Shown piece after piece: positions 1 to 64,000 of a stretch of DNA of 64,000 nt (position 1 is its first letter; the number at the start of each line of letters is the position of its first letter). The notes below the pieces were generated by a model. That model worked only from the letters and a program-made list of their open reading frames with translations, was not told where the DNA came from and did not search any database. This stretch comes from Escherichia phage AV109. The DNA lies in the sequence record OR352939.1; one strand, written 5' to 3'. The translations under genes and the position numbers were made by a program.

Positions 1-488
1 CATATGTTACCTTAAATATTAATAGTGGGGTTCATGTATTAGGTCGGGGAGGAAATGGCGGAAGTAACTCTGCTGGCGGAGCAGGAGGAACTGCAATAAA
101 TAACGGAATTGGAACTCGTTTAAGAATAAACAATAATGGTATTATTGGTGGCGGCGGAGGTGGCGGCGCTGGTGCTAGATACCATCCTTTCCCTCAAATG
201 GATATGATATTTGGTGGCGGCGGAGGTCGTCCATTTGGCGCAGCTGGCGCAGCAGGAGGTGGCGCAGCGGCAGCATCCGCTGGTACAATTTCTGCTCCTG
301 GTAAAGGTACTGTTTCTGGGGTTCACTATGGAGGAAATGGTGGAGATTTGGGAGCTGCTGGCAAATCTTCATATATTCAAGGTGGTACTGGAGGAACTGT
401 TCACTCGGGTGGTGCAGCAGGTAAAGCTGTTACTGGTAATGCTCCAACTTGGACTAAAGTTGGTACAATATACGGTTCAAGAGTATAA
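1..488 (+). CDS. 38: Tail-fibre adhesin gp38-like protein, C-terminal fragment (5' end lies outside window)
   Basis: Open in frame from window start to TAA 486-488; poly-Gly blocks (GGGGGGAGA, FGGGGGRPFGAAGAAGGG, GGTGGTVHSGGAAG) resemble glycine-rich motifs of T2/T6-type gp38 adhesins; immediately followed by holin t as in T-even phages. Confidence 0.55.
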   Translation, partial: YVTLNINSGVHVLGRGGNGGSNSAGGAGGTAINNGIGTRLRINNNGIIGGGGGGGAGARYHPFPQMDMIFGGGGGRPFGAAGAAGGGAAAASAGTISAPGKGTVSGVHYGGNGGDLGAAGKSSYIQGGTGGTVHSGGAAGKAVTGNAPTWTKVGTIYGSRV

Positions 489-519
489 TTTTGAATAAAT
501 ATCCTTAAAAGGAGGTATT

Positions 520-1179
520 ATGGCAACACCAAAAGTGGCATTTTCACCTAGTGATATTCTATTTGGGTTGCTAGATCGTATTTTCAAAGATAACGCTACT
601 GGAAAGGTTTTAATGTCCCGAGTAGCGGTAATTATTCTTTTGTTCCTAATGGCACTAATATGGTACAAAGGAAGTATTTTGCTGGATTATTATGTAAGAG
701 CTAAGTATGATACTTATACTGAAATAATCCAAAAAGAACGAGCTTTACGTTTTGAATCTGCGGCTCTAGAACAACTGCAAATAGTTCATATCTCATCTGG
801 TGCAGATTTTAGTGCTGTGTATTCTTTCAGACCTAAAAACTTAAATTATTTTGTCGACCTTATAGCTTATGAAGGCAAACTACCTAGCACAATTTCTGAA
901 AAGTCCCTTGGCGGATTCCCGGTGGATAAAACGGCCAATGAATATATAATTCATTTAAGTGGCCGTCATTTCTCATCTAAATCAGAATTTGCATTTTTGC
1001 CTACAAAATCTAAGACTGCCGAACTTTCTTATATGTATAGTTGTCCATACTTTAATTTGGATAACATCTATGCTGGAACTGTGACGATGTATTGGTATAA
1101 GGGGAGTAATATACTTGAGGAAGATCGCTTAGCGGCTATATGCAACCAAGCGATCCGAATACTAGGAAGGGCTAAATAA
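520..1179 (+). CDS. t: Holin T (lysis timing protein)
   Basis: 219 aa; near-identical in recalled blocks to T4 holin T (FSPSDILFG..DRLFKDNATGKVL.SRVAV, YMYSCPYFNLDNIYAG); AGGAGG RBS 8 nt upstream. Confidence 0.92.
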   Translation: MATPKVAFSPSDILFGLLDRIFKDNATGKVLMSRVAVIILLFLMALIWYKGSILLDYYVRAKYDTYTEIIQKERALRFESAALEQLQIVHISSGADFSAVYSFRPKNLNYFVDLIAYEGKLPSTISEKSLGGFPVDKTANEYIIHLSGRHFSSKSEFAFLPTKSKTAELSYMYSCPYFNLDNIYAGTVTMYWYKGSNILEEDRLAAICNQAIRILGRAK

Positions 1180-1452
1180 TTAGTTGTTAGAATACATCGC
1201 TAAATGACGATAAATATTTTCAAAACCTTCATTGAATTCACTAATCAGTGTTTTCTTTTCTTCGGCAGTTAAATTTGTAATTAGTTTTCTGAACGAATTC
1301 TGATTTAACTGCCGACCATCTTTTTTAATTCCAATCTCATTCAAGAATCCGATGAAACTTGCTCGGTCTTCAACAATATCTTCCCTAGAGAATTTAATCA
1401 AAATAGAAGCAATAGTAATAATTTCACGTACGATTTCAATGTCTTTATTCAT
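1180..1452 (-). CDS. asiA: Anti-sigma70 factor AsiA
   Basis: 90 aa; matches T4 AsiA along its length (REIIT.ASILIKFSREDIVE, FLNEIG, LNQNSFRK, EFNEGFE). Confidence 0.9.
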   Translation of the reverse strand: MNKDIEIVREIITIASILIKFSREDIVEDRASFIGFLNEIGIKKDGRQLNQNSFRKLITNLTAEEKKTLISEFNEGFENIYRHLAMYSNN

Positions 1453-1498
1453 AACGTTTTATTCATTCCACTTAGTTGATATGGATATAGTACCATTA

Positions 1499-1660
1499 TC
1501 AGTGTTGATTGTAAACGGCTTTTTCTACGCTTTTAACGTAATTGGTGTAGTCTTCCTGTTCGTACGAGTGTAAGGCCAAGAACGGAACTAATAGTTCATT
1601 ATAGACTAAAGCCTCACGCTCACGTTCGGCCTCTACTACGTTCTGAAGATTATGACTCAT
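1499..1660 (-). CDS. Hypothetical small protein (asiA.1 position)
   Basis: ATG at 1660 with AAGGAA RBS directly after stop of upstream ORF; the longer track ORF 1499..1714 would overlap the upstream gene. Confidence 0.3.
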   Translation of the reverse strand: MSHNLQNVVEAEREREALVYNELLVPFLALHSYEQEDYTNYVKSVEKAVYNQH

Positions 1661-1949
1661 ATTGTTCCTTATAACTATCAATATAGTCCTGTATGTCGAA
1701 GAACGATATTTCATATTCTAGGGCATTAAGAGCCTGTTCTTCGGTGTAGTCAGAACCAAATACAATAGTGATTTCACCTGGTTTAGAATGACTGAAATCA
1801 ACACTAAACTCAATTCTAGAGCAGACTTCATCTTCCATATCTATGATAACACTACGATACACTTCTCGGTTAACCTGATAAAGCTCTGCAAGTTCTTCAC
1901 AACGAATAACAAGTTCAGTGGCAGGATTTTCTTTGATTTTAGTAAGCAT
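1650..1949 (-). CDS. arn: Acidic small protein, possible Arn-like anti-restriction protein (by synteny only)
   Basis: Start placed at internal Met (MLTKIKENP) of track ORF 1650..2036; highly acidic C-terminus (EDEVCSRIEF..EYEISFFDIQDYIDSYKEQYES); position between asiA and motA as T4 arn. Confidence 0.3.
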   Translation of the reverse strand: MLTKIKENPATELVIRCEELAELYQVNREVYRSVIIDMEDEVCSRIEFSVDFSHSKPGEITIVFGSDYTEEQALNALEYEISFFDIQDYIDSYKEQYES

Positions 1950-2032
1950 AGTCTTTACCCTTATGTTTTTGTTTACGTTTAGATTGAAGTTCTGATTTCT
2001 TTTTGTCCTTATGGACGGAAGCCTTATTGAAA

Positions 2033-2251
2033 TCATGTTTTGCTACAAGATTGTTCATAATGCTTTATAACCTCGTTTAAACATTTATCGGTAAAAGAAA
2101 ACTTTTTAGCCACAGAACATTCGATAATGTGCTCTTTCAAATCTTTAGAGTCGGTATATCCCATCTCAGTAATAAAGTGGCGAATTAAAGCTTTATTCTT
2201 ATCATTAACAGAATTAAAATAATCTGCTTTAGAATCAATTATTCTCATCAT
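2033..2251 (-). CDS. Hypothetical protein (arn.x region)
   Basis: 72-aa ORF in contiguous minus-strand array between asiA and motA. Confidence 0.4.
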   Translation of the reverse strand: MMRIIDSKADYFNSVNDKNKALIRHFITEMGYTDSKDLKEHIIECSVAKKFSFTDKCLNEVIKHYEQSCSKT

Positions 2252-2516
2252 CTAATTTCCTTAATTGATATTGCAACGAGCTAATAATTTCTTCGTTCAT
2301 TTTAATATACATGTCACGCAAGAAAGGTTTTAACCCATCACGAATAATTGCTAACGTATCACCTTTACATAAATTAACCAAATAAGGATGGTCTAAAGCG
2401 TCCCAACCAGGCTGATTAGCATACATACCATAGTTTTCTTCCATCATATGATTAAGACGTTTGATATCTTGGATACGTGATTCAATAGCATCTTTCTGGA
2501 GTTGTTTAATATTCAT
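2235..2516 (-). CDS. Hypothetical protein
   Basis: 93-aa ORF; stop/start coupled with neighbours. Confidence 0.4.
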   Translation of the reverse strand: MNIKQLQKDAIESRIQDIKRLNHMMEENYGMYANQPGWDALDHPYLVNLCKGDTLAIIRDGLKPFLRDMYIKMNEEIISSLQYQLRKLDDENN

Positions 2517-2977
2517 TAATAAAGGTCCTCTGAATAAAGTTCTTTCTCACTTCCACCACGTTCAATACGTACCTGTCCAGCATACGTTGCAATAATCATT
2601 GCTTCTTCACGCGTCCAGTAATTAGAGTATTGGTCAATAAAGCCTTGGTCGTCACCACAAACTTGTTGCGAGACTAATTGAGGACCAACTATATCAAGTA
2701 CTTCAGCCATATCTTTAGAGTAATGACGAACTCCAGGAATAACTAGAGTTCCACCACTCTTCAATTTAAACCTATTAGCCGCACATACTATAACACGTTG
2801 AACTTTTTGGTCATTATTCCAATAGCACGTTTGCCAACAGATTTCAGGAACTTCATTCATTATATCATCAGCAGAATAATTATAACCGTAGGACTGGAAT
2901 TTTTCTGCTAGACTTTCAGGAGTCTCACGAGACAAGGCCAAATCTAATAGCTCTAAACGTTCTTTAAATGATTTCAT
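2516..2977 (-). CDS. Hypothetical protein
   Basis: 153-aa ORF; start overlaps stop of upstream ORF (coupled); no motif recognised. Confidence 0.45.
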
Positions 2978-3303
2978 TTAAACCATTCCTTAATACGTTG
3001 CCAAATAGATTTTTGTGCTTGTTTATTTACACCAATCGAACGAATAATCGGTTGTGACTGCTGATATTCTTTATAATCTTCTTTATAGATTTCGTAAGCG
3101 GCATCAACAAATGAACTGATCGCTGCCATGTAGTTTTTACGAAGGCCAAATGGAGCGTCATTATTTTCACGAATAACCGTATATTGGCCTGCTTTAATCT
3201 TTACAATTGTCCCTAAATAAGCCCCGTGGTACCAAATATCCCATCCTTCCTGAGTAGGTTCTGCACATTTACGAAGTTCGTTAATAATATTCAGCTTATT
3301 CAT
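2974..3303 (-). CDS. Hypothetical protein
   Basis: 109-aa ORF immediately downstream of motA. Confidence 0.45.
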
Positions 3304-3313
3304 TATGTATTCC

Positions 3314-3946
3314 TCACAGTACGTTAGTTACAAGGGTAATGATTTCTTTGGACACATTAGGGAAGTCAATGTAAGTATATTTACCACCGATCTTAATCTT
3401 AACATCATTTTCAAGAGAAGTAAACAGCTTTGATTCAGTTTCTGACATGTTGTATGCAAAGATTCTAAGAGAACCATCTCGACGAATTTCGATCTGACGA
3501 ATACCTAGAACTCGTTTTGCAAATCGAACTTCCAAGTTACTACGGTTTTCACCGATTTCTTTAACTTCAACTTTATCTTTAATATTTTCAAAAACAAAGT
3601 TTGCTAGTTCATGCATTTCAGGAGTAACTCCACGTGCTTTTCTGGTGTTACGTTTCTGAAGAAGTTCTGGAGCATTTTCTTGAGCAAATAGGTCTGCAGC
3701 TTTTTGGATAATATCCATTGCTTCGCCTGTTGCTATAAGTCCATCACCAGATTTTTCGACTAAACCTTTCTTAATCAATACACCAATGTTAGAGTTAACA
3801 ACCGATGCATTGTATTCTGCCTCCAGAGCTTCACGGACATTGGCAGCAGTGGTGAAGTTGTTCTTAATGATATAAACCATTATTGCAGCAGTTTTTTCAT
3901 TCAGAGCGTTTTCAGAAGCTTTGATGATGTAAGTAACTTTAGACAT
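3314..3946 (-). CDS. motA: Middle transcription activator MotA
   Basis: 210 aa; N-terminus matches T4 MotA (MSKVTYIIKAS..LNEKTA, VVNSNIGVLIKKGLVEKSGDGLI, AQENAPELL.KR.TRKAR). Confidence 0.9.
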   Translation of the reverse strand: MSKVTYIIKASENALNEKTAAIMVYIIKNNFTTAANVREALEAEYNASVVNSNIGVLIKKGLVEKSGDGLIATGEAMDIIQKAADLFAQENAPELLQKRNTRKARGVTPEMHELANFVFENIKDKVEVKEIGENRSNLEVRFAKRVLGIRQIEIRRDGSLRIFAYNMSETESKLFTSLENDVKIKIGGKYTYIDFPNVSKEIITLVTNVL

Positions 3947-3985
3947 TTTATTTCTCCAATTTGGTTGTTTTGTTTTGATAGGTCT

Positions 3986-4014
3986 ATAATATCATGTTTG
4001 AAGCATATGTAAAC
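3986..4014 (-). promoter_or_regulatory. T4 early-type promoter (minus strand: GTTTAC -35, 17-bp spacer, TATTAT -10) upstream of motA
   Basis: Plus-strand gtaaac at 4009-4014 and ataata at 3986-3991; same module recurs before many genes in the window. Confidence 0.5.
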
Positions 4015-4024
4015 TGTTTTGTGA

Positions 4025-4055
4025 GAAAAATGCACAAAAGGGAGCCGAAGCTCCC
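4025..4055 (-). terminator. Intrinsic terminator-like hairpin after gene 52 (GGGAGC-UUCG-GCUCCC then U-rich tract on minus RNA)
   Basis: Inverted repeat gggagc/gctccc 4040-4055 with cgaa loop (UUCG on minus strand), followed on minus strand by UUUUGUGCAUUUUUC. Confidence 0.45.
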
Positions 4056-4131
4056 TAATCATGTTTGTCCAACCAATACAGCCAAATCACTAGTGCAGCT
4101 ATTGCGCCGAGAAATCCTAAGGCTATGGCAC

Positions 4132-5457
4132 TCAAAGTGCCTCCAAGTCTTTAGTGTACTCTGTCACAACATCAGTAGACTTCCAATACTCATTTTCTTC
4201 TTTCTTAGCTTTAGCTTCTTCTGCTAGTTTACGTGCTTCATCGGAAGTGATATGGAAGATGTTAAGACCTACCAGTTTATCGACATGTTCTTTATACATT
4301 TCGATTTGTGCGAGCTCTTCAGTCAAAGCTTTACGAGTCTTGCCCTGAATCACAATTTCGCCGTTGATAACTTTTTTGATGAAGTGTGCCTTAGCAAAAG
4401 CCAGTTTAAATGCTTTTTCAGATTCAAGGATTTTGTTGTCAATACGTTTCTGAACGTAAGTCTTACGGACTTCAACAAAATCTTTGATTAAGTCCACTAC
4501 GTTATCGTAGACAGCTAATTTACCCTTTTCATTAATCACTGTGATGTTTTGTGAACGACGTTCGATGAGACTAAAATCTTTCATGATTTTTTCATGACGT
4601 AGCTCTTCATCATCAGGAAGCGAGTACTCTTTACGGAACTTCACCTTAAACCCAAAGCCGTGTTCACCGCAATCATCTTCCCATGAGATTAGACCTTTGT
4701 CTTCCAACGGGTCAAGAACCTTACTCACATACGTTTCACGGTCGAATTTATATGGGATTTCAGTTATCTGCATTTGAGTGCGAGATGTGAACTTATATGT
4801 TCCGTGAATCTCATAACGCCCATCAACTTCATGTACTTCACCACGGAATTCCGGGAATTCAACTTTTGGCTTAGTGACATTTTTACCTTGAAGAGCTTGT
4901 AATACAGCCTTTTTGACTGATTTAAAACTATGAGGCAGAATATTTGTTGCGTAACCGGTTGCAATACCAGAGACACCATTCAAAAGAACTGTCGGAATAA
5001 TAGGAAGATAGAATTTTGGTGGAATGTGTTCTTTATCTTCATGAGCTGGAGCATATTCAGTATCTTTATATACGTTATAGAAATTTTTACTTACACGAGC
5101 AAAAATATAACGAGATGCTGCAGCTTTTTGGACTGTTCGAGAACCAAAGTTGCCTTGACCATCTAACAGTGGATAGTTGTTGTTCCATGTGTTAGCCATC
5201 AATGCACCTGCATCTTGTGCAGAAGATTCACCATGGTGATAACCTAAATCGGCAACACCACCCGCAATTGACGCAAGTTTATGAAATTTTTCTTTATTAC
5301 CACGAGCCAAATCTAACGCACGATGGACCACAAAACGTTGAACCGGCTTAAATCCATCAATCATGTTTGGGATTGCACGGTTTTCAACGGTGTACATCGC
5401 ATATGCTAAGGCTTCGTTATCAATAATACTTTTTAGATTACGAGAATTCAATTGCAT
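4132..5457 (-). CDS. 52: DNA topoisomerase II medium subunit gp52 (GyrA-like)
   Basis: 441 aa; near-identical to recalled T4 gp52 (MQLN.R.LKSIIDNEALAYAMYTVENRAIPNMIDGFKPVQRF, DGQGNFGSRTVQKAAASRYIFARV). Confidence 0.93.
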   Translation of the reverse strand: MQLNSRNLKSIIDNEALAYAMYTVENRAIPNMIDGFKPVQRFVVHRALDLARGNKEKFHKLASIAGGVADLGYHHGESSAQDAGALMANTWNNNYPLLDGQGNFGSRTVQKAAASRYIFARVSKNFYNVYKDTEYAPAHEDKEHIPPKFYLPIIPTVLLNGVSGIATGYATNILPHSFKSVKKAVLQALQGKNVTKPKVEFPEFRGEVHEVDGRYEIHGTYKFTSRTQMQITEIPYKFDRETYVSKVLDPLEDKGLISWEDDCGEHGFGFKVKFRKEYSLPDDEELRHEKIMKDFSLIERRSQNITVINEKGKLAVYDNVVDLIKDFVEVRKTYVQKRIDNKILESEKAFKLAFAKAHFIKKVINGEIVIQGKTRKALTEELAQIEMYKEHVDKLVGLNIFHITSDEARKLAEEAKAKKEENEYWKSTDVVTEYTKDLEAL

Positions 5458-5469
5458 ATTTTCACCATA

Positions 5470-5602
5470 TTAATGAACGAATAACCATTATAACATCTGA
5501 AATGAAAAGCACTACTTGGATTAGTCCAAACGTCACACCGTAGTACAGAACCGTAAGCAACAACAAGAGCCCGAAGGCTCCTGCTAAGATTTTCTTAATC
5601 AT
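5470..5602 (-). CDS. Small hydrophobic protein (44 aa), ac/stp region
   Basis: ATG 5602; translation MIKKILAGAFGLLLLLTVLYYGVTFGLIQVVLFISDVIMVIRSL; below the 60-aa track cutoff; a UUCG hairpin lies inside it, so uncertain. Confidence 0.25.
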
Positions 5603-5748
5603 TACTCGCCTTTTAACACGTTAAGAAGAGCTAAGACCGCTAAGGTACCTTGTGATACGGCCTGTTGAAATACTGTTGTTTCGCCTGTAACTAAAGTGTT
5701 AACGAATAAAAACGACCAACACAACAATGCAATAATCCATGCTACCAT
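5603..5748 (-). CDS. Small membrane protein (48 aa), ac/stp region
   Basis: ATG 5748 preceded by GAGG RBS; translation MVAWIIALLCWSFLFVNTLVTGETTVFQQAVSQGTLAVLALLNVLKGE. Confidence 0.35.
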
Positions 5749-5800
5749 TTTAATTACCTCAAAAATAAATTAAAGGCCCAACTTAATAGGCCCGTATAAA

Positions 5801-6247
5801 TTAATAACTCTGCAGAATGAATTTAAAGTTATCAGCCAGAAGACGGTTCATTTCAGTGAGTGTTTGATATTCTGATGTATGGTTGCGAGTGAATGCCAGA
5901 GCCAATTGACCTTTACCGTAACCAGTGGTCAGTGGTTTCATGTTCTTAGCTGCAACAAAGATTACATCATATTCAATATTGTTAGTGCCCATGGTACGGG
6001 CTAGTTGCGAACGGCCTTGACGAATGTGAGAAAGAATTGCATCCAACCCTTGTTTAGAACGTTGACGTCCTACAAAGAATCGTGCTGCAACTTGACGCCA
6101 GTCGGATGAACCTTTAACAAAGAAGTAAAAACCTTCACGAGAACGAAACTCTTTAGAAACTTCAGAACCGTATTCACCATTACGAACTACTGCAACAACT
6201 TCACCGCCAACTGCCAGAAGGTCTTTACGAGTTAAATATTTGGACAT
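5801..6247 (-). CDS. ndd: Nucleoid disruption protein Ndd
   Basis: 148 aa; matches recalled T4 Ndd blocks ([61 protein letters not shown]). Confidence 0.8.
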
Positions 6248-6291
6248 GCTAATTTCCTCAATTGATTAATGTTTTTGTAATCCATGAGAGC

Positions 6292-6320
6292 ATTATACTC
6301 TGCTCTCAAGAGTTTGTACA
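6292..6320 (-). promoter_or_regulatory. Early promoter upstream of ndd (minus: TGTACA -35, N17, TATAAT -10); -10 embedded in dyad GAGAGCAGAGTATAATGCTCTC
   Basis: 35-bp element 6284..6318 is identical to 53192..53226; perfect TATAAT on minus strand. Confidence 0.5.
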
Positions 6321-6323
6321 ATT

Positions 6324-6524
6324 TTATTCGGCTATATCAGAACGTTCAAAAAGCTCTTCAACAGTTAAACATTCAGTGTCATCTTCAATAAAGAATCGAG
6401 TCCAACACGTTGGGGCGATACAGTTATGAGTTTGTCCGGCGATAGAAGCTACACGAATAAGCTGCTGACCATTATTCAGAACAAATTTTTCACCAATTTC
6501 AACATCTTTAAAAAGCTTAGCCAT
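6324..6524 (-). CDS. Hypothetical protein
   Basis: 66-aa ORF in minus-strand array. Confidence 0.4.
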   Translation of the reverse strand: MAKLFKDVEIGEKFVLNNGQQLIRVASIAGQTHNCIAPTCWTRFFIEDDTECLTVEELFERSDIAE

Positions 6525-6552
6525 TTTGTGTTCCTCATGTTTCAGTAGGACT

Positions 6553-6581
6553 ACTATACCATAATCCTACCTTGTTGTAAA
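6553..6581 (-). promoter_or_regulatory. Putative early promoter (GTTTAC -35; weak -10)
   Basis: gtaaac at 6576-6581 with conserved TAGGACTACTATA context; -10 hexamer less clear. Confidence 0.3.
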
Positions 6582-6774
6582 CAATTAAATTACATTAAAA
6601 TATGTTAAAGCCAACCATGTTCCAGTGAACGAACATGCAATGTAAAAACCAGTATCACAAATTGTTTTTAGTACAATAAGAAGTGCATTTTTCATAAGTA
6701 CCTCAATGCAATTGAAAATATTATACAAATCATAGGGATACTAAGCAACCATATTCCGATCCACATTTTAGAGC

Positions 6775-7038
6775 TCATATCTCAACTTCCACGAGTTCCA
6801 TATATCCTTTGTTGATAACCTCTTTAAGGTCTTTAGAAAGAATAACACCAAAATGGTCGTTCATATGTCCATTAACTAAACGAGTTATTTCGGCTTCAGA
6901 TGACATATAAGGCACGTCTGAGTCCCAATGAGATAGTCCCAAATGGGTATAAATCATCCCTTCGTCATCTGCAGTGTTGTACATTGAAACAAATTCGCCT
7001 GTTACTTTATGTTTTGCGTAGAAAAATTTAAATTTCAT
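6775..7038 (-). CDS. Hypothetical protein
   Basis: 87-aa ORF; RBS GAGGATAA before ATG 7038. Confidence 0.45.
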   Translation of the reverse strand: MKFKFFYAKHKVTGEFVSMYNTADDEGMIYTHLGLSHWDSDVPYMSSEAEITRLVNGHMNDHFGVILSKDLKEVINKGYMELVEVEI

Positions 7039-7064
7039 GATGTTATCCTCTTTTAGATAGGACT

Positions 7065-7094
7065 ACTATATCATAGTCCTACTTAGTTGTAAAC
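7065..7094 (-). promoter_or_regulatory. Putative early promoter (GTTTAC -35, TATAGT/ATATAG -10)
   Basis: gtaaac 7089-7094; conserved GATAGGACTACTATATCATAGTCC module. Confidence 0.4.
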
Positions 7095-7106
7095 ACTTTT
7101 ATGAAA

Positions 7107-7664
7107 TTAAAGATGAAGATACCACCCGTTGTAGTTGCTCTTGCGGACGATTTTCTTTAGGTCTTCATGGTCTCCCACGAACTTTATAGAATAAGAGAAG
7201 ACGTCAGGTGAGGTTTCTTTGACATCTAATATAATAATGCAATCTGCGACTCGATGGTTCAAGAAGGGCCCTATATTGATTCCATTACCACCAGGATAAT
7301 CACCACTGTATCCTGTGGTAACCGAAATCCATTTAGAATCTATCTGGTGCGTCTTGACTTCGACACGCAACCCGCAGTATTTAGGATGAGCTAACACGTC
7401 CCATGCATACGTGTACGGGTCTTCTACGTCTTCATTACCTTTATTAACATATCCATCTAGCCAATTTGCTACTACATACTCTGCAAAGACTGCAACCTTA
7501 CAACGTCGAACAACGTCTTCTTTTATTTGACCTGGATCTTGTTTCAACGAGTACCGAGCAGTGTCAGCAATCTTCACCTTCATTTCACTAGTCAAAAACT
7601 CATTCGACAGGATAAATGTCGGAAGATTCTTCAGCCTCAACAGCCCCAAGTTCGTCTTTACCAT
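7107..7664 (-). CDS. denB: Endonuclease IV DenB-like (position and size as T4 denB)
   Basis: Start placed at internal Met (MVKTNLGLL) with AGAGGT RBS, giving 185 aa as in T4; the track ORF 7107..7727 would overlap the upstream gene; assignment mainly by synteny between ndd and rIIB. Confidence 0.5.
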   Translation of the reverse strand: MVKTNLGLLRLKNLPTFILSNEFLTSEMKVKIADTARYSLKQDPGQIKEDVVRRCKVAVFAEYVVANWLDGYVNKGNEDVEDPYTYAWDVLAHPKYCGLRVEVKTHQIDSKWISVTTGYSGDYPGGNGINIGPFLNHRVADCIIILDVKETSPDVFSYSIKFVGDHEDLKKIVRKSNYNGWYLHL

Positions 7665-7886
7665 AGATACCTCTGATGTGTAGTTCGCCAAAATAAATGC
7701 GGTCACCTTCTTCAAGATATTCTGCATCTACAGGCGGAATTTCAATAACAACTTCGTCGCATTCTAACCAGCCGTAGTGTGCATCGCCCGGGTGTTTTAC
7801 CAATTTAGCACAATAAACTGATTTACACTTATGATGACCACGAAGATTAGCAATTTTGGATTCTGATACGTCAAATGGATGAATCA
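7600..7886 (-). CDS. Hypothetical protein
   Basis: Start at ATG 7886 (MIHPFDV) preceded by AGGGGTAATT RBS and located just after the rIIB terminator hairpin; the track start at 7923 would lie inside the terminator. Confidence 0.4.
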
Positions 7887-7900
7887 TAATTACCCCTAAA

Positions 7901-7921
7901 GAAAAAAGGGGACCGAAGTCC
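7901..7921 (-). terminator. Intrinsic terminator after rIIB (GGAC-UUCG-GUCC + U6)
   Basis: Hairpin 7910-7921 followed on minus strand by CCUUUUUUCUUU. Confidence 0.45.
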
Positions 7922-7928
7922 ACAATTA

Positions 7929-8855
7929 TTATTCTGCAAATAATTCAGTAACGTCTGAAATTACTTCGTAACGACAAGTACGCATCTTAGCATCGCCATA
8001 GTCAACTGGGATAGATACAACATCACGTGGATGAACTTTAACCTTAACAACTTTATCTGAGCTAGAACCGAAGTAACGAATATATGATTTAGCACAAACG
8101 TGGAGACCGCGAGAACAGGTTTGAGTATCATCGTCGTTAACTCGAGTACGAGGCATTGAAACAACTTTACCAGGCGAGTTATCAAATGTGCCGCTATAGC
8201 AATCTAAATAGTCTTTACGAACTACTTTCCATGCATAGAAATGCCCGTCTTCAGTGATTTCAATATCATTTGCAACCAAGAAGTCGAATAAACGTTGTAC
8301 AGCTTTTTCGCTTGGGTTTTCTAACAGGTTTTCAAGGAACGGCAGATAGAATTTAAAGTCTTCGCCTTTTTCCATGGAATCAATAATACGATTAACCAGT
8401 CCTGAACGAATCTCTATACCTTGATAAAATAAACTACCACCTTCAATAGTAACATTACCGTCAACAAACTTAGTAATAGCTTTCTTGATGTTAATAAGTT
8501 CGACAGCTTTACTAAGGTTTCCTGCGACCAAATTAGCTTTAATTTCTTCAAAATTTGCATGACTTGATGGGGTCGCATTGTATGCTACGCGTCCTTCAAT
8601 GATTGAAATAAATTTAGATGACGCATTCCATACGATTTCTGGACGATGACCTGTAATAATAGGTTCATCATTTTTCGGAACTTCTTCAACTTTAGAAGTC
8701 TCATCTTCGTCTTTAAAATTCTTAACAATCTTACGAAGAGTGTCAGTGGAAATATTGAAGTAATCAGCAATTTCCCGACGAGTCCATTGACCTGATTCAA
8801 CCAGTCTGTAAGCTTCTAACTGTTCTTCTTTAGACAAGCATTTAATATTGTACAT
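7929..8855 (-). CDS. rIIB: rIIB lysis-inhibition/membrane integrity protein
   Basis: 308 aa; size and position next to rIIA as T4 rIIB (312 aa); N-terminus MYNIKCLSKEEQLEAYRL consistent. Confidence 0.8.
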   Translation of the reverse strand: MYNIKCLSKEEQLEAYRLVESGQWTRREIADYFNISTDTLRKIVKNFKDEDETSKVEEVPKNDEPIITGHRPEIVWNASSKFISIIEGRVAYNATPSSHANFEEIKANLVAGNLSKAVELINIKKAITKFVDGNVTIEGGSLFYQGIEIRSGLVNRIIDSMEKGEDFKFYLPFLENLLENPSEKAVQRLFDFLVANDIEITEDGHFYAWKVVRKDYLDCYSGTFDNSPGKVVSMPRTRVNDDDTQTCSRGLHVCAKSYIRYFGSSSDKVVKVKVHPRDVVSIPVDYGDAKMRTCRYEVISDVTELFAE

Positions 8856-8864
8856 AATGTTTCC

Positions 8865-11078
8865 TTATTTGGCTGCTTCCACAGCCTTCATGAATTTAAC
8901 GATTTGAGCGACCTGTTCTTTTGAAAGAGTACCACGTCGTCCCATGTATTCTGACACAATATGATAATTGGTTTCGAATTCAATAACCATTTTATCATCA
9001 TTATCGTAAGCATTATCTTTAAGCTTATCGAAAATTTTAGCACACAATTCTAACTTCTTATTCAGGTCTGTATTAGTAGCACCTGCGAATCGATTCCATC
9101 CCCAACGATTATTTACTGTTGAGAGTTTTGCAAAATCTTTACTGATTTCTTTGTTTTTAGAGCTAAAATACTTACTAAGGAAGTTAAGCTCTTCATTACG
9201 AGTAATATGATTCAAATAAGGTTGAGCTCTACGACTTGGTGATACATACTCATCATAATCCGCTTTATCAATTAGCGTAATATAGTCATTAATTGATTTT
9301 TCGAACAAGCATTCTACTTCACCAAGTTTACGAACTTTCTTAGCAATCTGTGGACGAACTACAGTGAACTCTTTAATACCCGACAAATCAGCAATACGGG
9401 TCAAGAAATTGGAGTCATAGTTCAACCAACCTTTATCTGCGTCAAGACATTCAGCATTAGAACGATTACGAACTATAGCATAACCTTGGATTTCATCTGC
9501 TTCACTTGCCGGAATAAAGAGATCTTCTGATACCCAAACATCGTTTTCATTCTTAAAGAATCGATGAGCACTTGGCGATTTAGGACGAGGCTCATTAGTC
9601 CGTTTCTTGACTTCAATCCATGGCTTAACGATTTGTAAAAGCTCTGAAGTCTTGTACATGTTAATGTTGTCGCCATCAAAGATAACTTTAAGGCGTTCCA
9701 GAAGTTTCATTGCATCTTCGTCTGTAGGGTCAACGAATAGTATGCTTTTACCAAAACCGCGCGGAACTTTACCAGTTAATTTAACATCGTCTTTAGACAT
9801 TTCAATTGAATTAAGAGCTCGCATTAATGGAACGCGTCCCTTAACGTCGTCAATAACAATTTCAACATTTTTAATGTTAATGCCAATCAGACTGTTAATT
9901 GAAATAGTCGCCGATGAGCTACCACTTTCACGAATACGACGAAGACGAGGGGATTCAACTATATCGTATACTACGCCAAGATTACACCACTCAGGCCCCA
10001 TTTTAAAACGTTTGTACAACTCAGAATAAGTTAGTTGTTCTTTAGAGTATTTCAGTGATTCAATATTAGACCCGGCCTTTTCCATGTATTTACGAGCGGT
10101 ATAGCCAAGAGAATCAATTTCACGGAACACATGACGTGGGTATTTACAATCAATCCATTTCTTAGAATCTTCAGCGAACAATTTAGCATCGATTTCTGCA
10201 ACGCGTTTATGGATATTTGCTACTGTACGTTTATCAAATGACAATGCTTCACGAGACGGGGCTACATCTAGTTCACCCATAGGGAATTTAATATAAGCTG
10301 TAGTGCATCGCGTCATCATCCATGTTTGTTCTTTAATAACACTTCCGATTGGATATACAATACCACCATAAACAGCCATGATATTACCACGTTCACCCCA
10401 TGGAGCTTCCTTGGCCAAATATACATCGTCAAATTCTGGGAAGTATTTAATATCTTTAACACCACGAACTTCTGCAATATCACCTAGAGGACGCATAACA
10501 TAAGCAATTTCGGATGCGAACTTTTCAAAATCTTCTGGGTTAACAGGCACAACTACTTCAACGCCGGTCCGGTCATCAGGACCCATCTTATCTACGAAGG
10601 TTGGCTTAATCTGTGGACCCGTGTCATCTTGGTAGATTACGTAACCACGAACTTCACCGTTGTGATAAGACGTAAGGTTAAACGTATCGGTATATGCTAA
10701 TGGAGCTTTAGAGCCGAGTCCGAATCCACCAATGAAATCGTTACTCGATGTTTTAGTTGAAGCAAAATATGAGTTATAGATTCCTGGCTCTTTGTCATTA
10801 CCTCGAATGGTGAAATCACTCATACCCGGTCCAAAATCACGAACTACAAAACGTGGGTCTAAACGACCTGGAGCCTGAACAATAAACTTATCAGTGCAAC
10901 CATTAAGAATTTGCCCATCAATACAGTTTGTGATTAATTCACGTACACAAGCCAATTCTTTGTTTGTATAAAGGTCATTAGACAAAATCTTATAAACTTT
11001 GCTATTGCCTTGAATAGTAAATGCTGTGCTCTTACCGCCTGAACCAATAATCGTTTCTTTAGCCGTTTCGATAATCAT
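8865..11078 (-). CDS. rIIA: rIIA protein (GHKL-type ATPase domain at N-terminus)
   Basis: 737 aa; N-terminal ATPase-like motif (ELITNCIDGQ, DFGPGMS); adjacent to rIIB as in T4. Confidence 0.8.
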   Translation of the reverse strand: MIIETAKETIIGSGGKSTAFTIQGNSKVYKILSNDLYTNKELACVRELITNCIDGQILNGCTDKFIVQAPGRLDPRFVVRDFGPGMSDFTIRGNDKEPGIYNSYFASTKTSSNDFIGGFGLGSKAPLAYTDTFNLTSYHNGEVRGYVIYQDDTGPQIKPTFVDKMGPDDRTGVEVVVPVNPEDFEKFASEIAYVMRPLGDIAEVRGVKDIKYFPEFDDVYLAKEAPWGERGNIMAVYGGIVYPIGSVIKEQTWMMTRCTTAYIKFPMGELDVAPSREALSFDKRTVANIHKRVAEIDAKLFAEDSKKWIDCKYPRHVFREIDSLGYTARKYMEKAGSNIESLKYSKEQLTYSELYKRFKMGPEWCNLGVVYDIVESPRLRRIRESGSSSATISINSLIGINIKNVEIVIDDVKGRVPLMRALNSIEMSKDDVKLTGKVPRGFGKSILFVDPTDEDAMKLLERLKVIFDGDNINMYKTSELLQIVKPWIEVKKRTNEPRPKSPSAHRFFKNENDVWVSEDLFIPASEADEIQGYAIVRNRSNAECLDADKGWLNYDSNFLTRIADLSGIKEFTVVRPQIAKKVRKLGEVECLFEKSINDYITLIDKADYDEYVSPSRRAQPYLNHITRNEELNFLSKYFSSKNKEISKDFAKLSTVNNRWGWNRFAGATNTDLNKKLELCAKIFDKLKDNAYDNDDKMVIEFETNYHIVSEYMGRRGTLSKEQVAQIVKFMKAVEAAK

Positions 11079-11090
11079 GTTTTTCTCTCA

Positions 11091-11291
11091 TCACAAGTTA
11101 CGTTTAAAAATTTCTGCCACTTCGAGAAGTTCTTCTTTAGTAGCTGTGTCGGTTTGTATTTTATATCGAATTTCCTTAAAGCGTTCTTTAAAGGCTTCAG
11201 CTGATTCGATATCAAAAAATCTTTGGATAAGCCGGAATTCCCGGAGCACTGCTTTATCAAAAAGTTCCAAGTCCACGTTATATGTTCTCAT
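11091..11291 (-). CDS. Hypothetical protein (rIIA.1 position)
   Basis: Start placed at ATG 11291 (MRTYNV); the track start at 11321 is a GTG lying inside a 16-bp inverted repeat. Confidence 0.35.
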   Translation of the reverse strand: MRTYNVDLELFDKAVLREFRLIQRFFDIESAEAFKERFKEIRYKIQTDTATKEELLEVAEIFKRNL

Positions 11292-11311
11292 AATATTCTC
11301 TTCAGTAGATT

Positions 11312-11372
11312 CCTGAGGCACTATTACTAAAGACCATATAATCTATCATCTTATGTGTAATAGTGCCTCAGG
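11312..11372. repeat. 16-bp perfect inverted repeat (cctgaggcactattac / gtaatagtgcctcagg) with 29-nt loop
   Basis: Arms at 11312-11327 and 11357-11372 are exact reverse complements; intergenic between glycosyltransferase gene and rIIA.1. Confidence 0.7.
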
Positions 11373-11383
11373 CGATTCAGGAT

Positions 11384-12484
11384 TTACGCTGTGAAGATTT
11401 TATCCCACATCGCAACAACTGCATCTCGATTATACTTCTTCCATACTGCTTCAGCACGTTTAACTCGAGCTTCGTATGTGTCAGTGAATTCTAATACAGC
11501 TTTTGTGTAAAGCGCAACTACTTCTTTCTTAGGAGTAGAGGAATCAATTTCTACACGCACAGTATCTGGGTCGTATTCAAATGTCGCATGAGGATAATCC
11601 TTAAAAACTAACTGGATTACAGGGACACCTTTAGAGATGGCTTCAATAGAACTATTCTCTACCGTACCTGTGTCAGGACACGTATTAATAAGTGCTTTAG
11701 CTGTTTTAAGACGTTCCATGATTTCACTATGTGGAGCATCAATAATAACAGGATACTTAGCCGGTGGTGCCCATTTACTAGGACAGTATCCTGCACCATT
11801 TTCGCCTAGTGCTTTAATCGCTTCAAGAGCAACATCAGTGCGACGCATTTTAGTGTCATAACGTTGGGCACTAATAATCAAATCAGTTGCTGGGAGAACT
11901 TCTGGCTTTTCGGTCAAACAAATAACCGGGTAGTCATCATGTTCAAATAATGGATTTTCACGCCAGTAATCATAATCAATGCTATCAGTAAGAGCTGAAG
12001 TCATATGGCAATATTTACGTTCAAATTCACGGAATGCTTTAGTAGGAGCATAGCTCTTACCACCGTATTTGTGGGTAAGAATAGTTTGTTTCCAAATTTC
12101 TACAATACCGCGAGATACAGGCTCAAATGGAGTTGCCATAAAATTTCTATGAACACTGGATAAACCGGCATCTTTAATTGCGTTAACAGTTAGTTTAGTC
12201 GGTTCCATAGTAACAACAAAATCGTATTCATGGATGCCGGCTAGTTCAACAATCTTACGAGCCATAGTATAACTCATACCTAGACTGAATTTAGTCAGAT
12301 GACCAACAGGATGATGATTAACTTTCCAGTCACCAAACGTGTCATTATCAAAGCCGATATAATCAATATCAGCACCGATGGACACAAGATATTTCAACAC
12401 ATTTAAATGTACTGCTTCAAGGCCACCTTGTACACGGTCAGGATTAAATGGGACTGCACGAGATGGGATAAACATAACTTTCAT
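11384..12484 (-). CDS. GT-B fold glycosyltransferase (GT4-like); candidate DNA hydroxymethylcytosine glycosyltransferase
   Basis: 366 aa; C-terminal nucleotide-sugar binding signature resembling GT4 E-x7-E (TGTVENSSIEAISKGVPVIQ); not present at this position in T4. Confidence 0.5.
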   Translation of the reverse strand: MKVMFIPSRAVPFNPDRVQGGLEAVHLNVLKYLVSIGADIDYIGFDNDTFGDWKVNHHPVGHLTKFSLGMSYTMARKIVELAGIHEYDFVVTMEPTKLTVNAIKDAGLSSVHRNFMATPFEPVSRGIVEIWKQTILTHKYGGKSYAPTKAFREFERKYCHMTSALTDSIDYDYWRENPLFEHDDYPVICLTEKPEVLPATDLIISAQRYDTKMRRTDVALEAIKALGENGAGYCPSKWAPPAKYPVIIDAPHSEIMERLKTAKALINTCPDTGTVENSSIEAISKGVPVIQLVFKDYPHATFEYDPDTVRVEIDSSTPKKEVVALYTKAVLEFTDTYEARVKRAEAVWKKYNRDAVVAMWDKIFTA

Positions 12485-12510
12485 AATTAAGCCTTATTAA
12501 AATTAAAATG

Positions 12511-12528
12511 AAGCTCCCGAAGGAGCTT
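12511..12528 (-). other. UUCG-tetraloop hairpin (AAGCUCC-UUCG-GGAGCUU) between HNH endonuclease gene and glycosyltransferase gene
   Basis: Inverted repeat with cgaa loop on plus strand; overlaps stop codon of the HNH gene. Confidence 0.4.
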
Positions 12529-13339
12529 AGGACATCCAACACATTTTATAACCTTTGCAGGTTCTGTTAGGATTATTTAATGCTTTCAATATATTAGAAG
12601 ACCCTATATCTAAATACTCCCTTAATTCATAAAGATAGTTAAAATCAATAGTTTCACCTGTTTTTACACTTGTGATTCTTATAGGCCTTCTTTCATATTT
12701 AGATTTATACAACTCTCTAGTCTTAGCTTTAGTTTCTTCTGACCTAGGAGTGTATGGTTTAAATCCTTTTGTTTTAAATGTTTCCATTCTTGATTTAGTT
12801 ATTTTATCCTGGTGTTCTTTTGTTTTTACAGGTGCTTTTCGCCCATTCTCCCAAGATAACTTGTTGGCCTGTATTATTTTATCTATTGCTTCTTGCGTAT
12901 GAGTTTTACCATAAAATGGATTTAATTCGCCTATACGTTGTGAAGCAATATGTGACATTAATTCTCTTGTTGCTTTAGTATGTTTTTTACCTTTAAATGG
13001 ATTGCCATTTTTAGCAATCCATTCTTTCATAAATCTAGAGTGCTCTTTAGAGAATTCTTGTTTAAGCCAATCATAATCTCTAGAATTTCTAGCTCCCATG
13101 TAAAAAGCTCTAATAGCCATAAGCATAGAACGGTTCTTATGAATTTTATAAAGCAATAAATGGGCGATAAAATGCTCTCTAGGGGTCATTTTAACTAGAT
13201 TTGATTTAGCATTACTCCCACCCATAGATTTAGGCAAAATATGGTGAGTTTCAGTATAATTAGGAATAGTGCTGCGGTTTTTAGCCGCAGCGATAAGTTT
13301 ATCATAAATTTTACGATAATTCATTATCCTAGCATCCAA
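12527..13339 (-). CDS. HNH homing endonuclease with NUMOD3-like repeats (Mob-like)
   Basis: 270 aa; HHILPKSMGG...N core and repeated NPFYGK.HT / NPFKGKKHT modules; occupies the mobA slot beside gene 39. Confidence 0.65.
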   Translation of the reverse strand: MDARIMNYRKIYDKLIAAAKNRSTIPNYTETHHILPKSMGGSNAKSNLVKMTPREHFIAHLLLYKIHKNRSMLMAIRAFYMGARNSRDYDWLKQEFSKEHSRFMKEWIAKNGNPFKGKKHTKATRELMSHIASQRIGELNPFYGKTHTQEAIDKIIQANKLSWENGRKAPVKTKEHQDKITKSRMETFKTKGFKPYTPRSEETKAKTRELYKSKYERRPIRITSVKTGETIDFNYLYELREYLDIGSSNILKALNNPNRTCKGYKMCWMS

Positions 13340-15162
13340 TCTTTACGGAGTTCAGGGTCGTTACCCATGAGCATTTCAAATAGTTCTTTCCAATTTTCAG
13401 GAAGTTTAACTACGTCGTACACAGGGTTTTGAATCATTTCTTTATATTCATCCCGCTGAAGTGAGCCCAATCCCTTGATGTATCGAATACTATGCTTAGG
13501 CAGTGTATCTTTAACTTCTTCATACTCAGCTACAGTATAAAACCATTTTTGAGTTTTGCCAATTTGTGCAATAATTACAGGCGTTTTAACAAAGCGAATA
13601 CGTCCTTGTTCAAACAATTCAGGCCAATTACTAAAGAAAGCAAGCAAAGCCGGATAAATACTTCCAAGGCCGTCATGATCGGCATCGGTCATAATTGCAA
13701 TATTACGGTAGTTCGTATTCTCTGCCTTTTCACCAAGAATAAGACCCGTGATAGCACAGATATCAAAGAGCTCTTTGTTCTTCATCATATCGGCATATGA
13801 CATACCCCAGCTATTCATCACCTTACCACGTAATGGGAATCCGCCGTGTAGTTCACGGTCACGAACATCAATGAGATAACCAATTGCCGAATCACCTTCT
13901 GTTAAAAACAATGTCGTATCTGCATCTTTACCACATTGGTTAGCTTTAATATGCTTATGAACCTTAGCTTTAGTTGCCTTTTTAGCTGCTTTAGTTTCTG
14001 CAGCCTTTTCTGCTGCCAATTTACGAGCTAATGCGGCTTCAATTATAGGCATTAAAACTGCTTCAGAATTCAAAATATTTTTTGCCAATTTTTTTGTATC
14101 TAATTTAATATGCGTCCGAATTTCGCCATAAGGACTTGTTAAACGCTCTTTGGTTTGGGAATCAAAACGAAGGTTCTTCATTCCACGAACGAACATTAAG
14201 AGAGTGAGACATTCCTTGATTCGCGCTTTAGTCACGTCGATTTTATATTTGCGTTTAATAGCCGGAATTAATTCTTCGCTAATGTCGTCCATCACACATT
14301 CAATGTGATGACCACCGTTTTTGGTATGGATGTTATTCACATAAGTTAAATGACGGAAGCCATCTGGTGACCGTCCAATGGCAATAGAGCATCCGTCTTG
14401 TTCTTGAATGATGGTCTCTTCATCAAATTGTTTAGCAAACTTCTTAAAGTTACCTTGAATCTTTTTGCCATTAAATTTAAATTCAATACCAGGATAAACG
14501 ACCGCCAATGTTTGGAGCCGGTCTATAGTAATATCTTGGTATATTTTTTCAAATTGATTCATTTCAAAATGTGAGAAATCAGGAATAAACTCGACCTTAG
14601 TACCGTTGTTTTTAGACGGCTTAGATTTCCAAGAAATATTATCAGCGTTATTAGAACAATTAACGGTCAATTCATTTTTACCATCTGAAGTAGTGCCAAC
14701 AAAAGAGACAGAAAAAATATTTGTTAATGAAGAACCGACACCGTTTTGTCCACCCGTAACACGTTCTTTGTCGTCACCAAAGTTGCCACCGGCTTTTGTA
14801 CGTGTCCACGCCGCAACTGGTCCTGGAATTTCTTCTCCTTCAGGAGTAATAACTGTTTCTTGAGGAATACCTCGACCATTATCTTCAACAGTCACTTTAT
14901 TAGAATTTAAATCAATACTAACGGAAATTTTATTAGCATATTTGAAATTGGTTCGAATAGCTTCGTCTACTGAGTTGTCAATAATTTCATCAATTAATTT
15001 GAGAACACCTGCAACATATTTAACCTTTTTAAATTCACCGAATAGGAAACGTTCTTGTTCTTCATTGGCAACACTTCCAATATACATGCCAGGACGCTTC
15101 AAACAATGCTCTTTATCAGATAGCATTTCAATTTTATTATCAATCATTAGATTTTCTCTCAA
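13324..15162 (-). CDS. 39: DNA topoisomerase II large subunit gp39 (GyrB-like), unsplit 39+60
   Basis: 612 aa continuous ORF with GyrB-type ATPase N-terminus (HCLKRPGMYIGS, DNGRGIP) and TOPRIM region; no separate gene 60 or bypass gap. Confidence 0.9.
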   Translation of the reverse strand: MRENLMIDNKIEMLSDKEHCLKRPGMYIGSVANEEQERFLFGEFKKVKYVAGVLKLIDEIIDNSVDEAIRTNFKYANKISVSIDLNSNKVTVEDNGRGIPQETVITPEGEEIPGPVAAWTRTKAGGNFGDDKERVTGGQNGVGSSLTNIFSVSFVGTTSDGKNELTVNCSNNADNISWKSKPSKNNGTKVEFIPDFSHFEMNQFEKIYQDITIDRLQTLAVVYPGIEFKFNGKKIQGNFKKFAKQFDEETIIQEQDGCSIAIGRSPDGFRHLTYVNNIHTKNGGHHIECVMDDISEELIPAIKRKYKIDVTKARIKECLTLLMFVRGMKNLRFDSQTKERLTSPYGEIRTHIKLDTKKLAKNILNSEAVLMPIIEAALARKLAAEKAAETKAAKKATKAKVHKHIKANQCGKDADTTLFLTEGDSAIGYLIDVRDRELHGGFPLRGKVMNSWGMSYADMMKNKELFDICAITGLILGEKAENTNYRNIAIMTDADHDGLGSIYPALLAFFSNWPELFEQGRIRFVKTPVIIAQIGKTQKWFYTVAEYEEVKDTLPKHSIRYIKGLGSLQRDEYKEMIQNPVYDVVKLPENWKELFEMLMGNDPELRKDWMLG

Positions 15163-15823
15163 ATTGCATGACTATATTTTTGTATGAACCTTCCGGAAAT
15201 CCACGTTTAATGCTTTCTTTAGCAAATTTCCCAACCTTTGGTTTATCCAATTCTAACCATAATTTATATAAAGCAGATTCATATTCCCATACAGGACTTT
15301 TACGATTTTTAAGCCCACACTTTATAAGCGCTTCCTTTGTATGTTTCTTATTATAAAATGGATTGTTTTTGCCACTCATTGCTTTAGAATGTTCCGGGCG
15401 CTTAATTCCATACATCGGATTAAGATCGCCTTTCTTGATAACGGATTGTAGTTCAATAGTTTCTTCAGAGTGATTGTGTCCATAAAATGGATTTAACTCT
15501 TTTGAAACATCCATACCAAAGCACCCATCGACTGTGGCATAAGACATGTTGAAAAATTTTTCAGATTTAACCACATTATGCAATTTCTGGTAATACAACT
15601 CACAAAACGTCGCTTCTTCCCGTGTATCAAATTCGCCAATAATACATGAATCAAATAAATGAGGATTATCTTTTATCTCTTTATCATAAATTTGTTTATA
15701 TTTTTTCGACTTTACCGTACCATGATAGTGATTGTTTGTATGTTTATCAAGATAAGTAGACCCTATATAAAACGGTGGCAACTTATCGCCTGTGTATATT
15801 GTTAAGTATGTTATGTATTTCAT
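15140..15823 (-). CDS. GIY-YIG homing endonuclease (Seg-like) with NUMOD3 repeats
   Basis: 227 aa; N-terminal YITYLTIYTGDKLPPFYIGST (GIY-YIG variant); NPFYG..HSEET and NPFYNKKHT repeats; paralogue of 50245..51048. Confidence 0.65.
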   Translation of the reverse strand: MKYITYLTIYTGDKLPPFYIGSTYLDKHTNNHYHGTVKSKKYKQIYDKEIKDNPHLFDSCIIGEFDTREEATFCELYYQKLHNVVKSEKFFNMSYATVDGCFGMDVSKELNPFYGHNHSEETIELQSVIKKGDLNPMYGIKRPEHSKAMSGKNNPFYNKKHTKEALIKCGLKNRKSPVWEYESALYKLWLELDKPKVGKFAKESIKRGFPEGSYKNIVMQFERKSND

Positions 15824-15856
15824 AAAGGTATTCTATCATCCGAAATCTAAAGCAAA

Positions 15857-15872
15857 AAGGGCCGAAGCCCTT
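15857..15872 (-). other. UUCG-tetraloop hairpin (AAGGGC-UUCG-GCCCUU)
   Basis: Inverted repeat immediately after stop of 15871..16293. Confidence 0.4.
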
Positions 15873-16293
15873 ATTTAAATTTAATTTTCTGAAGTGCATC
15901 AATTGCAGCCAAACGCCCTTGTTCACTTTTAACTGTAACGACCACATCGCCTGATACGATCACCGAACCATCAACAAATTCTATAGAGCCTTTTTTGAAA
16001 TCGACAGCTGTATCTGGTTCCGGAACTTCTTCAAAGAATTTAAATTCTGCACCATAAAGCAGAATATCACCTTGCATACTAATGATTGTACGTCCAGGTC
16101 CATCGGTTTCAGCGGCAATAATCGAAACGCCGTAACCAATCATCTCTTCCACAATAAAATCTTTGGACAATAAAGTAGTATGCAGATTAGTATTAAGACG
16201 TTTACCAGTCGTATTAAGAATTCTCAAGAAATTATCTTCCTGTCCTTTGATAATACGATATTTCTTACCAACTTCAAAACCTTTAAAAGCCAT
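15871..16293 (-). CDS. Hypothetical protein (39.1 position)
   Basis: 140-aa ORF; AAGGG RBS. Confidence 0.45.
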   Translation of the reverse strand: MAFKGFEVGKKYRIIKGQEDNFLRILNTTGKRLNTNLHTTLLSKDFIVEEMIGYGVSIIAAETDGPGRTIISMQGDILLYGAEFKFFEEVPEPDTAVDFKKGSIEFVDGSVIVSGDVVVTVKSEQGRLAAIDALQKIKFK

Positions 16294-16295
16294 AA

Positions 16296-16475
16296 TTAAC
16301 CCTTCTTAAGTAAGTCGTAAAAACCACCGTTCACATGTTTAGGAGCAGAAACCCGACGAGTAGACAGACGATGACATTCAGGGCAAACATCGGTTTCTCG
16401 TTCAGAAATTCTTTTAATTTTTTCATATTCATGACCACAATCTTCAGATTGGCATTTATAGTCGTATAACGGCAT
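16296..16475 (-). CDS. Small zinc-ribbon protein (59 aa)
   Basis: Translation [59 protein letters not shown] has two CxxC pairs; start ATG overlaps upstream stop (TAATG); just under the track size cutoff. Confidence 0.45.
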   Translation of the reverse strand: MPLYDYKCQSEDCGHEYEKIKRISERETDVCPECHRLSTRRVSAPKHVNGGFYDLLKKG

Positions 16476-16906
16476 TATTGTTCCTTAAAGCGAGCTTTCA
16501 ACATTTGATACAAAGACCATGCCTGGTCGTTATTTTCGATAGTAATCGTCATCACCGGAAATTCAGACAATTCGTCAAGTTCACCAGAATCTTGCTCTTC
16601 GGACTCTTGATATGGATTTCCAACTTCGTCAAAGAACTCTGCTTCATTCGTGGAGAGCCAGATAAAGTTTTCATCAAGGATATCACCGCCTGTTGCGTAT
16701 CCAACCGTGCCAGTAGATGTCACAATTTTAGTAGGACGACCAAGATGGTCAACATCTAATACTTTAAATGGTTCCATGCCAAGACGTCGTGCATAAATCC
16801 CATTATCAGTGTGGTTTTTAATAAACTCTTCTTGGGCACGTTTATCTTTAAATTGGTACCATGAGTTAACGTGGAATTTATTAGCCATTAGTAAGTTTCC
16901 TTCCAA
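16475..16906 (-). CDS. Hypothetical protein
   Basis: 143-aa ORF; acidic C-terminal half. Confidence 0.45.
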
Positions 16907-17115
16907 TAAGTTGTACCGTTTTCAGTGATTTCACGGAAGATACCATAGATAGGCATTTCATCGCCGAGTTTTTCGTAAACGTAAACCACTTCGGTGTAGC
17001 ATAAAAATTCGGTCCAGTTTTTCTGTACAACAACTAAATCAGGATTAAACAGAACATCTTCAAACTCATCGATGTTTGAATCAGTAGTTACGTTTTTAAT
17101 GATTTGACGTTTCAT
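16888..17115 (-). CDS. Hypothetical protein
   Basis: Start placed at Met16 (MKRQIIKNV) with GAGGAGA RBS; the longer track ORF would run through the promoter module. Confidence 0.4.
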
Positions 17116-17142
17116 AATATTCTCCTCTTGTTTTGATAGGTC

Positions 17143-17173
17143 TATAGTATCATAGACCATAGTTGTTGTACAT
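17143..17173 (-). promoter_or_regulatory. Putative early promoter (TATAGT/TACTAT -10; TGTACA-type -35)
   Basis: Conserved GATAGGTCTATAGTATCATAGACC module followed by tgtaca. Confidence 0.35.
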
Positions 17174-17697
17174 CATTTTAGCAAAATAAAATCAACTTGT
17201 TCTGCCAATGAACGTCTAAACATTAATTGACAACTTCCGAGGATGAAATCAGGTGCTTCATAGACCGCGATGTAGTATCCTTTAGCTTTCAAGAGTTCAA
17301 CATCCACCTGGTCATCAAACCATGCATAAACCGCATCAACACTTTCAAATCCAAAATAGAACCCTTGAGCCCAATCTTCGTTCAATTCAAATGTGTGCTC
17401 AATTCTATAGTATCTTAAGATATTTTGTTCAAGGAGTTTGTCTTCATTTACTGTAGGACGATTAGGGACATTATAGTTGTCGCCGTGATGGTAGAAGTTA
17501 CCTGAGAGTATTCCATGCTTATCAAGGAACTCCCATGTTTCTTCAGAGTTGTCGGTGCCCGACCAACCGTATGGCGAGCGAGGTTCTTTATTCCAAGAGG
17601 TTTCCCAAATTCTGACGGCTTTACCATCTTCGATAGCAATTCCTGGTAATGATTCACGTTGAGTACAAAAACTACGTTCTACGCGATAAACTAACAT
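17173..17697 (-). CDS. Hypothetical protein
   Basis: 174-aa ORF; GAGGAGAA RBS. Confidence 0.45.
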   Translation of the reverse strand: MLVYRVERSFCTQRESLPGIAIEDGKAVRIWETSWNKEPRSPYGWSGTDNSEETWEFLDKHGILSGNFYHHGDNYNVPNRPTVNEDKLLEQNILRYYRIEHTFELNEDWAQGFYFGFESVDAVYAWFDDQVDVELLKAKGYYIAVYEAPDFILGSCQLMFRRSLAEQVDFILLK

Positions 17698-17722
17698 ATT
17701 ATTCTCCTCTGGTTGATATGGT

Positions 17723-17752
17723 TATAATATCAAAACCAAAGGAGAAGTAAAC
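17723..17752 (-). promoter_or_regulatory. T4 early-type promoter (GTTTAC-N17/18-TAtTAT)
   Basis: tataat 17723-17728 and gtaaac 17747-17752 on plus strand. Confidence 0.45.
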
Positions 17753-17756
17753 AATT

Positions 17757-18176
17757 TTATGCGAAAGCAGCTGGGCTATATTTTTTAATTTGGAATTCAG
17801 GAACTACCATGAACTGACCAGCGAAAACGATGTTATAAAGCTTAATACCGTCTTCTACCCAACGGTCGCTAATAAATCCGGCGATTTGCTTAGTTTTCCA
17901 CGGTGTTCCATCAGTTGCCGCAGCAATAGTGAATTCATGGTCTTTTTCAACAGAAACTGATCTGCATAGTCCCCATTTGAACGCTTTTTCTTCCGGTTCA
18001 ATGAATTGGCTTTTAACGTAACCAATGTTACCATCGGCGTCACGAACTTTAACTTCGTTACGTCCAAAAACCGGATCACTCACAGAAAGAACTTCAACCA
18101 ACTTCCCGGCAACTTTAGAGCGAGAAGCAACAGATACATATACGTAATCACCTGTAGAGAGATTTACAATATTCAT
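17757..18176 (-). CDS. Hypothetical protein, paralogue of 18186..18650
   Basis: 139 aa; shares VSVASRSKVAGKLVEV and FISDRWVEDG.KLYNIVF blocks with neighbour. Confidence 0.5.
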   Translation of the reverse strand: MNIVNLSTGDYVYVSVASRSKVAGKLVEVLSVSDPVFGRNEVKVRDADGNIGYVKSQFIEPEEKAFKWGLCRSVSVEKDHEFTIAAATDGTPWKTKQIAGFISDRWVEDGIKLYNIVFAGQFMVVPEFQIKKYSPAAFA

Positions 18177-18185
18177 AATAATTCC

Positions 18186-18650
18186 TTAAGCTTTACGAGG
18201 AGACACATAGCGAGTGATTTCAGATTCTTTAACAACTCGGAAGTCACCTAAGAATACGATATTGTATAACTTTTCACCATCTTCAACCCATTGGTCACTA
18301 ATGAAGCCACACATGGTATCAGTTGTGCTTGGATAACCGTATTCGTCGATGTAATCAAATTCTTTATCGGTTATAAATTCAACGCCTTTGCAAAGGGCCC
18401 ATTTGAACTGTGTAGTAGGCTCAACGATATCGCTTGAAGCAAAGTGGGCACTTACACGAGTTTCCAAGAATTTAGGACTTACATAGGCGAACTGAGTTTC
18501 AGTTTTTCCAGAACTAGGAATGATTCGAACTTTAACTTCATTAATACGGCCCATGCCATTAGTACGAAGTCCTACTACTTCAACCAGCTTTCCTGCAGCT
18601 TTAGAACGAGACGCTGTCGATACACGTTTAATTTCACCAATATTAATCAT
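18186..18650 (-). CDS. Hypothetical protein, paralogue of 17757..18176
   Basis: Start placed at Met24 (MINIGEIKRVSTASRSKAAGKLVEVV); the track N-terminal extension would overlap the promoter. Confidence 0.5.
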   Translation of the reverse strand: MINIGEIKRVSTASRSKAAGKLVEVVGLRTNGMGRINEVKVRIIPSSGKTETQFAYVSPKFLETRVSAHFASSDIVEPTTQFKWALCKGVEFITDKEFDYIDEYGYPSTTDTMCGFISDQWVEDGEKLYNIVFLGDFRVVKESEITRYVSPRKA

Positions 18651-18680
18651 ATTTTTTCTCTCTTTGTTTAAATTGAATTC

Positions 18681-18709
18681 ATTATACTCCATCCATCCTT
18701 GGATGTACA
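18681..18709 (-). promoter_or_regulatory. Early promoter (minus: TGTACA -35, N17, TATAAT -10)
   Basis: attatactcc...ccatccttgg(a/t)tgtaca module, also at 61291..61319; a second copy of the -35 segment follows at 18721-18737. Confidence 0.45.
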
Positions 18710-18742
18710 ACATCTCCAACCATCCTTGGTTGTAAACTGGTT

Positions 18743-19420
18743 TTATCGCTGTTTTACACTTAACGGGTCAGGATTCTCAGGTACATCTTCAAGGCCAAGC
18801 GCATAACGCTGAGCATATTTTAACATCAAAATATCTTTAGCACAATCATGAATACTATCATGGGTAACGAATCCTTTTAGCGTACCCATCGGTAATGGAC
18901 ACATACTTAATCCTCGTGTCAACGAGTAAGCTTCGATTGCTGTACGAATATCGCGTTGTGCCCAGAATTTAACCGGTTCTAATTTATCGGTATCAATCTC
19001 TGGTTCAAGAACACCTTCATCACGATAGAGGTCACGAATCAAATCGACCAATATCGGGAAGTCAAAGCTCATACCACGGCACCACATCTGTGATTTCCAT
19101 TGGTCAACTTTATTAGCTCGGCAATAGTCTAAAAAGATTTTAATGCCTTCAAGCGTAGTGACATCGTCTTCAGACGGAGCCAAGTTTTTACGCGCTTCAG
19201 CCGATTGTTCTTTCCACCATTTCATAGTTGATTTAGCGAAAACTCGCTTCCCTTTCTGAGAAGCTAAATTAAATTTAATTCGCTTACCTCGTTGAACAAG
19301 TTCTTCAAATGATTCAACAACTTCAGGGTCGGAATTATATGCAATAACCGCAAGGTCAATAACAGCCGCTTTTGATGTATTGCCGAATGTTTCAAAATCT
19401 ATAATAACATCAGTGCTCAT
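18743..19420 (-). CDS. dexA: Exonuclease A (DEDDh 3'-5' exonuclease)
   Basis: 225 aa; N-terminal IIDFETFG motif; size and position before dda as T4 dexA. Confidence 0.8.
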   Translation of the reverse strand: MSTDVIIDFETFGNTSKAAVIDLAVIAYNSDPEVVESFEELVQRGKRIKFNLASQKGKRVFAKSTMKWWKEQSAEARKNLAPSEDDVTTLEGIKIFLDYCRANKVDQWKSQMWCRGMSFDFPILVDLIRDLYRDEGVLEPEIDTDKLEPVKFWAQRDIRTAIEAYSLTRGLSMCPLPMGTLKGFVTHDSIHDCAKDILMLKYAQRYALGLEDVPENPDPLSVKQR

Positions 19421-19429
19421 AATTTTCTC

Positions 19430-20743
19430 TCAAATAAAATGGACGTCAAAACGACCACGAGTTGTGCCGACATACAATAACTGTTTAGCTAGTTCTGAAT
19501 CGGCATAATGGATACACGGTGTATAAACAAAGGCAGTGTCAACAGACATACCCTGGGCCTTATGGAAGGTTGATACTGGTAGTGCCTTCACCTTAGTGAA
19601 CATACGTTTAGCATCCCAGAATTCGCTCCATGGAGCTTTACCACCTTTATTCCAGAATTTGTATGTTTCTGCGGTCTTAGCCAAAAACAAATTGAATTTA
19701 TAAAGCTCTTCTTCAGAAGAAATAACCTTTATATCTTCGCGGATGTATTCTTCATCATCCCCATATGTTTCTACTGTAAGATTCCAGTATCGTATCATAT
19801 ATTCGCCTGAAACACCACGTGCTTTAACGAATGTAGACGTTTCTACAGCATCTCGAATACGAACGAATTGCCCATTATTGAAAAGCATTTCGGTCATATT
19901 TTTACCATCTAGCTTATATGTCTTAGTAAACGGCTCTTGTAGAACAATGACTTCGTCTTTAATAAATGGTTTTTCTGTTTCAAGAAGTTTTCGGCGAATA
20001 ATTGAATTTAACTTGTCCACCGACTTATTTGTGAATGCCATCATTCGATTTTCAAAAAGGTCTTCAGGAGTTTTAACGACATTAAAATAGTTCGTCATAT
20101 ACGATTTAAGGTCTGTATATCCATGAACACCATGTCCGTCAACTACTTTATCGTAAATCCATTTGCCATTACGAATATCAGTTGCAACATCAATAATTGG
20201 TGCATTGCTACGTTTAACTTCTGTAAGGTTGCATTGCACAAAGTCTTTGTGAGTGAAGAAAGGACTTAGATACGCGGTTGATTCGCCTAGGTCTACCGGA
20301 CGAATCTGGCATCGGTCGCCGATTCCAATTACTGTGCACCATTTAGGGATACTAGCTAACATTATTTTAAACAGAGAACGGTCGCACATTGACGCTTCAT
20401 CAAATAACAGTACACGACACAAGGCTAAGTCGGGAACCTTTTTCTGTTCAAACAATACGTTTTCTTCGTATGTAGTTGGGTTGATTTTAAGAATGCTATG
20501 AATAGTCGATGCTTCTTGACCGGCAAGTTTGCTTAGAACCTTTTTAGCGGCATGTGTTGGTGCTGCTAAAATAATACCTGATTCTCCAGAAGAAATAAGA
20601 GCTTCAACGATAAATCTAGTAAGGGTTGTTTTACCTGTACCGGCAGGCCCATTAATAGTTACGTGATGTTTCTTTTCTTTAATAGCTTTCATAACAACGT
20701 TGAAGGCGTTTTTCTGGCCTTCAGTCAAATCATCAAATGTCAT
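19430..20743 (-). CDS. dda: Dda DNA helicase (SF1B)
   Basis: 437 aa; Walker A INGPAGTGKTT; size as T4 Dda. Confidence 0.88.
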   Translation of the reverse strand: MTFDDLTEGQKNAFNVVMKAIKEKKHHVTINGPAGTGKTTLTRFIVEALISSGESGIILAAPTHAAKKVLSKLAGQEASTIHSILKINPTTYEENVLFEQKKVPDLALCRVLLFDEASMCDRSLFKIMLASIPKWCTVIGIGDRCQIRPVDLGESTAYLSPFFTHKDFVQCNLTEVKRSNAPIIDVATDIRNGKWIYDKVVDGHGVHGYTDLKSYMTNYFNVVKTPEDLFENRMMAFTNKSVDKLNSIIRRKLLETEKPFIKDEVIVLQEPFTKTYKLDGKNMTEMLFNNGQFVRIRDAVETSTFVKARGVSGEYMIRYWNLTVETYGDDEEYIREDIKVISSEEELYKFNLFLAKTAETYKFWNKGGKAPWSEFWDAKRMFTKVKALPVSTFHKAQGMSVDTAFVYTPCIHYADSELAKQLLYVGTTRGRFDVHFI

Positions 20744-21051
20744 CGTAAAGTCCCTGCAATTGGAATACTAACAATACGGCCTGTGTCCAGGATTCGTTGA
20801 TACAATCTTTGTGTCTCCGCATCTAGTTTAACGTGTTTCATTTCAAGCTTATTAAACCAGAACTTACGCGGAGTTTCGACCATTCTTAGAACTCCCATTT
20901 TTAAATCTGTTTTATACTGTGTTTTCAAAGTATCGAAAACTTTATCTGCAATATCCTTTCTAAAAAATACTGCAGGACGATGCTCATCAAGTGGAACCGG
21001 GACAGTAAATCCTTCCATATCTCGATAAACTATTGCATATACATAAACCAT
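20740..21051 (-). CDS. Hypothetical protein (dda.1 position)
   Basis: 103-aa ORF with start overlapping dda stop. Confidence 0.45.
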   Translation of the reverse strand: MVYVYAIVYRDMEGFTVPVPLDEHRPAVFFRKDIADKVFDTLKTQYKTDLKMGVLRMVETPRKFWFNKLEMKHVKLDAETQRLYQRILDTGRIVSIPIAGTLR

Positions 21052-21053
21052 AA

Positions 21054-21800
21054 TTAACCTTTAATCAGTTGGAATAATGATGCGCTAAGTGGTAAGCCAC
21101 GTTTCAATTTTAATTTACCAATGAAACCAATCTTTTCAAAACGTTGCAGACCTTGGATAACTTTATCATATGTATCGAAAAGCGATTCAGCGTCAGTTAA
21201 TTTAGTTTTAGTTTTCCAGTCAGAGCCTTTAAGAAGAACGTTGAGTTTAGTAAGTTCATGGCCTTCTGCTTGATGTGAGCCATTAATGCGTGCTTTCAAA
21301 GCAACAATTCTAAGTTTAGACTCATTAGATAAAGGTTGATTTTTCATCATGTTCGCCATATGCTTAACACGGTTTTCACGTTTTGCTCGGATTTTTAAAA
21401 TAGTACCATAAACCTTTTTAATTTGGGCCCATTTCTTCTCGTCGAGATTAAGTTTCTCTACTTTACGAGCAGAAGGATTAGCGATACGTCTTGCAATAGC
21501 ATCACGTTTCTCAATAAGTTCTTCTAATGTTAAATCAGAACGAGCCGTGTTATATTTTTTCTTAACTGGGATAACATTACCTTTAATGTAGCCTATATCA
21601 TTATTAAAACGTTCTAAGGATAATTTCTCACCTTCAACAGAGTTATTAAAAGATTCACCTGAGTAAGCGCAGACCTTTTGATCAAGAATGTTTTTAAGGT
21701 AATTAAAGTCTAAGTTAAAATCCTTAGAGCGTCTCTTCGCAGAAGCTCTGGTGTGGTCAAGACGACGATTGATTTTGTTAATTTTATTATTTGATAACAT
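21054..21800 (-). CDS. srd: Hypothetical basic protein; Srd-like by synteny
   Basis: 248 aa; position after dda.1 and size correspond to T4 srd; no motif confirmed. Confidence 0.3.
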   Translation of the reverse strand: MLSNNKINKINRRLDHTRASAKRRSKDFNLDFNYLKNILDQKVCAYSGESFNNSVEGEKLSLERFNNDIGYIKGNVIPVKKKYNTARSDLTLEELIEKRDAIARRIANPSARKVEKLNLDEKKWAQIKKVYGTILKIRAKRENRVKHMANMMKNQPLSNESKLRIVALKARINGSHQAEGHELTKLNVLLKGSDWKTKTKLTDAESLFDTYDKVIQGLQRFEKIGFIGKLKLKRGLPLSASLFQLIKG

Positions 21801-21849
21801 AATATTTTCCTCTGTCTTACGGACGTTAAGGTCATTTAGCTGATAAGCT

Positions 21850-21879
21850 TATAATATCATGCCCTCAGGTAGTGTACAC
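21850..21879 (-). promoter_or_regulatory. Putative early promoter
   Basis: tataat 21850-21855 then 18 nt then gtacac. Confidence 0.4.
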
Positions 21880-21953
21880 TCTTTTTTCATAAAATGCTTT
21901 AATTTTTTATGTGTTATAATGGTTCTGAGTTCCATCCGGTTATTCCAATTCAG

Positions 21954-22562
21954 TCAGTAACTGACAATAGACAGATTCCAGATTGTATAACGTCCATCTT
22001 GAATAATAGAATCTACACGCAGTGTAGTCCCTATAGGGAGCATAAATTCACATTCGTCAGATATAAGTCTAGCATTAGACCGTCTTGTCGCTTCAGGGAA
22101 AGCTCCATTGAACTCACAAGATGGCGCAGCCAGAATCATGTTAAGCATATGTTCACGGAAGTTGAAAGCAAATGGTGCATCTTTGATGCAGAACATATTA
22201 AATGTTCCGTAAAAATTATACGAAGCAAAGTTACGTGCTACACCGAACACTGGACTGAAGCTCATTACTCTGTCAAATTTAATAATACTACCAATGCCTT
22301 TATCATCAAGTGTGGCCATAGTTTTCTTAGAGATTCCACGATACATTGTCTCAGGAACAGAAGACGTCCAATTTCTACGAACGATTGAACTTAACTCCTG
22401 TTGAATACAGTCTGGCTTGTTTTCCATACACTGCCAAAGGATGCTTTGTTCATTATCGTTGAATTGACTATCAATTTCGTACTGCAATACATCTTGATAT
22501 TCGGGGTTTTGAGCACGACGAACCATTTCTTCAATTTCACACTCGTTATACGGCATAAACAT
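21954..22562 (-). CDS. modA: ADP-ribosyltransferase ModA-like
   Basis: 202 aa; paralogous to the adjacent ORF; R...S-x-S...E arrangement (YRGIS, SFSP) typical of R-S-E ADP-ribosyltransferases; position after srd as in T4. Confidence 0.6.
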   Translation of the reverse strand: MFMPYNECEIEEMVRRAQNPEYQDVLQYEIDSQFNDNEQSILWQCMENKPDCIQQELSSIVRRNWTSSVPETMYRGISKKTMATLDDKGIGSIIKFDRVMSFSPVFGVARNFASYNFYGTFNMFCIKDAPFAFNFREHMLNMILAAPSCEFNGAFPEATRRSNARLISDECEFMLPIGTTLRVDSIIQDGRYTIWNLSIVSY

Positions 22563-22589
22563 TTAGGTTTCTCCTGTGGTTGATAAAGG

Positions 22590-22620
22590 TATAGTATCAT
22601 CATCGGAAGAGTTTGTACAC
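22590..22620 (-). promoter_or_regulatory. Putative early promoter
   Basis: GGTATAGTATCAT module followed by tgtaca. Confidence 0.35.
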
Positions 22621-23201
22621 TAAAAATTCAACATTTTCAAATGAATGATTTTGTATAATCGAGATAAAGGGTCATACTCTAACTCTTCAATTTTCACAAT
22701 CTCAAATCTAGAGATACCTGAAACCATGTACTCTTGTTCAGATTCAATCATATCTAGGACATCAACACGCGTTTCTTCCATAACATGCTTAGGGTTCTTT
22801 CCGGCGAGTACAATGTTAACCATGTTTTGGTAGTAATCAAAAATGAATGGAGCATTCCTGAGACTAAGAATAGTGTACGTCTGATACTCCCAACTCCCAG
22901 AGAATTGACGAGCTGTACTGAAATCAGTTGTGAACGATGTTACTCGTCCAGGAGACCAATGGCATCCAACAGAAAGAAGTGAAAGACGTTCTACTTCTTC
23001 TGGAGTTACACCACGGTAGAGTTCTACCGGTACTGTAGAAGTCATATGCTTACGAACAAGATGGTCTAATTCATAGTGGAAATCCGGGTCTTCCTTAGAA
23101 TCAGTGCAAGCCCAGAGAATGTTTTGTTCTTGGCGGGTGAATTTGCTATCAATCAGATTTGTTAGGTATTCGCGTTCTTGAAGTTCAGATTGACATGTCA
23201 T
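22620..23201 (-). CDS. modB: ADP-ribosyltransferase ModB-like
   Basis: 193 aa; paralogue of 21954..22562 (ILW.C...K.D....EL...VR...TS.VP...YRG). Confidence 0.6.
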   Translation of the reverse strand: MTCQSELQEREYLTNLIDSKFTRQEQNILWACTDSKEDPDFHYELDHLVRKHMTSTVPVELYRGVTPEEVERLSLLSVGCHWSPGRVTSFTTDFSTARQFSGSWEYQTYTILSLRNAPFIFDYYQNMVNIVLAGKNPKHVMEETRVDVLDMIESEQEYMVSGISRFEIVKIEELEYDPLSRLYKIIHLKMLNF

Positions 23202-23228
23202 GATAGACCTCCGTTTAAAGATAAGCCT

Positions 23229-23257
23229 ATCATAACACGAGAGGAGGGAATGTAAAC
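23229..23257 (-). promoter_or_regulatory. Putative early promoter (GTTTAC -35, TATGAT -10)
   Basis: gtaaac 23252-23257; GGAGG RBS and ATG of modB-like gene downstream. Confidence 0.4.
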
Positions 23258-23417
23258 TACTTTTTAAGCTTTCCTACTAAAGGACCATCAGGACCAGGTT
23301 GTTCTAACATGAATAAGGATGCTTTAAAAAGCAATGTCAACCCTTTCACCATTCGATACCATGTCTCAAAGTCTTTTTCCTTGATTTCTAGTAAGAATTT
23401 CTCTTTCAATTTATCTT

Positions 23418-23606
23418 TCATTTCCAAGGACTCCATGGTGGAGGGTCGTCATAATAAGAGGCAAGGTCTTTCAGGGCTTCAACAGGTAAACTAAAGCCAT
23501 GTCGTTGTATAATACTATCTAGTTCATCAACAAGTTCACTACGATGCACTTTAGGAGCCTCAACTTCAGGCTCGTCAAACATACTCATAAGGTCCATATT
23601 ATTCAC
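23418..23606 (-). CDS. Hypothetical protein
   Basis: 62-aa acidic ORF. Confidence 0.35.
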   Translation of the reverse strand: MNNMDLMSMFDEPEVEAPKVHRSELVDELDSIIQRHGFSLPVEALKDLASYYDDPPPWSPWK

Positions 23607-24063
23607 CTAAATAAAAACTAGGCTGCTCGGAGAATGTTTCTAGCGCTACACCTTTTGTCTTAAAAAATTTCCAAATAGCTCGTTGCAAATGGATTAAATC
23701 TGCTAATGATGTAATAAAGTATTTTTTGGCAAAATACTTATGGTCTCGCTTTTCAAACAAGTCTAAACGCTTTTCAGGATTCACATAAACTGCATTTTCC
23801 GTAGATTCATAACCTAAGTCCTTTATGCCTTCTTCAAGACTAAACGGAGAATTTTTAGAACGAGTAATAGCTCCAACTCGCTCTACACGAATTTTGTAAC
23901 CTTTAGGAATCTGCAATTTGCAGAATTCTTCTACGATATATTGCGGATTATTTAGACTTTTGTTAATGAGAATAGCTATTTCTAGTGGAGTCTTATCTTC
24001 TACTGGTATATGTTTAAACGACTTGGCTTCAAGCAAATACATTTTAAATAACATAGCATCCAT
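23599..24063 (-). CDS. Hypothetical protein
   Basis: 154-aa ORF. Confidence 0.45.
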   Translation of the reverse strand: MDAMLFKMYLLEAKSFKHIPVEDKTPLEIAILINKSLNNPQYIVEEFCKLQIPKGYKIRVERVGAITRSKNSPFSLEEGIKDLGYESTENAVYVNPEKRLDLFEKRDHKYFAKKYFITSLADLIHLQRAIWKFFKTKGVALETFSEQPSFYLGE

Positions 24064-24269
24064 TATAATTTCCTCGGTGGTTCACCCATATAAAGTTTTA
24101 CGATACGTTCGCCTTCATCTTCGACGAGCTTCTCTTCGTGTTTCTGGAATTCTTTAGCCATATTCTCTTCAAGAACATCCAGCCAATCTTCCGGACCGAC
24201 ACCATCGTCCCAGCTTTTAAACCATCTTACCACTCTGTTCATTCGCAGCTCCCTGAGCTTGAACCACAA
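24063..24269 (-). CDS. Hypothetical protein
   Basis: 68-aa ORF; start overlaps upstream stop. Confidence 0.4.
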   Translation of the reverse strand: MWFKLRELRMNRVVRWFKSWDDGVGPEDWLDVLEENMAKEFQKHEEKLVEDEGERIVKLYMGEPPRKL

Positions 24270-24439
24270 TCAGAATAACTTGACCCAGAATCACCAGACC
24301 AAGACGGTACGTATGAATGATTATAACTTGAAGAGCTTGAAGCATTAACCTGTTTTGTTTTTGGACGAACAACTTCTTCCATCATCCCGTCACAGATATA
24401 TTCCCAACTTTTTTCGTGTGTATCAGGAATAGGCATCAT
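24239..24439 (-). CDS. Hypothetical protein with Ser/Gly/Cys-rich C-terminus
   Basis: Start placed at MMPIPDTH to avoid a 110-nt overlap with the upstream ORF; tail ASSSSSYNHSYVPSWSGDSGSSYSDCGSSSGSCE. Confidence 0.35.
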   Translation of the reverse strand: MMPIPDTHEKSWEYICDGMMEEVVRPKTKQVNASSSSSYNHSYVPSWSGDSGSSYSDCGSSSGSCE

Positions 24440-24452
24440 ACCTTCGCCTGGT

Positions 24453-24680
24453 TTAACAGCAAATAACTTCTTCAGCGTCGTAAGCATTAATTGTTCCTCG
24501 AACAAAACGAACACCACCATCGCCCAAACGGATTTCGGCATTAAATTTGACGTCTTCACCATCCATCATGAATGAGTGTACGACTACATCATCGTAATAT
24601 CCAAGACCGTATTTCAACGAAACTTCTTGAGCAATCAAAGCACCTAATGTGTTATTAGGTTTAATCCAACGATTTAACAT
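24453..24680 (-). CDS. Hypothetical protein
   Basis: Start at internal Met (MLNRWIKPNN) preceded by AGAGGAGAA RBS and an early promoter; the track N-terminal extension runs through the promoter. Confidence 0.4.
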   Translation of the reverse strand: MLNRWIKPNNTLGALIAQEVSLKYGLGYYDDVVVHSFMMDGEDVKFNAEIRLGDGGVRFVRGTINAYDAEEVICC

Positions 24681-24708
24681 ATTGTTCTCCTCTTGAGTAA
24701 GTAAGAAT

Positions 24709-24738
24709 ATCTTAACACAGTTTTTAGTGGTTGTAAAC
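24709..24738 (-). promoter_or_regulatory. Putative early promoter (GTTTAC -35)
   Basis: gtaaac 24733-24738; -10 TAAGAT-like. Confidence 0.35.
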
Positions 24739-24752
24739 TGTAGAAACAAAAA

Positions 24753-24774
24753 AAGGAATCCCGAAGGATTCCTT
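24753..24774 (-). terminator. Hairpin after soc (9-bp stem, UUCG loop)
   Basis: aaggaatcc cgaa ggattcctt directly after soc stop. Confidence 0.45.
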
Positions 24775-24781
24775 AAATTAT

Positions 24782-25018
24782 TTAACCACTTACTGATGTA
24801 GGGGTAAACATTGCAGCGTTCTTAGTTTTCCAAGTTGCTGCATCAGAAACGACATCAGAATAAGCTGCCTTTTCTGACGGAAAGATTTGGTAATGAGAAT
24901 CTGCAATCCGATGTTCGTTTGAATAAATCTCAAACGGTACAGAAACTTCCATACCTTTGACTTCTTTGCCTTCACCAGCCGGACGTGTAAAGGTTTTGAT
25001 ATTAACGTAACCACCCAT
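24782..25018 (-). CDS. soc: Small outer capsid protein Soc
   Basis: 78 aa; matches recalled T4 Soc (GYVNIKTF, HYQ.FPSEKAAYS); AAGGAG RBS. Confidence 0.85.
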   Translation of the reverse strand: MGGYVNIKTFTRPAGEGKEVKGMEVSVPFEIYSNEHRIADSHYQIFPSEKAAYSDVVSDAATWKTKNAAMFTPTSVSG

Positions 25019-25049
25019 AATTAACTCCTTTGTTGTTTAATTACAGGTG

Positions 25050-25057
25050 TATTTATA
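25050..25057 (-). promoter_or_regulatory. T4 late promoter (TATAAATA) for soc
   Basis: Plus-strand tatttata is TATAAATA on minus strand, about 32 nt upstream of the soc ATG; soc is a late gene. Confidence 0.6.
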
Positions 25058-25063
25058 ACTTAA

Positions 25064-25585
25064 TCAGTAACCATTATCCTGACGTTCAAAGTTGTGTTGG
25101 TTTTTCAAGTAGTAAAGTTTAAAGATTTCTTCAGCGGAAAGACCCAAACCTTGGAACATATTCAGAACAAAGTGGAGAATATCAATCATCTCGAATTTAA
25201 TTTCAAGCTGGTCTTCAGGAGACAGTTCATCGATACGACGATTACGATATTCAGCATGTTGTGCTTTCCATGGCTTCCACACAGAGCTGGCAGCTTTTTC
25301 ACCGTTGGACATACCACCGAGTGAAGTCAGCAGTTCACGGAATTCATCATCAATATAATCTTTCTGATTACGCAGCCAATCAACAACATCACCGGCAGTA
25401 GCCAATTCATCAGGATGTTTGTTATGTTCAGGCTTGTCATTTGCCAGACGAACCTGTAAAGATTTCTGCATATCAAGCATTACCTGCAGTGGGTCTTTAT
25501 CTTCGTGAATCAGAGCATTAAAATAAGCTTCTTCTGCTTTATCAACACCAGAAATAAGTTGTGAACATTCGTTAAAGTGTGCCAT
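25064..25585 (-). CDS. 56: dCTPase/dCTP pyrophosphatase gp56
   Basis: Start at ATG 25585 (MAHFNEC) with AAGGAA RBS; 173 aa, close to T4 gp56 size; position between soc and 61. Confidence 0.8.
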   Translation of the reverse strand: MAHFNECSQLISGVDKAEEAYFNALIHEDKDPLQVMLDMQKSLQVRLANDKPEHNKHPDELATAGDVVDWLRNQKDYIDDEFRELLTSLGGMSNGEKAASSVWKPWKAQHAEYRNRRIDELSPEDQLEIKFEMIDILHFVLNMFQGLGLSAEEIFKLYYLKNQHNFERQDNGY

Positions 25586-25674
25586 TATTTTTCCTTTCAA
25601 TTCAGTATAAGAGAGTTAATTCTAACATTAATTTTATAAAGCGTAATAAATAATAAGGTAACTAAGGAGATATT

Positions 25675-25872
25675 ATGTTTAAACTTCCATCGTTAATCAA
25701 CGCTATTAAAGGCAATAAAAAGAAAACTGCTATCGCTGCAATAGTTGTAGGTGGCATTATTTCATGGAACTTCGGGATTGCACCATTGTTAGTTGCCAAT
25801 GGTATTATAGTTCCTTCTGTTCCATTGGATACTGTAGTTGATTTGGCCTTTGCTATTATAGGGCTTGTTTAA
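25675..25872 (+). CDS. Small hydrophobic protein (65 aa) on the plus strand
   Basis: ATG 25675 preceded by AAGGAG RBS (ctaaggagatattATG); two predicted hydrophobic segments; lies between gene 56 and gene 61, ending where gene 61 ends. Confidence 0.45.
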   Translation: MFKLPSLINAIKGNKKKTAIAAIVVGGIISWNFGIAPLLVANGIIVPSVPLDTVVDLAFAIIGLV

Positions 25873-26891
25873 ATCTTCGAATAACGAGATAATCTCATTT
25901 TAGCATGCAACCCACTTGAAATATTCTGTTTCATATATTCTAAAATTTCTTGTGGTGTTGCATTTTCTTTCATTACCATATCATTCACATCCTTTGAACT
26001 CCATGGAGCTCGGTCCCAGAACATGACACGTTCGCCTGCATCAACTAATCGCTTCATACGAGCTATAGTATCCGGATGCCTAGGTTCATTATCCATTACC
26101 CATACCCGGCGTTCTTTAAATGGTACCACATCTAAATCTATTGAGCCGCCTGTAATAGCGATTGCATTGGGTATGAATAAACTATCAATAGGACCTTCCA
26201 TTACCCAGACGTCCCCTTCCTTAACACGTTCAACACCATAAATTTTTGTTGCAGACTCAAACGCTTTAATAGTGATATATTTCTGAGGAGCATCTTTACG
26301 AAGTGCACGTCCTTGGAATGACTCGGCCTTCCCATCTTTATTAAAAATAGGAATCACTAAACGCGGTTCAGGAATCTCTTTCTTATACGTACCTGGTTGA
26401 ATCTTGTTGACCAATTTAGGCCATTCTAATGTGAACCATAATCTGTTCCATGATTCTTTAGGAATGCATCGAGACTTAACATATTTCACAATAGGATGCT
26501 CTTCAGGCAACTTGTCCAGACGAGAACAAGACGGCAAAGAATTTATAGTCTTTTTCTCTGGCTCCGGCTTAGCTTCAGGAACCTTTTCAATCTTTGGTTC
26601 CATTCTAGCTTTTTCTTTACGAACTTCCATTAGATATTCGCGATAAAGCTCTTCATCATACTCTTTTAAGTATCCGGAAATTGTATTGTGGTATTGACAG
26701 TTATAGCAATGTACATTACCAGGAGTACCGCCATAATACCAACCGCGAGCTTTCATTGCATCTGTCTGAGAGTCGCCACAAACTGGACATCGAAATGTTA
26801 ATTTAAATGTGCTTGAATTATTGATTTGTCTAAAACGAGGTAGGTGAGAAAACGCACGATAAGCAAATTCATTATCTATCCATTCAGCCAT
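25869..26891 (-). CDS. 61: DNA primase gp61
   Basis: 340 aa; N-terminal zinc ribbon (CPVCGDS...CYNCQYH) and TOPRIM region; size as T4 gp61. Confidence 0.88.
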   Translation of the reverse strand: MAEWIDNEFAYRAFSHLPRFRQINNSSTFKLTFRCPVCGDSQTDAMKARGWYYGGTPGNVHCYNCQYHNTISGYLKEYDEELYREYLMEVRKEKARMEPKIEKVPEAKPEPEKKTINSLPSCSRLDKLPEEHPIVKYVKSRCIPKESWNRLWFTLEWPKLVNKIQPGTYKKEIPEPRLVIPIFNKDGKAESFQGRALRKDAPQKYITIKAFESATKIYGVERVKEGDVWVMEGPIDSLFIPNAIAITGGSIDLDVVPFKERRVWVMDNEPRHPDTIARMKRLVDAGERVMFWDRAPWSSKDVNDMVMKENATPQEILEYMKQNISSGLHAKMRLSRYSKI

Positions 26892-26930
26892 AGTATTCTC
26901 CAGAGGCCTTAAATTAATAAGGCCATCTTA

Positions 26931-27425
26931 TCACAACTTATTAATATTTACTTTAATTCGCTTTCTTTTCTTGGAAGGAATTTGTTCGGGACCTTTATTT
27001 ACGACTGCACCTGTAGTTGTTCCTGATGCAATAGCTTGATGGCTGCCACCTGAATCACCAGCAACCATATCCTCAAATAAAGGGAGTTCTTTAAATATTT
27101 CTTTCTGTTGTTCTTCAGTAATGTTATAGCGTGAAGCTACAGCACTCCAAGCAGACATCATTGAGGCCATTCCATTAAGACCCGGAACAGTGCTCATCAT
27201 TCGCTTCATTGAACGAACTGAAGCATGAAAAGGTGTATAAGCCGCTTTCTCTTCAGGAGTAGAAGGACGTTTAAGAACACTTCCACGTTCATCGATGATT
27301 TTGGCTTCGTATGCTTTCCATTCGGTAAAAGGTTTTTGCATTAGTCGAATAAACTTATATGCATAAACAGAATCTATTGCAGTGTTAATAATACCCATAG
27401 GTACCTCCTGAGTATATTTAATCAA
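26931..27425 (-). CDS. Hypothetical protein (61.1 region)
   Basis: 164-aa ORF. Confidence 0.45.
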   Translation of the reverse strand: MIKYTQEVPMGIINTAIDSVYAYKFIRLMQKPFTEWKAYEAKIIDERGSVLKRPSTPEEKAAYTPFHASVRSMKRMMSTVPGLNGMASMMSAWSAVASRYNITEEQQKEIFKELPLFEDMVAGDSGGSHQAIASGTTTGAVVNKGPEQIPSKKRKRIKVNINKL

Positions 27426-27615
27426 TTACAAAGATTGCTTTGTCACCATTTATATCTGTGACTTCATATGTAGTGCCTTCATACTGTGGAATATTCCAAA
27501 TTACACCGTCATTAGCTTTTACGCTAATATGGCATTGGTGTTTTGAAACAACTTCATAATCTTCAAAACTTGTAAAAACACTAATTTTAGAACCAGTGCA
27601 AATTGCAGTAGTCAT
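27418..27615 (-). CDS. Hypothetical protein
   Basis: 65-aa ORF with coupled start/stop. Confidence 0.4.
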   Translation of the reverse strand: MTTAICTGSKISVFTSFEDYEVVSKHQCHISVKANDGVIWNIPQYEGTTYEVTDINGDKAIFVID

Positions 27616-27616
27616 T

Positions 27617-28276
27617 TTAACCTCGATTCATAAATGCATTAAATATTTGGTCATCAACAGAAATTTCTAATTCGACTTCAATTGCTTCAGCCTTTTCTTC
27701 AGGTGGTAATTCGTATCCACACACTACAATTTTTTCATCGATATCAAAATATACAGAAGCAATACGATTAATGTTATTTTCAGTTAAGTCTAAATCAACA
27801 TCAACATCTTTTTGATCTACACTTAAAGGATAACTAATACGGGTTATTTTATTATCTTTAACAAAGAGTCCACCAACATACTCTGTACTACGTTTGAAGT
27901 TTACACGTTTCCGAATTGAAAGATATGATACATCTTTACCGTGAGCTCGGCTCATAGGACATAATGAATAGCTAGAATAAGAGATGTCAAATCCTACACC
28001 TTCAATATGAGCCAACGTGTCATGATTAAACCAATTATAATCATATGCCAAATCCATTATATTGTAATATGTGAAAGGCACTGGATTAACATCATATGTT
28101 GTACCTTTAAAATCTGCCCAGGCAACGATTTCGTTATCTTTAACAATTACAAAAATTACACCAATATGGTATCCGTTATTATTTTCATTCGGCGTTATAT
28201 TATAACATTGTGCATTAGGAAATTTACCATATTTAAATGGCGCATTTTTGTGCATATAATAAATCATATTATTCAC
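27617..28276 (-). CDS. Hypothetical protein
   Basis: 219-aa ORF. Confidence 0.45.
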   Translation of the reverse strand: MNNMIYYMHKNAPFKYGKFPNAQCYNITPNENNNGYHIGVIFVIVKDNEIVAWADFKGTTYDVNPVPFTYYNIMDLAYDYNWFNHDTLAHIEGVGFDISYSSYSLCPMSRAHGKDVSYLSIRKRVNFKRSTEYVGGLFVKDNKITRISYPLSVDQKDVDVDLDLTENNINRIASVYFDIDEKIVVCGYELPPEEKAEAIEVELEISVDDQIFNAFMNRG

Positions 28277-28562
28277 CTGTGATTTCGGTTACGATATCTT
28301 TGTTATCGAAATTAGGGTCACAATACAAAACATAGTTGTACTGCATGATACCGCCAGACTTAAGTTGTTCAACAACTTTATTAACCATATTAGGACGGTC
28401 TCGTTTAGTGATGTTCATGATATCAGAGAAGATTTGTTGTTCAACATCTTCTTGATTTGCAGTCATTGACCACTCACAGAGGTCTTTATCATAACCTGCC
28501 GTAACTGGAGCCGGTGCACATGATACTGCAAGTAAGATTGCTGCCAATGATAACTTTTTCAT
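28269..28562 (-). CDS. sp: Secreted periplasmic protein, Spackle-like
   Basis: 97 aa with N-terminal signal peptide (MKKLSLAAILLAVSCAPA); size and 61-to-41 region position as T4 sp. Confidence 0.45.
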   Translation of the reverse strand: MKKLSLAAILLAVSCAPAPVTAGYDKDLCEWSMTANQEDVEQQIFSDIMNITKRDRPNMVNKVVEQLKSGGIMQYNYVLYCDPNFDNKDIVTEITGE

Positions 28563-28591
28563 TTTAACTCCTTAGTTGATTTGATAGGACT

Positions 28592-28621
28592 ACTATACTA
28601 TAGTCCATCTATAATGTAAAC
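28592..28621 (-). promoter_or_regulatory. Putative early promoter (GTTTAC -35)
   Basis: gtaaac 28616-28621; GATAGGACTACTATACTATAGTCC module. Confidence 0.4.
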
Positions 28622-28625
28622 AAGT

Positions 28626-28874
28626 TTATTCTTTTTCGCGAATAATAATTACTTGTTGAGGCTGCTGAGCAGATTTCTTTTCGGCAACGATAGACCAAAT
28701 TAAAGTTCCAATCCAACCAATCATCGTCCAGTTAAAGAGTAAAGATACAAAGAAGATTGCTGTTGTGCTTTTTGTGCCACGAATAAGTGCGATTACCCAA
28801 GGCAACATGTAAATGATGATTGAACCAATACCTGCGATTAAAACTGCTACTGAACTAGCTACGAATAATTCCAT
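28626..28874 (-). CDS. Small membrane protein
   Basis: 82 aa with two hydrophobic helices (LIAGIGSIIIYMLPWVIALI, FVSLLFNWTMIGWIGTLIW). Confidence 0.45.
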   Translation of the reverse strand: MELFVASSVAVLIAGIGSIIIYMLPWVIALIRGTKSTTAIFFVSLLFNWTMIGWIGTLIWSIVAEKKSAQQPQQVIIIREKE

Positions 28875-28935
28875 GTTAATTTCCTCTTGATTTGTTATGT
28901 TTATAGTATCTTATTTTAACTTTGGCGTAAACCAA

Positions 28936-29304
28936 TTAATTAAATTTGTTTAAACGTTCAATACACTGGACGTAGTTATTCGCGATTTGTTTCTGGGTAG
29001 GCTCTTTACCAGTTGTTTCAACATAGCGAATGAATGCGATTTCAGTAGCCTGTAAGCAATGTTCTTTAACGCGCTGTTCTTTTGACATAGCTACAGTATC
29101 AGAATCACGATAACGTTGAGCATGGGCATCAGCTTGAATCATTCGATTACCTACAGTAACCGGGTCTTCCACTTCAACTTTAGGTTGGTCGTACTGTTTA
29201 ACATTCGGATTGTAAATCAATTGGCCGACGTTATTAGGGATAAAGCCATGGGCACCACATCCGGTTAATCCAAATACCATTGCTAAAGCGATTAATTTTT
29301 TCAT
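28936..29304 (-). CDS. Putative lipoprotein
   Basis: 122 aa; signal peptide with lipobox (MKKLIALAMVFGLTGC). Confidence 0.5.
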   Translation of the reverse strand: MKKLIALAMVFGLTGCGAHGFIPNNVGQLIYNPNVKQYDQPKVEVEDPVTVGNRMIQADAHAQRYRDSDTVAMSKEQRVKEHCLQATEIAFIRYVETTGKEPTQKQIANNYVQCIERLNKFN

Positions 29305-29332
29305 TTCAATTTCCTCTGTAGTTGATAGAAAG

Positions 29333-29362
29333 ATAGTAACACAGTATGTGGTGCTTGTAAAC
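29333..29362 (-). promoter_or_regulatory. Putative early promoter
   Basis: gtaaac 29357-29362; TACTAT -10 with 18-nt spacer. Confidence 0.4.
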
Positions 29363-29375
29363 AGTTATTTTAAAA

Positions 29376-29564
29376 TTATCGAAAATCTGCTTCGAAAACT
29401 TTCTCGTCATTAACAAATGCTTTAACTAATGCTTTGTTCACTTCAGCAAGTTGTACCGTAACCCACTCGATTTCTTCGCGATCACCTGATAACATGATAT
29501 CTTTAGTGAACATCTCACCGCTTTTAAACCAACCGATAAAAGTAACTTTAGTTAATTTGCTCAT
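29376..29564 (-). CDS. dmd: Dmd antitoxin (discriminator of mRNA degradation)
   Basis: Start at internal Met (MSKLTKVTFIGWFK); matches recalled T4 Dmd (V.F.GWFK...MFTK.I, AEVNKALVKAF); about 62 aa. Confidence 0.65.
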   Translation of the reverse strand: MSKLTKVTFIGWFKSGEMFTKDIMLSGDREEIEWVTVQLAEVNKALVKAFVNDEKVFEADFR

Positions 29565-29878
29565 ATTTCCTCGCAAAATGCCCATTCAGCGTGATAAACT
29601 GTAGCGCCTTTAGTATCATTCATTTGAACTACATCTACCGGAGAAATTACTCGATAGAGACGTGGTTCACCTCCATAAGAGCGTGCTGCTCGTCCTGCAT
29701 AAATCTTTGCTAAACCGATATCTTCAGTAAAGAATACACGATCCAAGTTTTTCTTACGTCCAGTTTCAGACAGAACTCCTGTTTCTTCAGGAGGACAAAG
29801 CATGTTTTCGATGTTAGCTGAACTACTTGAACCGTGATAAAAAATCTTAAATTCTGCTTTACAATCGATGGTTTTCAT
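29561..29878 (-). CDS. Hypothetical protein with YHGS motif (possible ADP-ribosyltransferase/Tpt1-like fold)
   Basis: 105 aa; KIFYHGSSS followed by RVFFTEDIGLAKIYAGR; start preceded by GGAG RBS and an early promoter. Confidence 0.3.
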   Translation of the reverse strand: MKTIDCKAEFKIFYHGSSSSANIENMLCPPEETGVLSETGRKKNLDRVFFTEDIGLAKIYAGRAARSYGGEPRLYRVISPVDVVQMNDTKGATVYHAEWAFCEEI

Positions 29879-29903
29879 TTTGTTCTCCAGTAGTTGATAG
29901 GTC

Positions 29904-29933
29904 TATAATAACACAACTACTGGAGAAGTAAAC
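29904..29933 (-). promoter_or_regulatory. T4 early-type promoter (GTTTAC-N17-TATTAT)
   Basis: tataat 29904-29909, gtaaac 29928-29933. Confidence 0.5.
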
Positions 29934-30308
29934 TTAAAAACGTAATTTAGATATATCTGCGTTGATTTCGTTTTGGTTTGCGTCGTATGCAATTAAACGA
30001 ACCGCTTTAGATGGGTCATTCAATGCATAGAAATGATGGAACATTGCTCGAACGATATCACCATTTACGAGTTCTACCTGGATAGGAGAACCTTTTTCGA
30101 GTTGGAAATGTTCATAAGCTTTGATGGTTCGTAGATAATCAAGTTTTTGATTTCCGGCTCCAACTATTTGTACGATACGTTTGCCCATGTTTTCCATACG
30201 AGATACAATAGTTTTAGGAGCAAGAATAACGTAGGTTGCCAGCGGAGAAACTACTTCAACAGTTGTGTTTTCGGTGATTGCAGTAAAAATTGCTTGAGAC
30301 ATATTCAT
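29934..30308 (-). CDS. Hypothetical protein
   Basis: 124-aa ORF between gene 41 and dmd. Confidence 0.45.
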   Translation of the reverse strand: MNMSQAIFTAITENTTVEVVSPLATYVILAPKTIVSRMENMGKRIVQIVGAGNQKLDYLRTIKAYEHFQLEKGSPIQVELVNGDIVRAMFHHFYALNDPSKAVRLIAYDANQNEINADISKLRF

Positions 30309-30374
30309 AATGTTTTCCTCTTGGTTGGTGTAAGTACATCATATCATGCCTAGAGGAAGATGTAAACCCCGAAA

Positions 30375-30390
30375 GGAGACCGAAGTCTCC
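30375..30390 (-). terminator. Hairpin after gene 41 (GGAGAC-UUCG-GUCUCC); U-tract on plus strand side too
   Basis: Inverted repeat with cgaa loop; plus-strand TTTTTATT follows, minus-strand UUUCGGGGUUU follows. Confidence 0.4.
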
Positions 30391-30396
30391 TTTTTA

Positions 30397-31839
30397 TTAA
30401 AATTTTAACTCGTTGGCTAAGCTATCTAGGTCAGCACGTGTTGCTTTGGCTTTACCTACGCGTTCCGTACGATTCACCTCTGCCTGACGCATCTGAGCAC
30501 CTGCGTTTTCATTTACTGTGTTAGGTGTGTTCATGCCTTCTTGCTCAATCTCAACCCATTTCTGATTGCCTTTACGTACACCCATCAGGAATTTATTCCA
30601 CTTATTCTTATCACCATATCGTGATTTGATTTGTTTGATAAGTTGTTGTTCAGCTTGTGCAAGTTCTTCGGTTTCAATTACGGCCAACATGAAATCTGCC
30701 GTTGCTGGTAAACCTGCTGATTCTGCAATATCACTCATGTTCATGTCTGAAGCATCCCATGCTGCACGTCCTACTTGAGCTGCAGTCCATAGAACTGTTT
30801 CAGATTCTACTGCTAATGCACGAAGTTCTTCTGCGATAGCTTTAACTAATGTGTAGCTATTTTCAGTGTAAACTCTGATACGACAAGACCCACAAATACC
30901 TAAGTAATCAACCATGATTACAGATGGCACAAAGTTCTTCTTGAGTTTCAATTCATTAAGCAATGCACGGAATGTATTAGCATTAGCTCCGCCAGTAGGA
31001 TACTGTTTAACTACTAAACGTCCTAATGTGGATTTTGAACGCCATTTTTCCATCTTGGCTTTATATTCAGCATAAGATACGTTACCATCATCAATATCAT
31101 CGAGCGATACGTCAAGCATGTTTGCATCTATACGCTTAGCACAAACTTCTTCAGCCATTTCCATAGAAATATAAAGAACATTATGACCTGTTTGAAGATA
31201 ATCTGCAGCAAGTGAACAAAGGCCTAAAGATTTACCAACGTTAACACCGGCCATTAAAACATTCAGTGTACCGGTTTCAGCACCACCTTTAGTGATTTTA
31301 TTCAAAATGTTTAATTTGAACGGGACCTTACGTGCTTTGTTCAGATAAGAAAGCCAGCGTGCTTCATAGTCTTCCATCCAGTCATGTCCAACATAACTAT
31401 CGAACGAAATTGAAAGTGCTTGACGCATAATATCAGGAATAGCTCCTACGTCAGGCATTTTCTTGTTACGTTGTTCTGGAGGTAGTTCAGCATTAGACTG
31501 AATCTCAATGATTTTGGATGTAGCATTATACATCGCTTTTTGCTGGACATATTTCTCAGTTTCTTTAACCAACCATTCATGGTCTTCAGGAGTATCAGCC
31601 AATTTTTCAATTAGGTCCGAAGTTCCTTTATATTCGGCTTCAGTTAAAGAACTGTTATCTAAAGCCACCTTTAATGCATTGATAGATGGCATTGCATTAT
31701 ATTCGTTAACGTGGCTCTTTATAATTTTAAAGACATTTTTTGCCGGTCCACGCTCAAAATACTCAGAATCCATATAAGGCCAGACCTTAGAAAAATAAGC
31801 CTGGTCATATACTAGATGAGACAAAATAATTTCTACCAC
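30397..31839 (-). CDS. 41: Replicative DNA helicase gp41 (DnaB-like)
   Basis: 480 aa; Walker A MAGVNVGKS; size as T4 gp41 (475 aa). Confidence 0.9.
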   Translation of the reverse strand: MVEIILSHLVYDQAYFSKVWPYMDSEYFERGPAKNVFKIIKSHVNEYNAMPSINALKVALDNSSLTEAEYKGTSDLIEKLADTPEDHEWLVKETEKYVQQKAMYNATSKIIEIQSNAELPPEQRNKKMPDVGAIPDIMRQALSISFDSYVGHDWMEDYEARWLSYLNKARKVPFKLNILNKITKGGAETGTLNVLMAGVNVGKSLGLCSLAADYLQTGHNVLYISMEMAEEVCAKRIDANMLDVSLDDIDDGNVSYAEYKAKMEKWRSKSTLGRLVVKQYPTGGANANTFRALLNELKLKKNFVPSVIMVDYLGICGSCRIRVYTENSYTLVKAIAEELRALAVESETVLWTAAQVGRAAWDASDMNMSDIAESAGLPATADFMLAVIETEELAQAEQQLIKQIKSRYGDKNKWNKFLMGVRKGNQKWVEIEQEGMNTPNTVNENAGAQMRQAEVNRTERVGKAKATRADLDSLANELKF

Positions 31840-31848
31840 GATAACTCC

Positions 31849-32211
31849 TTAAAAGAATTTAAATTTTTTCTTGGTTCGTTCATTAAAAGCTTGTTGTACT
31901 TGCATTGTAACACATTTTTCAACGTGTGGTGCAAGTTCTGCTTTTCTGTCCTGGTCAAGAACTGCAAAGTCCATTACGATTTTACCATCAACCCAGTCTA
32001 GTTTTGTAATATAGACTATATGATGGGAACCGTCTTCAAGTGTAATCAGAATCTCTTGAATGACATTTTCCATTGCTGAACGGATAATTTTAAGAGATTC
32101 ATTAAACACTCGTTCTTTGCGAATGTCCTCCCCTTCCGAAGAAGGGGATTCATCAACGATTTCTAGATTTAAATCATCGAGATTATTCATCGAAATCTTC
32201 CATTTCGTCAA
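31849..32211 (-). CDS. 40: gp40-like head assembly/vertex chaperone (by synteny)
   Basis: 120 aa between uvsX and 41 as T4 gene 40. Confidence 0.45.
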   Translation of the reverse strand: MTKWKISMNNLDDLNLEIVDESPSSEGEDIRKERVFNESLKIIRSAMENVIQEILITLEDGSHHIVYITKLDWVDGKIVMDFAVLDQDRKAELAPHVEKCVTMQVQQAFNERTKKKFKFF

Positions 32212-33355
32212 GGTCGTTTTCTATATCTGCTGCAGACGGAGCATCAGAAGTTTTAACCGGAACTTTAGTTGTTGCTTTGCAATTAATAAGGTCGTTAACA
32301 GCGTCATCAACTTCTTTAATAGAAGAGATAGCACCTAGTTTATATTTAGTTTCAATTGCATCTCGGAAAGGTTTGTGTTTAAACAAAGGTCCCCAGAATT
32401 CTACACAATCAGTAGCTTTAGCACGCCATGATTTTTCTTCACGAATCATTTCACCTGTTTCTTCGTCAAGGAATTCGCGAGCATACCAACCGGCTTTAGG
32501 CTTAACTACAAAACCAATTTCAGTTGCCATTTCTAACAAGCCACTGAATGGGTCAATACCGCCATCAAAATTAACCGTGATTGGGAAAGTAGATTTTTCT
32601 TTAACGGTGCGAGATTTTTCTGCTTTCAACGTGAAGTCATAACCGGTCAATTCTGTACCTTCTTTAACCTGACGTTTAGAGATAAAGAATACAGTGTTAG
32701 CAGAATAAAGAATACCTGTACCACCACCCATAATCTCTTTAGGATACAATCCGCCGATTTCCATTGCTGTATGGTTGATTGCAACACACGGAATATCTTT
32801 AATAGTCAGATAAGGAGTCACAATACGGAAAAGAGATTTAAGTGCCTTAGCACGAGACATATCACCTACAACTTTCTCGTTCAATGCATCTTCAGTTTCT
32901 TTCTTAGATGCAGTATTACCGATTGAATCGATAAAGATAATAACTTTATCACCCCGTTCAATCGCGTCAAGCTGATTAGTCATATCAACTTTAAGTTGTT
33001 CGACGGATTGAATCGGAGTATGAACTACACGGTCTAAATCAACACCCATTGAACGAAAATAAGATTCTGAAGCACCAAATTCTGAATCATAGAACAAACA
33101 AATTGCATCTTTATATTTCTTCATATATGCTGCAACCATGGTCAGTCCAAACAACGTTTTAAAGTGTTTAGAAGGAGCAGCAAAAATAGTCAAGCCTGAT
33201 TGCAATCCTGCATTCAGAGCACCACCTAGTGCAATATTCAACATTGGAATACGAGTAGGGACTTCATCACGATTATTAAACAGCTTAGACTTAGTCAAGT
33301 CTGCAGTCATTTTAGAAGTAGAAGCTTTAATCAGACGAGATTTTAAATCAGACAT
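32183..33355 (-). CDS. uvsX: UvsX recombinase (RecA-like)
   Basis: 390 aa; RecA-fold P-loop region (IFAAPSKHFKT) and T4 UvsX N-terminus MSDLKSRLIKASTSKMTA. Confidence 0.9.
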   Translation of the reverse strand: MSDLKSRLIKASTSKMTADLTKSKLFNNRDEVPTRIPMLNIALGGALNAGLQSGLTIFAAPSKHFKTLFGLTMVAAYMKKYKDAICLFYDSEFGASESYFRSMGVDLDRVVHTPIQSVEQLKVDMTNQLDAIERGDKVIIFIDSIGNTASKKETEDALNEKVVGDMSRAKALKSLFRIVTPYLTIKDIPCVAINHTAMEIGGLYPKEIMGGGTGILYSANTVFFISKRQVKEGTELTGYDFTLKAEKSRTVKEKSTFPITVNFDGGIDPFSGLLEMATEIGFVVKPKAGWYAREFLDEETGEMIREEKSWRAKATDCVEFWGPLFKHKPFRDAIETKYKLGAISSIKEVDDAVNDLINCKATTKVPVKTSDAPSAADIENDLDEMEDFDE

Positions 33356-33453
33356 TGTATTTTTCCATAGGCATCATTATATTTTACTCATGTTTAAAAG
33401 ATAAGATGATTATATACTAAGGGTTATACAGCATTTAAAACTTTAAATGGCTC

Positions 33454-34002
33454 TTAACGAGCCCATTTGATAATTTCTGTAATCAAATAATTACGTTCGC
33501 TTGCATTAAATCCTATAACTTTGTTAGCACCATCATGATTAAGTAATTGATACGTTTGGATTTTGTTATGAATTGCAAACTCTTCAAAATGTGAAATGAC
33601 TGTATTAAAACCGAATGAAGACAAAGTAATAAGGTCGTCTTCAAAACTTTCAGTCATTTCGTTACGTGTTAAAATAATTGTGAACACATCATGGTTTTGG
33701 CAAAGACGAACATAATCCTGTTCATAAACGTCAAGAACCGAGTCCGCATCTTGTCGAATACGTCCATAAACCCAGTTACTAATATATCCACGGTCTAACA
33801 GATAAATCTTAGTAGGGTCTAAATAATTCAACATCGTTTCGAAACAGCCAACTTCATTTCGAGACTTAACATCGAAACGTCCATCAACTGTTCGTTTAGG
33901 GAAATCAATTTTTACATATCTTTCACTAATTTCCATTATGTCATTAATGAAAGTTGTTTTACCAGCATTATCCGGTCCATCTACTAAAATAATTTTAGCC
34001 AT
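33454..34002 (-). CDS. P-loop kinase, thymidylate/dNMP-kinase-like
   Basis: 182 aa; Walker A GPDNAGKTT and DRG motif (LLDRGYISNWVYG) as in TMPK-family kinases; sits where T4 has segA/bgt. Confidence 0.5.
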   Translation of the reverse strand: MAKIILVDGPDNAGKTTFINDIMEISERYVKIDFPKRTVDGRFDVKSRNEVGCFETMLNYLDPTKIYLLDRGYISNWVYGRIRQDADSVLDVYEQDYVRLCQNHDVFTIILTRNEMTESFEDDLITLSSFGFNTVISHFEEFAIHNKIQTYQLLNHDGANKVIGFNASERNYLITEIIKWAR

Positions 34003-34003
34003 T

Positions 34004-34903
34004 TTATTCCTCGATTACGACATCTTCATATTTAGGTATATTATATGGTGAAGAAATTAAAGCATTAAAGTAGATGAACTCACCAAGACCTGGATGAAAT
34101 ACTTCTTCAGGATTTTCGAAATATTGAATCTTCGGACGTCCTTTAAGAATTTGATAGTACTCAGTTTTAGTTGGTTTAAAAATTCGAATCAACGCTTCTT
34201 CAGGATACTTATTTCTGTCAAAGCTATTATTTGGATCGGTTATATAAAGCGGTTGACCTAATTGAATTGCGCATTCAACAACTTGTTCAAAACGATAGCA
34301 TGGGTCACTAATTCGAAATGGATGAAAAATACCATCTAGATGAATAGGAGCCAAATCACCTACAAGACGCTGCATGATGGAAGGACGTATAACTTTCTGC
34401 GTTACGATAATCTTATTACCATCTGCACCTGCGTTAACCAGCACTTCTTTTTGACGTTCATTCAACACAGTTGTTTGGATTGAACGATTAACCGACAATA
34501 TGTCGGTTTTTAAGAATTCGTCAATATAAAAACGTGGTTTATTAGGGTCTGCGGTGATATTGAAATTGAATTCTACATCAAAAGCGCCGTCATATCCAGT
34601 GATATCTGTGATTAGAAAATCACAATCATAATAAGCAATTAATGAATCAACCACAAATTCATTTTCAGACCAGAAATATTTACGAGTGTTATACGCGTTA
34701 TCTTTATACCATAATGGAACAAACTTAAATTCTGGAAAAAGACGTTCGCATTCTTTAATATCAGATGCATTACGTGGATATGTAATCACATCACCCGGAT
34801 TAGCACGGTGCAAATGAAGTTGGAAGTTGCCATCCTTAAGGATAGCATACTGTCCAGTTTCATAAGACCGCATACTCAAGATAGGTACGCGGAAAATAGC
34901 CAT
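34004..34903 (-). CDS. Hypothetical protein in the bgt slot (candidate transferase)
   Basis: 299-aa ORF tightly packed between the P-loop kinase and the gene 42 homologue; no motif recognised. Confidence 0.45.
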   Translation of the reverse strand: MAIFRVPILSMRSYETGQYAILKDGNFQLHLHRANPGDVITYPRNASDIKECERLFPEFKFVPLWYKDNAYNTRKYFWSENEFVVDSLIAYYDCDFLITDITGYDGAFDVEFNFNITADPNKPRFYIDEFLKTDILSVNRSIQTTVLNERQKEVLVNAGADGNKIIVTQKVIRPSIMQRLVGDLAPIHLDGIFHPFRISDPCYRFEQVVECAIQLGQPLYITDPNNSFDRNKYPEEALIRIFKPTKTEYYQILKGRPKIQYFENPEEVFHPGLGEFIYFNALISSPYNIPKYEDVVIEE

Positions 34904-35619
34904 TAGTCAAGGAATCCTTTAACATAATCAAAATCACGTTCAAACACATGGGCACTTACCATGGTATGAGTATAATCACCAACTTCTACACCACATTCGT
35001 TAGCGATATAATGAAGTAATTTTCCTTGGAGATAAAAATCCAACTGCATAACAACAGCACAGTTCTGGGAACGCATATGACAGTGGGTATAAAGCTTACC
35101 GTCACGAATATAATAGGTCACTGAGTCAGTACATGGATATTCAAGCGTTTCGTCTGAATCAAGCAAAGCCTGATCAGAACTTTCTAGAATTTGGAACACA
35201 ACTCTTCGGGAGTTAGGCTTCTCTTTAAGTTCTTTTAGAAGAGCTGGTAATTGAGCCGCAATGCGAGGACCATAGAAAGTGTTGAAGTTCGCCGGCAAAA
35301 CATCTGATTTTGGTTTAGAAATAAATTTAGCGACATTAGGATATGCCTTAAACGCTTCTTCTGCGTTGGTACCACCAGAAATCATAAACTTCCAGAAGTC
35401 TTCGGCATATTCATAAGAGATGCGGTTAATACGTGGGTCGGTCATTTTGAATGATGATGGAGTGTCAACAACTACTGTCATAGACCCAATTTCATTACAA
35501 CGTCCAATACGAGAATCAGTTACGAATTCCGGGTTTTCTAAAATTTCACGATTGACTGCTTTAAATGCGGCTTGAAAATCTGCGGCTTTGATATATTTCA
35601 TTGTGTTATGTTTTCCCAT
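34903..35619 (-). CDS. 42: dCMP hydroxymethylase-like (thymidylate synthase family)
   Basis: 238 aa; TS-family active-site region (YPCTDSVTYYIRDGKLY, HMRSQN); position before gene 43 as T4 gene 42. Confidence 0.65.
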   Translation of the reverse strand: MGKHNTMKYIKAADFQAAFKAVNREILENPEFVTDSRIGRCNEIGSMTVVVDTPSSFKMTDPRINRISYEYAEDFWKFMISGGTNAEEAFKAYPNVAKFISKPKSDVLPANFNTFYGPRIAAQLPALLKELKEKPNSRRVVFQILESSDQALLDSDETLEYPCTDSVTYYIRDGKLYTHCHMRSQNCAVVMQLDFYLQGKLLHYIANECGVEVGDYTHTMVSAHVFERDFDYVKGFLD

Positions 35620-35661
35620 GTTTACCTCAATACAATTTATTATATACTCAATTTGTAAAGC

Positions 35662-35901
35662 TTATTTGAATTTCTTGGCAATGTTGATATAACGTAAAGC
35701 TTCAGTATCAATACTTCCAAGAACACTATGAAGAAATGCATCAGCGTAGTATTCCAATTGAACAGGTTCTTTAATCACTTTAGCCGCTTTGGTTTCAAAC
35801 AGGCCCATCAGGGCCTTTTTAAGAATTTGTTCGTTAGTGTTCAGTTTAATAGTCAAAATCTCTTCGTTAAGTTTATAATTAAAAGTTTTTCTAGAAATCA
35901 T
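35662..35901 (-). CDS. Hypothetical protein
   Basis: 79-aa ORF. Confidence 0.4.
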   Translation of the reverse strand: MISRKTFNYKLNEEILTIKLNTNEQILKKALMGLFETKAAKVIKEPVQLEYYADAFLHSVLGSIDTEALRYINIAKKFK

Positions 35902-37067
35902 TCCGGGTACCTCAAAGCGTCATCAGAGTTAGTTATATCAATAATAGATATAGAGTTTTCTGCTAACCCGTTTTTAGATAATTGACGTTTATAATATCTT
36001 TCACAATATGTACACGTCGTCCCGCAGATTTCATTAGCACAATCGAAATCTGGATGTCTGAACCACCTTTTTTCTAAAAAGCCATCTAACAAAGAGGTTT
36101 CAATATTTACTGTATGTGAAAACTCAGTTTCGTTTTCAAGAGTGAAAATGGTCTCTAAAGGCTTCCACAGTTCTAACAAATTACCTTCAAACTTTTCAGA
36201 AGCGTATGCTTCAAGAACTTTCAAAATGTAGTCTGTGCTACCTGTACGTCCTGAAACTTTGAATTGAGTGATACCAATATCATTATAAAGTTTCAAATCT
36301 TGAGGACGAACAAAACGAGTTCTCAACCAGTTAAATGGGTCTGTATCACGAGCTTTAATACAGTGCTGCATAGGATATCCGTTTAAGGATTTAGCATCAT
36401 CAGCTGTAACATCAGTACTATGGAAAATATAGCAAGAGTCACGATAGCTACAATGTGTTGTATACCCTTTACCAGCATTAGAACAGAACTCATTTACAAG
36501 AACTTCAAATATTATATTGTTCTTATTGCAAAACTCTGCTGCACGCTTCAGGAAAGAAACTGAACGGTTCTTATGAATTCCGCAGCAGACCTTTTTGATA
36601 TTATACTGGTCATGCAAGTATTTGATTTGAGTTACAGCATCGACATGTAGAATTGTTGAAACTTCAATCTCAATGTCTTTATTGACTTCACGAACAATTT
36701 CCATAACAACAGGGTTAGCGATAGTAATACGCCATACGCCTATTGACCAAAGATACTGAACATAATCCTGAATAGCTTTCTTCTTCCACTCAACTAGTTC
36801 TCTTTTTGAACCAGGATTTATCGTGTTGAGTGTATAGTTAAAGCAAATACCTAATTCGTTACAACGTTTAACGTAGTCTTCTAACATCTTTTTGTCAACG
36901 TCAGGAAGCCTAAAATCAGGTCTGGCTGCTACAAAAGCCATTTCTCTTGTAGAGCCATATACTTCGTTTATCAAGCTATTAGGATAGGTTTTATTGAGCT
37001 CTACGATTTTATCAAGAAGAGCTAAATCAAAATTCGTTCCGATTTTAAAAGTATTCATTTTTTGCAT
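35898..37067 (-). CDS. U32-peptidase-family-like protein with Cys clusters (putative Fe-S enzyme)
   Basis: 389 aa; blocks resembling the U32 family (ICFNYTLNTINP, EVLVNEFCSNAGKGYTTHCSY, FKVSGRTGS) plus C-terminal CANEICGTTCTYC; assignment from motif recall only. Confidence 0.35.
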   Translation of the reverse strand: MQKMNTFKIGTNFDLALLDKIVELNKTYPNSLINEVYGSTREMAFVAARPDFRLPDVDKKMLEDYVKRCNELGICFNYTLNTINPGSKRELVEWKKKAIQDYVQYLWSIGVWRITIANPVVMEIVREVNKDIEIEVSTILHVDAVTQIKYLHDQYNIKKVCCGIHKNRSVSFLKRAAEFCNKNNIIFEVLVNEFCSNAGKGYTTHCSYRDSCYIFHSTDVTADDAKSLNGYPMQHCIKARDTDPFNWLRTRFVRPQDLKLYNDIGITQFKVSGRTGSTDYILKVLEAYASEKFEGNLLELWKPLETIFTLENETEFSHTVNIETSLLDGFLEKRWFRHPDFDCANEICGTTCTYCERYYKRQLSKNGLAENSISIIDITNSDDALRYPE

Positions 37068-37113
37068 CTCGCGTTAATTGATGCGATGGTTTTTGCAGGT
37101 CTTACTTAAATTA

Positions 37114-37515
37114 TTATAGATTCGGTTTATACGATTTAAATGTTTCGAATTCGCCTTTATTCATAAGAGCTTTGAATTCGTCAGGACGCATAGCTTTGTC
37201 GTCGATAATCCAATCATATACTGGTTTATGTGTTAGCAAATTATGGTACTTCAAGCCAATGTTTGCCAAGTTCTGAATCAGACTTGGGAGAATGTCAATT
37301 GCTATACGACCAGGACCTACTGACTTCATACCGCGAGCAGTGTAAAGCGTTATGGTATGCCCTGCATCATACAGGGCATTAATGGCAGACACCATTTCGA
37401 CGTCTGGTTTGAAGTTCACGTAATCACGATTGTTATTCCACTCTGTTATACAATCATCGACATCAAAACAAAGATTAAGCATGTTTTCTACACGGTGCAT
37501 TAGATTCGTTCCCAT
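37114..37515 (-). CDS. HAD-superfamily phosphatase (KdsC-like small sugar-phosphate phosphatase)
   Basis: 133 aa; DxD motif I (CFDVDDCIT) near N-terminus. Confidence 0.5.
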   Translation of the reverse strand: MGTNLMHRVENMLNLCFDVDDCITEWNNNRDYVNFKPDVEMVSAINALYDAGHTITLYTARGMKSVGPGRIAIDILPSLIQNLANIGLKYHNLLTHKPVYDWIIDDKAMRPDEFKALMNKGEFETFKSYKPNL

Positions 37516-39185
37516 TGATGAGTGATATCGCCACCGATTGGACGATAGGAAACACCAGTTTCTTTATCAGTTAGTACCCATTTACCAGGATTTTTTGTAA
37601 TCAGAGTAGCCGTTACAGGTTCTGCTACGTCATAACTAATAGAGCCGTCCTGAAGTACACGGCCCATGTTACGTAATTGCTTAGTCAGAAGTTCCATACC
37701 TTTATAATATGCGGCTACCGCTTTAAGTGGATTATTCTTGAAATAACCACCTAATGCAATCCAGATAATTGCCACAGCCAAATGATGATATTCATTAAAC
37801 GAACTCAGCTTTCCATATTTGTAAACTAATGGATTGATGTTAATAGTCACATTACAAGTTGTTTCATCAATAGTAAACTGTCCCCAGGTCGGATTAGCAT
37901 TGAATTCATCATAACCTGAAACAGCATAAAGCACTTTAGCTTCATCATACAATTTTGGCCCGTAAATCTTGGTTTCACCAAAATATCCACGAGGGTCGAT
38001 AAATTTGACTTCGCCGTTATCAGTAATCATAGTATTACTGAAGTTCGGGTCACCATGAATAACAGAGTACTGTCCCTGAGAACGGTTATGATAACGAATA
38101 AGGTGTTCTAAAGCTTGTTTCAGCATTGGCTTCAGACGTCCAATCTTAGTGTAGTTCACATGTGTGATTTTACCAAATGAATCAATCAACGGTTGAATGC
38201 TTTCACAACGATCAATAACTTTCGTATAGAATTCTTTAGTGAAATCACGACGAACAGTTTCAGGACTTACAAAATAAGTGTCTGTGCTGAATTTCAGTGC
38301 ATCTAAAATTGCATCAACAATTTGTGGACGAGCAAGACTTGATTTGGATTTAATATATTCAAATGCCGGCTTACCTTTAATGCGTTCCATTTCAAAGTTA
38401 TTTTCATTAACAGAAACTAACTGAGGAACTGAATCTGATTTCACTTTAAGATACCATGAAATCTCATCTTTCTGAAGAGCTCGACCTTGTTCAGTTAATG
38501 CGAATTTAGTTACAGTTTCTTCACCAATTTCAACTGCATTAAAACTACGATTAAGTTCACGAACTTCATGAGCCTTTTCAAGTTTAGGCATATCACCAAG
38601 GTCGATGATATTCATAAGCTCTGATTTATTGAATGCGCCGCTGTAAAGGAATTCTACGAAATCACGTCCTTTGCAGTATTCATGAATTTCCTCATCGGTA
38701 GAACCCATGTAGAATTCCCAGTCTTTGAACTGGTAAATTCCCACAACATTACCACCTGTTGAACCTACGTTAGTGATATTTTCACCATCGAAATTATATC
38801 GACATTCGTCACCCTTAACATAGATTGCGTTAACATTCCAAGACCATGAACCAAAATCAGGAATAATATCACACCAGTTAACAATTACGTTATGGCCGTC
38901 TAAATCTTTGTGTAATTTAGCAAGAGCATAAGCAGAACCATACGCTTCATCGACTGTACGAATAGTCACATTGAACCCTTCTTGCTCACAATAAGCTCGA
39001 ACAGTTTCAGCAAATTTTGAATGAACTACTACAATAATTTCATCTGCGCCAAGGTCAGAATAAATTGTATACAAATTGCTCAGAATAGTGTCTTGTTTAT
39101 AGTTAACAAGCACCTTAGGAATATGGTGAGTAATTGGATATAAACGAGTTGCCAATCCAGCACCAAGAATAACAGCTTTTTTCAT
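37500..39185 (-). CDS. Bifunctional sugar-1-phosphate nucleotidyltransferase / sugar kinase (APH/choline-kinase-like C-terminal domain)
   Basis: 561 aa; N-terminal NTP-transferase signature (KAVILGAGLATRLYPITHHIPKVLV); C-terminal phosphotransferase motifs (HGDPNFSNTMI, KFIDPRGYFG). Confidence 0.6.
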   Translation of the reverse strand: MKKAVILGAGLATRLYPITHHIPKVLVNYKQDTILSNLYTIYSDLGADEIIVVVHSKFAETVRAYCEQEGFNVTIRTVDEAYGSAYALAKLHKDLDGHNVIVNWCDIIPDFGSWSWNVNAIYVKGDECRYNFDGENITNVGSTGGNVVGIYQFKDWEFYMGSTDEEIHEYCKGRDFVEFLYSGAFNKSELMNIIDLGDMPKLEKAHEVRELNRSFNAVEIGEETVTKFALTEQGRALQKDEISWYLKVKSDSVPQLVSVNENNFEMERIKGKPAFEYIKSKSSLARPQIVDAILDALKFSTDTYFVSPETVRRDFTKEFYTKVIDRCESIQPLIDSFGKITHVNYTKIGRLKPMLKQALEHLIRYHNRSQGQYSVIHGDPNFSNTMITDNGEVKFIDPRGYFGETKIYGPKLYDEAKVLYAVSGYDEFNANPTWGQFTIDETTCNVTININPLVYKYGKLSSFNEYHHLAVAIIWIALGGYFKNNPLKAVAAYYKGMELLTKQLRNMGRVLQDGSISYDVAEPVTATLITKNPGKWVLTDKETGVSYRPIGGDITHQWERI

Positions 39186-39212
39186 GTTGTGGTCCTCATT
39201 GGTAAGTAGGAG

Positions 39213-39240
39213 TATTGTACACTATTCTAGTTAAAGCATT
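39213..39240 (-). promoter_or_regulatory. Candidate MotA-dependent middle promoter (MotA box AATGCTTTA + TACAAT -10) upstream of the nucleotidyltransferase-kinase gene
   Basis: Minus strand reads AATGCTTTAA-N12/13-TACAAT, then GAGG RBS and ATG at 39185. Confidence 0.4.
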
Positions 39241-39370
39241 CATACTTTGCTTGTAGTCCAATCATAATCCATCCAATTACAAGTGTTGGAATCATTACCG
39301 GAGCCGTTAAGCTCCAGTAGATAGTCATGACAAGCATCAATAGTAAAAGTCCTATTGTTATTGCTTTCAT
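39227..39370 (-). CDS. Small membrane protein (about 47 aa)
   Basis: ATG 39370 overlapping stop of SIS gene (ATGA), GAGG RBS; translation MKAITIGLLLLMLVMTIYWSLTAPVMIPTLVIGWIMIGLQAKYECFN; T4 has membrane protein Imm in this interval. Confidence 0.3.
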   Translation of the reverse strand: MKAITIGLLLLMLVMTIYWSLTAPVMIPTLVIGWIMIGLQAKYECFN

Positions 39371-40002
39371 TGTTCGCCTCGTAACATGGCACCTAGTGCA
39401 CCGCCTGGATGGAACTTAAGGAAATCATTAGAGGTAAATCCACGTTCAGACGAAAGGTTGATAGCAAACGTATCGATAAGCGCTAACAACAATGTAGTGG
39501 ACATTGTCGGAGCTAAAGAGTTCTCGTCAACTTCTACCGCGATACCAGTACAGAACGTATAATCAAAAAGAGCTTCGTATTCTTGTGGAATGTCAGGGTT
39601 ACAATGTAACAGAATCTGTTTAACCTGAGGACGAATCATACGAAGATGTTTAGCAACACCTATCATTTCTTCAGTCTTACCAGAACGACTAATATGAATC
39701 AACACGTCATTAGGTGCAATAAATCCTGCGTCACCATGAGAATAATGCCCAGTGTTCAAATACATGCTAGGAATACCTAGTGAAGCAAATGTCTCGGAAG
39801 CTTTAGTTGCGATATTAGCATTCTTACCAACACCTGTAATAATTACCCGGCTTTCATAATTACTAAGTCCAGGGCGTCGAAGAGTTTCTAGAATAGCATT
39901 ATAACGAGCAGGGTTTTGACTAATTACTTTGGCCATAGCGGCCAAAGAAGAAGCTTGTTTTATGATTGCGTCAATAGCGATAGTAATAGGAGTAGTTTTC
40001 AT
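39367..40002 (-). CDS. SIS-domain sugar-phosphate isomerase, KpsF/GutQ-type (arabinose-5-phosphate isomerase-like), no CBS domains
   Basis: 211 aa; ITGVGKNANIATKASETFASLGIPSMYL, HGDAGFIAPNDVLIHISRSGKTEEM, LAPTMSTTLLLALID, FHPGGALG match the KpsF/GutQ SIS-domain pattern. Confidence 0.6.
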   Translation of the reverse strand: MKTTPITIAIDAIIKQASSLAAMAKVISQNPARYNAILETLRRPGLSNYESRVIITGVGKNANIATKASETFASLGIPSMYLNTGHYSHGDAGFIAPNDVLIHISRSGKTEEMIGVAKHLRMIRPQVKQILLHCNPDIPQEYEALFDYTFCTGIAVEVDENSLAPTMSTTLLLALIDTFAINLSSERGFTSNDFLKFHPGGALGAMLRGEQ

Positions 40003-40042
40003 ATTTCTCTCATTTAATTAGTTTACCGTCCATGGCATTATA

Positions 40043-42754
40043 TCAAAAATCGAACATATCGAACAGAGATGCTTTCTTCTCGTAATCGAGTTTCGCTGCT
40101 GATGTGAATCCTTCAAGTGGTTTAATAAATGTCTTCTCAAGGAGAACAGTGTAGTCCATCCAATGAAGTACGTCGTCTTTAATTAAATCTGTGATTTCAG
40201 TACCAGAAGGCCATGCGATACATTTATCACCGAATGGGTTTCCTTCACGTAAAGGCAGAACATATACTTTTTCACCTTCTACAACTTGTGGTGCATCAAT
40301 ATTACCTTTGATAGCTCGGTTATATGTCAGAATTCCACGAATATGAAACGGGCATTTAGGACCAGGGAATCCACCGACATCATATTTAGCAATGTTATTC
40401 GCAGAAGATACCGACGCGATGCTAATATAATTCAATTGACGGAATTCTTTTTCAAACTCTTTAAAATATTCTTGTAATGATTCTTCACCTTCTTGAAGCA
40501 TACGACGAATACATTCTTTAAGAGCTTTCTGTACTGCTTTAGGAGTCGAAGATTTCTGAGTCTCTAGACCCATGATTTTGAGTTTAGGCTCAGCATAACG
40601 AGTGCCTTCCATATCCCACACGTTTAATGCATAACGTTTCTTACCAGTCCAGAATCCACCAATACCTTTAGAACCGAGCGGAGGGCCAGCAATAGCTTCT
40701 CGGTCCATGAACATTAAGTGTTGTTTATTGTTCATGTATTCACACATTTCACGGAAACCTCTATCAATAGCTGGTTCCATACGTTCACGTGCAAACTTAT
40801 CTAAGAAGTCTACCCAATGGTTTGTATCACGGAATTTAGATTCACCAACCTTATCGATAATTTTATCAGCAGATACGTAAATAGAGTCTGTATCACCATA
40901 AAGAACGAAAGCTTCACCTTCTGTACCACAAACTTCATTCAGATATTCATTAACTTTACGTTCAATCCACTGTAAAGCCATTTGACCAAATGTTGTGATT
41001 GCAGTTGCATTACGCAAATCATAATAACGGAACCAAACGTTTCCAAGTGCACCATAAAGTGAGTTGATAAGCAATTTACGGTTAATTTGGGCAGTCATAC
41101 CCGCAACTTCAGTACGTTGAGCTCTAAACAACATTTCATTAAGAGATTTAGCAGACAACTTTTTAATCTTTTCTTTAATCTCATCGCTGAAGTCGAAACG
41201 ATAATCAACATCTAATGGTTCGTCAACAGAAAGATTAGGATTATGCAATGCCTCTTTAATTATTTCACCATTACGTTGAGCTGCAAGCATGTAACCTTTA
41301 TGTTCTTTACGTTGATTAAAGACCTTAGTGATTTCAGTTGGAACTACACCATCACGGTCTTTATAATACATCATGCCGTTAGGAGAACAACTGTACACAT
41401 CTGAAGGACGTTCAGCGATTGCGTTAATATAATCATGTAATGGAGCTACTTTAAACGTTCCTGCTATTGTTTCTGGGCTAATATTCACTTGGCGAATGAT
41501 GCTTGGATACAGAGATGTAAGGTCGAAACTCATTACATATTTGTATCGATTTGGAATAGGTTCCTTAACAAAAGCGCCAGGATAAGGTTGAACCGGGTGA
41601 GAACGACCTTGTGGAATCACCTTGTTCTGCTCTTTAAGGCTATTAAAAATAATAGCATCCCAAGTTTTAATTGGACTGAACACAGATTGAATCTGAATTT
41701 TAGCATAATAACCCATGTCCAAGCTCAAGTTGATGAACTGACGCTTAGAATCAATTTGCAATACACGATACACGTCGATAATGTTATAAGAAATATATCG
41801 TTGGTGATTGCTTTCACGAAGCTTAGAAATAGGGCCGTCATATTTCAGTTTACCAACGTTCAATTCAAATTCTGAAATGTAATCCAGAGAATACGACGGT
41901 TGATTGGTAAAAGAGAATTTTTTGTAAAGGTCAATGTAATCAAGAACAGAGATACCGAACAATGTAATGATTTCACGAGAACCATACATGTTTTCGATAA
42001 CTTTAACACGAGTTTTACGATGTGGCGATAAACGTTTCGCAGTAGATTCGCCAAAAATATTCTTGATTCGGTTATACACATATGGAATATCAAATGACTC
42101 AACGTTCCATCCAGTCAAAATGACAGGAGTTTTCTGTTGCCAGAAGTTGAGATATTCCATCAACAATTCTTTTTCGTTATCGAACGGCATATAAATGATT
42201 TTATCGATAATTTCAGATGGAACTTCATCACCGCCTTGTTCTTGAAGCTTAGCAGCGATTTCAATAGACCATTCTTCTACATTACCATACGGAGAATTCA
42301 ATAGATCAAATACGTAGAACCTGTCGTCAATTGAGTCATAATGGGTGATAGCATCAATAGGATGCTTTGCTTGTGCCGGCTCAGGGAACCCGTCCGGAGA
42401 TGTTACTTCGATGTCGAAGTTAGCCACACGAATTTTTGTATGGTCGTATTTGATTTCATAGTTATAAGTGTCAGACAAATACGCCAATTTGAAATCGTCC
42501 ATGCCAAGTGCTTCAAGTCCGATATCTTCCATGCGTTTAATCCATTGGGAGGCATCACGCATATTAGCGAACAACTTACGAGTACACGGCTTACCGTAGA
42601 TATCGAAATATTTCGTAGCCTGACTTTCCGGACAATGAGCAAACAGTGATGGTTTATATTCTACTTCACGAGTACGTTCACGGCCATTAGAATCGATGTA
42701 ACGTTCAAAAATTGAATCACCAATCTGTTCAACCGTTAAGTAAAATTCTTTCAT
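40043..42754 (-). CDS. 43: DNA polymerase gp43 (family B)
   Basis: 903 aa; exonuclease and polymerase motifs including YGDTDS; size as T4 gp43. Confidence 0.95.
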   Translation of the reverse strand: MKEFYLTVEQIGDSIFERYIDSNGRERTREVEYKPSLFAHCPESQATKYFDIYGKPCTRKLFANMRDASQWIKRMEDIGLEALGMDDFKLAYLSDTYNYEIKYDHTKIRVANFDIEVTSPDGFPEPAQAKHPIDAITHYDSIDDRFYVFDLLNSPYGNVEEWSIEIAAKLQEQGGDEVPSEIIDKIIYMPFDNEKELLMEYLNFWQQKTPVILTGWNVESFDIPYVYNRIKNIFGESTAKRLSPHRKTRVKVIENMYGSREIITLFGISVLDYIDLYKKFSFTNQPSYSLDYISEFELNVGKLKYDGPISKLRESNHQRYISYNIIDVYRVLQIDSKRQFINLSLDMGYYAKIQIQSVFSPIKTWDAIIFNSLKEQNKVIPQGRSHPVQPYPGAFVKEPIPNRYKYVMSFDLTSLYPSIIRQVNISPETIAGTFKVAPLHDYINAIAERPSDVYSCSPNGMMYYKDRDGVVPTEITKVFNQRKEHKGYMLAAQRNGEIIKEALHNPNLSVDEPLDVDYRFDFSDEIKEKIKKLSAKSLNEMLFRAQRTEVAGMTAQINRKLLINSLYGALGNVWFRYYDLRNATAITTFGQMALQWIERKVNEYLNEVCGTEGEAFVLYGDTDSIYVSADKIIDKVGESKFRDTNHWVDFLDKFARERMEPAIDRGFREMCEYMNNKQHLMFMDREAIAGPPLGSKGIGGFWTGKKRYALNVWDMEGTRYAEPKLKIMGLETQKSSTPKAVQKALKECIRRMLQEGEESLQEYFKEFEKEFRQLNYISIASVSSANNIAKYDVGGFPGPKCPFHIRGILTYNRAIKGNIDAPQVVEGEKVYVLPLREGNPFGDKCIAWPSGTEITDLIKDDVLHWMDYTVLLEKTFIKPLEGFTSAAKLDYEKKASLFDMFDF

Positions 42755-42814
42755 TTAATTTCCTTTAGACGAGTTATTGTCTTTTGTTTGTTGATGAACT
42801 TATTATACTCCAAA

Positions 42815-42830
42815 TGGGACCGAAGTCCCA
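42815..42830 (-). other. UUCG-tetraloop hairpin (UGGGAC-UUCG-GUCCCA) between regA and gene 43
   Basis: Inverted repeat directly after regA stop; followed by TATAAT-like -10 (GAGTATAATAAG on minus strand). Confidence 0.4.
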
Positions 42831-42835
42831 TTGCT

Positions 42836-43204
42836 TTAATTACCAATTGTATATTTTGCTTTCAAAGTCCAGTCATCTTTCTGTTTAAAAGAGATAACAC
42901 GGAAGTTATTAGTAAGGCCAAATAGATCTTCACGAGCAGAGTCTTCAATAACAATCAAGCCCCAGTCTTCAAGCAACTGAGCAATCGAATCACGTCGTTG
43001 GTAGTCTTCACCATCAATATCAACCTGACGTCCGTCCATACGCAGCATTTCTTTAAAGTGGACGATGTAGTATTTACCTTGCTTTTGGAGGATATGACAA
43101 GACTGATAAAGAACTTTATCCTTGTTATTAGCGATGCCCATACGGGTCAGAGTCTCTTTGACTTTCAGAAAATCTTCAGGGTTCTTCAATTTAATTTCAA
43201 TCAT
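42836..43204 (-). CDS. regA: Translational repressor RegA
   Basis: Start at Met4 gives 122 aa; near-identical to recalled T4 RegA (MIEI.LK.PEDFLKVKETLTRMGIANNKDKVLYQSCHILQK). Confidence 0.9.
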   Translation of the reverse strand: MIEIKLKNPEDFLKVKETLTRMGIANNKDKVLYQSCHILQKQGKYYIVHFKEMLRMDGRQVDIDGEDYQRRDSIAQLLEDWGLIVIEDSAREDLFGLTNNFRVISFKQKDDWTLKAKYTIGN

Positions 43205-43206
43205 TT

Positions 43207-43770
43207 TTACCATTCCAATGCTAATTTTTTAAATTGTTTTTGTTCTTTCACATTTTTTGTAACTTCTTTGAGAAACTCATCAGTGACCATGGCCTTCAGT
43301 TCTTTAAGGACTATTGGCAACTTGTTATTTTTTTCAAGGAGCCGCTTATACTCGGTAGCATCATTCATGTTGATTGTGTAATGTTTCATCAACAGTTTGA
43401 TAACTAGTAACTCTGAAGTGTCTTCAACTAGTTTAGCCCATTTAGAGAATCGACGACCACGCGGAATTGCAGCCATCATATAGTTGAAGTGCGCTTCATC
43501 ACTTAATTCAGAACCGACTAAGTTCATCATGTAAACAGCTGGCATACATTCCGGGAACTGGGATAATGAGTTCTCAACCATAAATTTTGAGTAGTCGACC
43601 TGAGCAATTGACGTAGATTTCTTTTCATTAATAGCATTAATGATTTTAAAGAATTCATTCTCAGGTTTTTCTTTAAACATGTCAGCACATTTTTGAATCG
43701 CATCAGCGTCGTTAGACTTCCATGCAATTTGGTGCTCGTTAAGTTGGACGTCATCATCAAATAAGTTCAT
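43207..43770 (-). CDS. 62: Clamp loader subunit gp62
   Basis: 187 aa; size and position between 44 and regA as T4 gp62. Confidence 0.8.
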
Positions 43771-43771
43771 A

Positions 43772-44734
43772 TTATTTCCAAGTCAGTTCGCAGGTCAGTT
43801 GAAGAAGCATATACATAACATGTAATTCAATATTACTTGCTAATCCATGAAACTTATTGTTTTCGCCTGCAATTTCATAAAGCGAAATAATACTTTTACC
43901 AGGTGCAACTTGGTCATAACATTCTGAAACTAATTTATCGATGAACCATGAATAATCTGCGGCATATTTTGGAGCTAATGCACGAAGTTGTTTGATATCT
44001 TTATTTTTCATTGCTTCTATGACATCATCTACCGTGCCACGGTCATTAGTTACGATAGACAAAATACCCGCATCAAGAACACCTTTAGACGAGTACTGGT
44101 CTAATTGACCAATTGTACGACGAAAGTCCGGGAAGTTCTTTTTAACCAGAGCTGCAACAACTTTCATATCAGCGATTTCGATATTTTCGTTCTTACAGAT
44201 TTCAACCATACGATGAATCATTTTCTTCATCATCGAGATTTTATCTTCTTCGGTTGGACGTCCGAATTCGATAACTCGACAACGACTACGTAACGGTTCG
44301 ATAATTCCATCGATGTTGTTAGCAGTAATAATAATAGAACAGTTACTAGAGAATTCTTCCATAAACGTACGAAGGTGACGTTGTGATTCGGCGAGGCCAC
44401 TACGGTCAAATTCATCGATAACGATAACTTTCGGCTTGCCTTCCATTGAGACTGAACGAGCGAATGCAGTTAATGGACCACGCACAAAATCAATCTTACA
44501 ATCAGAACCGTTGACGAACATCATTTCGGCATTAATATCATTACATAATGCTTTTGCTACGGTTGTTTTACCTGTACCAGGAGAAGGAGAGTGTAAAATA
44601 ATATGAGGAAGTTTTCCTTTAGATACTAAAGACTTGAATGTTTCATGGTCATACGCAGGCAGAATACATTCGTCAATGGAAGAAGGACGATATTTCTGTT
44701 CTAGAATGTGTTCTTTGGAATTGATAGTAATCAT
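43772..44734 (-). CDS. 44: Clamp loader ATPase gp44 (AAA+)
   Basis: 320 aa; Walker [11 protein letters not shown] and Walker B VIVIDEFD. Confidence 0.9.
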
Positions 44735-44809
44735 GTAATTTTCCTCATTATCATTAAACTGGAGGATTTCTCCTCCATAATCGTATCACAATAAACGTAA
44801 AGCTTTGAC

Positions 44810-45496
44810 TTAGAAGTCGTGAGTAGAATCGGCTTCCATCGCAATAACATAACTTACTTGAGAGCTTTCAAACTTGGCTGCAACTTTATCACCAGCTCCC
44901 CACAACATTACTTTATAGTTACCTGGCTGGATTTTCATATTAGCCATATTGATTACGAAGTTAAAGTTGTTAGAACCATCATAATCGGTAAGAGTCAAAG
45001 AATACTTAGGACGAGTTAGTCCTGAATCTTCAACTTTATTATAGCCATTGATAACAATTTTACCATCTTTATTTGTAATAGCAATTGTATCAATCTGAAG
45101 ACCACGTGAAACTCGAAGCAATTGTTGAAGGTCTTCAGCTTTAATTTCAGTAATCACAGAAGCTACTGGGAATTGAATTGGCTTATTAGGAAAAACAATT
45201 GTGCTCTTGTCAGCGGCAGGCCAATAAACTGTGGAACGTGTATCTGCAATTTTAATATTGCCATCAGTGTGCATTGAAATTTCAGCATCATCAGACACTA
45301 GACTCAAAATGCTTAAGAAGCTATTCAAATCATAAAGTGCTACGTCAAAATCAATTTCATCAGAGATATTTGCTTCCGCATAAGTGGTGCCATTAACTGC
45401 ACGAGTCATAATAAATTTACCTTGACTCAGCAGAATGCCAGAGTTAATAGAAGCGAAGTTTTTCAGAATATTTACGGTTTCACGGCTAAGTTTCAT
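44810..45496 (-). CDS. 45: Sliding clamp gp45
   Basis: 228 aa, identical length to T4 gp45; position after 44. Confidence 0.85.
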   Translation of the reverse strand: MKLSRETVNILKNFASINSGILLSQGKFIMTRAVNGTTYAEANISDEIDFDVALYDLNSFLSILSLVSDDAEISMHTDGNIKIADTRSTVYWPAADKSTIVFPNKPIQFPVASVITEIKAEDLQQLLRVSRGLQIDTIAITNKDGKIVINGYNKVEDSGLTRPKYSLTLTDYDGSNNFNFVINMANMKIQPGNYKVMLWGAGDKVAAKFESSQVSYVIAMEADSTHDF

Positions 45497-46392
45497 TTAG
45501 GTTTCCTATTAGCATAATAATTTGTCCAAGACCGGATAGCACCTTGGTATGATTCATCATTAAAACCATGCTGAATTGCATGTTTTCTAAATGTAATATA
45601 ACTTGGTTTTCCTAAAGCAATCCACAATTCCTTTAATTTTTGTTCATGAAATATCCATGTACCTCTAGCTTTAGATTTTCTGAATTTATCCTTAAATTCT
45701 TTGGTTGCATTTCTTTTCGAAGCTGCGATAGAGGCCTTTGCTCTATTTTCAGGTTTAGACCAATACAATGTTTTAGATATTTTTATTTTATCTTTAACAT
45801 TAGGAGAATTCATTATATCTTTAAATTTTAAAGCAAAATCTCTATCGCTAAACATTTTTTTAGAAAGAATAGAAACTTTCTCTCTTCGTTCTTTGGTCCA
45901 ATATGTTTTTTGAAATTCTCTAATTGCGTTTAAATGATTCTCCGACAATTTGCAATTTTTTCTAACACCGACGTAATCTTCGTTTATTTCGTTTTTAGAA
46001 AGTTTTACTATTTTGCCTGTTTTTAAATTTTTATACGGTGCATATCCTTTAGCTGATATTCTAGACTTCTCGTTAGCATAAGCCTTATTAAAATATTTTT
46101 CATTTGAAACGGCTTTAACATTGAGTTGGAATAGTCTTTCTATTCTTCTAGGGTCTAATGTGGTTTCGCCTAAAATTTTTACAGAATATTCGCCTTGGTC
46201 TATTAATCTGGTATATAAAGGAGAATACGAGGAATTAACACTACCGGTATATATTTTACCGGTAGAATCTTCAATAATATCCTTTCCATTAAAATGACAC
46301 GAAACTTTAGAACCTATATAATAACACGGGTATTCATTTTTAATCTCACGATTATAAAAGGTTATAAGATATATTAAATTCATAATTATCAA
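45493..46392 (-). CDS. GIY-YIG-like homing endonuclease (Seg-like), basic C-terminal DNA-binding region
   Basis: 299 aa; N-terminal LIYLITFYNREIKNEYPCYYIGSK (GIY-YIG variant); Lys-rich C-terminus; paralogue of 57374..58195; inserted between 45 and rpbA. Confidence 0.5.
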   Translation of the reverse strand: MIIMNLIYLITFYNREIKNEYPCYYIGSKVSCHFNGKDIIEDSTGKIYTGSVNSSYSPLYTRLIDQGEYSVKILGETTLDPRRIERLFQLNVKAVSNEKYFNKAYANEKSRISAKGYAPYKNLKTGKIVKLSKNEINEDYVGVRKNCKLSENHLNAIREFQKTYWTKERREKVSILSKKMFSDRDFALKFKDIMNSPNVKDKIKISKTLYWSKPENRAKASIAASKRNATKEFKDKFRKSKARGTWIFHEQKLKELWIALGKPSYITFRKHAIQHGFNDESYQGAIRSWTNYYANRKPK

Positions 46393-46805
46393 GCAGCAAC
46401 CATCTGCTTTTTAATAGTTTCAGGCAGTGATTCAATATATTCTGGAATTTTAGAAGCAACAATTTCGCCAGCTGCAATTAGTTGTTCGTCGGCATCAACA
46501 CAGTAGGAATCTTCCAGACGCTCAGAACCGTCTTTATCAAGAACGATTTTTGCGCCAGCTTCAATAGAATCGTTATAGTGCTTACGCATCAGATGAATCC
46601 ACATATCAGATACATCGTTATCAATAAAACCATAAATCATAAAACGAGTTTCTTGTGGCAAAGATTGGAGTTTTTTAGCACTTGCGTCATCACAATGCAG
46701 GACCCATGCTTTACGAACACGATTATGGTTATGTGGGTTAGCGTCAGTACGGATAGAAGTAACTTTCAGATCAGCAGCAGTGAAACCTTTAGCAGTAGTA
46801 AACAT
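46389..46805 (-). CDS. rpbA: RpbA-like RNA polymerase-binding protein (by synteny)
   Basis: 138-aa ORF between gene 45 region and gene 46. Confidence 0.4.
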   Translation of the reverse strand: MFTTAKGFTAADLKVTSIRTDANPHNHNRVRKAWVLHCDDASAKKLQSLPQETRFMIYGFIDNDVSDMWIHLMRKHYNDSIEAGAKIVLDKDGSERLEDSYCVDADEQLIAAGEIVASKIPEYIESLPETIKKQMVAA

Positions 46806-46817
46806 ATTATTTCTCTC

Positions 46818-47018
46818 TTATTCGTAGAAGTCGGTAACTGTCCATGCAGAATTGCGATTAGACATTATTTTATTATACTCGTCTTTAAAAGCAGATTTGA
46901 GCATTTGTTCAGTAACAATATGTTCTTCACCTGAAAACGTATTGGTCAGAACATATTTTTTAATTTCAGGGACAACAAGAAGATGTTGTCCGGTTGAATA
47001 CTCCATGTTGTTCTCCAT
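46818..47018 (-). CDS. Hypothetical protein (45.2 position)
   Basis: 66-aa ORF. Confidence 0.4.
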   Translation of the reverse strand: MENNMEYSTGQHLLVVPEIKKYVLTNTFSGEEHIVTEQMLKSAFKDEYNKIMSNRNSAWTVTDFYE

Positions 47019-47060
47019 TTAATTTGATGTGGTCATTATAACCACATCGTGTTAAAGCGT

Positions 47061-48749
47061 TTATGAAACAGTCATTACCGTAAATCGTCCAACTTTGCTC
47101 ATTTGAAGATGTTGTCCATAAGCTTGTGGGTCATGGTCTCTGTGACTAATTATAAACACGTTTGCATCGGTTAGAGAGTTAAGAATTGTTGAAATAGCTT
47201 TAATACCTTCAGAATCAGTCGCGGAATCCATGACTTCGTCCATAATTAATGTATTGATTCTAACACCAGAGACCTTTTCAGCAATATCTCGCCATGTAAA
47301 CAACAACGCGATATCGATACGTGCTTTTTCACCTTGACTAAATGAAGCATAACTGAACTCTTCACGACCACGTGATTTTATAGATTCATTGAATTCTTCG
47401 TCAATAGAAAACACGTAATCAGCTTCCATGATTTTAAGATAATGGTTAATCTGCTTGTTGAACAGAGGCACATATTTTTTAATGATAGCACCTTTAATAC
47501 CAGAATCTTTTAACATATCTGTGATAATACCACGATGGTATTTTTCAAGAACGATATCCGATTTTGTTTTAATGATTTTATCAAGTTCTTTTTGAAGCAA
47601 AGCTATCTCATCGGCATGGTCGATAAATTCCGCTGAGGCTTGTTCTATTGCAGCTTTAACTTTCTTAGCTTTATCAATAGTGGCAATCATTGCTTGTTTC
47701 TTGGTACGAATATCAGATGCAAGGTCCTGTTTAGTCTTAACATTAGCTCTATATTCGTCCACTAGGACACTCAGATTATCTCTGTGGCAGGTAAGTTGCT
47801 CGAATGAGTGATTACATTCATGAAGCTTATCGGTAATCTTAGAGACAATAGGATCACCCTGGTGCAACTGTGATGCGCAAGTAGGACATGTACCGCCATC
47901 ATGATACATCTTAATAACTTTGTTGTATGAGTCAATTTTAGATTTAATCAAGAATGCTTCTTGTCCTATCTTGTTGAATGCCTCAGTAGGGTCTTCATCA
48001 AGAACGATATTAAGTAGTCGCTCATTAGCTTCTTCGATTTCTGCTTTTAATGAACGAGCTTCTTTAGCTAGGTCGTCATACATATTCTGTAGACGCGCTA
48101 CATTATCACCAGATAATTTCTTTTGACGTTCGATATTCTCGTTATAAATCTTAATTTGTTGGATAACACCATCTTTCTTGGCATCGAGAACTTGTCCCTG
48201 GGAATTAAGTTCTCGAACTTGAGACTTATTGATTTTATCCATTTCAGCGAGTGTGCCGACTTCTAAAAGGTCTTCGACAAGTTTTCTACGAGCAGGGGTG
48301 CTAAGAGCCATGAAAGGGGTATACCCTGCCGTCCCAAGCACAACGATCTGTTTAAAAGACGCGTATGACATTCCGATGCTACGTTCAAATTCTTCTTGGA
48401 AGTCACGACTGCTGGCAGATTCATCAAGACGAACACCGTCAACGGAGATTTCGAAAATATTGGGCTTTTGGCCACGTTTAATGAAGTATTTTTTATCATC
48501 GAATTCCATCCAAAGCTCAACTAAGAGCTCTTTCTTGTTCGTGCTATTAATGATTTGTCCTTTCTTAACATCACGAAATGGTTTACCGAAAAGTCCGAAA
48601 GTAATGGCTTCTAACATCGTAGATTTACCACCGCCATTTTTACCAGTGATTAATGTCTTTTGAACTTTATCTAATTGGATATCAATAGGATTCCCACCTA
48701 CCGACATGATGTTTTGATAACGAACACGATTTAATTTAAATGATTTCAT
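47061..48749 (-). CDS. 46: Recombination nuclease subunit gp46 (Rad50/SbcC-like ATPase)
   Basis: 562 aa; Walker A GKNGGGKST, coiled-coil middle with CPTC zinc hook, C-terminal Walker B LIMDEV. Confidence 0.9.
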   Translation of the reverse strand: MKSFKLNRVRYQNIMSVGGNPIDIQLDKVQKTLITGKNGGGKSTMLEAITFGLFGKPFRDVKKGQIINSTNKKELLVELWMEFDDKKYFIKRGQKPNIFEISVDGVRLDESASSRDFQEEFERSIGMSYASFKQIVVLGTAGYTPFMALSTPARRKLVEDLLEVGTLAEMDKINKSQVRELNSQGQVLDAKKDGVIQQIKIYNENIERQKKLSGDNVARLQNMYDDLAKEARSLKAEIEEANERLLNIVLDEDPTEAFNKIGQEAFLIKSKIDSYNKVIKMYHDGGTCPTCASQLHQGDPIVSKITDKLHECNHSFEQLTCHRDNLSVLVDEYRANVKTKQDLASDIRTKKQAMIATIDKAKKVKAAIEQASAEFIDHADEIALLQKELDKIIKTKSDIVLEKYHRGIITDMLKDSGIKGAIIKKYVPLFNKQINHYLKIMEADYVFSIDEEFNESIKSRGREEFSYASFSQGEKARIDIALLFTWRDIAEKVSGVRINTLIMDEVMDSATDSEGIKAISTILNSLTDANVFIISHRDHDPQAYGQHLQMSKVGRFTVMTVS

Positions 48750-49000
48750 ATGTATTCTCTTCGAATGAAGTCCTCTACATATTTTAACATGTCATCCCTA
48801 TCAGCAAAATATTCATCTAGTTCTGCATACATAACAACACCTGGTGCATACTCACAGGTAACATACATTGTTCCAAAGAAACGAGGAGTTGATTCCTCGT
48901 AATTCTCAGTCCATTCAACGATACCAATATAACCGTCACCAATACTAAATTCATGACGATGGATTTCATAATCAGTCTTCGTCATTATACGCATCCTCAA
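48746..49000 (-). CDS. Hypothetical protein (46.1 position)
   Basis: 84-aa ORF. Confidence 0.4.
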   Translation of the reverse strand: MRMRIMTKTDYEIHRHEFSIGDGYIGIVEWTENYEESTPRFFGTMYVTCEYAPGVVMYAELDEYFADRDDMLKYVEDFIRREYI

Positions 49001-49229
49001 TACACGCTTCAGCCATTTTAAGAATAGAGCCAGGAGTATCGTTGTCCATTATATTAAAGCTAAATTCAATAGCCCAGTCGGTGCAGACATGAACTGCTTT
49101 AACTTCATTGCCTTCAACGCGTAATGGCTCAATCCAATACTTGATAGTGTTCTCGAATCCATCGTCATCTTTAACGTCCATTTCAACTTCAAGCCTGAGT
49201 CCAGCATTGTTAAATTCATCTAAAGTCAT
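48972..49229 (-). CDS. Hypothetical protein (46.2 position)
   Basis: 85-aa acidic ORF. Confidence 0.4.
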   Translation of the reverse strand: MTLDEFNNAGLRLEVEMDVKDDDGFENTIKYWIEPLRVEGNEVKAVHVCTDWAIEFSFNIMDNDTPGSILKMAEACIEDAYNDED

Positions 49230-50248
49230 TGTGTTGCCTCAATATAAAGTTCGTTGGAATATTTGACCAGCGCTTCTCTGTCTTCATCTGAGATATCTGG
49301 AATCGCGTCAATATATTCTTTAATGATATCTTGAAGTGATTTAATCTCGATTTCCTGGTCGTCATCAGATTCAACACTGTTATCAACTTTAGAAACCATA
49401 CGAAGAGAGTGAACTACTTTTTCAAGTTCAGATTCAAACTTAGTCAACTCTGAATCAATTTCTGATACTATAACACGTACGGCTAGATTAGTATAATCAG
49501 AATAATTGATTTTGCCTTTAAATGGATAAGTGATTCGTCGATGCCATGTTGTTTCATTAGGAATAAATTCCATACGTTCAACATCAGTGTCAAATACCCA
49601 GAATCCGCGAGGGTCGTTCTCATCACCTGCAGTAAGGGTCCATGGTGTCCCAATATATTTGACGTTAGCAGCTTCAGAGATTGTGTGGAAGTGGCCAGAC
49701 CAGACTTGTTTATAGGTCTTTAAGAAATCAGGTTCAAGCCCATGAGACTTCATTCCTTTATAGAAATAGAAGCCATTTAATTCCCAGTGCCCAACACAAT
49801 ACGCTGCAGAAGAAGTCTTGATGTGCTCTAAGATTTCACCTGTATTTTCTTCACACATCCATGGAATCAAATCAATCAAGCACCCATCAAAATCTACTGT
49901 AGTTGGCTTATCATAAATTATTACGTTTTTACGATGGCTCAATAATTCTTGAACAGTGTTAGGATATAAGGTTGTTTTATAAAAGAGATCATGATTCCCA
50001 AGTATTGTATGGACTGTTATACCAGCGGCTTCCACCAAATCAAACATTTCACGCGTGAATTCCATACAACGTTGTGTGGTGTGGGCTCTGACATCAAATG
50101 TATCACCATATTGAATCCATGTTGTTATTCCATTTGCGACGGAATAGTCGATCATTTGTCTGAAACCGTCACGTTGTATAGCTTGAATCCAATCGTCGTC
50201 TTTTTTGACGCCTAGATGCAAATCGCCTATATTAAGTATTTTCATCAC
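49226..50248 (-). CDS. 47: Recombination nuclease subunit gp47 (Mre11/SbcD-like)
   Basis: 340 aa; metallophosphatase motifs (LNIGDLHLG, GDTFD, GNHD). Confidence 0.9.
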   Translation of the reverse strand: MMKILNIGDLHLGVKKDDDWIQAIQRDGFRQMIDYSVANGITTWIQYGDTFDVRAHTTQRCMEFTREMFDLVEAAGITVHTILGNHDLFYKTTLYPNTVQELLSHRKNVIIYDKPTTVDFDGCLIDLIPWMCEENTGEILEHIKTSSAAYCVGHWELNGFYFYKGMKSHGLEPDFLKTYKQVWSGHFHTISEAANVKYIGTPWTLTAGDENDPRGFWVFDTDVERMEFIPNETTWHRRITYPFKGKINYSDYTNLAVRVIVSEIDSELTKFESELEKVVHSLRMVSKVDNSVESDDDQEIEIKSLQDIIKEYIDAIPDISDEDREALVKYSNELYIEATQ

Positions 50249-51048
50249 ATACCTTTAAATTTGGAGTAAATTATATTGTGGTACGATATATCAGGAAACC
50301 CTTTATCGACCGCAATTTTTCTAAACTTATTAGGACTTATTTTACCACACTCCATCCATAATGCAAACAACTCGTCAAAATGCTCATATGCTGGACCTCG
50401 ACGAGCTTTTGACACAGCAGCACTTATGCGAGCCTTTTTCTCAGAATCAAGGTTTTTAAGAGAATTACTTATTTTATTTTTTTGCTCTTCTGAATTGAAG
50501 GTGCCTTTTTCCCAGCCTAAAGGTTGGCTTCCTTCATGGAACATTTTTCTTGAAGTTCCATTGGTATACCATATTTTACCTTTATTGTGCCCTGATGCTT
50601 TATATTTTGGTGAGCGTCCTTTTATAAATCCTTCAGGTATAGTAGGAGCAAATGTTTGTTCAAGGGTTTCTGGGTTATACGAATGTATGTTATTTTTGGC
50701 GTTATGAGACCCATATAATGGGTGATTTTTACCAGAAACATCACGCCCAAAGAAACCAGTTGGTGATGCCAAAGACATATTCATATACAAAGGATTTTTA
50801 TGAGCTTGAACTCTAATTTGATAGTCCTTTTCCACCTTTAAAGCTTCTTCTCGTGTTGGATGTTCGCTCAAAATACAAGAATCAAACAACGTAGGATTTT
50901 CTAAAAGTTCTTTGTTATAAATTTTACGATAGGCTTTAGATAGAATAGTACCATGATACCCGTTTAAATGTTTTTCTAAGCTAGTCGAACCTATGTAAAA
51001 AGGTGGTAGCTTATCTCCAGAATAAATTGTCAAATAGACTATAAACAT
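50245..51048 (-). CDS. GIY-YIG homing endonuclease (Seg-like)
   Basis: Start at ATG 51048 (MFIVYLTIYSGDKLPPFYIGST) with AAGGAG RBS; paralogue of 15140..15823; occupies the slot where T4 has 47.1/alpha-gt. Confidence 0.6.
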   Translation of the reverse strand: MFIVYLTIYSGDKLPPFYIGSTSLEKHLNGYHGTILSKAYRKIYNKELLENPTLFDSCILSEHPTREEALKVEKDYQIRVQAHKNPLYMNMSLASPTGFFGRDVSGKNHPLYGSHNAKNNIHSYNPETLEQTFAPTIPEGFIKGRSPKYKASGHNKGKIWYTNGTSRKMFHEGSQPLGWEKGTFNSEEQKNKISNSLKNLDSEKKARISAAVSKARRGPAYEHFDELFALWMECGKISPNKFRKIAVDKGFPDISYHNIIYSKFKGM

Positions 51049-51071
51049 ATATTTCTCCTTTGATTTAAGGA

Positions 51072-51102
51072 GATTATAACACGCCTTTAATGAAGCGTAA
51101 AC
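51072..51102 (-). promoter_or_regulatory. Putative early promoter for the homing endonuclease gene
   Basis: Minus strand GTTTAC (plus gtaaac 51097-51102) with TATAAT about 19 nt downstream. Confidence 0.35.
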
Positions 51103-51106
51103 AAAA

Positions 51107-51129
51107 AAAGGAAGCACTAGGCTTCCTTT
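51107..51129. terminator. Intrinsic terminator, strong on minus strand (9-bp stem + U7), also terminator-like on plus strand
   Basis: aaaggaagc actag gcttccttt; minus strand has the hairpin followed by UUUUUUUGUUU. Confidence 0.55.
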
Positions 51130-51193
51130 TGATATCGCCTAAGGCTTATAGGTCCTTAGAAATCTGGATGTTCATCTTCAACAAAGCTAGTAT

Positions 51194-51409
51194 TCATCGC
51201 TGCCACCATTTTTTAAGTTGATGTGAATCTACCCATACCTTCGCTACAGGCTCAATATTAAAAATACCATCGGACGTACGTCCAATCATTTTGTATTCGG
51301 TTTCAGATTGCTTGATACAAATATCACCATAAGAGCGAAGTCTAAAAGCGGCTCCTACTAGAAGCCGTTTAAACTTTGTTTGAACTAGCGCCATTAATGA
51401 TGTCCTCAA
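51194..51409 (-). CDS. Hypothetical protein
   Basis: 71-aa ORF. Confidence 0.4.
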   Translation of the reverse strand: MRTSLMALVQTKFKRLLVGAAFRLRSYGDICIKQSETEYKMIGRTSDGIFNIEPVAKVWVDSHQLKKWWQR

Positions 51410-51692
51410 TAGCCTGACGAGTAGTAACCCACTGGATTTTAATTAACTTGTCATTATATGGTTGTCTTAGAATATCCCGAGATTTCTTAATAGCATATTC
51501 GTAAGCTTCGAAGTTGTTTTGAATTGCTGCTTCTTGAGCATGAGCATAAAGACGGTTTAGTTCAAAACGATTCTTTTTAAGAATCTTTTCGGATTTTTTA
51601 CGTGCTTCAGCTTCATTTTTCTTTTGGATTTCTTGTAGCATTTTAGCTACTGCATCTTCTGCTTCTTTATTTTCAATAATCTCGGTAGTCAT
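51369..51692 (-). CDS. Hypothetical protein
   Basis: 107-aa ORF, Lys/Glu-rich. Confidence 0.4.
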   Translation of the reverse strand: MTTEIIENKEAEDAVAKMLQEIQKKNEAEARKKSEKILKKNRFELNRLYAHAQEAAIQNNFEAYEYAIKKSRDILRQPYNDKLIKIQWVTTRQAIEDIINGASSNKV

Positions 51693-51693
51693 A

Positions 51694-51909
51694 TTATCTC
51701 ATTAAATTAAAATAAAAACGTCCGTCCTCTTCAATACAGAACTCATACTCAACCGGAGTCCCATTTATCGAAAATAACACGTCATGTGGGTTCAAAGGGT
51801 CGATGTCAAAATTAATTTTAAATTCACGACCCAACAGTTTTACCAAATAAGGGATTGCTTCGTCAAAAGGTTCTTCTAAGTAGTTAGAGATGTCAATTGT
51901 CATCCTCAT
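51694..51909 (-). CDS. Hypothetical protein
   Basis: Start uncertain (MRMTIDIS); the track ORF 51694..51987 overlaps the 3' end of gene 55. Confidence 0.3.
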
Positions 51910-52450
51910 ATAAAAAATCCAAACTAGGCGAATCGCTAACAACTTCCTTCTTTTCAGCCCCAGGAGCTTTATAAGCGGATTCTTCATAATGCGTCATTTT
52001 ATCGTAGATGTCTTGAATAAACGTTTCATCTACCAACGCTACCATATCATCGTCATGACTGTCGTAGACATTATGAACGAAGTAACTATATTTCTTTGCA
52101 ACTTCCTTACGTTCTTTTTTGATACGTTGGACAAAAGCATTAAAACAAGCTCGAGTTATGTATGCATGTGGGTTATTGTACTTAGTTTCGTCGAAATTAT
52201 GAAGTCCCTTAATAGAGGCTTCAATCCCATCTGCAATCATCTCCTGCTTCCAAGACTGGGTATATCCTGAAAAGTTGAAACGTTTGGACAGGCCTTCGGC
52301 GATAAGCATAATTGCTAAACCGATGGTATCATTCTGACGAATAATTTTGTTTGGGTCTTTATTATTTAAGAGCTCCTTTTTCCACTCGATTATAGCGGCG
52401 AGAAGCTCTTTATTATTCACATAGTTATTTTTAGGTTTTTGTTCAGTCAT
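51893..52450 (-). CDS. 55: Late sigma factor gp55
   Basis: Start at Met7 ([17 protein letters not shown]) with GAGGT RBS gives 185 aa as T4 gp55; near-identical in recalled blocks ([55 protein letters not shown]). Confidence 0.9.
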
Positions 52451-52605
52451 AAGTACCTCTTGGCTCAATTCATAGGTCTATTATATCATAATATTTAGAG
52501 ACCTATCTTAAAGCACGAGATACTATCAAAGATACGTAACTTTCATAAAGTTGTCGACTTAAAATTCACCAAACTTTTCTTCGGTTATAGCGATTCAAGA
52601 TAGTT

Positions 52606-52833
52606 TCATTCTATTTCCTTTGCTGCAAATAAGGCAGCATCCAACGAATCAAATTGGTCAACAAAATCAATATTTAACGCATCGTCAACCGTAGCATATA
52701 ACCACCATTGTTTGAATTCATATTCAAGAATAAATCCAGGCCCTTCAATCTGAGGAAGACCTAGGCTATTTGTACCAACTTCGTAACCAGCTAGACGGAG
52801 GTCATTAATCAAAGTTTCTGTTAATACGCTCAT
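52606..52833 (-). CDS. Hypothetical protein
   Basis: 75-aa ORF. Confidence 0.4.
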   Translation of the reverse strand: MSVLTETLINDLRLAGYEVGTNSLGLPQIEGPGFILEYEFKQWWLYATVDDALNIDFVDQFDSLDAALFAAKEIE

Positions 52834-53162
52834 TTTACCGCCTTAACAATTTTCAAGTCAACGAATTTTTTCTTACGTTGATTTTTCATACGACGGATAG
52901 TCTTTTCAGAGATTTCATGTTTCTGATAAGCTTTAGATTCAACACCAAATGCAGCAACGTCAAATTCAGAAAGAATATATTGTACTAGAATTTCACGAAT
53001 AGAATTACGTCCAATTTTCTGGTCGTGTTTTTGCATGATTTCATAAAGACGGAATTCCCACGCGTCAAGAACTTGAGGAGTAACAATATTGCCGGATTCC
53101 AGAAGAGCAACAACTTTATCGAAAGCGAAAGAATTAACTACGTTTTTGATTTTAGTAGACAT
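52830..53162 (-). CDS. Hypothetical protein
   Basis: Start at Met14 (MSTKIKNV) with GAGGAAA RBS; the track start at 53201 lies inside the promoter -10 element. Confidence 0.4.
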   Translation of the reverse strand: MSTKIKNVVNSFAFDKVVALLESGNIVTPQVLDAWEFRLYEIMQKHDQKIGRNSIREILVQYILSEFDVAAFGVESKAYQKHEISEKTIRRMKNQRKKKFVDLKIVKAVK

Positions 53163-53199
53163 ATTATTTTCCTCGGTTATTTTATTATCCAATGAGAGC

Positions 53200-53228
53200 A
53201 TTATACTCTGCTCTCAAGAGTTTGTAAA
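53200..53228 (-). promoter_or_regulatory. Early promoter (TTTACA -35, N17, TATAAT -10), second copy of the 35-bp element found before ndd
   Basis: 53192..53226 identical to 6284..6318; -10 inside dyad GAGAGCAGAGTATAATGCTCTC. Confidence 0.5.
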
Positions 53229-53231
53229 TCG

Positions 53232-53432
53232 TTATCCGAACTTTTTAGCGCCTTTCCAGCCTTCGTACATAACTGCACAAGTCAGTAGTACAGCGTGCTG
53301 GCATTCTTTGTATTTGTAAATCCAGAACCAGCGTAAGAAGTCTTCATCCTCAACGCCGTTGAGTTTCATATTGGCAAAGAATTCGGCACGTTCTTCACGA
53401 AGCTTTTGCGATAACATAGATTCAGGATTCAT
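53232..53432 (-). CDS. Hypothetical protein
   Basis: 66-aa ORF. Confidence 0.4.
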   Translation of the reverse strand: MNPESMLSQKLREERAEFFANMKLNGVEDEDFLRWFWIYKYKECQHAVLLTCAVMYEGWKGAKKFG

Positions 53433-53570
53433 TTTGCGTTCCAGGCCCCATTTTCATCGATGAACTTAATCCAGTCATTTACAGACCATTTAGTTGTATC
53501 ACCCTTTGGATTAACATTTAAAGTATATAATCCCTGCTTAAAAAGCATTCGTTTGATATTCATAATTTCC

Positions 53571-53891
53571 TCAACTATAACGATAACATTCGTTAGCTTT
53601 ACGTTTGGCTTCAGTATGAGAAGTATTATAATCATACTCTTCTTTACTGTAAACATCTTTTTTCAACTTACGAACTTCTTTGCGGAGTTGTCGATTCATT
53701 TCGTTCTTGACTTCAGAATCAACGCCTTTCATACGTTTCCATTTATCTGAGCGGAAGATGTTTTCAACCATGTCTTTGTGGCTAACACCGTCAGGAGCTT
53801 TACGCTTACCAAAATAGTCGTAATCGCGAACTTTCAAATCTTTACGACGATATGTTTTACCCATAAGTACCTCAGAGGTTGATTGATACAA
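53571..53891 (-). CDS. Hypothetical basic protein
   Basis: 106-aa Lys/Arg-rich ORF. Confidence 0.4.
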   Translation of the reverse strand: MYQSTSEVLMGKTYRRKDLKVRDYDYFGKRKAPDGVSHKDMVENIFRSDKWKRMKGVDSEVKNEMNRQLRKEVRKLKKDVYSKEEYDYNTSHTEAKRKANECYRYS

Positions 53892-54120
53892 TGCGTTTGA
53901 TAAAATTCACTTCACTTACTGAAAGGTCTTTAAGACCGATTGATTCTAAACGCTGAATAAAAGTCAACATTGGGATATAGTCCCAATGTGTTTTAGACGT
54001 TTGATAAGTACGGACGCCATTAGCAATTTCAACGTTCAAATCGGAAATGGTAATGAATATCAGACGTTCGTTATTTACATTAAGAGATAGAACAACTTTC
54101 TTTGAATCTAAACTAATCAC
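53872..54120 (-). CDS. Hypothetical protein
   Basis: 82-aa ORF. Confidence 0.4.
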   Translation of the reverse strand: MISLDSKKVVLSLNVNNERLIFITISDLNVEIANGVRTYQTSKTHWDYIPMLTFIQRLESIGLKDLSVSEVNFIKRIVSINL

Positions 54121-54299
54121 GGCTTAATTTCCTTCGCAATTGAACAGAAGATACCACGGTCACAAAGCATTTCACCAATTTCTGGATATTTGATTGAACG
54201 GTACCAAACATCCAGGCTTGAAACTCTGGTTATCTGTACTGCATTACCGTTGACAGAATAGTACTGGTCAACCTTAATTTCTTTATCTTCAATTGTCAT
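54117..54299 (-). CDS. Hypothetical protein
   Basis: Start at internal Met (MTIEDKEIKV) with GAGGAAA RBS; the upstream part of the track ORF contains gtaaac promoter-like sequence. Confidence 0.35.
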   Translation of the reverse strand: MTIEDKEIKVDQYYSVNGNAVQITRVSSLDVWYRSIKYPEIGEMLCDRGIFCSIAKEIKP

Positions 54300-54464
54300 T
54301 TTATTTTCCTCTATAGTAGATGGTTTAATCTTAACACATCTATCGAGGATGTAAACTGTTTTATGAAAATATTTTTGATTTGAGAGGGGCACAAGGAGAT
54401 AGTGAAGTGAAGATTCCAATGGATTATATTAGAAATGAGATAAAGAAGACCAGGCGGCACCTGG

Positions 54465-54773
54465 TCAATCTTCTATGATATCAGAGTCGTATCCTAATGA
54501 AATCAAGGACTTTTTAAACTCTGCAATATTCTTTTGTTTCTTATCATTTAAAAATATGACAGGATAACGAATATTAAGTGAAGTGAATCCTGCACGTTTA
54601 GCAAGAGATACGATTAAAGGACGGTCATATTCAATCTTACCATTATTAGTGAGGACTTTATAAAATGTATAAGGAGCATTGAGCTCCTTTAAAAGTTTTG
54701 TAACAGTATAACATCCTGGACAACGTCCAACTTCTTCAGGGATGCCATAAATTTCAATCTTGTTGTGTTCCAC
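54465..54773 (-). CDS. nrdH: Glutaredoxin-like protein NrdH
   Basis: 102 aa; CPGC redox motif near N-terminus; precedes nrdG/nrdD. Confidence 0.6.
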   Translation of the reverse strand: MEHNKIEIYGIPEEVGRCPGCYTVTKLLKELNAPYTFYKVLTNNGKIEYDRPLIVSLAKRAGFTSLNIRYPVIFLNDKKQKNIAEFKKSLISLGYDSDIIED

Positions 54774-54775
54774 AA

Positions 54776-54988
54776 TTATTCCTTGCCAAGAACAGAATTC
54801 AGTTTATTAGTAATTTTGTCCAAACGTTCATTGAATTCGCTGGAGGATAAACCCTTTTCCGGAGAAATTAAACTAATCACGAAAAATACACCAGTAAAAG
54901 GAATAAGAAAAATAGCTCCAACTGCCATAAACAAAAAGAACGTTACAGTTGTAAGAAAATCAGCTAAACCTTTACGAAATTTGTACAT
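54776..54988 (-). CDS. Small membrane protein
   Basis: 70 aa with two hydrophobic segments. Confidence 0.4.
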   Translation of the reverse strand: MYKFRKGLADFLTTVTFFLFMAVGAIFLIPFTGVFFVISLISPEKGLSSSEFNERLDKITNKLNSVLGKE

Positions 54989-55098
54989 ATTTACCCTTAA
55001 TTAACTAAGAATTGATAATCATTAAACTATATTGCGAATAAAATTCTGGACCAAAACGAAAAATCATATCATTTATAGTATCCATAATGTAATTCAAT

Positions 55099-55569
55099 TT
55101 AATCATGTTTCCACACCCCATCGGTATTTGACCAAAGTCGCTGATTATCTGATCCTCGCCACAGTTTTTTGGTCGGAAGATTTTTCTCATACTTCCCATC
55201 AATAATAACATCAACATATTTAAGCATTTCTAGTTGTTTAATATCTTCAAACTTATATCCTGTCCACAACCAAATGCTTTTATTGGGATAAAGATTTTTT
55301 ACTGTTTGAACAATGCAATGAATAACATCTCGGTTATCAGGATAGAGAGGGTCACCTCCGGTTATAGTTAATCCTTCTATATAATCATTATTCAAACATT
55401 CAATTAATTGTTCTAGTGTTTCACCAGTGAATGGAATACCATTTCTAGCATTCCATGTTGATTTATTATAACACCCTTCGCATTTATGCAAACAACCTGT
55501 AACGAAAAGAACGACCCTGCATCCAGGGCCATTCACAAAATCGCAAGGATAAAATCTATCATAATTCAT
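55099..55569 (-). CDS. nrdG: Anaerobic ribonucleotide reductase activating protein NrdG (radical SAM)
   Basis: 156 aa, same length as T4 NrdG; Cys-rich N-terminus (CLHKCEGC). Confidence 0.85.
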   Translation of the reverse strand: MNYDRFYPCDFVNGPGCRVVLFVTGCLHKCEGCYNKSTWNARNGIPFTGETLEQLIECLNNDYIEGLTITGGDPLYPDNRDVIHCIVQTVKNLYPNKSIWLWTGYKFEDIKQLEMLKYVDVIIDGKYEKNLPTKKLWRGSDNQRLWSNTDGVWKHD

Positions 55570-57383
55570 TGGTGTTTAACCCTATGCATTATTTCTTTAT
55601 TTTTACCGAGATTAAATCCGCGTTCGTTCGGATTTCCCAAATAACCGCATGTTCTTCTTATGGTGTTCATCTTTTTAGGATCAGTTTCTCCACAGATAGA
55701 ACAAACAAATCCGTTTTCAGTAGGAGTCATTTCATGGGTACTTCCACATGTAAAACATTTATCTACTGGCATATTAACACCAAAATAATCTAAATGCTGT
55801 GCAGCATAATCCCACACGGCCTCAAGACCTTTTAAGTTATTTTTCATATCAGGAAGTTCAACATAAGAAATGTGACCACCTGTCGCAATGAAATGATACG
55901 GCGCTTCACGAGAAATCTTTTCAAACGGAGTAATATTTTCTTCTACTGAAACGTGGAAACTGTTAGTGTACCAGCCTTTATCGGTAACATCTTTTACACT
56001 TCCATATTTTTCTGTATCAAGTTTACAGAAGCGATAACAAAGGTTTTCAGCAGGAGTAGAATACAAACTAAAAGCAAAACCAGTTCTTTCAGTCCACTGT
56101 TTAAGATGAGCATTCATTTTAGTTAAAATTTCTTGTCCAATATCACGACCGACAAGAATATTCAATTCATGAATACCGATGTATCCTAAAGACACTGAAC
56201 TTCTACCGTTTTTAAATAGCTCAATTATATCGTCATCAGGTTTAAGACGAACCCCGAATGCACCTTCTTGGTAAAGAATAGGAGCAACAGTCGCTTTAAC
56301 TCCTTTTAAGGAACTAATTCTACACATCAAAGCTTCAAAACACAGGTCCATTCGTTCATTGAATAATTCAACAAATTTCTGTTCATTGAACTGTGTTCCA
56401 ATATAAGAATCTAATGCGATACGAGGAAGATTCAGTGTTACAACGCCGAGATTATTACGACCGTCAAGAATTTCATTTCCAGTTGAATCTTTCCATACGC
56501 TCAAGAAACTACGGCAACCCATCGGAGAAACTGGAACTGAAGAACCGGTAATAGCTTTATTATTCTTAACTGAAATAATGTCAGGATACATTCTTTTGCT
56601 TGCACATTCTAACGCAAGTTGTTTAATATCATAGTTTGGATCATCTTTATAAAGATTAACACCTTCTTCAAAAAACATAACAAGCTTAGGGAAAATAGGA
56701 GTTATTCCATCACGTCCAAGGCCTTTAATGCGGTTTTTAAGAATTGCCTTCTGAATCATTCGTTCAGTCCAGTCAGTTCCCGTACCAAATGTAATTGTCA
56801 CAAAAGGCGTTTGTCCGTTTGAACTAAAGAGAGTGTTTACTTCATATTCATAAGCTTGGAATGCATCGTATACGTCTTTTTCTGTTTTAGATTGAGCATA
56901 ATTCAGAATGTCTGGTATTTGCCATTTTTCTGCATCTTCAACATGTTTAGCGTATGTGCGTTTAACATAAGGAGAAAGAACTTTATCGACATTCGCAAAT
57001 GTAGTTCCGCCATACTGGTGTGAAGCAACTTGTGCAGTAATTTGTGCCATAATTGCAGTAGCAACGCCAATAGATTTAGGCGTTTCAATTTGAGCATTGC
57101 CTAATTTAAATCCATTCTCAAGCATTCCTTTTAAATCTACTAAACAGCAATTAGTAAAAGGCAATGATATACTATAATCTAAATCGTGAAAATGAATTAA
57201 TCCGACATTATGAGCATTTACAATATGGCTCGGAAGAATACTACAAGCGATATGTTTAGAAACAATACCGGCCATTAAATCTCTTTTTGTTGGAAAGACA
57301 CGAGAATCTTTGTTGGCATTTTCGGTATTTAATTCTTTATCTTTATTTGAAATAAAATTTAAAACATCTTTCTCTAAAGACAT
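55566..57383 (-). CDS. nrdD: Anaerobic ribonucleoside-triphosphate reductase NrdD, uninterrupted
   Basis: 605 aa continuous ORF; C-terminal glycyl-radical motif RRTCGYLG and zinc ribbon CFTCGSTHE...CSICG. Confidence 0.9.
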   Translation of the reverse strand: MSLEKDVLNFISNKDKELNTENANKDSRVFPTKRDLMAGIVSKHIACSILPSHIVNAHNVGLIHFHDLDYSISLPFTNCCLVDLKGMLENGFKLGNAQIETPKSIGVATAIMAQITAQVASHQYGGTTFANVDKVLSPYVKRTYAKHVEDAEKWQIPDILNYAQSKTEKDVYDAFQAYEYEVNTLFSSNGQTPFVTITFGTGTDWTERMIQKAILKNRIKGLGRDGITPIFPKLVMFFEEGVNLYKDDPNYDIKQLALECASKRMYPDIISVKNNKAITGSSVPVSPMGCRSFLSVWKDSTGNEILDGRNNLGVVTLNLPRIALDSYIGTQFNEQKFVELFNERMDLCFEALMCRISSLKGVKATVAPILYQEGAFGVRLKPDDDIIELFKNGRSSVSLGYIGIHELNILVGRDIGQEILTKMNAHLKQWTERTGFAFSLYSTPAENLCYRFCKLDTEKYGSVKDVTDKGWYTNSFHVSVEENITPFEKISREAPYHFIATGGHISYVELPDMKNNLKGLEAVWDYAAQHLDYFGVNMPVDKCFTCGSTHEMTPTENGFVCSICGETDPKKMNTIRRTCGYLGNPNERGFNLGKNKEIMHRVKHQ

Positions 57384-58195
57384 AATTCTAATTTATCCTT
57401 TTGAAATTCTTCGTCTAAATATGGGTTCCAACCCATTTTAAACCTTTTGATGAAATTATCAATTCTAAATTTCGGTAAATTTAACTCCGCAAAAATAGAT
57501 GATTTACTTTTAAAATCTGGACCTAAATAATCATATAAAATTTCTGCGTATTTTAACCATAATATATAAGTACCAGATTTAATTGCGTTCGGAGTTTTCC
57601 AAGGTTTTACACCATACATCGGATTTCCACTTCCTTTATGCCTGATAGAAGATGAAATTCCAATTTTAATTTTAGCTTCCTTTGTATGCGAAAATCCACG
57701 ATGCGGATTTTCTTTCCAGTATTTTTTAGCAGCTTCTGATATTTTCTTTCTGGCTAAATTAGTATGATGCTTTCCATAAAATCCATGATTTTTGCCTTTA
57801 TTACGATTTCTTTTAATCATGGTTATTGATTGCTTTTCTCTAGTTTCTTTAGAAGGAGAAATACCATATGTCGTAAATTTGCCATCAGCATATGCTAAAT
57901 TAAAATACTCTTTATTCCATACATCTTTTTCTATATTCTTTTGAAATTCAGCTTCAATGCTAGTTATTTGTTCATCTCCGACTAATTGAAAATATAATAT
58001 TTCAACTTTCGGCGTTTCTTTCAATAAGGCTTTTTGAAATTCGGAAGATGACGAAGACGAATAATAAAATTTACCATTTTTATCAATAATATTCGTTCCA
58101 TCAAAAGTGCAATTGGTTTTACTTCCAATGTAATAATATGGTGGGGTTTTAGCATTAATTCTATTAATAAATGATAGTTTATATACTACATTCAT
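57374..58195 (-). CDS. GIY-YIG-like homing endonuclease (Seg-like)
   Basis: 273 aa; N-terminal VVYKLSFINRINAKTPPYYYIGSK; paralogue of 45493..46392; inserted between nrdD and gene 49. Confidence 0.5.
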   Translation of the reverse strand: MNVVYKLSFINRINAKTPPYYYIGSKTNCTFDGTNIIDKNGKFYYSSSSSSEFQKALLKETPKVEILYFQLVGDEQITSIEAEFQKNIEKDVWNKEYFNLAYADGKFTTYGISPSKETREKQSITMIKRNRNKGKNHGFYGKHHTNLARKKISEAAKKYWKENPHRGFSHTKEAKIKIGISSSIRHKGSGNPMYGVKPWKTPNAIKSGTYILWLKYAEILYDYLGPDFKSKSSIFAELNLPKFRIDNFIKRFKMGWNPYLDEEFQKDKLELCL

Positions 58196-58665
58196 TTTAA
58201 ACTCTTTCTAAGCTGCTTTTTGAATGAAGCTATTAATTGTGTTTTAGTATCAGATTCAGTATATTCAAATCCTCTTTGAAGCATCTCAGCCATCATTTCC
58301 TCTTTACCTAGTCTTGAGAACTCTTTAGTTTTGTCTGGAACAAAATTAGGATGGATATTATTATCAGAATAATCTTGTTTCAAATAAGCAAGAAGAGCTT
58401 CAAGCCATTCTAAGTAGTCAACGTTTTGACCTTTCAAACCGGAACGGTTGAACTTATGCTTCATTTGACCTTCTGCTGCGTTGCACAGATTACAGAGTAA
58501 TCCACGAACTCTACCGGCTTTTGGCCCGTTTAATTCATGGTCGTGGTCAAGATGGTTACCTTGAACATCAGGGTCTAATTCACGGTGGCAAATAGGACAC
58601 TTACCATTCTGTGCATCATAAAATTTTTGTTTTTCTTCTTTATATTTTGCGCCTGATAATAACAT
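58192..58665 (-). CDS. 49: Endonuclease VII (Holliday junction resolvase) gp49
   Basis: 157 aa; near-identical to recalled T4 endo VII (KYKEEKQKFYDAQNGKC.IC.REL.PDVQ.NHLDHDHELNGPKAG.VRGLLCNLCNAAEG). Confidence 0.92.
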   Translation of the reverse strand: MLLSGAKYKEEKQKFYDAQNGKCPICHRELDPDVQGNHLDHDHELNGPKAGRVRGLLCNLCNAAEGQMKHKFNRSGLKGQNVDYLEWLEALLAYLKQDYSDNNIHPNFVPDKTKEFSRLGKEEMMAEMLQRGFEYTESDTKTQLIASFKKQLRKSLK

Positions 58666-58696
58666 GATAAACCCTTACCTTTTAAATAGATAAGGG

Positions 58697-58704
58697 TATT
58701 TATA
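58697..58704 (-). promoter_or_regulatory. T4 late promoter (TATAAATA) upstream of gene 49
   Basis: Plus tatttata is TATAAATA on minus strand, about 32 nt upstream of gene 49 ATG. Confidence 0.55.
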
Positions 58705-58706
58705 AT

Positions 58707-58904
58707 TTAGTAAACGTTATAAAAGTTACGATGAGAACGTTTAGCTTTGCGAAGCTGACGTTTAGTAGGACGAACTGTAAATGGTTGTCCAGAGAAAAAA
58801 TTCGGATCGGTTTTAATAAGCAAATACCAATCATGCTTGCCATTTTTTAATAAACGGTACAATAATTTAACTTGCATAATAATCTCTTCCCATTTCCATA
58901 TCAA
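58707..58904 (-). CDS. Hypothetical protein
   Basis: 65-aa basic ORF. Confidence 0.35.
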   Translation of the reverse strand: MIWKWEEIIMQVKLLYRLLKNGKHDWYLLIKTDPNFFSGQPFTVRPTKRQLRKAKRSHRNFYNVY

Positions 58905-59005
58905 TTAATTCATTTATTGAAGGTTCATCATAACATGTTTCTTCGTCGTTGTAAACTGTTTCGACGTCTGGCTCGACCGTCTCCCATCGAGCCGAATACC
59001 ACGGT

Positions 59006-59341
59006 TTAACCGCGGAGTTTATTGAGCTCTTCATAATCAACCCAGGATTCTAGCCCAGATGGCAAATCAGATTCAATTTCCCAAAGAAGCTCTTCAATGG
59101 CTTGCAGGCGATTATATTCTTCAACGGTAATGGTAACCATTGTTTCAGGCTTTTTAACCATCATGTCATTCATCAGAATATACAGGTCTTCACAAACAGC
59201 CGGGTCATCCCATGTCCATATTTCAGCATCTCGAACCAATGAAGTCGGAATCGAATTTAAAACTTCAAGCTTAGTAGGAGCGTCAGGGCCGAGAAGAGTT
59301 GCTACAAATTTATATGCTTTGGCGAAATCAATATCGTTCAT
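59006..59341 (-). CDS. Hypothetical protein
   Basis: 111-aa acidic ORF. Confidence 0.4.
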   Translation of the reverse strand: MNDIDFAKAYKFVATLLGPDAPTKLEVLNSIPTSLVRDAEIWTWDDPAVCEDLYILMNDMMVKKPETMVTITVEEYNRLQAIEELLWEIESDLPSGLESWVDYEELNKLRG

Positions 59342-59601
59342 TTAAAATATTCTCGCAGTTGGTCAAATCCACCAATGTGACTTCCATCAGGAGCAAACAC
59401 TTGAGGCATAGTCAATCCGACTTGTGATTCACGTCCAAGCTTAACCAGAAGCTCAGCAATTTTCTCATCATCGAACACACCTTTTTCTGGCATAACATTA
59501 ATGAATTCGAACGGCTGTTTCTTAACAGTCAGCAATCGTTTCGCATTATCACAATAAATGCATTTATGAATAGTAGAGTCATACCCGTACACTTTAAACA
59601 T
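59338..59601 (-). CDS. nrdC: Thioredoxin/glutaredoxin NrdC
   Basis: Start at Met6 (MFKVYGYD) gives 87 aa; near-identical to recalled T4 NrdC (IHKC.YCDNAKRLLTVKKQPFEFIN.MPEKGVFDDEKIAELL.KLGR..Q.GLTMPQVFAPDGSHIGGFDQLREYFK). Confidence 0.88.
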   Translation of the reverse strand: MFKVYGYDSTIHKCIYCDNAKRLLTVKKQPFEFINVMPEKGVFDDEKIAELLVKLGRESQVGLTMPQVFAPDGSHIGGFDQLREYFK

Positions 59602-59788
59602 TATTTTTCCTTTCATCGATTAAATATGCAACGCCAAATACAATACATGTAATAAAACCTGTGATACAGATAGAAACCAACAACACCGTACCAAAGAACC
59701 AAATCAAGTTATCTTTAGTAGTTTGTTTGATATCCATCTCACGAATTTCTATAGCTATCGTATCACCTTTATTCAGAAGCGTATAAAA

Positions 59789-60007
59789 CTAAGGTGATAC
59801 ATGCCTGTCAAAAACTCGTCCTTGCTCATCTTTATAGACTGCAATAAATTCTAATTTAGAATATTTTCCTGTAGATTGACCTGAAATTAATTCCACTACC
59901 TCCACAGGAATTACTTTAGTTTCCATGTAAGTATTCTGGCTGTTCCAAATGAATGGAATGATGGCAAAAACTAAAGCTGCGATAAAACAACGAAGGCTAT
60001 ATCTCAT
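59789..60007 (-). CDS. Hypothetical exported/membrane protein
   Basis: 72 aa with hydrophobic N-terminus (CFIAALVFAIIPFIW). Confidence 0.4.
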   Translation of the reverse strand: MRYSLRCFIAALVFAIIPFIWNSQNTYMETKVIPVEVVELISGQSTGKYSKLEFIAVYKDEQGRVFDRHVSP

Positions 60008-60312
60008 TATAATGTTCTCTCAAATTTGTGGAAGCATTTACGGCATTTCAATTTCAAGTTATCGGTGGTCCAGTTAACCAGTTGGACTTGGATAGTTCCA
60101 CATTCCGGGCATGGATGTTTTGCTGCCGATTTGGCAGCATTTTCACGTCGTTCAACCATTTTCATTATTTCGTTCCATGCCGGAGGAACGAACTCTTCTT
60201 CACCGTGGATTTTATTTCTCTGAACAAATTCAATCTTTGAACTATCGTCAATAAACTTAACCAAGCGGTGATTAGTGTTCATATCAATATCCTCTAAAAG
60301 ACGTAGTTTCAT
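60007..60312 (-). CDS. Hypothetical zinc-ribbon protein
   Basis: 101 aa; C-terminal CPECG...CRKC. Confidence 0.4.
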   Translation of the reverse strand: MKLRLLEDIDMNTNHRLVKFIDDSSKIEFVQRNKIHGEEEFVPPAWNEIMKMVERRENAAKSAAKHPCPECGTIQVQLVNWTTDNLKLKCRKCFHKFERTL

Positions 60313-61262
60313 TATAAAACCTCAATGGCATTTCGTAAACCATCCGCTTTCGCATTCAGAGCTTTTAACGATTTAGTTTGTTCTGCAATCTGGGCTTCGA
60401 CTTCTTTAAGACGAGATTTGAGATATTCGCGTTCTTCTCTTAAGTTATCAACTTTTTCTGCTTTAGGTTCTTTAATAGTCTTAAGTTTATACCCGTTAGG
60501 GGACTTCAGCTTAATTCGGGTACGAGAACTGTATAACATTGAACCGTTATCTTCGGATTCGTCGAACGTTTCAACAACATCCATAGTCTCTAACAATGTA
60601 ATAAGTTTATAAGACAACGAACGAACGGTTTTGTTATGCTTATTAATTTCTTCGGCTTTCATGGTACCGAGATTACGTGAGTAGTAATAAGGAACCTGGA
60701 TATCAATTGACAATGATGCGTTACCATTACCAGTTGGTTTGAATACTGCAGTAACCCAATCTTTAACATGAACTTTATTTGTACGACCATCACCGCCTGT
60801 GAATAATTTACGAGAATGTTTAAAAAGCATATTCACTTGGTTATTGAATTCACAAGCAAATTTATCAACAAATTTAGTTTCAGGAATGGTAGATAACCAA
60901 TCAGCTAAATGAGTCTTTTTAACATCGTTAATAATAGTAAATTCAACCAAATCGGTTTTAGATGTCACAGATTTAATAAAGCTCGGCTTCATAAAGTTTT
61001 TAATGTTATCGCGAGCTACAGTAGAAGATAATAAACGAGAACGTTTGAACCATTGAAGCAGTGTCCCTAATGAATGAGAATACGCATTCTGAGTATCTTT
61101 ACAGATATGATTTTCTTGGCCTGTATATGTACCAAAATCTCGAAGAATACCACTTACTACATCTCGGTGTGGAACATCAAATCCTAGTGCACCAGAAGCG
61201 CGCTGAGCATGAACGTTAGCGATAAGACCGGCAAAGTATTCAATGTAATGTGAACGTGTCAT
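60312..61262 (-). CDS. Hypothetical protein with C-terminal coiled coil
   Basis: 316-aa ORF; GAGAGG RBS. Confidence 0.45.
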   Translation of the reverse strand: MTRSHYIEYFAGLIANVHAQRASGALGFDVPHRDVVSGILRDFGTYTGQENHICKDTQNAYSHSLGTLLQWFKRSRLLSSTVARDNIKNFMKPSFIKSVTSKTDLVEFTIINDVKKTHLADWLSTIPETKFVDKFACEFNNQVNMLFKHSRKLFTGGDGRTNKVHVKDWVTAVFKPTGNGNASLSIDIQVPYYYSRNLGTMKAEEINKHNKTVRSLSYKLITLLETMDVVETFDESEDNGSMLYSSRTRIKLKSPNGYKLKTIKEPKAEKVDNLREEREYLKSRLKEVEAQIAEQTKSLKALNAKADGLRNAIEVL

Positions 61263-61290
61263 AATATTTTCCTCTCGTTAAGATAGAAAG

Positions 61291-61319
61291 ATTATACTCC
61301 AACCATCCTTGGTTGTACA
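61291..61319 (-). promoter_or_regulatory. Early promoter (TGTACA -35, N17, TATAAT -10)
   Basis: attatactccaaccatccttggttgtaca, same module as 18681..18709. Confidence 0.45.
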
Positions 61320-62315
61320 TCATTCCTTAAGAAGTTTTACTACCTGAATAAGATTAGCTCGTTCTGTTTTATTTTTACCGTTTAAGCCTGCTAATCGTGA
61401 GATTTCATCGTCGGTCTGTTGAATAGTTACATTAAGTTCGTTAATCAAAGCTTCAAAGTATTTGATTTGCTCAGCATGTTTTGATTCAAATTTCTGAACC
61501 GGAATAACGTCTTGGTTTAGTTCATCAATAAGGTCTTTAAGAGCATCTTCTTGGTTGATATCATATTCAACTTCTTTTATTTCTTCAACAAGCTCGTCTT
61601 TATATCTAACGTCTTTTAGTCCTGGGATCGGGCCTAAAATCTCTTCTTTAAGAGTACAAACATATCCAATACGGTATCCAATGCCGTCTCGCTTGATATC
61701 AACTTCGTCGATAAATCCACAATGTTTAAAACCAGAGCCGATTAGGTCAAAATATCCTTGACGTCGTCCTTCAAACGTTACACGAACTACTAAGATGGTT
61801 TTGCCACCAACCTTTTGAAGCTCACATTTATAAAAGTCTGTTGAACCTGAATAACGTGGATGAGTTTTAAAGTTCATCTGACGATCTAGGCCCATTTGTA
61901 AACGTGCTGTTACGGCCAGAAAACGTGTTTGGTTCTCGTTAAGATGAGCAACAATCCATTTCAAAGGCATTTTACCATGTTCACGACCGAACAAATCAGT
62001 ACGTCCTAAATTACGCAGGATATTGTTAGAGTTAATCATCGACAGAACGTTAAGTTTATTCAGCGCGCTGAAGATTCCATCGGCCATTGATTTTCCGTAA
62101 CCTTTACATGCTTTAATAAGCGCTCGCGGTAGATTAGTATAGATTTCAGACGGCATATGAAAATCAAATTTACTAGTCAGTAATTGATGAACTTGGATAG
62201 CAATTTGTTCATAATTAAGTGCTCTGCGATCGTTATGGTCTTTAAACCACACTTTAATCTGTGAAGCACATAAACCGTTAATTTCATGTTTTACCGCATC
62301 AGATGTAATGCTCAT
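61320..62315 (-). CDS. Hypothetical protein with C-terminal coiled coil
   Basis: 331-aa ORF. Confidence 0.45.
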   Translation of the reverse strand: MSITSDAVKHEINGLCASQIKVWFKDHNDRRALNYEQIAIQVHQLLTSKFDFHMPSEIYTNLPRALIKACKGYGKSMADGIFSALNKLNVLSMINSNNILRNLGRTDLFGREHGKMPLKWIVAHLNENQTRFLAVTARLQMGLDRQMNFKTHPRYSGSTDFYKCELQKVGGKTILVVRVTFEGRRQGYFDLIGSGFKHCGFIDEVDIKRDGIGYRIGYVCTLKEEILGPIPGLKDVRYKDELVEEIKEVEYDINQEDALKDLIDELNQDVIPVQKFESKHAEQIKYFEALINELNVTIQQTDDEISRLAGLNGKNKTERANLIQVVKLLKE

Positions 62316-62377
62316 AACTATTTCCTCAGATTGAATTGGAATTCAAAACCATTATAACCCGTCCTTGGGTAAAGCGT

Positions 62378-62905
62378 TTATGCGTGAACCGTCTTTAAAC
62401 GTTCTTCAAATTTCCGAAGAGTACTAATACGTTCTGCTTTCTGTTTTGTATAGTTTGCAATACGTTCTGAAGTGAGAGCGTATCGTTCGTTTACTGATTC
62501 TTTCATGAAGTCAGGGATTTCACGAGAAGCTTTAATTTCATCAAACTTATCGAGTACTGCCTGGTCTTCAGCGATTAAATTTTCGTACATCTCGATATCT
62601 TTCTTGATAAACTCGATATCTTCCTGGGTTACTTTGGATAAACGAGATGCTTTATCCTTTTTGTACTGCTCGTTAGTTTCACGAGACCAGAATAATGTAC
62701 GTTTTTTGTTAGTGTTTTTGTAGACTTCCACAATTCCAACTGAATCGATGATAACAATCCAATTCCAGCGAGATTTGAAAATCTGACCTCCGTCCACGGT
62801 AATCTCGTTACCATAAGCAATGTCATTAAAGAACTTACTTTGTGCTTCAGATTTAAATTTACCGTCGTTATAATTTACCAGGTTGAAAATATCTTTAGCG
62901 TTCAT
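62378..62905 (-). CDS. Hypothetical protein
   Basis: 175-aa ORF; GGAGGT RBS. Confidence 0.45.
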   Translation of the reverse strand: MNAKDIFNLVNYNDGKFKSEAQSKFFNDIAYGNEITVDGGQIFKSRWNWIVIIDSVGIVEVYKNTNKKRTLFWSRETNEQYKKDKASRLSKVTQEDIEFIKKDIEMYENLIAEDQAVLDKFDEIKASREIPDFMKESVNERYALTSERIANYTKQKAERISTLRKFEERLKTVHA

Positions 62906-62931
62906 GTTTTACCTCCAGTAGTTGATAGGTC

Positions 62932-62961
62932 TATAATAACATAACCATAGACCTTGTAAAC
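62932..62961 (-). promoter_or_regulatory. T4 early-type promoter (GTTTAC-N17-TATTAT)
   Basis: tataat 62932-62937 and gtaaac 62956-62961; GATAGGTCTATAATAAC...ATAGACC module. Confidence 0.5.
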
Positions 62962-62963
62962 AA

Positions 62964-63251
62964 CTAAAAGAAACTTTTTTCGGTATTTTTTCCACTGAAC
63001 CAAACAGACTTCGGGATTTTTTGTAATTTTTCAGATTTAAGTTTCTCTTCCTGTTCTTTCTTATATACACCCTTGTCGTACTGGAGCATCTCTATGGCAT
63101 TCTTTTGCAAACGATCTAAGGTAATTAAGGCTTTAGTTTTTCCTTTCAAGGAAGAGTCTTGGCGAACCTCCTCGCTATATTGCATCGTAGAACTAACCAT
63201 ACGATGAGCATACAGTTCTACTGCGGCTTTAATTTTTTGCATAAAATCCAT
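62964..63251 (-). CDS. Hypothetical protein
   Basis: 95-aa ORF. Confidence 0.4.
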   Translation of the reverse strand: MDFMQKIKAAVELYAHRMVSSTMQYSEEVRQDSSLKGKTKALITLDRLQKNAIEMLQYDKGVYKKEQEEKLKSEKLQKIPKSVWFSGKNTEKSFF

Positions 63252-63427
63252 AACATATCCTCTTTGATTTGTACATCATTATTTTTAAATATTTCTATGC
63301 CCTCAGTAGGTTCCTGGTGTCCTTCTTTGAGGTAAGCCATATGATTATTCATCTTTATGGCTTTTGTTACCTCAGAACTTCCTATAAAGCTTATTTCAGT
63401 AAAGTAACTTCCGAGATTTCTTCCCAA
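63218..63427 (-). CDS. Hypothetical protein
   Basis: 69-aa ORF. Confidence 0.35.
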   Translation of the reverse strand: MGRNLGSYFTEISFIGSSEVTKAIKMNNHMAYLKEGHQEPTEGIEIFKNNDVQIKEDMLWILCKKLKPQ

Positions 63428-64000
63428 CCATCTTTATCAGTTGAAATAAAATCTGCTACATAAAGAGCCGTACGTAATGATACATTGCGAAGACGAGATA
63501 CGTTAGCCTTCATCCAGGACAATGCTTTGTACGTTTCTGCATCCGTCAGGCCACGTTTCTGCATCATGTCAGTAGATAATATTACATCTTCAACTCGAAC
63601 CATAATCTCTTCATTAGAGTGTACTCCAAGGTCGAGATACACTGAACGAGATACTAAAGCTTGAAGGTGTGGAGCAAGTTTCGAACCCCGTTCTAACTCT
63701 TTATCGATATCAACGTTTGTAATGAAAACGATAGTACCTTCAAACTCAAATTCTTTATCAATACCCTTATCCTCGAGATAAGATGACGCAGTGCTCCAAC
63801 AAACTTTGCGTTTATCTCCGGTATCTAATGCTGCTTTAAGAAGATTCAAGATGTCCATATCTGAGAATACGTCAACGTCGTCGATTAAGAGAACGCTGTC
63901 TGCATCACGGTTGAGCCAAAGTTGTTCGTAAAGGCCAATACCAGAGATTTTACCATTAATACTTTTGTATTTGATGAAACCATTATCATTAGCATTATTA
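63391..64000 (-). CDS. Hypothetical protein, possible P-loop NTPase (N-terminus outside window)
   Basis: Reading frame stays open upstream of the track Met to the window end; Walker-B-like LLIDDVDVF and IVFITNVD. Confidence 0.35.
   Translation of the reverse strand, partial: NNANDNGFIKYKSINGKISGIGLYEQLWLNRDADSVLLIDDVDVFSDMDILNLLKAALDTGDKRKVCWSTASSYLEDKGIDKEFEFEGTIVFITNVDIDKELERGSKLAPHLQALVSRSVYLDLGVHSNEEIMVRVEDVILSTDMMQKRGLTDAETYKALSWMKANVSRLRNVSLRTALYVADFISTDKDGWEEISEVTLLK

Follow-up and report, generated by a model that had tools for sequence, protein, structure and literature searches.

A predicted T4-type middle promoter ahead of the UDP-arabinose enzyme gene in Escherichia phage AV109

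Introduction

Sigma appropriation, the mode of action of the MotA/AsiA-dependent middle promoters, is established for phage T4 (PMC2988021; PMC6755090). T4 middle promoters follow the consensus 5'(a/t)(a/t)(a/t)TGCTTtA-12±1-TAtaaT, and T4 prereplicative genes are expressed through such promoters and through read-through alike (PMC2988021). One of these promoters, P42, has a mapped start at position 26320 of T4 (Hinton 2010, Table 1).

For phage RB69, Nolan et al. (2006; Virol J 3:30, PMC1524935, Additional file 4) predicted 32 middle sites by model search, among them Pm:29842 (29802-29842, minus strand, score 17.7). Nothing is entered from 20971 to 42465 in the early-promoter table of the same study and, therefore, the replication and arabinose block is predicted to rely on middle promoters or long read-through. 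In 2006, a sequencing error had divided the gene downstream of Pm:29842, whose function was not then known, so that the link to UDP-arabinose was not made. Later, Thomas et al. (2018; PMC6024577) showed ORF053c and ORF052c to form a single gene, and in a model of 2026 its product gp52:53 is a bifunctional arabinose-5-P kinase/UDP-arabinose pyrophosphorylase in the pathway arabinosylating modified cytosine, with gp51 as a HAD-type phosphatase of the same pathway (PMC13326640). Phage promoters are absent from both of these RB69 arabinosylation papers (PMC6024577, PMC13326640), and a search of the literature for transcript mapping or RNA-seq of RB69 or Mosigvirus phages gave nothing relevant.

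Here, we describe the orthologous site of Escherichia phage AV109, which lies on the minus strand of a 64,000-nt stretch of DNA (OR352939.1) referred to as the window throughout. The AV109 site is already known as a prediction, made in 2006 for the orthologous position in RB69. The sole addition of the first-pass annotation of the AV109 sequence was to tie a previously predicted promoter to the now-known function of the gene downstream of it.

Promoter matrix and comparative scans

The scoring matrix was derived from the 58 mapped T4 middle-promoter start sites in Table 1 of Hinton (2010), 56 of which were extracted from the T4 genome and 54 aligned on -10 element and MotA box. From 53 of these promoters a two-block matrix was built, allowing a spacer of 11-13 nt. 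For comparison with relatives, the orthologous region was taken from eleven further phages, and the 200 nt before the ATG of the nucleotidyltransferase-kinase gene were scanned with the same matrix.

Anatomy of the site

Across the whole site, the minus strand reads gtatGAATGCTTTAactagaatagtgTACAATactcctActtaccaatGAGGaccacaacATG. Its MotA box, GAATGCTTTA (39241-39232, minus strand, read directly from the strand), contains an exact TGCTTTA core (39238-39232), the sole departure from W being the G that opens the flank. Counted from the end of TGCTTTA, a spacer of 12 nt follows (39231-39220, minus strand; aactagaatagtg minus the final box A, i.e., actagaatagtg), which leads to a sigma70-type -10 hexamer, TACAAT (39219-39214, minus strand). 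This hexamer agrees with TATAAT in five of six positions and is also found in the mapped T4 promoters PnrdG and P30.2. TGn is missing from -15/-14 of the AV109 site, where GTG precedes the -10 element. As for a sigma70 -35 element, the best match to TTGACA at 16-18 nt spacing reaches three of six positions, and the site does not appear in the list of the sigma70 scan.

Because the -10 element ends 7 nt before the mapped start in 45 of 54 T4 middle promoters, transcription is predicted to start at A39207 (minus strand), 7 nt past the hexamer. With this +1, TACAAT would occupy -12 to -7 and the GCTT of the box -30 to -27, which matches the placement of GCTT in T4 and RB69 middle promoters (PMC1524935; PMC2988021). 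The predicted start is located 22 nt upstream of the ATG (39185-39183) of a 561-aa gene, within a 41-nt intergenic gap, and would yield a short 5' leader (39186-39206, minus strand) with the Shine-Dalgarno motif GAGG (39197-39194) 8 nt ahead of the ATG. On its other side, the site reaches into a 47-aa ORF, the box overlapping the final codons GAA TGC TTT AAC TAG and the TAG (39229-39227) sitting in the spacer.

The first-pass annotation had placed a MotA-like box, TACAAT, GAGG and the ATG of a nucleotidyltransferase-kinase gene on the minus strand, and all of them are present by direct reading. Its spacing of 12-13 nt is correct for the canonical TGCTTTA box (12 nt), but one nucleotide too many for the 10-mer actually quoted, AATGCTTTAA (39240-39231, minus strand), between which and TACAAT there are 11 nt (ctagaatagtg, 39230-39220). 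Likewise, the T4 middle-promoter architecture that it had proposed is borne out by box consensus, 12-nt spacing, position of GCTT, a sigma70 -10 element and the lack of a usable -35.

Other element types were considered for the same bases and rejected. A T4-family early promoter would have a -35 match of at most three of six positions and no TGn here, is not in the sigma70 scan, and none is predicted in RB69 20971-42465. For a T4 late promoter (gp55/gp33/gp45), TATAAATA is expected at -13 to -6 and does not occur on the minus strand of 39186-39260. An intrinsic terminator or structured RNA was dismissed as well, since no terminator-like site is found at 39186-39260; the RNA 39260-39170 folds with -7.6 kcal/mol (z = +1.54), and 197 of 200 shuffles fold equally well or better.

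Score and enrichment in the window

With the T4-derived matrix, the AV109 site scores 16.6 bits. For comparison, the leave-one-out scores of the T4 promoters have a median of 14.8 (quartiles 11.8 and 17.7), and T4 P42 reaches 16.9 bits. Sites of at least 16 bits occur 17 times on the minus strand of the window and once on the plus strand, while 200 dinucleotide shuffles give 0.32 and 0.25, respectively. The loose pattern TGCTTNA-N11-13-TANNNT is likewise overrepresented, with 18 occurrences in the window (14 of them on the minus strand) versus 3.94 ± 2.12 in shuffles (maximum 10). The majority of strong minus-strand matches fall 10-100 nt ahead of gene starts. Several matches in the window are near-identical to the mapped T4 promoters P46i(2), P55.8(2) and P55.8, and the region upstream of gene 43 repeats the unusual hairpin and ggagTATAAT layout of T4 P43. 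From this enrichment and these T4-like matches, it follows that the phage most likely possesses a T4-like middle regulon, of which the AV109 site is, as judged by its score, an average-to-good member. In RB69, the T4 matrix recovered all four sites that Nolan et al. had listed between 24 and 36 kb, namely 24034, 24665, 26264 and 29842, with 19.2, 11.3, 15.8 and 16.6 bits, respectively; the AV109 counterpart of the 24665 site scores 12.3 bits.

MotA and AsiA

Genes for both T4-type factors are present in the window. The motA gene (3314-3946, minus strand) encodes an activator of middle transcription of 210 aa (PF09114, 1.1e-39; PF09158, 2.1e-08), and asiA (1180-1452, minus strand) an anti-sigma70 co-activator of 90 aa (PF09010, 2.4e-32). 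AV109 MotA aligns over its full length with the T4 MotA of the cryo-EM sigma-appropriation complex (6k4y chain M, 5.9e-52), although identity to the T4 protein differs strongly between the activation domain (72%), the minor-groove linker (56%) and the DNA-binding domain (30%). A T4-like specificity of AV109 MotA is assumed here from the enrichment of the T4 box, and the T4-like middle consensus that Nolan et al. derived for RB69 (PMC1524935) is consistent with it.

Surrounding genes and predicted transcription unit

Over the 4 kb surrounding the site, AV109 shows 100% identity with Escherichia phages AV114 and AV115 and 97-99% with many genomes of the RB69-like genus Mosigvirus. Along the minus strand, the gene order is regA, gene 43, isomerase, 47-aa ORF, 561-aa gene, gp51-like gene, U32-like gene, small ORF, thymidylate-synthase-like gene, two more genes and uvsX. 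Upstream of the promoter are found gene 43, encoding DNA polymerase (40043-42754, minus strand), an arabinose-5-phosphate isomerase gene (39367-40002, minus strand; assigned by Pfam SIS, 4.8e-10, and annotation) and the 47-aa hydrophobic ORF (39227-39370, minus strand), an orthologue of RB69 ORF054c whose 3' end holds the MotA box.

The first gene of the predicted unit is that of the 561-aa nucleotidyltransferase-kinase (37500-39185, minus strand; Pfam NTP_transferase, 8.4e-10), the orthologue of RB69 gp52:53. It is overlapped by the RB69 gp51 orthologue (37114-37515, minus strand), which is likely co-transcribed with it, and the peptidase U32-like orthologue of RB69 gp50 (35898-37067, minus strand; Pfam Peptidase_U32, 7.4e-11) likely shares the same transcription unit. 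A small ORF orthologous to RB69 ORF049c (35662-35901, minus strand) is the last gene ahead of the next middle-type match, ATAAGCTTTA-11-TATAAT (35665-35639, minus strand, 15.8 bits), which corresponds to RB69 Pm:26264. The thymidylate-synthase-like gene (RB69 gp48; 34903-35619, minus strand) lies 13 nt downstream of this match. Another middle-type site is located farther downstream (34067-34040), and one of 18.3 bits precedes the dCTPase gene (25646-25619).

In the first-pass annotation, the promoter was described as driving the sugar-nucleotide genes. This would apply to the 561-aa gene, which it precedes, but neither to the isomerase gene nor to the next genes with their own sites at 35665-35639 and 34067-34040. 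The isomerase gene is located upstream of the promoter and thus would not be driven from 39207; the P43-like promoter is the likelier source of its transcripts. Neither a terminator nor a stable RNA structure was found in the interval from gene 43 through the isomerase gene and the small ORF to the 561-aa gene. Hence, read-through from the gene-43 promoter region likely also contributes to expression of the 561-aa gene.

Conservation among relatives

In RB69, the sequence GAATGCTTTA-actagaatagtg-TACAAT is found at 29837-29810 (box 29837-29828, -10 element 29815-29810). Pm:29842 and the AV109 site are therefore alike in having identical box, spacer and -10 element and in being flanked by equivalent genes, which in RB69 are ORF054c upstream and ORF053c downstream. 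The two phages are separate isolates with 96.6% identity over the 321 nt around the site, and both assignments rest on computational prediction.

Within the genus Mosigvirus, the promoter of SA79RD, like that of RB69, is identical to that of AV109. Beyond this genus, the Kanagawavirus phages Q7622, PEi20 and IME523 and the Tegunavirus fHe-Yen9-01 carry AATTGCTTCA-12-TACAAT (19.9 bits), while the Winklervirus CHI14 displays CAGTGCTTTA-12-TACAAT (17.5 bits). TGCTT(T/C)A-12-TACAAT is thus kept across four genera (Mosigvirus, Kanagawavirus, Winklervirus and Tegunavirus) with scores of 16.6-19.9 bits, and in each conserved case 25-29 nt separate the end of the -10 element from the ATG. Alignment of eight arabinose-cluster Tevenvirinae sequences revealed TGC TTy AAy Trr, GTACAAT and the ribosome site AAyGAGGA as invariant blocks, whereas the spacer and the bases past the -10 element diverge between genera. 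MotA homologues are present in lineages keeping the site, e.g., in PEi26 (69%) and CHI14 (58.5%). In the Dhakavirus Bp7, the sequence ahead of the gene is of another kind, and the 200-nt scan gave no comparable site. Bp7 was set aside as support, and so were the Acinetobacter phages Acj61 and DLP3, their tACTTTAA, 14 nt and TATAAT-like arrangement being outside the 11-13 nt model.

Conservation of the box is partly confounded by coding constraint, as it encodes the Cys-Phe-Asn-stop of the small ORF. The Cys codon in the box, however, is always TGC, though codon usage in the window is 171 TGT versus 74 TGC. This uniformity lends weak support, the sequences being phylogenetically non-independent. 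Since the -10 element is non-coding and Cys is uniformly encoded by TGC, coding constraint is probably not the whole explanation.

Weighing of alternative explanations

Considered together, these data point with good probability to a T4-type MotA/AsiA middle promoter working by sigma appropriation. Several observations count against this reading. The -10 element is TACAAT instead of TATAAT, with no TGn in Mosigvirus, and an excellent -10 element is described as a requirement of T4 middle promoters (PMC2988021). In addition, the DNA-binding domain of MotA shows no more than 30% identity to its T4 counterpart, and without an upstream terminator, read-through alone could express the 561-aa gene. 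The last point leads to the reading that the sequence match does not act as a promoter, in which case the box is kept as Cys-Phe-Asn-stop coding sequence and all expression of the 561-aa gene comes from read-through that begins at the gene 43 promoter region or at more distant promoters. The overlap of the box with codons would fit this reading, as would the lack of a terminator or stable structure detected from gene 43 to the 561-aa gene and the known use of read-through beside middle promoters by T4 prereplicative genes. Nevertheless, we regard it as unlikely, given that the non-coding TACAAT is invariant in four genera while its neighbours vary and that about 0.3 chance sites per strand are expected at this score versus 17 observed. 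Moreover, Tequatroviruses with the promoter elsewhere in the ORF encode Cys-Ile-Asn at its end and have no box, and the segment of about 41 nt with the -10 element is confined to box-bearing phages.

A MotA-independent sigma70 promoter of the early class, weak and '-10 only' or of the extended -10 type, could also be read from these bases by unmodified host RNA polymerase right after infection. TACAAT, after all, agrees with the sigma70 -10 element in five of six positions, TGG stands directly upstream of it in the Kanagawavirus, Tegunavirus and Winklervirus relatives, resembling an extended -10 TGn, and for some T4 middle promoters, e.g., PuvsX, RNA polymerase alone suffices in vitro (PMC6755090). 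Yet, such a promoter would have to do with the poor -35 match described above, without TGn at -15/-14 and without a hit in the sigma70 scan, while T4-family early promoters are of the strong UP/-35/TGn/-10 type (PMC2988021) and Nolan et al. (2006) predicted no early promoter in RB69 20971-42465. It would also leave the GCTT core at -30 to -27 and the 12-nt spacing unexplained and, hence, appears very unlikely. An even lower probability is assigned to GTACAAT and its flank being an element at the RNA or DNA level, either a hairpin on read-through transcripts (for processing or translational control) or a protein-binding palindrome. This idea draws on the inverted repeat GGTACA-ATGGA-TGTACC, which spans the -10 element and the predicted start in the Kanagawavirus, Tegunavirus and Winklervirus relatives. 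The repeat is missing, however, in Mosigvirus including AV109, where TACAAT and box nonetheless persist, and the AV109 RNA 39260-39170 folds no better than shuffles, so that we consider it extremely improbable.

Proposed mechanism

As a T4-type middle promoter, the site would function as follows. Early in infection, the phage would produce AsiA (1180-1452) and MotA (3314-3946). AsiA would remodel region 4 of the host sigma70, with the consequence that the -35 element is no longer read, and MotA would dock on the remodelled sigma through its N-terminal domain and contact the box GAATGCTTTA through its linker and its C-terminal domain. Sigma70 region 2 would read TACAAT (39219-39214), and transcription would start near A39207. 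The predicted mRNA, with a 22-nt leader and the GAGG ribosome-binding site, would encode the 561-aa protein (37500-39185) and probably the products of the three genes that follow, as far as about 35662. From there, another middle-type promoter (35665-35639) would take over ahead of the gene of the gp48-like modified-dCMP synthase. In this way, the promoter at 39207 would add a MotA-dependent prereplicative boost to probable read-through transcripts from the gene 43 region. Its timing would be prereplicative (middle), making the sugar donor ready as replication begins.

Timing with DNA replication had also been suggested by the first-pass annotation. The assignment to the middle class is supported in silico, but middle transcription is prereplicative and not strictly replication-timed. 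The in silico support for MotA/AsiA control derives from motA and asiA in the window, the enriched and strand-biased motif, the conservation in four genera, the independent prediction of RB69 Pm:29842 and the prereplicative-type gene just downstream.

A feedback between DNA modification and transcription is conceivable in addition. The cytosines of the box (the one in TGCTT and, on the other strand, the one paired with its G) would carry the arabinosylation whose donor is made by the promoter's own gene, and MotA may read arabinosylated boxes; we hold this to be highly improbable. If it were true, promoter activity would vary between incoming modified, newly replicated and under-modified DNA. 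In AV109 MotA, the DNA-binding domain (30%) has diverged from that of T4 far more than the activation domain (72%), and it might read arabinosylated boxes, not glucosylated ones.

Implications

If the promoter is confirmed, the UDP-arabinose enzyme will join the MotA/AsiA prereplicative regulon along with dCTPase, modified-dCMP synthase and replisome genes. This would be expected and not surprising, because T4 does likewise with genes 42, 56, alpha-gt and beta-gt; as members of this well-understood class go, the site is ordinary, its apparent relocation relative to T4 P42 and the speculative feedback being the only less usual aspects. In practice, it is of modest use, offering a defined promoter and a predicted 5' end for engineering or expressing the arabinosylation cassette.

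Comparison with T4 promoters

The obvious T4 counterpart is P42. In the imm-42 intergenic region of T4, an unannotated 49-aa ORF is homologous to the 47-aa ORF of AV109, and in the RB69 record ORF054c is noted as resembling the T4 42-imm intercistronic region. Like the AV109 site, P42 is located downstream of gene 43, falls in or at the small hydrophobic ORF, which is homologous in the two phages, and precedes DNA-modification genes, in T4 gene 42 and beta-gt. Both promoters have the make-up of the MotA/AsiA type with 12-nt spacing, scoring 16.9 bits (P42) and 16.6 bits (AV109).

They differ, however, in their exact placement. P42 is situated within the 5' portion of the small ORF, whereas the AV109 promoter is formed by the last codons of the ORF plus an added intergenic segment of about 41 nt. 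Accordingly, the ORF ends with GAA TGT ATC AAT TGA and no box in T4, but with GAA TGC TTT AAC TAG in AV109. Three other Tequatroviruses keep the P42 arrangement, with 19.4-19.5 bits at 108 nt before gene 42, and end their small ORF with GAA TG(T/C) ATC AAT TGA, i.e., again without a box. At the P42 position of arabinose-cluster phages, in turn, no match was obtained, the next-best upstream score being at most 9.3 bits in eight phages and 8.0 bits in AV109. The extra segment of about 41 nt with the -10 element occurs, according to the alignment, only in phages having the box. Nucleotide homology of the AV109 box to T4 P42 was rejected, given that in T4 and the three Tequatroviruses P42 occupies the 5' portion of the ORF, the 3' end of which is box-free. 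Thus, the AV109 promoter is best described as a presumptive positional and functional analogue of T4 P42, about 90 bp farther downstream, and not as its nucleotide homologue.

Also the downstream cargo differs, which is the arabinose cassette in AV109 and directly gene 42 in T4. Apparently, the small ORF and the gene-42 homologue were separated by insertion of the cassette, the ancestral promoter of P42 type disappeared from the 5' portion of the ORF and a new box arose in its last codons, which would amount to promoter turnover. The site would offer a clear-cut case of a middle promoter displaced by about 90 bp from the place of T4 P42 with map position and role retained. The same logic is seen in T4 P-alpha-gt, PsegA/P42 (upstream of beta-gt) and P56 (dCTPase), with enzymes for hypermodified cytosine placed in the MotA-dependent prereplicative regulon. 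T4, however, uses UDP-glucose of the host and needs no genes for sugar-nucleotide synthesis, whereas the AV109 promoter precedes the gene of an enzyme that makes the sugar donor itself.

MotA and the motif in the window

The MotA protein of the window (motA, 3314-3946) has diverged from its T4 counterpart in a mosaic fashion: identity falls from 72% in the activation domain through 56% in the linker to 30% in the DNA-binding domain. Despite this low identity of the DNA-binding domain, the motif enriched in the genome of the window phage is the T4-type box. Using the T4-derived matrix, the top middle-promoter match of the whole window (22.9 bits) is found on the plus strand at 21892-21920 (AAATGCTTTA-13-TATAAT). 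It occupies the intergenic space that separates the srd-like gene from the modA-like gene; the latter is encoded on the minus strand, and the match points into its 3' end in antisense orientation. A published list of predicted middle promoters (Nolan 2006) includes RB69 Pm:12081, also on the plus strand, which probably represents the same site.

Another strong match is located on the minus strand at 37908-37936 (AAGTGCTTTA-13-TATGAT, 18.4 bits), inside the nucleotidyltransferase-kinase gene and with the next gene 386 nt downstream. Its RB69 equivalent (28502-28530) is identical in box and -10 and differs by one base in the spacer, while the middle promoters predicted for RB69 in 2006 include no site at this position.

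The predicted promoter region in related phages

In relatives belonging to Kanagawavirus, Tegunavirus and Winklervirus (L007, L008, L009, L010, L011), an inverted repeat, GGTACA-ATGGA-TGTACC, overlaps the -10 and the predicted start; in L007, L008, L010 and L011, it lies approximately 28-45 nt 5' of the nucleotidyltransferase-kinase ATG. Mosigvirus lacks this inverted repeat. At approximately 35-70 nt 5' of the orthologous gene, the Acinetobacter phages Acj61 (L013) and DLP3 (L014) carry tGTACTTTAA, followed after about 14 nt, instead of the 12-nt spacer of the T4 geometry, by a TATAAT-like hexamer. Their MotA homologue is only partial (residues 57-210, 30% identical), and the arrangement may constitute a variant of both box and spacing. 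For the distant Straboviridae member Thanatos-2 (L016), a Shewanella phage, the T4-derived matrix gives a match of 18.9 bits (TTTTGCTTAT-12-TATAAT) 27-55 nt upstream of the NTP-transferase gene, directly 3' of a terminator-like hairpin and T run.

Comparison with mapped T4 promoters

The T4 (L004) imm-42 region, regarded as intergenic, contains an unannotated minus-strand ORF (26226-26375) for a hydrophobic protein of 49 amino acids, MKSKIIAALLLILMIIISIYYSVTVPLMIPTIILGWSLLLLQVKYECIN, and the mapped start of the T4 middle promoter P42 is internal to it. Homologues are the 47-aa ORF of the window (39227-39370) and RB69 ORF054c, and this small hydrophobic ORF is kept across Tevenvirinae genera. 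Upstream of gene 43, the minus strand of the window reads a hairpin, gggacttcggtccc, and then atttggagTATAAT (42802-42829), which is the same unusual layout as in the mapped T4 promoter P43, where a terminator-like hairpin takes the place of the MotA box.

What the first reader, a model, noticed from the sequence alone, without database searches (positions are those of the whole stretch)
39367..40002. Stand-alone KpsF/GutQ-type SIS isomerase lacking CBS domains
The sequence follows the arabinose-5-phosphate isomerase SIS domain block by block (GxGKxxxIxxKxxxTxxSxGxPS; HGDxG; SxSG; APTxSTT; HPGGALG) but stops after the SIS domain at 211 aa, whereas bacterial KpsF/KdsD carry tandem CBS domains. 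A minimal phage API would feed pentose phosphate into the modification pathway.
Basis: partly seen in the sequence, partly recalled or inferred. Interest (0 to 1): 0.55.

Follow-up and report, generated by a model that had tools for sequence, protein, structure and literature searches.

The report
Phage arabinose-5-phosphate isomerase, already known
This is the RB69-type phage gene for a small sugar-phosphate isomerase that very probably makes arabinose-5-phosphate for the sugar coat the phage puts on its DNA cytosines; the reading is right, but the gene, its short form and its role are already in the databases and the literature.

Summary
It ends 7 residues after HPGGALG and has no CBS domain.

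The window is a Mosigvirus (RB69-like T4-type coliphage). The protein is 98% identical to RB69 gp55.

- **Isomerase type:** it is KdsD/KpsF-type, not GmhA-type. NCBIfam kpsF gives 5e-32 and hhalign to E. coli KdsD gives 99.9% (E 6e-31), against 2% for GmhA. No GmhA structure matches at E<=10.
- **Active site:** all five KdsD active-site residues (K59, H88, E111, E152, H193) are invariant across 24 phage homologs.
- **Closest structures:** these are the known SIS-only bacterial isomerases 3ETN (B. fragilis) and 5UQI (E. coli CFT073 c3406 with A5P bound). The CBS-less form is therefore not new.
- **Context:** the gene heads the published arabinosyl-5-hydroxycytosine cluster, followed by a kinase/nucleotidyltransferase, a HAD phosphatase, a ThyA-like hydroxylase and a glycosyltransferase.

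RB69 ORF055c was proposed for this role in 2018 and again in 2026. PHROG 5670 and many GenBank records carry the name. I found no enzyme assay.

Verdict: already known, low interest.

One side lead seems worth more. The neighbouring U32-family protein, paired with a chorismate mutase in related phages, may be an oxygen-independent cytosine hydroxylase.

The parts
39367..40002 (-). 211-aa SIS-only arabinose-5-phosphate isomerase (RB69 gp55 ortholog). Predicted reaction: D-ribulose-5-P <-> D-arabinose-5-P.
   Evidence: ORF. Pfam SIS. NCBIfam kpsF/KdsD/GutQ. PHROG 5670 E 1.6e-116. 98% identical to NP_861745. PDB 3etn/5uqi/2xhz. Catalytic residues invariant.
39227..39370 (-). 47-aa very hydrophobic ORF (about two transmembrane helices). 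Its ATG overlaps the isomerase stop codon (ATGA). Function unknown.
   Evidence: Translation and sequence. A gene of the same size sits in the same slot in APCEc01 and in Kanagawavirus KLB31, where it is annotated 'contains transmembrane domain'. No Pfam or PHROG match (one search scanned the other reading frame, 39240-39392).
37500..39185 (-). 561-aa bifunctional sugar kinase / sugar-1-phosphate nucleotidyltransferase (RB69 gp52:53, analogous to HY126 AfhE). Predicted to turn Ara-5-P into Ara-1,5-P2 and Ara-1-P into UDP-arabinofuranose.
   Evidence: Pfam NTP_transferase at residues 3-99 plus weak kinase-family hits at about 344-409. NCBIfam sugar-1-P nucleotidyltransferases. PHROG 4098. Role from PMC13326640, citing He et al. 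2026.
37114..37515 (-). HAD-type sugar phosphatase (RB69 gp51, analogous to AfhF), predicted to remove the 5-phosphate. RefSeq records start it at 37500 (128 aa).
   Evidence: NCBIfam TIGR01689 EcbF-BcbF capsule biosynthesis phosphatase, E 4.3e-13. PHROG 1238. PMC13326640.
35898..37067 (-). 389-aa peptidase-U32-family protein (RB69 gp50). Its role in the pathway is unassigned.
   Evidence: Pfam Peptidase_U32 E 7.4e-11. PHROG 5757. PMC13326640 Table 1 lists 'sugar or heterocycle reductase'. See Noticed in passing.
35662..35901 (-). 79-aa ORF of unknown function (RB69 gp49). It sits where related genera carry a chorismate mutase.
   Evidence: PHROG 8601, unknown function. No CM_2 hit and no similarity to the KLB31 chorismate mutase.
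34903..35619 (-). Thymidylate-synthase homolog (RB69 gp48), the flavin- and O2-dependent dCMP 5-hydroxylase (5hodCMP synthase).
   Evidence: PHROG 160 thymidylate synthase E 1e-46. Same size and position as RB69p048. Activity shown for RB69 gp48 in PMC13326640.
34004..34903 (-). 299-aa putative DNA arabinosyltransferase (RB69 gp46:47). It is a single ORF here.
   Evidence: ORF. PHROG 3891. PMC13326640 says the RB69 46/47 split is a sequencing error.
33454..34002 (-). Nucleotide (thymidylate-kinase-like) kinase (RB69 gp45).
   Evidence: PHROG 761 E 2.4e-45. RB69p045. PMC13326640 Table 1.

Best explanation
The ORF encodes a single-domain (SIS-only) D-arabinose-5-phosphate isomerase, the Mosigvirus ortholog of RB69 gp55. 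It most likely takes D-ribulose-5-phosphate from the host pentose-phosphate pathway and converts it, by the usual aldose-ketose (ene-diol) isomerisation, into D-arabinose-5-phosphate. The residues equivalent to KdsD K59, H88, E111, E152 and H193 would carry out this chemistry. The 5-phosphate keeps the sugar in the furanose form. The downstream genes then act in order. The kinase domain of the 561-aa protein adds a 1-phosphate. The HAD phosphatase removes the 5-phosphate. The nucleotidyltransferase domain makes UDP-arabinofuranose. Phage glycosyltransferases transfer arabinose to 5-hydroxycytosine in DNA, which protects the DNA from restriction. The logic mirrors the ADP-heptose pathway (GmhA, HldE, GmhB) with a pentose. 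Shown here: family assignment, conserved active site, fold, gene context and orthology to RB69 gp55. Shown by others: arabinosyl-5hoC in RB69 DNA, the hydroxylase activity, and the AfhE/AfhF activities in phage HY126. Inferred: the isomerase activity itself, its substrate, and that it supplements the host KdsD/GutQ supply rather than being indispensable.
For: Family and fold:
- Pfam SIS E 4.8e-10.
- NCBIfam kpsF 5.2e-32, KdsD 2.1e-30, GutQ 1.9e-22; the next non-isomerase families score only 1e-6 or weaker.
- PHROG 5670 'arabinose 5-phosphate isomerase', E 1.6e-116 over the full length.
- PDB by sequence: 3etn 6.8e-25, 5uqi 1.3e-22, 2xhz 1.4e-18.
- AlphaFold2 model pLDDT 95.7. Top Foldseek hits are 2xhz (TM 0.91 on the target), 5uqi 'c3406 in complex with A5P', and 3etn.
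- hhalign to E. coli KdsD: 99.9%, E 5.7e-31, over residues 11-208.

Active site:
- K60, H89, E112, E157 and H198 are invariant in 24 homologs that are 34-76% identical to the query.
- They align with KdsD K59, H88, E111, E152 and H193.
- The Listeria SIS protein 3fxa, a weaker hit, has Thr at the Lys position and HGT instead of HGD.

Context:
- 98% identical to RB69 gp55, in the same gene order as RB69.
- The isomerase followed by a short ORF and the NTP-transferase/kinase is kept at 46% identity in a 310-kb phage contig.
- 275 phage records carry the gene.

Literature: PMC6024577 (ORF055c proposed for UDP-arabinose synthesis; a Butyrivibrio protein fuses the kinase/transferase to a SIS domain). 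PMC13326640 (arabinosyl-5hoC in RB69; gp55 proposed as Ru5P->Ara5P).
Against: - No enzyme assay of any phage member was found in the readable literature. PMC13326640 marks only the hydroxylase and some transferases as experimentally confirmed.
- The score against the curated kpsF model (111.5 bits) is below its cut-off (203.7), because the model also covers the CBS half.
- The host already has KdsD and GutQ.
- About 100 phage records carry the kinase/transferase gene without the isomerase (373 against 275 records). For example, Klebsiella phage Kpn BM7 has the same cluster without it. The enzyme is therefore not obligatory for this kind of pathway.
- PMC13326640 gives two different orders for the phosphatase and kinase steps (table versus text), so the steps after Ara-5-P are not settled for RB69.
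Confidence: 0.85

Rival explanations
1. It is a true arabinose-5-phosphate isomerase, but its main job is not DNA modification. For example, it might raise Kdo/LPS or capsule precursor supply, or perturb host pentose-phosphate flux, as a general auxiliary metabolic gene.
For: PHROG files the family under 'moron, auxiliary metabolic gene and host takeover'. The host uses A5P only for Kdo. Some phages with the rest of the cluster lack the gene.
Against: The gene is always found inside the arabinosylation cluster, directly upstream of the kinase/transferase, across genera and down to 46% identity. Phages that carry it have arabinose on their DNA (PMC13326640, PMC13390438). A lytic phage has no obvious use for LPS synthesis.
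Confidence: 0.05
2. It is a SIS isomerase with a different substrate. It could resemble the Listeria SIS-only protein 3fxa, which I recall was reported to be a glucose-6-phosphate isomerase, or it could use another ketose phosphate. The arabinose precursor would then come from the host.
For: 3fxa is a significant hit (E 6.5e-13; Foldseek rank 7). Specificity within SIS enzymes cannot be read from sequence with certainty. No assay is available.
Against: The matches to proven arabinose-5-phosphate isomerases are 6 to 12 orders of magnitude better. The Lys and the HGD Asp that 3fxa has replaced are invariant in the phage family. The sugar found on the DNA is arabinose (PMC13326640).
Confidence: 0.05
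3. It is a GmhA-type sedoheptulose-7-phosphate isomerase starting a heptose pathway.
For: The neighbouring genes (kinase/nucleotidyltransferase plus HAD phosphatase) copy the logic of the ADP-heptose pathway. The phosphatase carries the database label 'phosphoheptose isomerase' in PHROG 1238 and RefSeq.
Against: There is no hit to Pfam SIS_2 or to any NCBIfam GmhA model, although those models recognise E. coli GmhA at 404 bits. hhalign probability to GmhA is 2%. No GmhA chain in the PDB matches at E<=10. The 'phosphoheptose isomerase' label belongs to a HAD phosphatase and is a misnomer.
Confidence: 0.01
4. It is a non-catalytic sugar-phosphate-binding SIS protein, like the sensor domains of RpiR/MurR/NanR regulators.
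For: RpiR-family SIS domains appear among weaker sequence and fold hits.
Against: There is no DNA-binding domain. Those hits are about 20 orders of magnitude weaker. The complete catalytic set is invariant.
Confidence: 0.02

Closest known systems
RB69 gp55 (RB69ORF055c, NP_861745.1) and PHROG 5670 'arabinose 5-phosphate isomerase'
   Same: 207 of 211 residues identical, with the same length, gene order and neighbours. Full-length match to PHROG 5670. Already proposed as the Ru5P->Ara5P step of arabinosyl-cytosine synthesis (PMC6024577, PMC13326640).
   Different: Four substitutions only (R121K, Q125N, Y142N, T149S). In this window the neighbouring kinase/transferase and glycosyltransferase are single ORFs, whereas the RB69 reference record splits them.
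SIS-only bacterial arabinose-5-phosphate isomerases: B. fragilis (PDB 3etn) and E. coli CFT073 c3406 (PDB 5uqi, with A5P bound)
   Same: About 200 aa, a single SIS domain and no CBS pair. They are the best sequence matches among solved structures (E 6.8e-25 and 1.3e-22) and among the top fold matches. They share the GxGK, HGD, SxSG, (A/T)PT and H(P/H)GG motifs.
   Different: Only about 30% identical. The phage proteins form their own clade: 14 clusters at E<1e-30, then a gap, and one clade in the NJ tree. The bacterial enzymes serve Kdo or capsule synthesis, whereas the phage one sits in a DNA-modification operon.
E. coli KdsD / GutQ / KpsF (SIS + tandem CBS)
   Same: Same catalytic domain and active-site residues. 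Same predicted reaction.
   Different: KdsD-type enzymes are about 320-330 aa with two C-terminal CBS domains (PMC10448790). The phage protein stops at the domain junction.
GmhA - HldE - GmhB route to ADP-heptose
   Same: The same pathway logic as the phage cluster: SIS isomerase, anomeric kinase, HAD phosphatase, nucleotidyltransferase. This rests on my own knowledge of the pathway. PMC13326640 reports a structural hit of the phage-type phosphatase (DLP3 gp81, the homolog of RB69 gp51) to a heptose-1,7-bisphosphate 7-phosphatase.
   Different: The isomerase belongs to a different SIS subfamily, and the sugar is a pentose.

Membership tests
KpsF/GutQ/KdsD arabinose-5-phosphate isomerases (TIGR00393; EC 5.3.1.13) | SIS domain whose best match is to arabinose-5-phosphate isomerase models rather than to other SIS families | tested here: met
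   kpsF 5.2e-32, KdsD 2.1e-30, GutQ 1.9e-22; next families 1e-6 or weaker. hhalign to KdsD 99.9%.
KpsF/GutQ/KdsD arabinose-5-phosphate isomerases (TIGR00393; EC 5.3.1.13) | Score above the curated whole-protein cut-off of the family model | tested here: not met
   111.5 bits against a cut-off of 203.7. Only model positions 2-153 of 268 are matched, because the CBS half is absent.
KpsF/GutQ/KdsD arabinose-5-phosphate isomerases (TIGR00393; EC 5.3.1.13) | Active-site residues equivalent to E. coli KdsD K59, H88, E111, E152 and H193 (residue roles from my knowledge of the 2xhz study) | tested here: met
   K60, H89, E112, E157 and H198 align to them and are invariant in 24 homologs. The 2xhz chain shows Ala at position 59, the K59A probe mutant.
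KpsF/GutQ/KdsD arabinose-5-phosphate isomerases (TIGR00393; EC 5.3.1.13) | Tandem C-terminal CBS domains | tested here: not met
   No CBS hit. The protein ends 7 residues after HPGGALG. CBS-pair constructs 3k2v/3fna align only to the linker.
KpsF/GutQ/KdsD arabinose-5-phosphate isomerases (TIGR00393; EC 5.3.1.13) | Interconverts Ru5P and A5P | not testable with these tools
   No assay of a phage member was found in the readable literature.
SIS-only arabinose-5-phosphate isomerases (c3406 / B. fragilis type) | About 200-aa single SIS domain, closest to 5uqi/3etn in sequence and fold | tested here: met
   Model pLDDT 95.7.
SIS-only arabinose-5-phosphate isomerases (c3406 / B. fragilis type) | Descent from the same SIS-only lineage rather than independent loss of CBS | tested here: inconclusive
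   In an NJ tree of 165 SIS domains, the nearest sisters of the phage-type clade are SIS-only proteins. There is no support test, and distances to CBS-bearing forms are nearly equal (0.65-0.69).
GmhA sedoheptulose-7-phosphate isomerase (PF13580 / TIGR00441) | Match to GmhA profiles or structures | tested here: not met
   No hit. hhalign probability 2%. The models do detect E. coli GmhA.
Phage arabinosyl-5-hydroxycytosine DNA-modification cluster (RB69 gp45-55; HY126 Afh) | Lies in one operon-like block with the ThyA-like 5hodCMP synthase, a glycosyltransferase, the kinase/nucleotidyltransferase and the HAD phosphatase | tested here: met
   Gene-for-gene match to RB69p045-055.
Phage arabinosyl-5-hydroxycytosine DNA-modification cluster (RB69 gp45-55; HY126 Afh) | The virion DNA of this phage carries arabinosylated 5-hydroxycytosine | not testable with these tools
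   Shown for RB69 (PMC13326640) and for Mosigvirus NP (PMC13390438), not for this isolate.

The most novel reading that the evidence does not exclude
The phage enzyme may not be just a spare copy of host KdsD. It could be a deregulated variant, with no CBS pair and insensitive to CMP-Kdo feedback, or it could have altered specificity. Such an enzyme would let the phage draw far more pentose phosphate than the host allows. Its tight coupling to the 47-aa membrane ORF (ATGA overlap) might place UDP-arabinose synthesis at the membrane. Nothing here tests this. The family forms a separate clade with its own invariant residues, for example N61, N83, H86, H103, R106 and H119.
Probability: 0.08. Interest if true: 0.4.

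Novelty: already known. Interest (0 to 1): 0.15.

Why it matters
The gene is the entry point of the sugar branch of a phage DNA hypermodification, arabinosyl-5-hydroxycytosine, that blocks many restriction enzymes and shapes sensitivity to defence systems. The assignment matters for annotating Mosigvirus and related therapeutic phages correctly, and for rebuilding the pathway in vitro. It does not open a new question. The gene was named in the RB69 genome record, discussed in 2018 and 2026, and has its own PHROG. What remains open is modest: a direct assay, and whether the phage copy is needed when the host already makes A5P.

Tried and rejected
- **GmhA / heptose reading:** rejected.
- **3fxa-like non-API isomerase:** judged unlikely from residue differences.
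- **CBS domain encoded separately just downstream:** rejected. The 180-nt gap holds a 47-aa hydrophobic ORF.
- **C-terminal extensions in two family members (P0126, P0127):** these turned out to be fused GIY-YIG/NUMOD3 homing-endonuclease sequence, not CBS or pathway domains.
- **Origin of the phage clade (SIS-only ancestor or CBS loss):** the NJ tree gives only a weak hint toward SIS-only relatives.
- **Literature on a phage API assay:** He et al. 2026 (Nat Chem Biol) and Mahler et al. 2025 (Cell Host Microbe) are not held. Searches for 'HY126' and 'AfhE' gave nothing further. Searches for the c3406 and B. fragilis enzymology papers failed, so those facts rest on PDB entry titles and my own knowledge.
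- **Promoter/terminator scan of the cluster:** no more sites than in shuffled sequence.

Full report
**What is there.** Window 39367-40002 holds a 211-aa ORF on the minus strand. It has an ATG start, preceded by a GAGAGA ribosome-binding-like stretch. It lies 40 nt downstream of the stop of a T4-type DNA polymerase gene. The protein ends seven residues after HPGGALG. Pfam finds one SIS domain (PF01380, E 4.8e-10) and no CBS domain. PDB constructs of the CBS pair of arabinose-5-phosphate isomerases align only with the linker at residues 185-207. The protein therefore stops exactly at the SIS/CBS junction of KdsD-type enzymes.

**Where the window comes from.** The 4.3-kb stretch around the gene is 98-99.5% identical to many Mosigvirus genomes, the RB69-like T4-type coliphages. 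The protein is 207/211 identical to RB69 gp55 (NP_861745.1). The RB69 record calls gp55 'arabinose 5-phosphate isomerase, similar to ... GutQ'. Many GenBank records carry the same name. PHROG 5670 'arabinose 5-phosphate isomerase' matches over its full length at E 1.6e-116.

**Arabinose-5-phosphate isomerase or GmhA?**
- NCBIfam gives kpsF 5.2e-32, KdsD 2.1e-30 and GutQ 1.9e-22. The next families are RpiR-type regulators at 1e-6 or weaker. No GmhA model appears.
I checked them against NCBIfam, where they score 404 and 698 bits on their own equivalog models.
- A profile of 24 phage homologs then aligns to KdsD with 99.9% probability (E 5.7e-31, residues 11-208). It aligns to GmhA with 2% probability.
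- Against all PDB sequences the hits are 3etn (B. fragilis, 6.8e-25), 5uqi (E. coli CFT073 c3406, 1.3e-22), 2xhz (KdsD SIS domain, 1.4e-18) and 3fxa (Listeria, 6.5e-13). No GmhA chain appears even at E<=10.
- An AlphaFold2 model (pLDDT 95.7) finds the same four entries first by Foldseek. No GmhA is in the top 50.

**Active site.** K60, H89, E112, E157 and H198 align with KdsD K59, H88, E111, E152 and H193. Their roles are from my knowledge of the 2xhz study; the 2xhz chain indeed shows Ala at position 59. All five are invariant in 24 homologs that are 34-76% identical to the query. The serine/threonine-rich SxSGxT and APTxST stretches are largely conserved in the same set: S105, S107, G108, T110, A164, P165 and T169 are invariant, while S168 and T170 are nearly so. 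The Listeria protein 3fxa is the weakest of the four structural relatives. It has Thr for the Lys and HGT for HGD. This separates it from the phage family.

**The CBS-less form is not new.**
- The two best solved relatives, 3etn (220-residue chain) and 5uqi (198 residues, 'c3406 in complex with A5P'), are themselves single-SIS-domain proteins.
- A search of 1.84 billion representatives finds a distinct phage-type group of 14 clusters at E<1e-30. After a gap come bacterial relatives of both kinds.
- Among 148 of the listed proteins, 75 are 301-360 aa long and 42 are 250 aa or shorter.
- In an NJ tree of 165 SIS domains the phage-type proteins form one clade of 31, all without CBS. Their nearest sisters are SIS-only proteins. 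This is unsupported statistically, and distances to CBS-bearing forms are almost the same.

Whether the phage gene came from a SIS-only ancestor stays open.

**Context and mechanism.** All genes between the DNA polymerase and uvsX are on the minus strand and match RB69p045-055 one for one. In order they are:
- the isomerase;
- a 47-aa hydrophobic ORF;
- a 561-aa protein with an N-terminal sugar-1-phosphate nucleotidyltransferase domain and a kinase-like C-terminal part;
- a HAD phosphatase (TIGR01689, 4.3e-13);
- a U32-family protein;
- a 79-aa ORF;
- a thymidylate-synthase homolog;
- a glycosyltransferase;
- a nucleotide kinase.

Lee et al. 2026 (PMC13326640) showed that RB69 DNA carries mono- and poly-arabinosylated 5-hydroxycytosine. 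They showed that gp48, the ThyA homolog, makes 5-hydroxy-dCMP. On structural-similarity grounds they proposed that gp55 converts Ru5P to arabinofuranose-5-P. Citing He et al. 2026 on phage HY126, they describe AfhE (kinase plus UDP-arabinose pyrophosphorylase) and AfhF (phosphatase) as the following steps.

Thomas et al. 2018 (PMC6024577) had already singled out 'the 211 residue ORF055c'. They noted a Butyrivibrio protein that fuses the kinase/transferase to a SIS domain. PMC13390438 reports the same modification in another Mosigvirus.

The isomerase, a short ORF and the NTP-transferase/kinase keep their order at 46% identity in a 310-kb phage contig. The gene occurs in 275 phage records across Escherichia, Acinetobacter, Serratia, Yersinia, Erwinia and other phages.

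**Is it indispensable?** Probably not. The kinase/transferase gene is in 373 phage records against 275 for the isomerase. Klebsiella phage Kpn BM7 has the same cluster with no isomerase gene. The host's KdsD and GutQ already make A5P. The phage copy is best seen as a supply booster. That part is inference.

**Verdict.** The finding is already known: it is annotated in the genome record, has its own PHROG, and was discussed in two papers. The only gap is a direct assay, which I could not find. He et al. 2026 and Mahler et al. 2025 are not held.

**Side lead: the U32-family protein (35898-37067).** Its pathway role is unassigned; Table 1 of PMC13326640 lists 'sugar or heterocycle reductase'.
- The U32 family contains the prephenate-dependent, oxygen-independent hydroxylases RlhA (5-hydroxycytidine in 23S rRNA, PMC5727448), TrhP (5-hydroxyuridine in tRNA, PMC6599085) and UbiU/UbiV (PMC10990095).
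- The phage protein is in 221 phage records, all at least 80% identical. Every named host group is Enterobacterales or Shewanella, which are facultative anaerobes. Acinetobacter is not among the ten most frequent groups named; seven rarer groups are not named in the output. Yet 57 Acinetobacter phage records carry the isomerase and the kinase/transferase.
- In Kanagawavirus KLB31 the 79-aa gene between the U32 gene and the ThyA homolog is a genuine chorismate mutase (Pfam CM_2, 38.5 bits, E 1.3e-9). Chorismate mutase is the enzyme that makes prephenate.
- That chorismate mutase recurs in 42 phage records, in every row shown at the same place beside the thymidylate-synthase homolog, the U32 peptidase or both.
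- In this window the slot holds an unrelated 79-aa ORF.
- Aligned with E. coli UbiU, UbiV, RlhA and TrhP, the phage protein is 17-24% identical. It keeps two of the aligned cluster cysteines, has others displaced, and has an extra C-terminal CX5CX3CX2C motif.

A reasonable hypothesis follows. The protein may give an anaerobic route to 5-hydroxycytosine, alongside the O2- and flavin-dependent ThyA homolog. I found no mention of this in the searchable literature. It may be covered in the two papers I could not read.

Noticed in passing
window 35898-37067 (-); L005 5983-7394; L006 8675-10077: The U32-family protein of the cluster (RB69 gp50) has no assigned role. It belongs to the family of prephenate-dependent, O2-independent hydroxylases (RlhA makes 5-hydroxycytidine; also TrhP and UbiU/V). 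It is found in 221 phage records; all named host groups are Enterobacterales or Shewanella, and Acinetobacter is not among them. In 42 records of related genera a true chorismate mutase (Pfam CM_2, E 1.3e-9) lies next to it and the ThyA-like hydroxylase. This suggests an anaerobic route to 5-hydroxycytosine. Identity to the E. coli U32 hydroxylases is 17-24%, with the cluster cysteines only partly conserved.
   Followed up: partly
window 35662-35901 (-): This 79-aa ORF (RB69 gp49, PHROG 8601) occupies exactly the slot, and has the same length, as the 79-aa chorismate mutase of Kanagawavirus and Marfavirus phages. It shows no sequence similarity to that enzyme (BLASTP E 6.9) and has no CM_2 hit. 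It could be a replacement or an extreme divergence; I did not resolve which.
   Followed up: partly
window 39227-39370 (-): A 47-aa, very hydrophobic ORF (MKAITIGLLLLMLVMTIYWSLTAPVMIPTLVIGWIMIGLQAKYECFN) starts with an ATG that overlaps the isomerase stop codon (ATGA). A gene of the same size sits in the same slot in APCEc01 and in KLB31, where it is annotated as transmembrane. A small membrane protein inside a nucleotide-sugar operon is unexplained. In a distant 310-kb phage the slot holds a 92-aa soluble CxxC protein instead.
   Followed up: partly
window 37114-37515 (-): The HAD phosphatase (NCBIfam EcbF-BcbF capsule biosynthesis phosphatase, E 4.3e-13) carries the label 'phosphoheptose isomerase' in PHROG 1238 and, through it, in RefSeq records including RB69p051. 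It is called 'polynucleotide kinase' in KLB31. Both are annotation errors that propagate.
   Followed up: yes
window 37500-39185 (-) and 34004-34903 (-): The kinase/nucleotidyltransferase (561 aa) and the glycosyltransferase (299 aa) are single intact ORFs here. The RB69 reference record splits each in two (RB69p052/053 and p046/047). This agrees with the statement in PMC13326640 that the RB69 splits are sequencing errors.
   Followed up: yes
proteins P0126 and P0127 (metagenomic relatives, about 50% identical): Two members of the phage isomerase family carry C-terminal extensions of 85 and 175 aa. These are GIY-YIG (SegE-like)/NUMOD3 homing-endonuclease sequence fused in frame to the end of the isomerase. 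This is probably a seg-type endonuclease inserted directly downstream, either read through or truly fused.
   Followed up: partly
L006 (Klebsiella phage Kpn BM7, Marfavirus), 6001-11665: This phage has the same cluster (kinase/transferase, HAD phosphatase, nucleotide kinase, U32, chorismate mutase, ThyA homolog, glycosyltransferase) but no isomerase gene. Its kinase/transferase is only 43% identical. These phages either rely on host A5P or attach a different sugar.
   Followed up: no
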